Source of the DNA: Octopus sinensis
Lineage: Eukaryota
Assembly: GCF_006345805.1 (NCBI RefSeq)
Contig: NC_042998.1
Coordinates: 10,602,001-10,666,000 of the forward strand
DNA: 64,000 nt
Reading direction: 5' to 3'
Shown: positions 1-64,000 of the stretch, piece by piece
Numbering within the stretch: the first letter of the stretch is position 1
How the letters are laid out: each line of letters opens with the position of its first letter
Translations under genes and position numbers: made by a program
The notes under the pieces: generated by a model
The model's input: the letters and a program-made list of their open reading frames with translations, nothing else
Database searches by the model: none
What the model was told of the DNA's origin: nothing

Positions 1-3000
1 ACCGCCATCCACCACTATTATCCCACTACACATGCCATTAAAAAGCAATCAAATAAACAAATCACCAAAACAATTAAAACCATCCACTCTCGCCTCAACA
101 TTTCTGCTTAATGCCCAAGCATCAGCCCTTCCACCAATACACAAAAATGGAAGATAAGATTCCTGGAGGACTGGGTCGAGGCCCATCCAAACCACATCCC
201 TTTCTTCGTCCTCACTGAAACCCATCTTAGTGACCTCCACTTGGAAGCCGAGGTGAAAGTTAAAAATTTCAAAACCATTCGTGCTGATCGTGTTGGCAGA
301 AGAAAGGGTGGGACTGCCATTTATGTCCATGATTCATTCTCAACAGAAGCCATGAACATATTTTCGAATGGATACTGCGAAGCAGTTGCTGTATTCAGTC
401 AACCAACAACTTAACAGTAGTTGGGCTCTACAGACCACCCCAAACGCCCCTACCATGCTTCAAGGATGCCTCAACAGCATAAAGTGTTTCATTCAGCAGT
501 GTCAACCTGACAACATTTTAATGATGGAGATTTCAACCTTCCCGGGGTTGACTGGTCTACAAACAGTCTGCCGCCAGGTTCTTCTCTCTCAACCCCTGAC
601 AGGGAGGCAGTGGAATCGCTTCTTGACTTCATGGATGACTTCTTCTTGTCCCAACTGGTACTCGAACCAACGAGATGTCACAAAACGTCTTAGACTTAAT
701 TTTCAGCAATCACACTGATACTATCCACAATATTGCAGTGGAGAAAACCCTACTCTCCGACCATGACATGGTTCTCTGTGATCCGAGATTTCACTGGCCA
801 AAATGCAAAACAAATGTCATCCCTCCTGCTCATCCATTTGACACTATGGATTTCCACAATGCAAACTGGGAAGCGATCAATAATGATCTTGCACAAGTCG
901 ATTGGTCCTTCACGCACACTAACACACCCACTAACATCAAAAAGTCCTGGCAGTCACTTGTAGACACCATCACGAACATATGTGCAAGACACACCCCATT
1001 AAGATCTGCAAACAAATCTAAGTGTCGAATCCCTAGAAATAGAAAATCTCTCATAAGGAAAATTAAAAGAATCAACAAAAAGATCAACATGCTGAAATAC
1101 TGTCAACAGCAACACACAACCTGACTGCCATCTCGTCGCTAGAGATTAAAAAACATAAACTCCAAAACAACATGATGTCTATCATCAATAGTCAGCGAAG
1201 AGCTGAAGAGGCCTGGGCCATTGAGAAGATCAAACTCAATCCCAAAGTGTTTTTTTTCATTTGCAAAAAACACAGAGTCACTGGTTCTACTGTTGGCCCT
1301 CTGATTGATGAAAATGGTACTCTTCAAGACAATGCCAAAACCATGGGAGAAATATTGCAGAAACAATATTGCTCTTGTTTCAGCAATCCTGATATGACTG
1401 ATCTGGGCTGTATCAGTGATGTTACTCCCCAATACACTTTATCGGACATAACATTTGGCGCTCCTGATGTCTTAGCAGCAATAAAGGAAATGAAGCATAA
1501 TTCAGCAGTAGGTCCCGATAGGTCCCCTGCTTTGTCTTGAAGATGTGTCAAAACCAACTTGCACCCCCTCTAGCCAATCTGTAGCGGAACTCATTGGATG
1601 CTGGATATATACCAGAAGACCTTCTATCCCAGTCTGTTGTCCCAGTTTTCAAAAAAGGAAACAAATCGCTTGCCGTGAATTACCGTCCAATCTCACTCAC
1701 CTCTCATATCATCAAGGTATTTGAGAGGGTGCTGAGATCGCGTATGACTCACTTCCTTGAGAGTCATAATATGCTGAACCCCAACCAGCATGGATTCCGT
1801 AATGGGAGAGATTGCCTGACGCAGCTACTGCATCATTTTGATGACATTTTGAGAGCCTTGGGAGAGGGTTCCAACACTGATGTCATCTACCTTGATTTCA
1901 GCAAGGCCTTTGACAGGGTTGATCATAAGATCCTTCTGAGAAAGCTGTCCAATATTGGTGTCACTGGAAAGCTGCTGCAATGGATCAAGTGCTTCCTCTC
2001 TAACAGAACCCAACATGTTGTAGTCGAAGGAGTCAAATCCAGCCCAGCCAAAGTCAGCAGTGGTGTCCCACAAGGCACTGTGTTGGGCCCACTTCTCTTC
2101 ATCATCTACATAAATGATATTACTGACACCATCAACACAGCAACATCAGAACCTTCGCTGATGATTCCAAGCTCCAGAAGGTCATCAATGGCGTGGATGA
2201 CCGAATAAACCTTCATCAGACCTACTGGCTGTTGTCCAATGGGCGGAAAAGAATAACATGTTGCTAAATGAAGACAAATTCGAACTGATCCACTTTGGAA
2301 GGGAGGACGCTCTGAAACTCTCATACTCTCTTCCTTCTGGAGAAATTCTCATGGCATCCAACAACATCAGAGACCTGGGAGTAACAGTGGACAACAACAT
2401 AAGCTGGGCTACACATATAAGCAGCAAAGTTGACATGGCCCGCAGAATGTGTTCCTGGATTCTCAGAACCTTCCAGTCGAGAGATTCCCACGCTATTATC
2501 CTTCTCTTCTCCACTTTTGCCCGACCCCACCTTGAATACTGCTGTCCACTGTGGTCTCCCTACACAAAACAAAATATTATGAGAATTGAAGCTCCCCAAA
2601 GGTCAATCACAAAAAAGATAGATGGCATGTCAGACCTTGACTACTGGGGTAGACTAGAGAAGCTGAAATTGTATTCACTCCAACGACGCCGTGAACGCTA
2701 CATTATCTGTATGATGTGGAAAATATTCCATCAGCACTGTCCGAATGATGTTGGCATCACCTCAAAATGCATCCAAGGCTTGGACCACGTGCCATCCGTC
2801 CACAACAAAAATCTAAATCGCATCACATAACGACAATACGGCACAACTATTTCACCTCAATTGGACCCGCTCTCTTCAACATTACACCAGGACACGTCAA
2901 AAAAGAAACTGACCACACAAAATTCAAGAAGTCTTTGGACAAATTCCTTCAAACAGTACCGGACAAACCACCCACACCCGGATATGTCTCTGCAAACAAT

Positions 3001-3128
3001 AACTCTCTGCTCGAATGGGCCTTGGTGCCCAAATCCTGAACTGAAAGACTTCGCCAGGTGGTGCTATTAAGTTAGACATGGCCTGGGCCAATACTGGCCA
3101 AAAACCTTTCTAAGTTATTCTAAGTTAT
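1..3128 (+). mobile_element. CR1/L2-group LINE, near-complete frameshifted ORF2 (APE endonuclease + reverse transcriptase) with 3' UTR and short tandem tail
   Basis: APE motifs (VLTETHL, RKGGTAIYV, LDLIFSN, LSDHDMV); RT motifs YRPISLTSHIIKVFE, DFSKAFDRVDH, GVPQGTVLGPLLFIIYIND and FADD (about 2153-2164); C-terminal LYSLQRRRERY; tail (TTCTAAGTTA)2 at about 3109-3128. Confidence 0.93.
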
Positions 3129-3134
3129 ATATAA

Positions 3135-3300
3135 ATATATGTATTTATATATATATTGGCGTTAGGAAGGGCATCCAGCTGTAGAAACACTGCCAGATCT
3201 GACTGGCCTGGTGCAGCCTTCGGGCTTGCCAGACCCCAGTTGAACCGTCCAACCCATGCTAGCATGGAAAGCGGACGTTAAACGATGATGATGATGATGA
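3135..3300 (+). mobile_element. SINE/RTE-type 3' end with (GAT)n tail
   Basis: aaccgtccaacccatgctagcatggaaagcggacgttaaacgatgatg; diverged sister copy at 6932-7060. Confidence 0.7.
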
Positions 3301-3905
3301 TATAAATATATGTATTTATATATATATACATATATATATATACACGCCTACATACATACATATACACACACATATTTGAGAGTATTGAAGTTTGCGTGAA
3401 GTATTGTGTCTTGTTTATAAAATATATAGTGTGTCTTGAATGGTACAAGAATGGATTAAGAAGGAATTTTATATTCTGAAATGTTATACCAGACTTTGGA
3501 TGATTAAATTACAACAGTTATTAATTATAGTGCATTGTTGTGCCCTTCAAGACACATTGTATTGTACAAACAATATACAATGATTGAAGTGAACTACAAT
3601 ACTCTCCTATCTTGATGCCTGAGCCAGGACAAATTTGCAACTGCTACAGAGTTGATCAAGTTATGAGAGAGGCCAAATAAAGTTTCGTAAACACTGCCTA
3701 AAAAACAACATAATTCACAACACCATCAGGAACAGGCATCTCAATTCCTAGGGAGTTTATCTGAAGAAGGAATTTTTATATTCTGAAGTATTATATCAGA
3801 CAATGGATGATTGAATTATTACAGTTCTTATAGAGCATTGTTGTTATTATAGAGCATTGTCGTGCCATTAAGACACATTACATTTTACACACACACACAC
3901 ACACG

Positions 3906-3965
<60 letters not shown>

Positions 3966-4171
3966 ACATATATATATATATATACATATATTCGAGACAC
4001 ATTACATTTTACACACACACACACACGTATATATATATACATATATATATATACATATATATATACACACACACACATACACATATATATAAACACGTAT
4101 ATCATTTTTCTTTTATCAAGTGTCATCTCACAAGCTGTGGCCATGCTGGGGTACCGCCATTTATTGTATGA

Positions 4172-4210
<39 letters not shown>

Positions 4211-4499
4211 TATATATATATTTATTTATTTCATTGCTTTTTCTAGCAGATTGTGCAACCATATAGAGAGACTGTCATTAGCTTGTGTGTTCTTTGTAAT
4301 TTATTATGGAGGACAGTGACAACTGTGATACTCGATGACAAATCTAATGTATTGTTTGTATATTACTGTTATTATTCTTTCTTGTTGGATAAATATATCA
4401 TTTTGCTTTGCTTACTGCCATCATCATTTCAATACCACACTCCAATGACTATTTTGACATGGTTTTCATGGCTGGATGCACTTTCTAATGTCAACTACC

Positions 4500-6480
4500 T
4501 CATAAATACAAAGATCTTCCCTGGTGAAGAATGTAGCCCCCAGCATAGACTTTAGGCCAGAAGGATGCCAACAAGCAGACCAATCTGGAAAAGAATGATC
4601 TGGAAGCTTAAGGACCCTTTGTATGGGTAGAGATTTAGGGACACCCTAATTGAGAAATTTGACAGAGGAAGAACTACAGACCAGTAACATAGTGGGCAAC
4701 TGGGAATTCCTGTAGGACAGCTTGCTGAGTGTCACAGACCAAATCTATGGCTAGTGTAAAGTCTCATCCAGACCAAGGGTGATGTGGTAGTAGAATCATG
4801 CTGCAGAGAACTGTATAAGATAGCCAGAAGTCGAAGCTAGGAGACAGATATATCTAGCCAGAGAAGAAGCAGGAAAGAAGTTTGCTTATGTTCTGGTGAG
4901 GACCAGAGACTTGAAGTGTTTTGGACTGTGAGAAAAAATCATGATATAGGAAAGAAATGTGTCCACCATGCCAAAATAGTAATTGGGGATGATGGTGCAC
5001 TTGCATTTAATGATTCTGCAAAGAGGCTTAGAAACGCCATTATGAAAGGCTGCTAATCGTGGAGAACGAATGGGAGAAGTCCACCAAATGTTGACCTAAC
5101 TGGGGGATCAACTATCTGAATCAACAGTAGCTTAGTATTGGGTTTTCCGGAAAGTTTGTGCCGCATTTTAAAGGAAAGAAAATGGTTAATAAATATTTGC
5201 CATTATATTTTTAATCAACCAAATATGAACCATTTTGTTGCACAATGTCTCTCCATCTTTCCTTTAACTTGAAAATACCCTCTTCCCAGAATTGAGGTGA
5301 TTTCATGGCAAAGAATTCATCAAGATATCTTTTTACGTCATCCTAGAAATTGAAATTTTTACCATTAAGACTATTCCGCAGAGACCTGAATAAGTGGAAA
5401 TCCAAAGGAGCAATATCTGGTGAATATTGAGGGTGGGGTAACACATCCCAGCCAAGATGCAGCAATTTTTGTCTGGTTCCCAAAGCATCAAGTGCCAAAA
5501 ATGAACTTTCTTATCTTCCATTTTAAAGGGTTACAGAATTAACACAGGTTATAGGAACATAAATCTTCTTCTGCGAAAAGATAGCTTAAACTGTGCTCTA
5601 AGTGGAGGTGTAGTAAAATCCTATTTTATGGACTCAACCATGTTCTAAAATAAGTCGAAAGGTAAGCTACTTTAAATCGGCACAAACATTCTGGACAACC
5701 CAATAGATAAGCAATTAAGGATATGAAGACAGGGAAAGCCCCCAGCCCATCAGGAATCACCACTGAGATGCTTAAAATATCTGGCAGAGTCATCTGTATA
5801 ATTAATCAGGTTATCCATGAAGTTTAGAGACATTCTGATTAAAACATATGATGAGAAAGAGGAGGTTGTGACGTATAATAAAGGAGTTTGTGATATGGGC
5901 TCTGAGAAAGTTAGGGGTTGATGAGTGGCTTGTGAAAGCTGTACAAGCCATGTACAGAGGTTCTGTCAGGGTGCGAGTTAACCATGAGTAAACAGATGAA
6001 TTTAGTGTACAGGTAGGAGTTCACCTGGGTTTGGTTTTCAATCTCCTCCCATTCATCATTGTCCTCCAGGCCATAACAGAGGAATTCAAGATTGGCTACC
6101 CCTGGGAACTGTTATATGCTGACGATCTTGCTCTTATAGCAAATTATGTAACAAAACTAGAAAAGAAATTCCAGTTGTGGAAGCAAAACTCGGAATCAAA
6201 AGTCCTTATGGTTCAAGAAAATGGAAAGAACCTTTCCCCCATCAGGTAAATGACCTTCATTAATATGCAAAAAAGGTGTAGGTAGGAATTCCATATGGTA
6301 CCCAGTGCAAGATATGGACACACAAGAGGTGTAGTGGAATAATAGGAAGGTTATCAGAGAAAGTAGAGTTTGTATGTGGAAGATGTGTATGCCTTAACAA
6401 TTACAAATATCTGGGAACTCAATTTTCTCAAATGCCCTGAAGGCTCCTTAGAGGTAGTGGATAATTTCCTTCAATACTTC
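4500..6480 (+). mobile_element. Highly decayed RTE-clade LINE, interrupted by a mariner insertion
   Basis: KIFPGEECSPQHRL, DKAIKDMKTGKAP.PSGIT, WELLYADDLALIA (YADD 6115-6126); many stops and indels. Confidence 0.82.
5138..5703 (-). mobile_element. Internally deleted mariner element
   Basis: About 26-bp TIRs (TTGGGTTTTCCGGAAAGTTTGTGCCG / CGGCACAAACATTCTGGACAACCCAA); TA TSD at 5136-37 and 5704-05; minus-strand LGWDVLPHPQYSPDIAPLDFHLF, the mariner YSPDLAP motif. Confidence 0.92.
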
Positions 6481-6512
6481 TGCCTTCAATACTTTGTCCC
6501 ATGTCTTCCTGG

Positions 6513-6931
6513 GGATCTTTGCGGTTTGACCGGCAGTTTTTTTAAAATAATTTCCACGTAACTAAACACTTTTAAACTTCGTATACTGGTAGAATGTGTT
6601 TATAAAACATCTTTTTCTCTTGGCTTTGTTGAGAAAATTCTATAGTTTGTAAGATATTTGTTGCTTTTTTTCTTCAATTTCTGCAATTTAAACCAATCAA
6701 TGACGTCTATTGAGGTAAAAAAACATTCTGTGCCGTATGAATATGTTCCTCGTTTAAGAAACAGATTGGGTTTATTTACATTTGTGAAGAAAAAAAGATA
6801 CCCTTCCCCCCACCCTAACCCTAACCCTAAAACAGATTGAAATGCAATAGATCGATACTAGGGTCATAATTATGGGTGGCAATTTCATATGACACCGCTA
6901 GAAAAAACTGCCATTCAAACCGAAAAGATCC
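6513..6931. mobile_element. MITE with about 30-bp TIRs and an internal (CCCTAA)3
   Basis: GGATCTTTGCGGTTTGACCGGCAGTTTTTT at the left; inverted AAAAAACTGCCATTCAAACCGAAAAGATCC at the right; telomere-type hexamers at 6813-6830. Confidence 0.8.
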
Positions 6932-7274
6932 GGCCATCCAACTGTAAAAACCAGGCCAGAACAGACGACGGAACCTGGTGCGGCCTCTGGGCCTACCAGC
7001 TCCAGTCAAAGCGTCCAACCCATGCTAGCATGGAAAACGGATGTTGAATGATGTTGATGTTCCCATTAATTGTATTGATTGAACAATTTTCCTATTAATG
7101 TAACTGATAATTTTTCAGTACATAAAGAAGCCTTCTTCCCTTACGCGATGGAATAAAGGTGGTAATATAAACGAAATCCCCGAAACTAAAGTTGTTTGTT
7201 TTTACACGACAAACACACAGACACACATGCGATACTACAACCTAAAGGAACCACTTTTTGCCTCTCGTTATTTC

Positions 7275-9232
7275 GGTTAATATAGGGCGTAACAAATATC
7301 AGAAAATCAAAAAAAAAATGTGTGTAATAGGTGTAAAACAACTTCCTATGAACGAATATGAAAAAAAAAATTCGCGCACGCGAAAGGGGGGTGGGGGAGA
7401 TGCCTCGGAAAATTCACATCGGGAAGTTCCGAAAGCGTCTGAGGAGCTGACCCGGGCACCAAAACAAAAAAAAAATAGTGTAATATGTGTAAAACAACTT
7501 GCTCTAAACGAATATGACAAAAAAAAATGCGCTCTCGCGAAAGAGGGGTGGGGGAGAGGCCTCGGAATATTTATATCGGGAATTTCCGAAAGCGTCTGAA
7601 CCGGGCACAAAAACAAAAACAAAAACAGCGTAATAGGTGTAAAACAACTTGCTCTAAACGACTATCATGAAAAAAATGCGCGCTCGCGAAGGGGGGTGGG
7701 GGAGAGGCTTCGGAAATTTCACATCTTCAGTCCACGGCCTTTAAACTAAGAAAAAATAGTGTAATTGGTGTAAAACTACTTGTTCTAAACGAGTATCAAG
7801 AACACACACTCACACCTGAATCATAAACTCCGTATTTCGCAAAAAAAAAAATAAAGAGAAGAAATTCTGGAAAAAGTGAAGAAATGTTGGATCTCATTCC
7901 TTGGTTAAAGCTATTTTAAACATTAAATTTATGCTTTTCTTTGAAATAGTTCAGATATATGCAATTCTTCTCACTTAAGATGCATTTATCAGAAAAAAAG
8001 AGACAGAAAAAATTATTATTTTGTGTCAATCCTTCCCTAATTATCCTTTATTAATTAGTTTTGGCGTGTATTTTTTTCCCAAATTTATTTTTTCACCTTT
8101 ACAACACTGTTTAGTAAAGCAATTAATTATCTTTATAATTTGCATATTTGACTTATTAATCAAAATTCTCTAGATGTAATATATACTAAGTAATGCATCC
8201 TTCATTTATGTGTTCCGTTTTGTATTATGCATGCGTGACTGTTTGTATGTAAGTGTGTTTAACTGTGCACATGAATGTGAATATTAAAGAACATATTTAT
8301 TTACTATGATTGTTATTTTCAGAACAAATAAATCTTTTGGCTGTTATGTTATTGATGTTATTATTATTGCTAGTTAAAGGGTGGTGACTTGGCTGAATAT
8401 TTTGAGTCTTGTAGTATGTAGTTGTGTTAGTCAATATTCTGAGTTCAAATCCAACTCATTTCTTTATCATCATTATCGATGGACCACTCAAAGAGGTATG
8501 TATACATTATCATTTTCGTAACATAATTTCTGTAGTATTTCAAGATGTTTCTGACACGTATTTTGATTCACATGGCGGAGATCCAACATTTCTTCACTTT
8601 TTCCAGAATTTCTTCTCTTTATTTTTTTTTTTGCGAAATACGGAGTTTATGATTCAGGTGTGAGTGTGTGTTCTTGATACTCGTTTAGAACAAGTAGTTT
8701 TACACCAATTACACTATTTTTTCTTAGTTTAAAGGCCGTGGACTGAAGATGTGAAATTTCCGAAGCCTCTCCCCCACCCCCCTTTCGCGAGCGCGCATTT
8801 TTTTCATGATAGTCGTTTAGAGCAAGTTGTTTTACACCTATTACGCTGTTTTTGTTTTTGTTTTTGTGCCCGGTTCAGACGCTTTCGGAAATTCCCGATA
8901 TAAATATTCCGAGGCCTCTCCCCCACCCCTCTTTCGCGAGAGCGCATTTTTTTTGTCATATTCGTTTAGAGCAAGTTGTTTTACACATATTACACTATTT
9001 TTTTTTTGTTTTGGTGCCCGGGTCAGCTCCTCAGACGCTTTCGGAACTTCCCGATGTGAATTTTCCGAGGCATCTCCCCCACCCCCCTTTCGCGTGCGCG
9101 AATTTTTTTTTTCATATTCGTTCATAGGAAGTTGTTTTACACCTATTACACACATTTTTTTTTGATTTTCTGATATTTGTTACGCCCTATATTAACCGTT
9201 ATGGTTGATATTTGTTACGCCCTATATTAACC
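7275..9232. mobile_element. Foldback-type DNA element with about 620-bp modular TIRs and 8-bp TSD
   Basis: Arm 7275-7895 is the near-perfect reverse complement of 8578-9197; TSD GTTATTTC at 7267-7274 and 9233-9240; internal subrepeats in each arm; non-coding AT-rich spacer. Confidence 0.9.
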
Positions 9233-10169
9233 GTTATTTCTGCTTAAATATGTAGCAGTTAACACTTGTCAAAAATGCTTTCTGTCTGTCAGCTGTAAAC
9301 GTGCAGATAAGAGAGATCTTGCTTGACTAGCAACTGATATGAGCCAAACGTCCTTGAAATTTATTAAAGGACAAATGGAGGAAAGGTAAACAAAAGACAG
9401 GATTGTCAAAGCTTGAATGTCTTTAAGGTAAACAGATGGAATAAAAGCATGTACGTGTGTAATATTGATAAATATTGATAGATAAGTGGATAAAAGTATC
9501 AGAGAGAGAGATGTAATTTTACAAAGTGAAAAACAAGAGAACAAAAACAGACGTACGTAGAATTTCCTCCGCATTTTGTTACGATTTGAATTTCATTGAT
9601 CCCTTAGTCGGCAACTGCGTAAACAGTTAAATAGCTACAAGAGAAATAAATATTTATATATACAGAAAAGATCCCATATGTGAGCAGAGGGAAGGAGAGA
9701 GAATTCATGCAGAGCTGTGACAGCGGTTATATCATTATGATTTACGGCAAAGCGAAAGTTATAAATCGCAGAGAGAATGAAATAAAATAAGATTTGAATA
9801 ATTATTTTGGAAATAAATATTGGTATCGTAATTATTGGCGGCGGTAAATCTGATGAGGGTAATCCGTGGCGTTGCTATTGCAGGTATCAGGTGCGCCCGT
9901 GGTAATGCAGCGAGTGTTGAACTTTGTGGTCCGCAACCAAGTGAGACACTCGGTGTTAAATTATGTTTTTTTTTGGGGTTTTTTTTCCATTCTGGGATTT
10001 GGATTTTAATGTGGTTTTCTATATATAATAATTTTTCAGAAGATAAAAAATTATCATTATGTTGTTGGAGGGATTATTATTATTATTATTATTATTATTT
10101 TGATCAGATTTCGAAAAGACAATTAAGCAATTGTCAGTACTTCCGTAATAACCCTTTTCATTAACCACA

Positions 10170-10360
10170 CTTTCTACCGAAGGCACAAGGCCCGGAATTT
10201 GTAGGCAGGGGACTACTTGATTAATCGACCCCGGTGTTTCACAGGTACTTAATTTATCGAATCCGGAAGGGTGAAAGGCAAAGTCGATTTCGGCCGAATT
10301 AGAACCCGGAACGTAGCGACGGACGAAATACCGGTGAGGCATTTCGTGCCAACTCGCTTC
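10170..10360 (-). mobile_element. tRNA-derived SINE family A (decayed)
   Basis: Reverse complement of the gttctgagttcaaattccgccgaggtcgactttgcctttcatcc core seen in other copies. Confidence 0.75.
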
Positions 10361-10922
10361 CATAATAACACAATTAAGAGAGATTCGAATAAGAATAATG
10401 CAAGATATAGAATAGCAGGAGTTACTTACGTACGAAATCTTTATTGATCATATTTTTATATGGATCTGATACATATATAATACAAAAACCGCATTAAAAT
10501 ACGAATCGCAAGCCGAAGAAAACACAAACATGAGCGAAGAAAGAAAGAAAAAAGAAGAAAACAAAGGAAAAAGGGGAAGAAAGAAAAAGGAAAACAAAGG
10601 AAAAAGGTGAAGAAAAAGAAACAAAGAAAACATCAACTCAACACGAAGTACCTTAATTGCTCGCGCACGACATGGTTCAACGGAATTACTTGGTTAAAAT
10701 CTGATGAAAGTAATTAATAATAACGGTTAATCCGTTAGATGAAGCCAAATTTAACAAACCGGATTGACAGAATTATTCAGCGAGGTTTGCCGTAAGCGCC
10801 AGCAGCAGCAGCAGGGTGTTGTGTAAAATGTACTACTATCTCTGCCTATCGCAGAAAGGTTAGTGGCGGTAGGGATGGTTTTAAGCCAATTTAGAATTGC
10901 ACATTTTAAAGTTTAGTTTCGT

Positions 10923-10925
<3 letters not shown>

Positions 10926-10997
<72 letters not shown>

Positions 10998-11080
10998 GGG
11001 AGAGAAAAAGATAGGTAGAGAGAAAAAGAGAGAGAGAGAGAAGGAGGGAGAGAAGAGAAGAGAGAGACAGAAAGAGAACA
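10926..11080. repeat. (AG)n microsatellite and purine-rich tract
   Basis: Direct reading. Confidence 0.95.
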
Positions 11081-11173
11081 CGCACTGTTTAGTCTTCAGA
11101 TTTGATAATCAGTGGATCTTTTGTGTTGCTCTCAGTTTTCCTTTTACATATAACACTTTCCATTGTAGGTGTA

Positions 11174-11406
11174 GCGTGAAGGCGCATGGTTCAGTGGTTA
11201 GATTGCTCTAGTTCACTCACTAGTTCATCACCGAGCTGTATCGGCCCCTTTGCCTTTCTCTTGGATAACACTGGTGACGTGGAGAGGGGAGGCCGGTATC
11301 CATGGGCGACTGCTGGTCTTCCATAAACAACCTTGCCCGGACTTGTGCCTGGGAGGGTAACTTTCTAGGTGCAATGCCATGGTCAGTCATGACCAAAGGG
11401 GGTCTC
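11174..11406 (+). mobile_element. tRNA-derived SINE family D (decayed)
   Basis: ggcgcatggttcagtggttag A-box-like head; body ends ccatggtcagtcatgaccaaagggggtc. Confidence 0.55.
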
Positions 11407-11717
11407 AGCAATAGGTGTTGTGGCTTCATGCAGGCATAGCGTGGATTCGATCCTCGATCGCCAAACAGCACTTTTCTCACGGTAAAACAATAGTTTCTCT
11501 GTTAGTGACAACATCGCTAAGCAGAATTATGTCTTTGCCACTTTACCTCTTTTAGGGCACCAAAAAACTAGAATAGAGTTGACCGCCAACGAAATCTATT
11601 GTTCTCAACAAAACCAGCCAGGTTGGTTTTGGATAGTTATAAAAACAAGAGTGGGAGTGCGGGTTTATCAATGTTGTGCCTATGAGGTTGGTATTGTTGT
11701 TGCTTGCTTGCAGGGGT

Positions 11718-11924
11718 TACTTTTTTACTCTTTACTCTTTTACTTGTTTTAGTCATTTGACTGTGGCCACGCTGGAGCACCGCCTTTAGTCGAGCAAATC
11801 GACCCCAGGACTTATTCTTTGTAAGCCTAGTACTTATTCTATAGGTCTCTTTTGCCGAACCGCTAAGTTACGGGGACGTAAACACACCAGCATCGGTTGT
11901 CAAGCGATGTTGGGGGAACAAACA

Positions 11925-11993
<69 letters not shown>

Positions 11994-12178
11994 CTATATA
12001 CATATACATATATACGACAAGCTTCATTCAGTTTCCGTCTACCAAATCCACTCACAGGGCTTTGGTTGGCCCGAGACTATAGTAGAAGACAATTGCCCAA
12101 GGTGCCACGCAGTGGGACTGAACCCGGAACCATGTGGTTCGTAAGCAAGCTACTTACCACACAGCCACTCATACGCCT
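11718..12178 (-). mobile_element. Bipartite SINE family B (tRNA head, central CA/TA microsatellite, AAAGAGT tail)
   Basis: Matches the + strand copies at 21646-22141 and 63290-63750. Confidence 0.9.
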
Positions 12179-12386
12179 AAATTGTTAATTTAGTTAATTT
12201 GTTAATTTTTTTTATTGCGGTTTCCCGTGGGGGATGCGTTGTTGAACTGTTTTTGTAGTAATTTATTCTTGAAGTTGTTGTCCTCCCCCACGGGGAAGGG
12301 ATTTGTCTGTTTTTGTTTGCTTTGTGTGGACTGTGTTTCATTTTGGAGCGTACTTTGTTGTCATTTTTTGTGAAGTTTTGTGAGGA

Positions 12387-25113: not shown

Positions 25114-25515
25114 ACTAGCAGTATCGCCCTGCGTTGCTCGGGTTTGTAAGGGAAATAACTATATAAGCATTTTTAGAGATGTAAAGTATAATAGCCATCT
25201 CAATATGGCTAACCACAAAGGGAGGGGGGGTGTTACTGTAGCTTTTTACGTTCTGAGATTTAATAATAAATTTTTAGAGAGTTACTTCCTTTATGTATGC
25301 CAAAAATGCATTAAAAATGTGAAAAATTGATGGTAATTTTTTTTTTAAATCGTAGACTCATCGTAGACGCGCGCTAATACCCAGAAGGGCTCGATATGAA
25401 TCACGACTATAAGATACCCGGTTTTGGTTAAACTGCACCGCAAAATGTGGGAGTAGTTAGGAATCTAAATCGTAGGAGACAGACAGCACACAACCTCACT
25501 TTTATATATAAAGAT
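25114..25515 (+). mobile_element. Helentron/DINE-like non-autonomous element
   Basis: Starts ACTAGCAGTATCGCCC.GCGTTGCTC and ends CTTTTATATATAAAGAT; related copies at 41687-41972 (-) and 57090-57480 (+); family assignment by terminal style only. Confidence 0.65.
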
Positions 25516-25529
25516 ATTTTTTTTTTACT

Positions 25530-25880
25530 TATTTCGGTCATTAGAATACGGCCATGCCGGGGTACCGCCTTGAGGAACTTAGTCGAACTAATTGACCCCA
25601 GTACTGATTCTATCGGGCTCTTTGTCGAATTGTTAAGCTACGGGGACGGAAACAGCACACGAACACAGGTTTTCAAGCAGCAGTGAGGGACAAACACGAG
25701 TACAAAGGCGCGCACGTTCACGCACACACATATGACGGGCTTCTTTCAGTTTCCGTCTACCAAATCCACTTACAAGGCTTTGGTCGATTCAGGGGTATAG
25801 TAGAGGCACGTGCCTAAGGTGCCACACAGTGGGAGCGAACTCGGAACTGTATAGCTGAGAAGCAGACTTCTTACCACATG
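25530..25880 (-). mobile_element. SINE family B (decayed)
   Basis: ttctttcagtttccgtctaccaaatccac core. Confidence 0.75.
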
Positions 25881-26239
25881 ATTTGACGCAACTGCATATC
25901 AAGTTGATGAGATTGTCTGCTCTTATTAATCATACAAAGTTGAAGCAATTATTTATGGAGCGGGGTTTATTCAGATCAGACCATTGAGTCGGTGTAGTGG
26001 AAAGTAAAGAATACTGAACTACACTTTCCTCTATGAGAACATGATATAGAGGAACATACACAGCTAGACTAACTATTTTTGTTGAAATATTGAAAGAACT
26101 CGGTACTGAATTCTATATAAAGTAGATTCTCGAAAACCAAATTGCTCATTTCATTTAAGTCTCTAATACTTTTAAGAAATTCTTGAACTACGCAGTAAAC
26201 ATAGTGTCCGTATGAAGACTGCATTACAGCGTAAGCTAA

Positions 26240-26411
26240 ACACACACACACGTACACATACACTCACACACACACGCAATCACAAACACACATACACACA
26301 CACTCACACACACACACTCACACACACGTACACACACTCACAAAGCACACACGCACTCACACACACGCACACACACGCACACACGCACACACACGCACAC
26401 ACACGCACACT

Positions 26412-26442
<31 letters not shown>

Positions 26443-26475
26443 ACTCACACACACACACACGCACACACACACTCA

Positions 26476-26507
<32 letters not shown>

Positions 26508-26520
26508 ACACACACACATT
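26240..26520. repeat. Compound (CA)n tract
   Basis: Direct reading. Confidence 0.95.
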
Positions 26521-26585
26521 AAAATGAATATCAATTTATCCGCGATATAACGTAATATTTCTTTTACTATTAATATTCATACTTA

Positions 26586-26790
26586 AGGCGGGAAGCTGGC
26601 AGAATCGTTAGCACACCGGGCAAAATGCTTAGCAGCGTTTCGTCTGTCTTTACGTTCTGAGTTCAAATTCCGCCGACTTTGATTTCCTTTCGGGTTCAAT
26701 GATATAGGTACCAGTTGAGGACTGGGGTTGATGTAATCGACTTATCTCTTCCCTCGGAATTGCTGACCTTGTGCCAAAATTTGAAATAAT
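26586..26790 (+). mobile_element. SINE family A (decayed)
   Basis: agctggcagaatcgttagcacaccgggcaaaatgcttagc head. Confidence 0.8.
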
Positions 26791-27076
26791 TTATATTCGT
26801 ATATTTTACGTGTATATTTATGCATGCTAGAACACATTACTGTCAGTCTTCTTCTAAAGAATCTTTGTAGGTAGGGATGTGTGTGTATATATATATGTAT
26901 ATATATATATATATATATAAGGCTGGCCAGGTTGGAGCAATCTCAAGATTAATCAGCCGAAATTGCGAGGATGATCCGGTTCTTGATTGAAGATTGAAGG
27001 CTTCGAATGTCCCGTCCGTGTTTTTTGTATCGTCTTCTAAATGTTTTGCGTTCTTGTCCCAGTTTGTATTTTTTAC

Positions 27077-27125
<49 letters not shown>

Positions 27126-27341
27126 ATAATAAGGTAGAATCTTGGATGATTATATATATATTTTTATTTATTTGCATAAAAGGGCCAAGGAATCTAAATT
27201 CGAGTCATTTTTTGATAAATTCGATAACGGAAGAAAGTGCTGAAAATGTGAATAAGATGTAAATAAATAAAAAAATATATATAATCATCCAGCATTCTGA
27301 CTACCTTATTATTCTAAATATACAATATCTGTTCATCACTT

Positions 27342-27445
<104 letters not shown>

Positions 27446-27569
27446 ATTATATAGAAGGAGCTTCTACAGGACTAGAACTGTTTCATTCAAGAGAAATCTT
27501 CAGGAAATATATATATATATATATAAATATATATATAAATATATAATATATATATATATATACATACAT

Positions 27570-27602
<33 letters not shown>

Positions 27603-27661
27603 TATATATATATCTATATATATAATATATACATACATATATATATATATATAAATATATT

Positions 27662-27702
<41 letters not shown>

Positions 27703-27815
27703 GTAGTAACAGAAAAGAGGAATTTCGGTTGTCTCCACGTGGTGGATTGTAATGTATATAAGAAAAATAAAAACGGAAAATACGCACACTTACATGGTTA
27801 TAGTATAATTTTTAA

Positions 27816-27852
27816 TGTATCGACCGGTTTCGCAATCGCTATTCATGATACA
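27816..27852 (-). ncRNA. Minimal type I hammerhead ribozyme, non-canonical A3-U8 core
   Basis: tgtatc ATGAATA gc-gatt-gc GAAA CCGG TC gataca: 6-bp stem I, palindromic stem III ACCGGT, GUC site. Confidence 0.62.
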
Positions 27853-28067
27853 ATGTTTAATTTATACGAAAATATATTTTTTCTTAAGAAGAAAATGGGT
27901 CCATGTTGTTTATAATGAGATTCACGAGTGAATGATTTTACAAGTTGACCAATTGCCTCCCTTTACTTGTCAAATTGTAAAATCATTCACTCGTGAATCT
28001 CATTATAAACAACATGGACCCATTTTCTCCTTAAGAAAAAATATATTTTCATATAAATTAAACATTG

Positions 28068-28100
28068 TATCATGAATAGCGATTGCGAAACCGGTCGATA
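28068..28100 (+). ncRNA. Second copy of the A3-U8 hammerhead variant
   Basis: tatc ATGAATA gc-gatt-gc GAAA CCGG TC gata; stem I shortened to 4 bp. Confidence 0.55.
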
Positions 28101-28170
28101 ATTAAAAATTATACTATAACCATGTAAGTGTGCGTATTTTCCGTTTTTATTTTTCTCATATATATATATA

Positions 28171-28327
28171 TATAATTGTTAAAGAGGACAACAAACATTA
28201 AAGCAAGGCAAACGTCTCAATCGTATACAATATCATTTTTGGGAAAAATATTTTCCAATAATTATATTGTATACGACTTGAGATGTTTGCCTTGTCTTAA
28301 CGTTTGTTGTCCTCTTTAATAATTATA
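28171..28327. repeat. Imperfect palindrome; same family as 57484-57620
   Basis: taattgttaaagaggacaa...ttgtcctctttaataatta. Confidence 0.8.
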
Positions 28328-28696
28328 GATCCGCTGCATCAGAAATCTGCAATGGCTCCATAACTACCGTCTTATCTATAACATTGGAGCCCTAGTAATC
28401 CGTTACAGCACTTACCTAGCGTACCTAATCGTTTAGATCACCTGTGAAATAAACCCCCATACTTTGTGTATATATATATATTTATCAAACCAAGGCATCA
28501 ACGTTTGATATGAACGACTTGAAGGTGGCGCTGGAGCGAGGCTACAGCTTAATGGCTGAAACTGGTAAGTATAAAAAGGGGCAAAATATGAGAAATGTCT
28601 ATATATATATGTGTGTGTGTATGTGTGTGTGTGTATGCATGTGTATAGGTCTTTCTTTCTATCTCTCTCTCATACATACATACACACACATACATA

Positions 28697-28745
<49 letters not shown>

Positions 28746-28804
28746 GTATGTATGATTGTATGTATGTATGTATGTATATATATATATATGTATATATGTG
28801 TGTG

Positions 28805-29010
28805 TGTTTGTGTGTGTGTGTTTGTCCCCCTAGCATTGCTTGACAACCGATGCTGGTGTGTTTACGTCCCCGTCACTTAGCGGTTCGGCAAAAGAGACCG
28901 ATAGAATAAGTACTGGGCTTACAAAGAATAAGTCCCGGGGTCGATTTGCTCGACTAAAGGCGGTGCTCCAGCATGGCCGCAGTCAAATGACTGAAACAAG
29001 TAAAAGAGTA
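28805..29010 (+). mobile_element. 3' half of SINE family B
   Basis: gtccccctagcattgcttgacaaccgatgctgg..gtaaaagagt. Confidence 0.88.
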
Positions 29011-29459
29011 TATATATATTAAGGGCATTAATATTATTATGGTAGTTTTGACTTTAAGAGATCCTCATAGTGTGAGGCGTTTATGTGTGTTAATGCCCTT
29101 AATATAAATAATATATATTTAAAGGGAATAATTATAATTTTTCTCTTATGAGGTTTTTCAGCTTTTGCCTTTTATTTGCTACTATCTTTTACATAAATAT
29201 ATAAGGGAAAAGAATAATTTATAGTAAAGTACATAATTTGATCTAAATTATTTCGCGATTTATTTTTTTCTTATAGATGTTTAAATTTTATTTCAATAAT
29301 TTCTGTGTTTCCATGTTTCTTGGAAATAATTACAAAAACACCGGTGAGGACGTAGTCTCCTATTTGTATAACATCTATTCGTGGAGTTAGGGTTTCTACG
29401 AGTGACAATATTCAAGCTCTGTTTGTGTTGTTCAGCCCAGGTCAGCCTTCTTCAGCAAA

Positions 29460-29700
29460 GACACTCGACCTGTTGGTTAAGTCCTTTGGCCTATGATTGT
29501 AAGGTCGTGGGTTCGACTCCCGGACTGGGAGTCGGGTTTTGCCCTCGAGCGAGTTATTTCATTTCATGTTGTTCCAGTCTGTTCAGCTGCACTGGGTACC
29601 AGCCGAGTGCTAGTGCAATTCTTTCTCTCTTCAGTTAAAGGGGACGAGAGGGTGTCTGTTCTTGTTCACGACTACATAGGCACCTAAAACAATTAGCAAA
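29460..29700 (+). mobile_element. Decayed tRNA-derived SINE
   Basis: tggttaag A-box-like and GGTTCGACTCC B-box at about 29510-29520; cannot be folded into a full cloverleaf. Confidence 0.55.
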
Positions 29701-31149
29701 ACCGTGGTATATGTTACCAAGTCATATTCGTTCGCAAGTAACGACTGACTTTATTTTGTACATCACTTATCTAGCAAACTTGCGAACAAAAGCATTCCAG
29801 CCGTAAACCATCATAATATAAGGGATCGAGGACCACATTACCCAACATGTTCTTCCTTAAAGCGGCAAGGTGTAATCAAAGGGAGACTTGACTGTTATTT
29901 CTAGCATTTTGAACACCTACGCAGATACCCGCTTATTGGATCACACCACGTCTGTGGTTCACTGTAAGCTGAAGCTTAAATGCAGAAAGCGGAATTGTTT
30001 TGATGGAGAACGGATCGTTCCAAAACACAAATTTCCCTCAAATCACATCATACAACTTTGGATATGAACACGTTGAGTAATATGTTTGTAGTGGATCTTG
30101 CAAGCATGAAGTGGATTCGATCCACCATAGCCAAATTTAAATCACCACTGCAACAAAACTTTTCCCACGGTGGAACAATGGTTTTTCTCTGACAGCAGTT
30201 TTACATTCTCCAGATGCCTTTAGCTAGGCTGAAATAATGTCTTCACCACTTGACCCTTTCTAACCTCTTCTACTTCACCAAAAGCTAGAATAGAGATAAC
30301 ATGATCACCAACTAAATCTATTGTTCTTAATGATATGTCTATCCTTCTGGATAGTTATAAAAAGCAAGAACACCCCAAGCAAAAATCAGTCAGTCACAGT
30401 CGGTGATGACTCAACGAGTCCAGTCACATAGTGACGACTCAACCAAGTAGTCACTCCGGTGACAACGAAGTTTGGCTGACCAGCTAGAACCTTGGTCAGA
30501 GGGAGCAATGAAGTTTACTGTCAGCAACTGTGAGACAACGTCCCACACCCTACAACTCTCACTAGCTCTAATTCTATTCTCTTACATCATTCTATCTCTC
30601 TCTCTCTGTAATTACTACTAAACAATGAAGAAGGCACAAACGCAAACTTCACTTCGCATACTTTTGGATTTATCATAACCTGTTCGTCGAGGCAAGGTAT
30701 TGTAACGTAACGGTAAATAAATATTTCCTTAAAACTTCATGTATTGTTTATCTTTCACATCCTACAGTGTGCAATTATAACAACGAATTTTTATCGTTAC
30801 AACTGTTGACTCCGACATGTTATAATAATGTTTACAAATCAATTTTACCCGCAACATGTTCTTGGGTCTGCACATAAGAAAAAACAGTACAGTTACGACT
30901 GGAATGATTTTGATCATAGGTTTGCTTAATAAGGGCCGTACAAAAATTTTGTCAGTATGTGGTAGTTCATAACAACCAAAGCTCTTTTCCAATATAACGT
31001 TCGTAATATCACAATTACAATTTAAACCCAAGCTGCATTTTTAGCACAAAAGTACCAACTGGATTAAAATTTTTAAAAGTGTTAAACCAGAAGAATTTAA
31101 ATATATAAAAAAAAAATGTTTCAGATGCAATTTAAATCTTAGTAGCTGA

Positions 31150-31412
31150 CTTGACACCACACAACCCAAATATAAAAATAGCTCTTGTCTCTTTCGTTAC
31201 TGTATTTATTTTGAGATGCTCTCTGTTTCCTTCAATTATTTTAAATATAACAAAGAATTTAGTAAAAGAACTTAGTTATCATTAAGCTAGTGTTAGGAAC
31301 ATAAATTGTGACTAAGGTTTGGTGGAAGATTTTAATTCAAAACTTATGAAAACATGATATTTGTACTCAGAGCCAGAGCCGGTTTCAGCCGGTTTGGTAA
31401 TGAAAGGGTTAA
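31150..31412. mobile_element. piggyBac-like MITE remnant (one end)
   Basis: Ends in AAAGGG followed by TTAA; the opposite TIR is not found. Confidence 0.45.
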
Positions 31413-32023
31413 GTAAATACTTTTATTTCATTTTTGCCTAAGTAAACTTTCTTCTTTTCATCAATGTCTTCTTGACAGGTAGCTTACTTAGTCTAGATAC
31501 GACTCCTAAAACTACCTGTCATCACCACTATTCGTTACTGGGAGGCCATTGAAATATTCAATCCCATTTATACATCACCACAAATGTTTGACAGTTGCTG
31601 ACCTAGAATTTCTTTAATTCCTCCATTCCTTCTCCCATCGTTTTTTCTTACCGACACTGAAAAATAAATTTAAATATAAATCCTAATTTTATTTACCAAG
31701 AATATTAAATTCACATTTTGTAATAATAAAATAATAATGAAATGTGTATGTGTCTGTGTGTCTCTTTGTTTTTTATTACTTATGTCTTACGATCGTACGA
31801 TCGATAAGAGGAGATCAGGTTGCATATTTTCAAGAACTCTCATTAAAAGTCAGTTAACAGCATGAGGATTGAGGACCACATTAACCATCGTGTTCTTTCC
31901 TAAGGCGGCAAGGTGTAATTAAAGGGAGCCTTGACTGCTATTTCTAGCATTTTGAACACCTGCGTAGATACCCGCTTATTGGATCAAACCAGTTCTGTGC
32001 TTCACTGTAAGGTGACACTTAAA

Positions 32024-32059
<36 letters not shown>

Positions 32060-32064
<5 letters not shown>

Positions 32065-34440
32065 ATAAATATTAGGGAATAAATCCAAATTACAGGGAAA
32101 AAATCAGATTTAGGATTAAATCCAATTTTATAGTAAAATATTATAAAATATTATTAGAGACAAAACCACTATTTTGCAAAACAAAAAAGGAAAGACTTAA
32201 TCAATACATAAAATTTTAATAAATAGTCAAAAAAAAACCGCCACTACAATTGTTCTTGTCTTGATCGACAATCTTCAGGTGGACTTCCAATCTAAAATAT
32301 CAATATTTTAAAATATAAAAATAATAATTTTAAAATAATTAAAGTATGAATGAAAAAATGTAAATATATAATCCATATATAACCTATATATAATCCATAT
32401 ATAATCAATATATAAACAATATATAAACTAAAATAAACCTATCAACAATTAAATATAAAATATAAAATATAAAATATAAAACAAAACAAAAAAATAATAA
32501 TAATATAATAATAAACTATATATACACCCATACACATATACCTAATTATATATAACCATATCTAACTACATACACTAAATCACACACCTATATATATATA
32601 TCCCTATACATACACATAAAAACGTCTAGGCAACTATAAATAAATAAAATAGCTAAATACTTCAACACAATACTTATTCATACTCCCACACACACACACA
32701 TACAACCCACATTCACGCTCTAGAAAACGGACATCACTTAAAATTATGAACGGAGAAATGGAATAAATGGAATTAAAAATTATATTCACTTGGTAAAACT
32801 AACACTACTTAAAAATTATGAATGAAACAATGCAATAAAACAACAGACATCGCAAATAGACACAAATTACTACGAATTCCTTAACAAACCTACCATGATA
32901 AACCAAAACTCATAAAAAACATATATGATAAAATCTCCCTTTACTAAACTCTATAACATACCTATATAGCAATCCCCCTAACCTAAACATTCACACACAA
33001 ATACACACACGTAAACCACACACCACGACATATACAAATACCCACACCACTTACACATACCTATACATACATATAAACCTCAACATATACTCCAAAAACC
33101 CACTCAACCCCACACAGACAAATAAACACAAAAATTATGAATGGATTCTTTATTAAAACTACCATGATAAGCTAAAACTCACAAAACATAAATGATAAAA
33201 CCTCCCTTACTAAACACTATAACATACTTATATAGGAATCCCTTTAACCTATACATTCACACACAAATACACACACGTAACCACACACCATAACAAATAC
33301 AAACACCCACCCCACTCACACACACCCACAAGTACATATACGCTCAACATATACACCAAACAAAATTACTTTACCAAGGAACTTAACATATGTATAAAAA
33401 GTATAACCGCTCTGGAAACGAACATCTTTTAAAATAATGAATGGAGAAATGGAATAAATGGAATTAAAAATAATATTCACGTGGCAAAACGAACACCACT
33501 CAAAAATTATGAATGAAACAATGTAATAAAACAACCAACATCGAAAATAGACAAATTACCACGAATTCCCTAAAAAAACCATGATAAACCAAAACTCTTA
33601 AAAACATATAACGATAAAATCTCCCTTTGCTAAACTCTATAACAAACCTATATAGCAATCCCCCTAACCTAAACATTCACACACAAAAAACACACACGTA
33701 AACCACAGACCCACGACTTATACACATACCTATACTAACTTATAAACCTCAATATACACCAAAAACCACTCCCCCCCCACACAGACAAATTAACACATAC
33801 ATCCCAAAACCTAAATAACAAACCCATATACACATTCACACAACAAACACACACACACGCAAAACACACACACAACAGATACATACACTCCCTCACATAT
33901 ACGCATATACATACTCACTAAACTCGATATATACAACAATATTTACACACCCACACTCATACAGATAAATAAATTATACAACTAAAAACTCACACACAAT
34001 CTCATATACATAAACACTCCAATAAAAAACAACATTAAATACATCGTAATTAACCAGAATATCAAAAATAACAATATGACATAAGGAGAAATAAAATACA
34101 TACTTACAAGTCAGTTTCAAATTATGAAGTGAAATTAAATTCTTAGCCGTTAAAAAAATCAAACCAAAATTACGTTACCATAGAAATATAACTTATGTAA
34201 AAAAAAAAAGAATACGCGCCATGGAAAGTAAACGTCATTTAAAATTATGAATGGAGAAATAGAATAAATGGAACTAAAAACTATATCCACGTGGCAAATC
34301 AACACTACTTAAAAAAAATTTATTATGAATGGATTCTTTAATAAAACTACCATAATAAATTATTATATACAATTATGAGCTTTAGCTCATCTTAGCAGCT
34401 CTAACAAACAACTTGCAGTAACCCAAATCTATTCTCGATG
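32060..34440 (-). mobile_element. Penelope pseudo-LTR-like decayed tandem region
   Basis: Strong A/C strand skew; diverged direct repeats (32720-33130, 33135-33310, 33410-33790, 34220-34360); decayed HHR at 32241-32282. Confidence 0.5.
32241..32282 (-). ncRNA. Decayed type I hammerhead (one A missing from GAAA)
   Basis: ccac CTGAAGA ttgtc-gatcaa-gacaa GAA CAATTG TA gtgg. Confidence 0.6.
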
Positions 34441-34480
34441 CCTGCCTTACTACTACACTATTCCATTCCCAATTATATAT

Positions 34481-34527
<47 letters not shown>

Positions 34528-34533
<6 letters not shown>

Positions 34534-34922
34534 GCTGTGTGGTAAGTAGCTTGCTTACGAACCACATTGTTCCGGGTTCAGTCCCACTGCGTGGCACCTT
34601 GGGCAAGTGTCTTCTGCTATAGCCTCGGGCTGACCAAAGCTTTTTGAGTGGATTTGGAAGACGGAAACTCAAAGAAGCCCGTCGTATATATGTATATATA
34701 TATATATATGTGTGTGTTTGTTTGTGTGTCTGTGTTTGTCCCCTCCAACATCGCTTGACAACCGATGCTGGTGTGTTTACGTCCCCGTAACTTAGCGGTT
34801 CGGCAAAAGAGACCGATGGAATAACTACTAGTCTTACAAAGAATAAGTCCTGTAGTCGATTTGCTCGACTAAAGGCGGTGCTCCAGCATGGCCACAGTCA
34901 AATGACTGAAACAAGTAAAAGA
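34528..34922 (+). mobile_element. SINE family B
   Basis: Full two-part match. Confidence 0.9.
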
Positions 34923-35179
34923 TTAATATATATACACGTAAAATATATAGGATGACGAATATATTTAGAAATTTCACTACCAGTGGCCTAACACGTATAA
35001 AAAGTCAATAGACAACATATTCTCAATATAAAATAGTGTACATTTAAACACAAGAGAAAACTACCATTAACAGGTAATTTTTACACGCTAGAAGAAGCAG
35101 TCAAAACGACCAAAACCACATTTGAGGGCAATTTTCGAAGGGAATGAAAAATAAAAACTTTTACCTTGTGATTTTTTTT

Positions 35180-35252
35180 ACCGTTATACCCAGGTTTCAG
35201 ATTTCTTCAGCAAATAAAATAATTTGCTAGGTGAATCCTCATCAGTAACCGT
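35180..35252 (-). ncRNA. Type I hammerhead ribozyme with extended stem II
   Basis: acggtta CTGATGA ggatt..agcaaat/atttgct..aatct GAAA CC-TG-GG TA taacggt; intact core, GUA site. Confidence 0.72.
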
Positions 35253-35680
35253 GCCATAAAAATTAACATATAATTTAGAGATGAATAAGACGTGTCTCAT
35301 CATTATATGTTATGCGTTGTGCTGGGTGGAGGTGCTAACCTCCTCTGTTCAAAAATATGACAGAGATCGTGTGTCGTATAGCCAGCTGGAGACGATGTCT
35401 CCTGGGGCTAAACAACTGTAGCATTCGGCCAAAAATGTGACTGTCACGTGTGGTTGGCAAAAAAGACATTACTTTATATATATATATATTATATATATAT
35501 ATATATATTATAAGCGGGACCAGCCATCTGAATGTGGCTAAGGACAGGGCGGGGTGGTGGGGGTGTTACTGATGCATTTAGCCCCTGGCGACTATAGACG
35601 TCACCAGGAGAGCCGACACCATCACGGTGTCCTTGCTAGCCTGTAAAGGGAGATCAGCCTCCCCGAAGATACGGATGCTA

Positions 35681-35723
35681 CACACGGACCGGTTTCGAGG
35701 TGGTCGCCTCTCGTCAGCGCATG
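35681..35723 (-). ncRNA. Canonical minimal type I hammerhead ribozyme (downstream copy)
   Basis: catgcg CTGACGA gagg-cgacca-cctc GAAA CCGG TC cgtgtg; predicted cleavage 3' of C35687. Confidence 0.9.
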
Positions 35724-36034
35724 GCAAGCACCGTTCTTCGTTGAGGACTTCCTCCACAGGCTAGAATATATAGATTTTCACTGTAAACACAGTCACTGGC
35801 GTCGAAAATCTGTTCGATAACATAAATCTCTAAGCGAGGTATAAACAGTAACTGCTCTGTAATATAAGCGGGACCAGCCATCTGAATGTGGCTAGGGACA
35901 GGGCGGGGTGGTGGGGGTGTTACTGATGCATTTAGCCCCAGGCGACTATAGACGTCACCAGGAGAGCCGACACCATCACGGTGTCCTTGCTAGCCTGTAA
36001 AGGGAGATCAGCCTCCCCGAAGATACGGATGCTA

Positions 36035-36077
36035 CACACGGACCGGTTTCGAGGTGGTCGCCTCTCGTCAGCGCATG
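36035..36077 (-). ncRNA. Canonical minimal type I hammerhead ribozyme (upstream copy)
   Basis: Identical to 35681-35723; predicted cleavage 3' of C36041. Confidence 0.9.
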
Positions 36078-36553
36078 GCAAGCACCGTTTTTCGACGCCA
36101 GGAGACAGACAAGAACACGTCCACCTTGATCCAAATACAACGGAAAGAAACACAAGGTAGGAGGAGAAAGATGGTCGATGGTCACGTGGGAGCCACGTAA
36201 GCAAGGGAGGAAGAGTGAGAGAGAGAGTGACAGAGAAATTTGAAGAGAAGAAGAAAAAATTGGAGATAGGATAAGTAAGAAAAGAAAACAGGAGGGGGAG
36301 AAGGGGAGGTAGAAGAATAAGAGAGAAAGAAACCAAAGAGTAACAGGATAGAATAATGGGAGAAGAGGAGGTAAAAGAATAAGAGAGAGAAAGAGAGAAA
36401 CACGAAAGTGTAAAAAGACAGTAGAGTGCGCATCAGAATTATTAAGATAGAACTTACGCAGAAGAGTATGCGTAGTGTTCAATATAATAATATAAATAAT
36501 AATATATATGTGTGTGTGTACATACATCCATATATATATATATATATATAATA

Positions 36554-36603
<50 letters not shown>

Positions 36604-36737
36604 TATATATGTATATGTATATGCATATATGGGCACAGGGCATCACGAAACACGCACAACAAAAAATACGAAGTACGAGTACATGGAATATGAACTATTT
36701 TTTCGAAATGTGTATTCACACACACACACACACATAC

Positions 36738-36796
<59 letters not shown>

Positions 36797-37070
36797 ATAT
36801 ATATATATATATATGTACATATATATACATATATATATATATATTATATATATGTATATACATATTTAAATGATAAAATAAATATTTTCTATAATAGGTG
36901 GCATTAACTGCAGTAAATTATTTGCTGCGGTTTTTGTTTCCGGAATTTTAGCGCGCCAGAACTAAGACATTTAAATTAACACCAATGTAATCGGTGAAGC
37001 TAAGCACGTGTCTGTTTTTATACAGAATACTGATGGTTCGCTTTACAAATTGCATTACCCATGGAACGAC

Positions 37071-37151
37071 CACACTGACGAGCCTATGGGCAATGGATTA
37101 CAGAAGTGATTCATTCGTTAATAGGCGAAACCGCCGGTCTCTGAGTAATCC
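37071..37151 (+). ncRNA. Type I hammerhead ribozyme with 33-nt loop II
   Basis: caca CTGACGA GCCTAT-(33 nt)-ATAGGC GAAA CCGCCGG TC tctg; intact core, stem I has one C-C mismatch. Confidence 0.78.
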
Positions 37152-37332
37152 TGATTTTTATTATTTTCATCTGTCTTGTCCGCATTTTCGTTCTGGTGTC
37201 CGCTGAATTTTCCTCTGGAGAACATTCTTTTCTTTGTAGTTTGATCATGGGTGATCTACTTCTAGCATACGGCCGACCACATAGTGGCTTTCCCTCTAAA
37301 TATACACATATGTATATACATATATATATATA

Positions 37333-38588
37333 CAGGAGTTGGACAAAGTAATGGGAACACCTAGCATCATAATTTTGAAATATCTATAAAACCGTCAAAA
37401 GTTTGTTTATTTTTATGTATTTTGATTAATTATTAGTGTTGCTCAATATGTTTTGATAAAATTGCTGTTTCTTTTCAGATATCATCAGAAAAAGGTAATT
37501 AAAATTCATGAAGATGACAGATCTATCGGACTTTCAAAGAAGTCAAATTGTTCGTGCTCGCATGGCAGGCGCTAGCGTAACGAAAACAGCCGAAATGTTT
37601 GGTGTATCAAGAAGTACTGTCTCGAAAGTGATGACAGCCTTTGAGAAAGAGGGAAAAGCCTCCTCGTCGAAACAAAACACTGGAGGAAAGCCAAAACTTT
37701 CAGACGGACCGTCGGATTCTTACGCGAATTGTTAGAAAGGATCACAAAAGAACAGATCCCAAAATTACTGCAGAGCTTAATGACCACCTCAAGAACCCAG
37801 TTTACACACCTGTTCCCCGGTTGCTGCACAAAGCTGGATTTTACAGGAGAGCTGCAATCAGAATACCACTACATTCAAAAACAAACGTTGCAAAGCGTTT
37901 AGAGTGAAGTAAAAACCTGCAGAATTGGTCCCTAGAATAGTGGAAGAATGTTATTTTCTCGGATGAGTCATCCTTTACCTTATTTCCGACCACCAACTGA
38001 GTATATGTGTGGAGACAGCCAAAAGAAGCATTTGACCCAGACTACCTTCTTCCAACTGTTAGACATGTGATGATCTGGGGGGGGGGGCGCTATATCTTGA
38101 AAATCCACCAGCCCAATGGTTTCCCTCCATGGCAGAATTAAAAGTCAAGACAATTTAAGCATTTTATCTTATCAAATTCATTCTGTGGCTGCGGAACTGT
38201 TTCCGGGGGGAAACGCAATATTTCAGGATGATAATGCACCAATTCACACAGCTAAAGTTGTTACTGAATGCCATAAGGAACATTGTAGTGAAGTCGAACA
38301 TATTATCTTGGTCAACACAGTCCCCAGATCTCAATGTTATTGAACATTTATGGTGCATTTTAGAAAAACAAGTAAGGAGTCGATATCTTCCACCATCGTC
38401 ACTACAAGAACTGGAGACTATTTTAGCTGAAGGATAGACAAAAATTCCTTTGGAAACAATTCAAACTTTGTACGAGTCCATACCGCGTAGAATTCAAGCT
38501 GTAATTACTGCCAAAGGCGGTCCTACCCCATATTAAAATATATTTGTCTGAAATTTTAAGGGGTTTCCATTATTTTGTCCAACCCCTG
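37333..38588 (+). mobile_element. Full-length decayed Tc1 (DD34E-type) transposon
   Basis: About 29-bp TIRs CAGG.GTTGGACAAA.TAATGG.AAC.CC; TA TSD; HTH LSDFQRSQIV..GVSRSTVSKV, VIFSDES, IFQDDNAPIHTAK, SPDLNVIEHLW; stops and frameshifts. Confidence 0.95.
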
Positions 38589-38594
38589 TATATA

Positions 38595-38809
38595 CTTGTT
38601 TCAGTCATTTGACTGCGGCCATGCTACAGCATCGCCTTTAGTCGAAGAAATCGAACCCAAGACTTATTCTTTATAAGCCTTGTACTTATTATATCTGATT
38701 CTTTTGCCGAACCGCTAGATTACGTGCACGTAAACACACCAACAGCGATGATGCGGGGAGGCCAAACAGACACACATATACACAGACAGACTGACAGACA
38801 CACACACAG

Positions 38810-38882
<73 letters not shown>

Positions 38883-39006
38883 TATATACACGACGGGCTT
38901 CTTTCAATTTCCGTCTACCAAATTCACTTACAAGGCGTTGGTTGACTCAAGGCACTTGCCCAAGGTGCCATATGGTTGGGAAGGAAGCTTCATACCACAC
39001 AGCCAC
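38595..39006 (-). mobile_element. SINE family B (decayed)
   Basis: Two-part match with central (CA)n. Confidence 0.8.
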
Positions 39007-39047
39007 ACACACACACACACATATATACTCACTCACACTCTCTTTCA

Positions 39048-39082
<35 letters not shown>

Positions 39083-39419
39083 ACACACACACACACACAC
39101 ACAACACATGCATACGCACGCGGGCGCAAGTACGCACTTGTTGACCTTATTCTCTTGAAATTGATTTAAGAGGGAAAACGAATGAACGTTTACTCATTGA
39201 GGTCAGGAGATAAAATAACGAAATCACAGTCAAATTCATTGTCGAGTCCCCCACACACTTACATGTGTATGTGCGCGCGCGTGTATTAATATAAGTAAAA
39301 TGTAAATTTGTTCAGAAGGAATAATGTCATGGTTTATTTGTTTATACGCTTAAAGACTTGGAAACAGCTTTCAAGTGCGAATGCAAGTCCAGCTACAGTC
39401 AATCTAAAACTCCGCATAC

Positions 39420-40740
39420 CAGACGTCAGACAGTTTCAGGAGTCATCAGTAGAGAATGATGACTCCTATTTCGGGACCTTTCTCGCAACGGCTTTACAAC
39501 GCACCGACCCCACTAACTTATGTGAGGCTGTACCTACTGTTTCGACTGACTAGTATTCGACCTCGAGTCCATTTCGAGATTATCACCTCTTTAGCCAGAT
39601 TTCACGATTCCCTTTCAGCCGTATCCAATGGCTTACTGGTTCTCTTAACTGTCACCTAGATCTCCTTGATGATGACGCTTGCTTGCCGATGTTTGACACC
39701 TATTAATAGCAGCCACCGTTTCAATCCGGTCCCAGTGAAACCCCTAGATCCAGCTTCTACAAGAAAGTTACTGCATTCCAACCAGTCCTCCAGTAGCGTC
39801 TCACAGCACTTGTCTTGCCTAACCATGGCTGTATCTAAATTCTCTTCTTGTGGAACAGTTAATTCAAAAAGGTGTATTATCTTTCGTTTCTCACACCGTA
39901 CTCTCATATCCGACTTCTACCTTGCTGGCATTGCAAAGAGGCATTCACACCCTACAAGATCTGCTGCTACTCGCCATACTCCGTCCCAGTTCTCCTCATT
40001 CACAGTTTTCTTCTGTTTTTGGATAACCATCTTGACCTTTATGGACAAATGTGATAAACTGTTAACTGCATCCGTCTGCCGTTTCTTGCCATCATGTGAT
40101 TATTTCCATCAGCTTCTTAGCAGCACTAGTGAGAAATTTGAGGACCTCACTGTACCTCCATATATACCTTTCCAACGCCATTGAGCAGTTAGATAGAATA
40201 TTCTTAATTAGCGTCCCAACTAAGTTAAGTTAATTTTTCTGGCTCAAAAAGCAAAAAGCAAGGCCATGTAGGGGGACATGGAGTTATGTACAGGGAGGGT
40301 GTTCATGCAAAGAGTTCAGGCCATTTCTGGCCAAGAGAGACTTTGAACCGAGCGGTCGTCGGCATCTTCACTATCTCGTCCGACAGCTTATTCCACGGAT
40401 CCGCAACCCGGACGGAAAAAGCCCCTCTCCTTCGATTGAGATGAAATCGTCGCAGATAGAGCTTTTCGGAGTGACCCCGCAGCCGACGCTCTGGAGCAGG
40501 AGTGAAGAACAGCTCTTTCGAGAGGTTACACTTTCCGCTTATGATGTTGTGAGCAAGAATGAGATTACCACGGCGTCGTCGTTTTTCTAGAGAATAAAGG
40601 TCGAGCGTCTTCAGCCTTTCTTCATAAGACAAATTACATTTGTTGTCATTCGCTATTTTCCATCTCAATAGATTGCTTGGGGATGGCAGCACATCATAGA
40701 AGGCTTGAAGATCGTAATGTGCTTCACCGCCAAGATATAA
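39420..40740 (-). mobile_element. HERO-like RLE non-LTR retrotransposon 3' relic, interrupted by a nested LINE
   Basis: YDVLPSPSNLLRWK..NKC, then GTL..ILSNC..ERYIWR (CCHC knuckle), FELTVPQEEN and LVEAGSRGF (RLE domain). Confidence 0.78.
40221..40632 (-). mobile_element. 5'-truncated CR1/L2-group LINE 3' fragment
   Basis: LSYEERLKTLDLYSLEKRRRRG..LRGHSEKL..FSVRVADPWNKL; (TTAAC)n-like tail. Confidence 0.9.
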
Positions 40741-41159
40741 AAAGTTTGAATTTTTCAACGGAAATTAAATAAATCATTGCTTAGATGGGTTAATATTCTT
40801 TTTGTATGTTGTTTTTCGGTTCCAGTAAGTCAAACTCTGCTTCTGCCTAAAATGTGCGTTCAAATTATTTTTATAATCGAACATTCAGAAATTTGCAAGA
40901 ACTACAAATTAAAATTTTTCCTTTCTACCAATGTTTAATCATTTGCATGTTCAAAGTAGTTTCATAAGTTTGAGCTAAATGTCCATGCTTGTTTTAGACT
41001 TTTGGTTCGTCCTTGCTCCATACGTTTAGAGTAGTATAAAAATTTTTCTTTTATAAGTCTCAAGTTAACCTGAAAAGAAATTGTGAATATGTATCATATA
41101 TGATGAATGAGTATCGGGGAAATATGTTGTATTTTTAATTATTTGAAGTTTTCATGTAA

Positions 41160-41344
41160 ATATCTTGCAAACAACTTGCACATGCAAGTGCTACCAGTTA
41201 AAAGCTCCGTATACCGGAAGCTAGCAAGTGTATGGGGTCATCAGGAGAGAATGCGCGCCGTTTCGGGGCCTACCTCTCGCTAGCTTCCGATATACGGAGC
41301 TTTTAACTGGTAGCACTTGCATGTGCAAGTTGTTTGCAAGATAT
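41160..41344. repeat. Foldback palindrome, 66-bp arms, 53-nt loop
   Basis: 41160-41225 versus 41279-41344, one mismatch. Confidence 0.92.
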
Positions 41345-41686
41345 CGTAGATAACTAAAACAATGGCATATTTAGAACTTGACAAAAGGATTGCACATTTT
41401 TACCGCTTACAAATGTATTTGGAACGTGCGCGTTAGCTGGTTTATTTCTCCTTTCGGAAATAGCAGCTTTTCCAGATGGCCACTTAAGTATTTACTAACA
41501 TAGTTAAGTGCACTGATCCGCTCTGCAAGCCCATCGCAAGACCCACAACCTTTAAGCCACCACAGAGCTACCATTGATGTCCATCACATTTTATGCGTTG
41601 CAACATAGACATTATATTCTCATAAGTTTCTTTTCAAAGGCGATGCGCAGCCCTGCCATAATGCAGCAATTGCTTGCTCGATGAAT

Positions 41687-41972
41687 ATCTTCATATATAA
41701 AAGTAAGGTTGTGTGTCTCCTACGATTTAGATTCCTAACTACTCACACAGTTTAACCAAAACCGGGTATCTTATAGTCGTGATTCATATCGAGCCCTTCT
41801 GGGTATTAGCGCGCGTCTACGATGAGTCTACGATTTAAAAGAAAAATTTACCATCATTTTTCCCCATTTTTAATGCATTTTTTTGCTATTATATAAGGGA
41901 AATAACTCTCTAAAAATGCTTATATAGTTATTTCCCGTACAAATCCGAGCAACGCCGGGCGATACTGCTAGT
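41687..41972 (-). mobile_element. Helentron/DINE-like element (internally deleted relative to 25114-25515)
   Basis: Same termini and body in reverse orientation. Confidence 0.7.
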
Positions 41973-42397
41973 TTATTATAAGTTTAAAAAGTGTTTGACA
42001 AAGAAAGCTCAATGTATAAACTTGCACAGCACAATCACCTCCTATGACTGTTGGAACAACACTGCTGCAAGCCTGTTGCAACTTGTTGTGACACGTACGT
42101 GTATCTTGAAAAGTAGAGCTAACAAATAGTTTTAACCATGACATTGATTATCAGTGACCTAAAATCAGTTGGAAATTGCTAGTCTGGTCTCAGAAGCATT
42201 TTGGTTGTTGAACCAGTGCAAAGAGAGTATGGCCATATCACCACTAAGTGCTCTTTTGATACTTATTCTATTGGTTTCTTTTGCCGAACCACTTGATTAG
42301 CGGAACGTAAATAAACCAACAACGTTTGTCAAGCGGTGATGGAAAACTAACACAAACACGCAGACACACAAGCATATATACATATATATATATATAC

Positions 42398-42435
<38 letters not shown>

Positions 42436-42444
42436 TTCTTGCCT

Positions 42445-42656
42445 GCCCACAAGGGGCTAAACACAGAGGGGACAGACAAGGACATAAAACGGATTAAGTC
42501 GATTGCATCGACCCCAGTGTGTAACTGGTACTTAATTTATCGACCCCGAAAGGATGAAAGGCAAAGTCGACCTCGGCGGAATTTGAACCCAGAACGTAAC
42601 GGCAGACGAAATACGGTTACGCATTTCGCCCGGCGTGCTAACGTTTCTGCCAGTTA
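42445..42656 (-). mobile_element. SINE family A
   Basis: Reverse complement match to 59478-59712. Confidence 0.9.
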
Positions 42657-42900
42657 GCATGTATGTATGTATGTATGTATGTATGTATGTATGTATGTAT
42701 GTATGTATGTATGTATGTATGTATGTATGTATGTTTGTGCGTGTGTGTGTGTGTATGTGTGTGGCCAACAGTACTTTTAGACAACAACATTATAGAACTA
42801 ATAAATTATGGTCCTTGGCGAATTGCTGGTATCTACTCCATCAGAAAGACTAAAGCCATATCCAACTTGGATTTCAATAAAGCAAAATGGAAATTCGACA

Positions 42901-43344
42901 TAAAGTGTACTAGCCATCTGAATGTGGCTAGCCACTGGGGGTGGGTGTTACTGAAGCTTTTAGCCCCAGGAGATCATCGTCTCCAGCTGGCTTTAGATAC
43001 ACTTTCTGTGCTCTTCTGATATTCGCAAAGGGAGGTCATCCCCTACAGTTTTTCTAAATCAGTGACAGTGGTTACTGGGAAAACAAAAAATAGATATTCG
43101 CAAATAGGTCTCTTCAATCGAAAACCGGTGATTACCGTACGTTGACGAGAGGCAAAAACTTCGAAACTATAGTCCGTATGTATCACTTAGGTTTTCGAGA
43201 GAGGGATGACCTCCCTTTGCAAATATCATAAGAGCACAGAAAGTGTGCCTCAAGCCAGCTGGAGACGATGATCTCCTGGGGCTAAAAGCTTCAGTAACAC
43301 CCACCCCCAGTGGCTAGCCACATTCAGGTGGCTAGTACACTTTA
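42901..43344. mobile_element. Foldback element with 142-bp arms and an HHR in the spacer
   Basis: 42901-43042 versus 43203-43344 inverted; arms homologous to the HHR-downstream part of the 354-bp unit. Confidence 0.88.
43136..43180 (+). ncRNA. Minimal type I hammerhead, C3U variant
   Basis: cgtacg TTGACGA gagg-caaaaa-cttc GAAA CTATAG TC cgtatg; palindromic stem III ACTATAGT. Confidence 0.75.
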
Positions 43345-43384
43345 CGTTGTCGAGCGGTTACTGTTTACATCTCATTCGGAGTTT

Positions 43385-44075
43385 TAAAAATGGAAATTAT
43401 TCCTAAAAAAATCCGCCAACATAGCTGGTCCGAAAATTTGTCTATGCAAGATCAGTTTATGTCGACAGTGCATGCCATATGGAACCCAGAAAGAAAGGGT
43501 AGCATACCTACAAACAAGATCCTCAACGACAAGAAAATTCTTATGAGATGCGGATCAATGGTCTCAAACAGATTGGGAAGACAAGAAAATGATGGGGAGA
43601 AGTCTAATTTAAGACGAATACTCCTGGAAATTGAAAACAAACTCAAACTCTACCACAAAAAAGAAATAAACAGAGAGGGAGGAGTGTGTGTGTAAGAGAG
43701 AGAGAGAGAGAGAGAGGGAGAGGGGAGAGAGAGAGGGGTAGAGAGAGAGAGAGAGGGGATTGAGAGAGAGAGAGAGGGTGGGAGAGAGAGGGGGAGAGTT
43801 GAGCCGTGGAAAACATAACCATAAACCTTTCTATAAATTTGCAAAGGAAACGTTCAGGGTACAATACAAAAGCGGACTGTTGTTTCAAAGGAATGGTTCA
43901 CTGACCGCGGATCCGAAAAGGATAAGTGAGGCGTCCAGTCAACAATTGCAGACGAAGGCGCAGCTATCGATTACATCGATATTGAGGAGGAAGATGTAAC
44001 AGTAGCCGTAGATGAAATGAGCTTCAGCTCAGCATCTGGTCCCGATGGCCTCCCAGCAAATCACCTCAAGTCATA
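43385..44075 (+). mobile_element. LINE ORF2 linker/RT N-terminal fragment split by (AG)n
   Basis: KKILMR..LLEIENKL, KPFYKFAK, IDIEEEDVTVAVDEM..SASGPDGLPA. Confidence 0.75.
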
Positions 44076-44570
44076 TTCGTACAAAGCAATTCTTGTGTAA
44101 AAGTTTAGGCTCAATACGGTTTAAACGATACCATATTCACATGATATAGTACCGAGCCAAGGTAAGATTTTTGTGCCAATGTGGGTCGCAGGTCCAAGAA
44201 TATGAGAGTGCCATCATCTCAAGTGCAAGCAAAAAAATATACCCCAAAATATCCATTTCATGCATACCTGGTTTTATATGAGAGCGAACTTCTTCTAGAG
44301 ACACGCTTTAACAAAAGCTGAGGGGTGCCTCCTTCCCATTGGACTTCTGGTGCACCGGACACCAACCCGGAATTTCTGAGTGCCCGTGTTGTTACTAGGT
44401 AGTTGTTCAACCTACACTGGGGTCATTTCGACAGGTCTTGCTTTTAAACGTGCTGGGTTTCCCTCCGGTAAGTCAGTTTAATCGTCAATGTCCCGGCCAT
44501 GCAACAAGTTGTACTGGATTTTATGCTAACAATAAATATATATTATAGGGATGATATTAAAATACGATTA

Positions 44571-44671
<101 letters not shown>

Positions 44672-44705
44672 TTATAGTTTATTTAAAAGCAGCAGAAATT
44701 CAACA

Positions 44706-44749
44706 AAACCTGTTACTCGGAGTTTCACGTTCCCGTTCGTCGGACATTT
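44706..44749 (-). ncRNA. Minimal hammerhead, U4C variant
   Basis: tgt CCGACGA acg-GGAA-cgt GAAA CTC-C-GAG TA aca; GNRA loop II, GUA site. Confidence 0.62.
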
Positions 44750-44821
44750 TTGTTAAAATAGAACCGATATGCTAATTCTATCAAGACTTGATAGAATTGT
44801 CATATCGGTTCTATTTTAACA

Positions 44822-44868
44822 AAAACTGTCCGCCGAACGGGAACGTGAAACTCCGAGTAACAGGTTTT
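44822..44868 (+). ncRNA. Opposite-arm hammerhead copy, U4C plus A6C (probably inactive)
   Basis: ctgt CCGCCGA acg-GGAA-cgt GAAA CTCCGAG TA acag. Confidence 0.5.
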
Positions 44869-44974
44869 GTTGAATTTCTGCTGCTTTTAAATAAAGCATA
44901 TTACTCTACCCCTGGTATTTGAGTACTCTTTTTTCCACCTTGTTTCACATTTATGTGTTTACTCCGGTATATAA

Positions 44975-45211
44975 ATTTATGGAACAAACTGCCGGCATCA
45001 GTTGTTAGTTGTCGGATCACTGCATCCTTCAAAACTTCTATGCTTTCTGAGATTCTTCAACACTACACCTGATTTTCTCCCCTCCATACACACACAAGCA
45101 TGTATCCGACTCATACATTATTCGCTTTCCAGACATTTGTACATTACTGCATGTACTTTATACGCACTTTCTGACAAGTTGTGGTGCACCTGAGCACTGT
45201 ATACAATAATT

Positions 45212-45265
<54 letters not shown>
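44975..45265 (+). mobile_element. CR1/L2-group LINE 3' end with (ATT)n tail
   Basis: LWNKLPASVVSCRITASFK followed by UTR and (TTA)n. Confidence 0.75.
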
Positions 45266-45273
<8 letters not shown>

Positions 45274-45412
45274 TCAGTAATAATATAGGGTGAAATCAAT
45301 TAATTTGGAATAATCATTAATTTGGAATAAATTAATTTGGTTATCAGTAATAATATAGGGTGAAATCAGTAATAATATATTACTTAGAATTACTTAATTA
45401 CTTAGTATTACT

Positions 45413-45446
<34 letters not shown>

Positions 45447-46339
45447 TATATATATACACACATACATACATACATACATATATATATATAAATATATACA
45501 CACACATGCATGCACACATACATACTCACATGCATACAGAGAAAGAGAAAGAGAGAGGTAGGAGAGGGAGAGAGAAGGAGAAGGAGAAGGAAAGATAGGG
45601 AATAATGTATCCTTTTACCTTTCGATAATATATTATAAATTTCTATGGCATACATATTTAGCGATGGAAGGGAGATAACTCAATTTTGTTAAAAAATTTC
45701 ATGTGTAATATCTATCGTAATTAAATTCTCTTTTGGACTTAATTGAAGTGGTAAACACAGATAACATTATCAGGCATAGCATATAAATTAAATCATGTAA
45801 TAAGCTGTTGTATAGGTGCAAGAAGACACCATAAAATACAGGTAATTATAATTAAATACAAATCAACGCATTTGCAATTACAGGGAGATAACTCTACCAC
45901 TTTTCTCAATACATACATAAAACATACGCTTTAAAATTCTGATTTTTAGAAAGTTAATAAATGCTTTCTCACTACCTAATATGTCTTATGATTTCATTTA
46001 TTATATATTATTTTAAATTGGCGGAAAATAGCGTCACTAGTTGAGGTTACTAATGAGTCAATTACTTGTTCGTCAATAAGTAATTAAATAATATAATTTT
46101 GTAAAACCTTCATCTTGTATTGACTGTAGAAAATAGTCTAATATTAGGGGCATATAAACCCCTGAAGCCCCTATCACACACACAAAAATAAACAAAACAA
46201 AAAACAAAAACGGACATTAGCACTAGTGTCCCTTTTCTTTCCGTTACGGGATTCATATGCCCTAATATTAGACAATTTTCTATAGACAATACATGGTGGA
46301 ATCTTATATTTCTACTTACTACACATACACACACACATA

Positions 46340-46405
<66 letters not shown>

Positions 46406-46414
46406 AATATGCGC

Positions 46415-46786
46415 GGGCGTGGCTGTGTGGGAAGAAGTTTGCTACCCAACCACATGGTCCTGAGTTCAGTCCCACTCCGTGGCACCTTGGGGAAGTGTCT
46501 TCTACTATAGTCTCGGGCCGACCAAAATCTTGTGAGCGGATTTGGTTGACGGAAACTGAAAGAAACTTGTGTATATATATATGTATTTGTGTGTCTGTGT
46601 TTGTCCCTCTAACATTGCTTAACAACTGATGTTGGTGTGTCTACGTCCCCGTAACTTAGCGGTTCGGCAAAAAAGACCGATAGAGTAAGTACTAGGCTTA
46701 CAATGAATAAGTCCTGGGGTCGATTTGTTCAACTTAAGACGGTGCTCCAGCATGGCCGCAGTCAAATGACTGAAACAAGTAAAAGA
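46415..46786 (+). mobile_element. SINE family B
   Basis: Two-part match. Confidence 0.85.
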
Positions 46787-46919
46787 CTAAATGATATATA
46801 TGGTGCTTGCGGGTAAATTTAACAGTATAAAAAGAAAAAGAAAACTCAATATCCCATTAAAAATAAAGTATTTTAAAAATCAAAAAACACCACTAAGATT
46901 ATGGCTTGAAGATAACAGT

Positions 46920-60980: not shown

Positions 60981-63289
60981 TATATATATATATACACAAA
61001 CACACACGCGCGCGTACACACACACATATGTATATATTCAACGGGCTTCATTCAGTTTCCGTCAACCAGATCCACTCAAAAGGCTTTAGTCGGCTCCAAG
61101 CTATAATAGAGGAAACTTGCTCCTAGGTGCTACCTAGTGGAACTGAACCCGGAAGCATGTGTTTGGGAAGCAAGCTTCTTACCACATAACCACGCCTGCT
61201 CCAATATATGTAGTGAGTCTGTATGTATGTTTATACATATACACCCATACATACACGCAGTCACAATTACACACATGGATACAAATAAATATATATACAG
61301 AAAGGCGTTTATTTATTTATGCAAACTTGAGGACGAGATCATATTCCCTTTTACCTTTCACTACTGCGTTTGACCCAGTTGCTGCAGAGCATCATTCTTC
61401 GCAACTTTTGCCTTCCCTAAACGAACCCCTCTTTAGTAATGCATTCCGTAAACATCCTAACAACAACATTTGTAACAACACCCCACTGCAGCACTTAAAC
61501 TCTTTACCCGTCGCTTTAATTTGGTTAGCCACTAATGTGACTATACATCGCTCTATATTTTGCTACGATATTGCTCAACTGACTTTCACAGACACAAGGG
61601 CATGTGTCTCTTTTCATTACTCTCTCAATCTTTGTCTCACAAATATTTTCCCGAAAATCATATGATTTTTGCATTCCCTCTCACCCACATTCCCAAGAAA
61701 ATACTTGAGTCAAGCTTTCCCAGGCTCGACATTACTATCCTCTCCCCTTCGGTAGTTTTAATTCAAAACATTCTGTATCTATAATGTGCATATTTGTGCG
61801 GGTTTGTGTAAAGGAATATATGCATGGGTGCGCTTACCCTTTCGTCTTTGCGTTTACGTATCTTTATGAATGTGTGTCTGTAAAGGGGGACATTTTTGTT
61901 AATGTGTAAAGCATTGCATCAATGCAAATATGTATATATGCAACTGTATTCTTTTCTTTTACAAATGAATGTACGTACGTCTATATGAGTTTAAGTGTAT
62001 ATGTGTGAATAACCGCTTTTGCAACCATTGGCAAAATAATTCGGTCATTCTAAATTAAGATTATTCTATAATTGCCTTTAGACTTAAATAGCTTTTTGGG
62101 GTGCAGTGCTTTATATCTTCCACTCCTTTTGTTTGCTGTTTCCCTTCTCCCTCTTCAACGTGATTTCTTCCTTTATCTTTTGTTGTTTGCGGCATTTGTT
62201 TCTTTCAATTTTTCTCCTCCTTTTCTTTGCCTCATTCCCACCAGTTCACGTCGCACTTCCATCTTATGAGCACTCACACAACCTCTCATCCGGCCGTCGC
62301 AAACCTATTTCAAATTTTCCATAATTCATTTGATCACAACCTAAGCGACCATACACCTTTCTCTCTATTCATAACTCTCAGGCAAAAGCAAAGCAACTGA
62401 TACGTTAAATCTCACACTCCTCACGGCAATTAAACTTATTGAAGTCTTCTATTAAACTCGCCTAAGTAATGCATTGACTTGATAAAATTTTATTTCTTTT
62501 CGCTTCATATATGTAATATATTGCAAATGTTTGCACTGACGGCTATTTAGCTACCAGGTGTAAACGTACTGACGAAGCACAAGTAACATCACCACCAAAA
62601 CAGATTCAGCCCCTCTCCACCTCAAATGCAAACTCTACACACGTAAGCCGCGTAATTTAGCCCACGGTTAAAAATAGAAAGCGTACAAGGATGTTTAAAT
62701 ATAAATAGAACAATCTAAATAAAAGCTCAGACAAATAATACGATAAGGACAATATGGAGAAGAATACATTTCTGTAATGCATGCATATTTTCGAGGAGAC
62801 TCTAACAACACTAAAATGAACAGCTTGTGCATATATCTGGGAAACTAGTCCTGATCTAAAATTAGTTTTGTCCAAACAGACTACATAATTTAAGAAGATA
62901 AACCTTCAAAAGGAAAGATGTAGTCATAAGCATAGAATTACGTTATTTAAAAGGAAGAATACTTAAAAAATACAAGCAACGAAGAAAGAATATTTTTGAA
63001 GAAGTGTGGGTCCCCTTTGAAGACTATTCTGATAAGTATATCAAATCCCAAGCAAAAACAAAAAGAAAAAGTACAAAAAGCAAACATAGAGATTGTTGAA
63101 AAAAGTAACAGAAAAGAACTATTAATCATAACTTAAATCAATAACGAAAAGACTTCAATGAAAAAGAAAATAAAAGGACAGACAAATGCTACAGAAATAA
63201 AGCATTAGAAAATATAAAGAATAAAGAAACTTCTGTATTATGATCTCTTTTAAGCAAAATACCTTCTCGTGAAAAATCGAGAAAATATT

Positions 63290-63446
63290 AGGAGTGGCTG
63301 TGTGGTAAGTAGCTTGCTTACCAACCACATGGTTCCGGGTTCAGTCCCACTGCGTGGCATCTTGGGCAAGTGTCTTCTACTATAGCCTCGGGCCGACCAA
63401 TGCCTTGTGAGTGGATTTGGTAGACGGAAACTGAAAGAAGCCTGTC

Positions 63447-63510
<64 letters not shown>

Positions 63511-63750
63511 GTATTTGTGTGTATGTTTGTGTGTCTGTGTTTGTCCCCCTAGCATTGCTTGACAACCTATGCAGGTGTGTTTACGTCCCCGTAACTTAGC
63601 GGTTCGGCAAAAGAGACCGATAGAATAAGTACTGGGCTTACAAAGAATAAGTCCCGGGGTCGATTTGCTCGACTAAAGGCGGTGCTCCAGCATGGCCGCA
63701 GTCAAAATGACTGAAACAAGTAAAAGAGTAAAAAGAGTAAAAGAGTAACA
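63290..63750 (+). mobile_element. SINE family B
   Basis: Head, central (TA)n, 3' half, (AAAGAGT)n tail. Confidence 0.92.
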
Positions 63751-64000
63751 AGATCATGAAATTGAAACGAACAAGATGTGAGCTAGGAAAGTAAAATTAG
63801 AACCAGCAATAATCAGAGCGTTAGACATGATAAAGTAAAACATAAACCAAAGCATAAAAATTATTTTAGTTAAAAAAAAAACTATCTCGCCTAAGTACAG
63901 CCCACAATTCACGCGATACCCATCATGTTTAATAATAACACATATTACATTCTATACACAAATCACAAAACATCGTCACCTACTACAAATGCATAGAACA

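What the first reader, a model, noticed from the sequence alone, without database searches (positions are those of the whole stretch)
27761..28156. Hammerhead with a compensatory A3-U8 core swap, twice, in a foldback palindrome
Seen: the 7-nt core reads AUGAAUA instead of CUGANGA. It is bracketed exactly by a 6-bp stem I (UGUAUC/GAUACA), a 2-bp stem II, GAAA, palindromic ACCGGU and a GUC site. Established: C3 and G8 form a tertiary Watson-Crick pair in the active fold, and minimal PLE HHRs with palindromic stem III act as dimers. Inference: both invariant positions changed together to another Watson-Crick pair, which argues for selected function, and standard CUGANGA searches would miss this family. 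The opposed copies mean either strand's transcript contains one HHR, although the long hairpin would sequester it after full transcription.
Basis: partly seen in the sequence, partly recalled or inferred. Interest (0 to 1): 0.82.

Follow-up and report, generated by a model that had tools for sequence, protein, structure and literature searches.

The report
Variant-core hammerhead motif in retroelement foldback
A 414-bp hairpin-forming repeat in an octopus-like genome carries, in each arm, a minimal hammerhead-ribozyme-like motif whose two normally invariant paired core bases (C3, G8) are replaced by A and U; it most likely descends from a Penelope-type retroelement ribozyme, but it is one locus, its activity is untested, and a similar swap (U3-A8) is already known in nature.

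Summary
The motif is there, with two caveats. The full version (6-bp stem I, AUGAAUA core, 2-bp stem II, GAAA, ACCGGU, GUC) exists only on the minus strand of the left arm. The right-arm copy has lost one base and keeps a 4-bp stem I. The two copies are also arms of one young palindrome (27752-28165), so they count as one observation.

Pure chance is unlikely: 0 hits in 300 shuffles and in 60 Mb of simulated sequence. The same window holds three further Penelope-type minimal hammerheads. Two have a canonical core and the identical GAAACCGGUC. One sits in the same layout as the candidate: a head-to-head inverted pair with 3' ends pointing outward.

My best reading is an inverted pair of 5'-truncated retroelement 3' ends inserted in a (TA)n microsatellite, each carrying that element's hammerhead.

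Not shown:
- that a family exists (no second copy found anywhere I could search);
- that A3-U8 is its consensus;
- that the variant cleaves.

Published pairwise mutagenesis rescued only G3-C8. Natural U3-A8 covariation was reported in 2011 and 2014.

A read-through transcript of this locus folds into a -289 kcal/mol hairpin that buries the motif. Interest is modest: at best a new variant of a known kind.

The parts
27752..28165 (.). Foldback palindrome. Two ~200-nt arms (27752-27949 and 27969-28165) surround a short central spacer.
   Evidence: Inverted repeats I1 and I7. Self-blast gives 93.5% over 415 nt. Arm alignment A1. As RNA it folds into one hairpin of -289.2 kcal/mol, z = -38.
27816..27852 (-). 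Complete hammerhead-like motif in the left arm. Stem I 5' strand UGUAUC 27852..27847; core AUGAAUA 27846..27840; stem II GC-GAUU-GC 27839..27832; GAA 27831..27829; ACCGGU 27828..27823; C17 at 27822; stem I 3' strand GAUACA 27821..27816.
   Evidence: The hammerhead secondary structure costs -4.8 kcal/mol against a monomer MFE of -5.8. The double-hammerhead dimer costs -19.7 against a dimer MFE of -22.2.
28066..28102 (+). Second copy of the motif in the right arm. The core block 28072-28096 is identical. Stem I is reduced to 4 bp (UAUC/GAUA, 28068-28071 with 28097-28100) by a 1-nt deletion.
27505..27702 (.). (TA)n-rich microsatellite on the left of the element.
   Evidence: A (TA)n target preference for PLE insertions is reported in PMC8557442.
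27703..27751 (.). Unique 49-nt stretch between the left (TA)n and the left end of the palindrome. It may be a PLE-type one-sided 'tail' or simply flanking DNA; this is unresolved.
   Evidence: Sequence. No match elsewhere in the window. The 30-40-bp one-sided tail of PLE insertions is described in PMC8557442 and PMC11167929. The link is inference only.
28158..28176 (.). (TA)n run on the right of the element. It separates the element from a second, unrelated foldback.

Best explanation
The locus is a dead insertion product of a Penelope-like (or retrozyme-type non-autonomous) retroelement. Two roughly 200-bp, 5'-truncated copies of the element's 3' end are joined head-to-head, with their 3' ends pointing outward, inside a (TA)n microsatellite. 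Each copy carries the element's type-I minimal hammerhead about 65 nt from its 3' end.

The motif belongs to the PLE minimal-hammerhead lineage, with the C3-G8 tertiary pair replaced by A3-U8. In a master element transcribed as a tandem or multimer, two motifs would pair through ACCGGU to build a 6-bp helix III. Stem I would also form in trans, and cleavage would follow GUC.

At this locus a read-through transcript of either strand folds into a near-perfect 200-bp hairpin that buries the motif. The locus itself is therefore most likely non-catalytic, and at most a source of hairpin-derived small RNAs.

Shown: the anatomy, the improbability of chance, and the presence of the same kind of elements and the same layout nearby.
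Inferred: descent from a PLE, the dimer mechanism, and tolerance of A3-U8.
For: 1. The architecture is complete on the minus-strand copy. It includes G10.1-C11.1, A15.1-U16.1, C17 and a palindromic helix III.
2. Chance is unlikely: 0 of 300 shuffles and 0 in 60 Mb of simulated sequence.
3. All four exact GAAACCGGTC strings in the window lie in hammerhead contexts. Two of them are canonical CUGACGA motifs at 36077..36035 and 35723..35681, in a partial tandem that ends in (TA)n.
4. A third member of that family, at 43136-43180, sits between 145-nt inverted arms (42898-43042 and 43203-43347). That is the same head-to-head, 3'-ends-outward layout.
5. PMC8557442 describes PLE insertions as heavily 5'-truncated and often carrying an adjacent inverted 5'-truncated copy. 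It places the hammerhead near the 3' end and reports a (TA)n target bias and a one-sided tail. PMC11167929 shows a PLE protein cleaving and extending both DNA strands at AT-rich sites.
6. PMC4209133 reports paired minimal hammerheads 100-700 bp apart on opposite strands, and a natural 3-8 covariation (U3-A8).
7. The double-hammerhead dimer fold lies within 2.5 kcal/mol of the dimer MFE. That is closer than for the canonical neighbour, at -25.9 against -34.0.
8. Two-bp stem II occurs in natural hammerheads (PMC3088659).
Against: - No PLE reading frame (reverse transcriptase plus GIY-YIG) lies next to the element, and the arms show no coding signal.
- The arms share no sequence with the canonical hammerhead family beyond the core.
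- No second copy was found anywhere, so neither a family nor a consensus is shown.
- Metazoan PLE minimal hammerheads usually have a 4-8-bp helix II, often with a bulged base after A9 (PMC4209133). This one has 2 bp.
- GCGAUUGC is self-complementary and competes with the hammerhead fold in dimers.
- A3-U8 cannot be reached from C3-G8 through a wobble intermediate.
- In a type III hammerhead only G3-C8 rescued activity (PMC9901934).
- The nearly equal arm lengths and tiny central loop also fit a foldback DNA transposon.
- One arm already carries a stem I-breaking deletion.
Confidence: 0.5

Rival explanations
1. Decayed copy. The motif descends from an ordinary CUGANGA PLE hammerhead. The A3 and U8 changes are two unselected substitutions that happen to be complementary, fixed in one dead copy before it was duplicated into the palindrome.
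For: - Hammerhead-lineage copies are dense here, with three other loci in 64 kb. A large genome therefore holds many decaying copies, and a few will show any given double change.
- The neighbouring family already shows a core change, U3 at 43136-43180.
- Stem II is unusually short, which could reflect decay.
- One arm has a stem I deletion.
- A3-U8 showed low activity in pairwise mutagenesis (PMC9901934).
Against: - Both changes are transversions, and they hit exactly the two partners. The other 11 conserved positions, G10.1-C11.1 and a fully Watson-Crick 6-bp stem I are all intact. My estimate for that outcome by random decay is about 6e-5 per copy (inference).
- Stems and loops resemble no canonical family seen in the window.
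Confidence: 0.2
2. Foldback MITE or DNA-transposon relic with a chance hammerhead look-alike. The palindrome is a non-autonomous DNA element inserted at TA, and the motif is coincidental.
For: - The palindrome is near-perfect, with equal arms and a tiny loop.
- It lies in a TA-rich target.
- An unrelated MITE-like foldback sits 10 bp away at 28170-28325, with a second copy at 57481-57620.
- There is no adjacent PLE reading frame.
- Chance hits of this descriptor are expected a few times per genome of this size (estimate).
Against: - About 1e-4 expected per window; 0 of 300 shuffles and 0 in 60 Mb.
- The motif also carries features not needed to be noticed: G10.1-C11.1, C17, and the same CCGG palindrome as the genuine hammerheads 8 kb away.
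- No clean target-site duplication: TATATA|AGAAAAAT...ATTTTTCT|CATATA.
- No second copy in the window.
- The layout matches the hammerhead element at 43 kb.
Confidence: 0.15
3. Hairpin-RNA or small-RNA locus. The relevant function is the long double-stranded hairpin, processed into siRNA- or miRNA-like RNAs. The hammerhead-like string is irrelevant.
For: - Hairpin of -289 kcal/mol, z = -38.
- The only Rfam similarities are to long-hairpin miRNA precursor models such as MIR2646 and MIR4208.
Against: - Those hits fall far below gathering scores (111.8 against 245 bits) and reflect generic long hairpins.
- Any inverted transposon pair gives such a fold.
- No conservation or expression data are available.
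- This reading does not explain the hammerhead-specific features, and it is compatible with the best explanation as a downstream consequence.
Confidence: 0.1

Closest known systems
Minimal type-I hammerheads of Penelope-like elements (Cervera & de la Pena 2014, PMC4209133; Lunse, Weinberg & Breaker 2017, cited but not readable here)
   Same: - Type-I topology.
- Helix III reduced to A15.1-U16.1 around a palindrome, so two copies must pair.
- No loop-loop tertiary contacts.
- G10.1-C11.1 present.
- Found in invertebrate repeats, sometimes as two motifs on opposite strands 100-700 bp apart.
   Different: - The core is AUGAAUA, not CUGANGA.
- Helix II has 2 bp rather than the usual 4-8 bp, and lacks a bulged base after A9.
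- No PLE reading frame or pseudo-LTR is demonstrated at this locus.
- No family of copies is demonstrated.
Natural U3-A8 hammerhead covariants (Perreault et al. 2011, PMC3088659; Schistosoma mansoni Cercyon PLE variant with ~1,300 hits, PMC4209133)
   Same: Both core partners are changed together to another Watson-Crick pair, and one of the examples comes from a PLE.
   Different: - The orientation is purine at 3 and pyrimidine at 8 (A-U), not U-A.
- U3-A8 is reachable from C3-G8 through U3.G8 wobble transitions. A3-U8 needs two transversions through a mismatch.
- The string 'A3-U8' did not occur in any hammerhead paper of the searchable library.
Engineered C3/G8 exchanges (Przybilski & Hammann 2007, RNA 13:1625, known to me from its title and citations only; Roberts et al. 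2023, PMC9901934)
   Same: They test the same question: whether the 3-8 pair can be swapped.
   Different: In the 2023 comprehensive double-mutant map, only C3G+G8C showed strong rescue. [quoted passage not shown] The 2007 title states that tolerance depends on surrounding elements. Neither study tested a PLE-type dimeric minimal motif.
PLE insertion architecture (Craig et al. 2021, PMC8557442; Frangieh et al. 2024, PMC11167929)
   Same: - 5'-truncated copies.
- An inverted 5'-truncated copy adjacent, forming inverted repeats.
- Hammerhead near the 3' end.
- Insertion into (TA)n or AT-rich DNA.
- Possible one-sided tail.
   Different: Here both inverted copies are truncated at almost the same point, giving a near-perfect palindrome. 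No reading frame or longer copy is attached.
Metazoan non-LTR retrozymes (Cervera & de la Pena 2020, PMC7229834; Li et al. 2026 preprint, 10.64898/2026.07.22.740005)
   Same: Short, AT-rich, non-coding repeats of about 170-400 nt that carry type-I hammerheads and are proposed to derive from PLE pseudo-LTRs.
   Different: Retrozymes are direct tandem repeats that yield circular RNAs. This locus is an inverted pair, not a tandem.

Membership tests
Hammerhead ribozyme (catalytic core) | Conserved core C3 U4 G5 A6 N7 G8 A9 ... G12 A13 A14 | tested here: not met
   The core reads A3 U4 G5 A6 A7 U8 A9 ... G12 A13 A14. Positions 3 and 8 deviate and the others match.
Hammerhead ribozyme (catalytic core) | Positions 3 and 8 able to form a Watson-Crick pair | tested here: met
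   A3 and U8 are complementary. Whether this pair supports catalysis is not shown. PMC9901934 found strong rescue only for G3-C8, and nature is known to use U3-A8 (PMC3088659, PMC4209133).
Hammerhead ribozyme (catalytic core) | Three helices around the core, A15.1-U16.1, G10.1-C11.1, and an H17 cleavage site that is not G | tested here: met
   Minus-strand copy: stem I 6 bp, stem II 2 bp with G10.1-C11.1, A15.1/U16.1, C17. Plus-strand copy: stem I only 4 bp.
Hammerhead ribozyme (catalytic core) | Site-specific self-cleavage | not testable with these tools
   This needs in vitro transcription and cleavage assays.
Hammerhead ribozyme (Rfam models) | Match to an Rfam hammerhead covariance model | tested here: inconclusive
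   No hammerhead hit even at E <= 10. The perfect-core minimal hammerheads at 35.7 and 36.0 kb also get none, so the test cannot detect this subclass.
PLE-associated minimal hammerhead | Type-I motif with helix III reduced to a palindrome, enabling dimers | tested here: met
   ACCGGU, identical to the canonical copies in the window. The double-hammerhead dimer costs -19.7 against an MFE of -22.2 kcal/mol.
PLE-associated minimal hammerhead | Longer helix II (4-8 bp), often with an unpaired base between A9 and 10.1 (PMC4209133) | tested here: not met
   Helix II has 2 bp (GC/GC) with a GAUU loop and no bulge.
PLE-associated minimal hammerhead | Located in the pseudo-LTR of an element encoding reverse transcriptase plus GIY-YIG endonuclease | tested here: not met
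   No such reading frame is adjacent. The reverse-transcriptase fragments at 1.6 and 13.4 kb are distant and not shown to be PLE-type. Solo or truncated copies without a reading frame are the majority in published genomes (PMC4209133), so this weakens membership without excluding it.
PLE-associated minimal hammerhead | Many genomic copies forming consensus families with covarying stems | not testable with these tools
   No eukaryotic genome collection can be searched by DNA here. The window has one locus. About 105 kb of cephalopod and other fetched loci had none. External scans gave zero.
PLE insertion architecture | 5'-truncated copies in tandem or inverted arrangement, hammerhead near the 3' end, (TA)n or AT-rich target | tested here: met
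   The arms meet at their 5' sides. The motifs face outward, about 65 nt from the outer ends, with (TA)n on both sides. The hammerhead element at 42.9-43.35 kb has the same layout. The criteria come from PMC8557442.
Foldback MITE | Fixed terminal inverted repeats flanked by a target-site duplication, with multiple unit-length copies | tested here: inconclusive
   The ends are AGAAAAAT...ATTTTTCT with flanks TATATA and CATATA, so there is no clean duplication. No other copy in the window. Genome-wide copy number could not be tested.
miRNA or hairpin-RNA precursor | Match to a curated precursor family, or evidence of processing | tested here: not met
   MIR2646 scores 111.8 bits against a gathering score of 245. 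The other hits are also far below threshold.

The most novel reading that the evidence does not exclude
Octopus genomes harbour an active or recently active retroelement family whose minimal dimeric hammerhead uses an A3-U8 tertiary pair. That would be a naturally selected purine-3/pyrimidine-8 A-U version of the core pair, so far unreported in the literature I could search. It would show that all orientations of the 3-8 pair are used in nature and that CUGANGA-based descriptors undercount hammerheads.
Probability: 0.25. Interest if true: 0.45.

Novelty: new variant of a known kind. Interest (0 to 1): 0.3.

Why it matters
If A3-U8 proves to be the consensus of a multi-copy family and cleaves as a dimer, it would add a second natural covariant of the hammerhead's only tertiary Watson-Crick pair. 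It would be the first with a purine at position 3. It would also give a natural test of how much base identity, as opposed to pairing, matters at G8, whose 2'-OH is the proposed general acid. In practice it would justify relaxing the 3/8 positions in hammerhead descriptors for retroelement-rich animal genomes.

If it is a private mutation in a dead copy, it has no significance beyond annotating a PLE-type inverted insertion.

Either way, the window shows that Rfam models miss PLE-type minimal hammerheads entirely, including those with a perfect core.

Tried and rejected
- **Rfam, gathering and E <= 10.** No hammerhead hit. I do not count this as evidence against the motif, because the canonical minimal hammerheads in the window also score nothing.
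- **miRNA reading.** Rejected. The hits are generic long-hairpin matches far below threshold.
- **Other copies in the window.** Blastn with word size 7 and a pattern search allowing 3 mismatches found none.
- **Collection scans.** Exact or degenerate pattern scans of metagenome contigs (twice), viral contigs and prokaryote genome contigs all gave zero. These collections probably hold no octopus DNA, so the negatives say little.
- **Protein routes to other copies.**
  - Exact look-ups of the arm reading frames and ten other window frames found nothing.
  - A homologue search with the 58-aa arm frame found no candidate.
- **Sampling related genomes through repeat proteins.**
  - A reverse-transcriptase fragment led to Argonauta hians at 63% identity.
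  - A SINE reading frame led to Octopus vulgaris at 95% identity.
  - Two loci came from an unidentified ENA eukaryote.
  - In about 105 kb there was no copy of the foldback and no A3-U8 motif. The sample is far too small to be informative.
- **Coding signal in the arms.** None; no GIY-YIG remnant in Pfam.
- **The 49-nt 'tail' candidate.** No match elsewhere in the window; unresolved.
- **Thermodynamics.** The hammerhead fold is competitive for the monomer and dimer. Nearest-neighbour energies cannot decide catalysis.
- **Another A3-U8 descriptor hit, 32646-32686 (minus strand).** Rejected as chance: non-palindromic helix III, inside a strongly skewed low-complexity region.
- **Papers not held in the library.** Lunse et al. 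2017 and Przybilski & Hammann 2007. I cannot rule out that one of them already lists A3-U8.

Full report
**What is in the sequence**

The window is eukaryotic and repeat-rich. It holds (TA)n, (CA)n and a 3.3-kb (TGTA)n microsatellite, SINE copies, reverse-transcriptase, Helitron-type helicase and Tc1-like fragments, and no tRNA or Rfam family at gathering score.

A SINE reading frame that recurs in the window is 95% identical to a hypothetical protein of Octopus vulgaris. A reverse-transcriptase fragment is 63% identical to one from Argonauta hians. The source is therefore an octopod, probably Octopus.

The finding lies in a palindrome spanning 27752-28165. Its arms are 27752-27949 and 27969-28165. 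Aligned to each other, the arms differ over the ~183 nt outside the centre by two substitutions and one single-base deletion (alignment A1). The inverted duplication is therefore young, or has been homogenised.

(TA)n lies on both sides. On the left, a unique 49-nt stretch (27703-27751) sits between the microsatellite and the palindrome.

**Check of the observation**

On the minus strand, 27852..27816 reads UGUAUC AUGAAUA GC-GAUU-GC GAA ACCGGU C GAUACA. This is a type-I hammerhead layout:
- a 6-bp, fully Watson-Crick stem I;
- a 7-nt core;
- a 2-bp stem II that starts with G10.1-C11.1;
- G12 A13 A14;
- A15.1 and U16.1 enclosing CCGG;
- C17, followed by the return strand of stem I.

The plus-strand copy (28066-28102) has the same 25-nt core block. 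It lacks the C of GAUACA, which leaves a 4-bp stem I.

The description is accurate for one copy and overstated for the other. 'Twice' is one event seen in both arms.

**Is it more than chance?**

I wrote a descriptor for this architecture: stem I of at least 4 or 6 bp, a core with a chosen 3-8 pair, stem II of at least 2 bp, GAA, an A...U palindrome, and H17. In the real window it finds the two arms and two canonical motifs. It found nothing in 300 dinucleotide-preserving shuffles. It also found nothing in 60 Mb of Markov sequence modelled on the window.

By hand I estimate about 1e-4 chance hits per 64-kb window, and a few per 2.7-Gb genome.

Several details were not needed to notice the motif, yet they are typical of real hammerheads and argue further against chance: G10.1-C11.1, C17 giving a GUC site, and the palindrome ACCGGU.

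**Context that changes the picture**

The same scan found two perfect-core minimal hammerheads on the minus strand, at 36077..36035 and 35723..35681. They read CAUGCG CUGACGA GAGG-CGACCA-CCUC GAA ACCGGU C CGUGUG, and they lie 354 nt apart in a partial direct tandem that ends in (TA)n. All four exact GAAACCGGTC strings in the window belong to these two motifs and to the two arms.

A relaxed scan found a third member of that family at 43136-43180 (plus strand):
- The surrounding sequence is 69% identical over ~280 nt.
- The core is UUGACGA, a U3.G8 wobble.
- Stem I pairs are kept through base changes.
- Helix III has changed from ACCGGU to ACUAUAGU, so it remains palindromic.

This hammerhead sits between 145-nt inverted arms (42898-43042 and 43203-43347, 95% complementary). 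That is an inverted, more severely 5'-truncated copy placed head-to-head with a sense copy, with the 3' ends outward. The candidate palindrome has the same orientation logic. Its motifs face outward, about 110 nt from the centre and about 65 nt from the outer ends.

**Comparison with the literature**

- **Cervera and de la Pena 2014 (PMC4209133).** They defined minimal hammerheads in the flanking repeats of Penelope-like elements (PLEs). Helix III is reduced to a palindrome, so the motif must act as a dimer. In vitro activity is low, and copies are scattered by the thousands in invertebrate genomes. They also noted pairs of such motifs 100-700 bp apart on opposite strands, and a core covariation, U3-A8, with about 1,300 hits in Schistosoma mansoni.
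- **Perreault et al. 2011 (PMC3088659).** They had already reported natural U3-A8 covariation, and stem II of only two base pairs in many hammerheads.
- **Craig et al. 2021 (PMC8557442).** They describe PLE insertions as strongly 5'-truncated and arranged in partial tandems. [quoted passage not shown] The hammerhead lies near the 3' end, a 30-40-bp tail occurs at one end, and insertion is biased toward microsatellites including (TA)n.
- **Frangieh et al. 2024 (PMC11167929).** They show a PLE protein cleaving and extending both strands of AT-rich DNA. This offers a route to head-to-head copies.

The candidate locus fits this description point by point, and so do the two neighbouring hammerhead loci. 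It does not fit in three respects. Stem II is shorter than the 4-8 bp usual for metazoan PLE motifs. No PLE reading frame is nearby. The arms share no sequence with the canonical family apart from the core.

**Most likely mechanism**

I read the locus as an inverted pair of 5'-truncated 3' ends of a PLE or PLE-derived non-autonomous element. Each end carries that element's hammerhead.

In a tandem or multimeric transcript of a master element, two motifs would pair through ACCGGU to form a 6-bp helix III. Each stem I would form in trans. Cleavage would follow C17.

The nearest-neighbour energy of that double-hammerhead fold is -19.7 kcal/mol. The best dimer fold is -22.2, and two separate monomers give -11.6. 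For the canonical neighbour the hammerhead dimer is 8 kcal/mol worse than its best dimer. On secondary-structure grounds the variant is therefore no worse a hammerhead than the canonical copy. One competitor is the self-complementary stem II string GCGAUUGC.

At this locus, a transcript of either strand that crosses the whole palindrome folds into a hairpin of -289 kcal/mol (z = -38). The antisense arm is made first, so the motif is captured as soon as it emerges. The locus itself is therefore very unlikely to act as a ribozyme.

**What is not shown**

Whether A3-U8 is selected, tolerated or merely accidental cannot be decided from one locus.

For selection: both changes are transversions at exactly the two partners, with every other conserved position and the stems intact. 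I estimate that outcome at roughly 6e-5 per decaying copy.

Against:
- Hammerhead-lineage copies look dense in this window, so a large genome offers many trials.
- A3-U8 cannot evolve from C3-G8 through a wobble intermediate.
- Comprehensive double-mutant mapping of a type III hammerhead found strong rescue only for G3-C8, with all other mutants of that region low (PMC9901934).

The paper that tested all exchanges in several contexts (Przybilski and Hammann 2007) and the main survey of PLE variants (Lunse et al. 2017) were not available to me. The string 'A3-U8' did not occur in any hammerhead paper of the searchable library.

**Attempts to find relatives**

- No copy in the window.
- No hit in two metagenome scans, one viral scan and one prokaryote-genome scan.
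- No protein-level trace of the arm reading frames.
- None in 42 kb of Octopus vulgaris, 21 kb of Argonauta hians, or 42 kb of an unidentified eukaryote reached through repeat proteins.

These collections are poorly suited to an octopus repeat, so the negatives are weak.

**Verdict**

My estimates:
- About 0.8 that the motif belongs to the PLE-type hammerhead lineage.
- 0.5 for the full best explanation, including the PLE-type inverted insertion.
- About 0.25 that A3-U8 marks a selected, cleavage-competent family.
- About 0.15 for a MITE with a chance look-alike.
- About 0.2 for a privately mutated dead copy.

Covariation of the 3-8 pair in natural, PLE-borne hammerheads is already published. 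At most this is a new variant of a known kind, and the interest is modest until a genome-wide copy count and a cleavage assay are done.

Noticed in passing
window 35681-35723 and 36035-36077, minus strand (repeat unit about 35506-36094): Two identical canonical-core PLE-type minimal hammerheads: CAUGCG CUGACGA GAGG-CGACCA-CCUC GAAACCGGUC CGUGUG. They lie 354 nt apart in a partial direct tandem (235-nt repeat, 98% identical) that ends in (TA)n. No Rfam hammerhead model detects them, even at E <= 10.
   Followed up: yes
window 42898-43347 (hammerhead at 43136-43180, plus strand): A diverged member of the same family (69% identity) with a UUGACGA core (U3.G8 wobble). Helix III has changed to the palindrome ACUAUAGU, and stem I pairs are kept through base changes. 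It lies between 145-nt inverted arms that are 95% complementary, a head-to-head inverted 5'-truncated pair.
   Followed up: yes
window 28170-28325 and 57481-57620: A second, unrelated 156-nt foldback lies directly after the (TA)n run to the right of the finding. It has a 76%-identical copy 29 kb away, is MITE-like, and may have a TTAA or TA target site. It scores 58 bits against Rfam mir-2513, below the gathering score of 89.
   Followed up: partly
many sites, e.g. window 28800-28950, 16690-17087, 54974-55388, 60568-60984, 63290-63746: Numerous copies of a SINE with an internal microsatellite. One of its reading frames is 95% identical to an Octopus vulgaris 'hypothetical predicted protein', and copies match O. 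vulgaris loci at 84-94%. This points to an octopus as the source of the window, and shows a SINE annotated as protein in that genome.
   Followed up: partly
window 50593-53858: A 3.3-kb (TGTA)n microsatellite with about 819 copies. It produces spurious reading frames of up to 1,152 aa and a strong GC/AT skew.
   Followed up: partly
window 1594-2208, 13381-14094, 19237-19857 (minus strand), 37508-38343: Fragments of other mobile elements: two reverse-transcriptase pieces (RVT_1), a Pif1 2B-domain helicase piece (Helitron-like), and Tc1-like transposase remnants with a helix-turn-helix domain. I did not check whether either reverse transcriptase is PLE-type.
   Followed up: partly
window 32000-34000: A region of 28% GC with extreme strand asymmetry (GC skew -0.59, AT skew +0.34) and no tandem repeat scoring 200 or more. 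It also holds a chance A3-U8 descriptor hit at 32646-32686 with a non-palindromic helix III.
   Followed up: no
L001 15077-15118, minus strand (Argonauta hians, GCA_054771915.1): A canonical-core minimal hammerhead-like motif: UCUCUAC CUGAGGA ... GAAACGCGU U GUAGAGA. It has a 7-bp stem I but a weak 2-bp A-U stem II. It may be a real PLE-type motif in another octopod.
   Followed up: no
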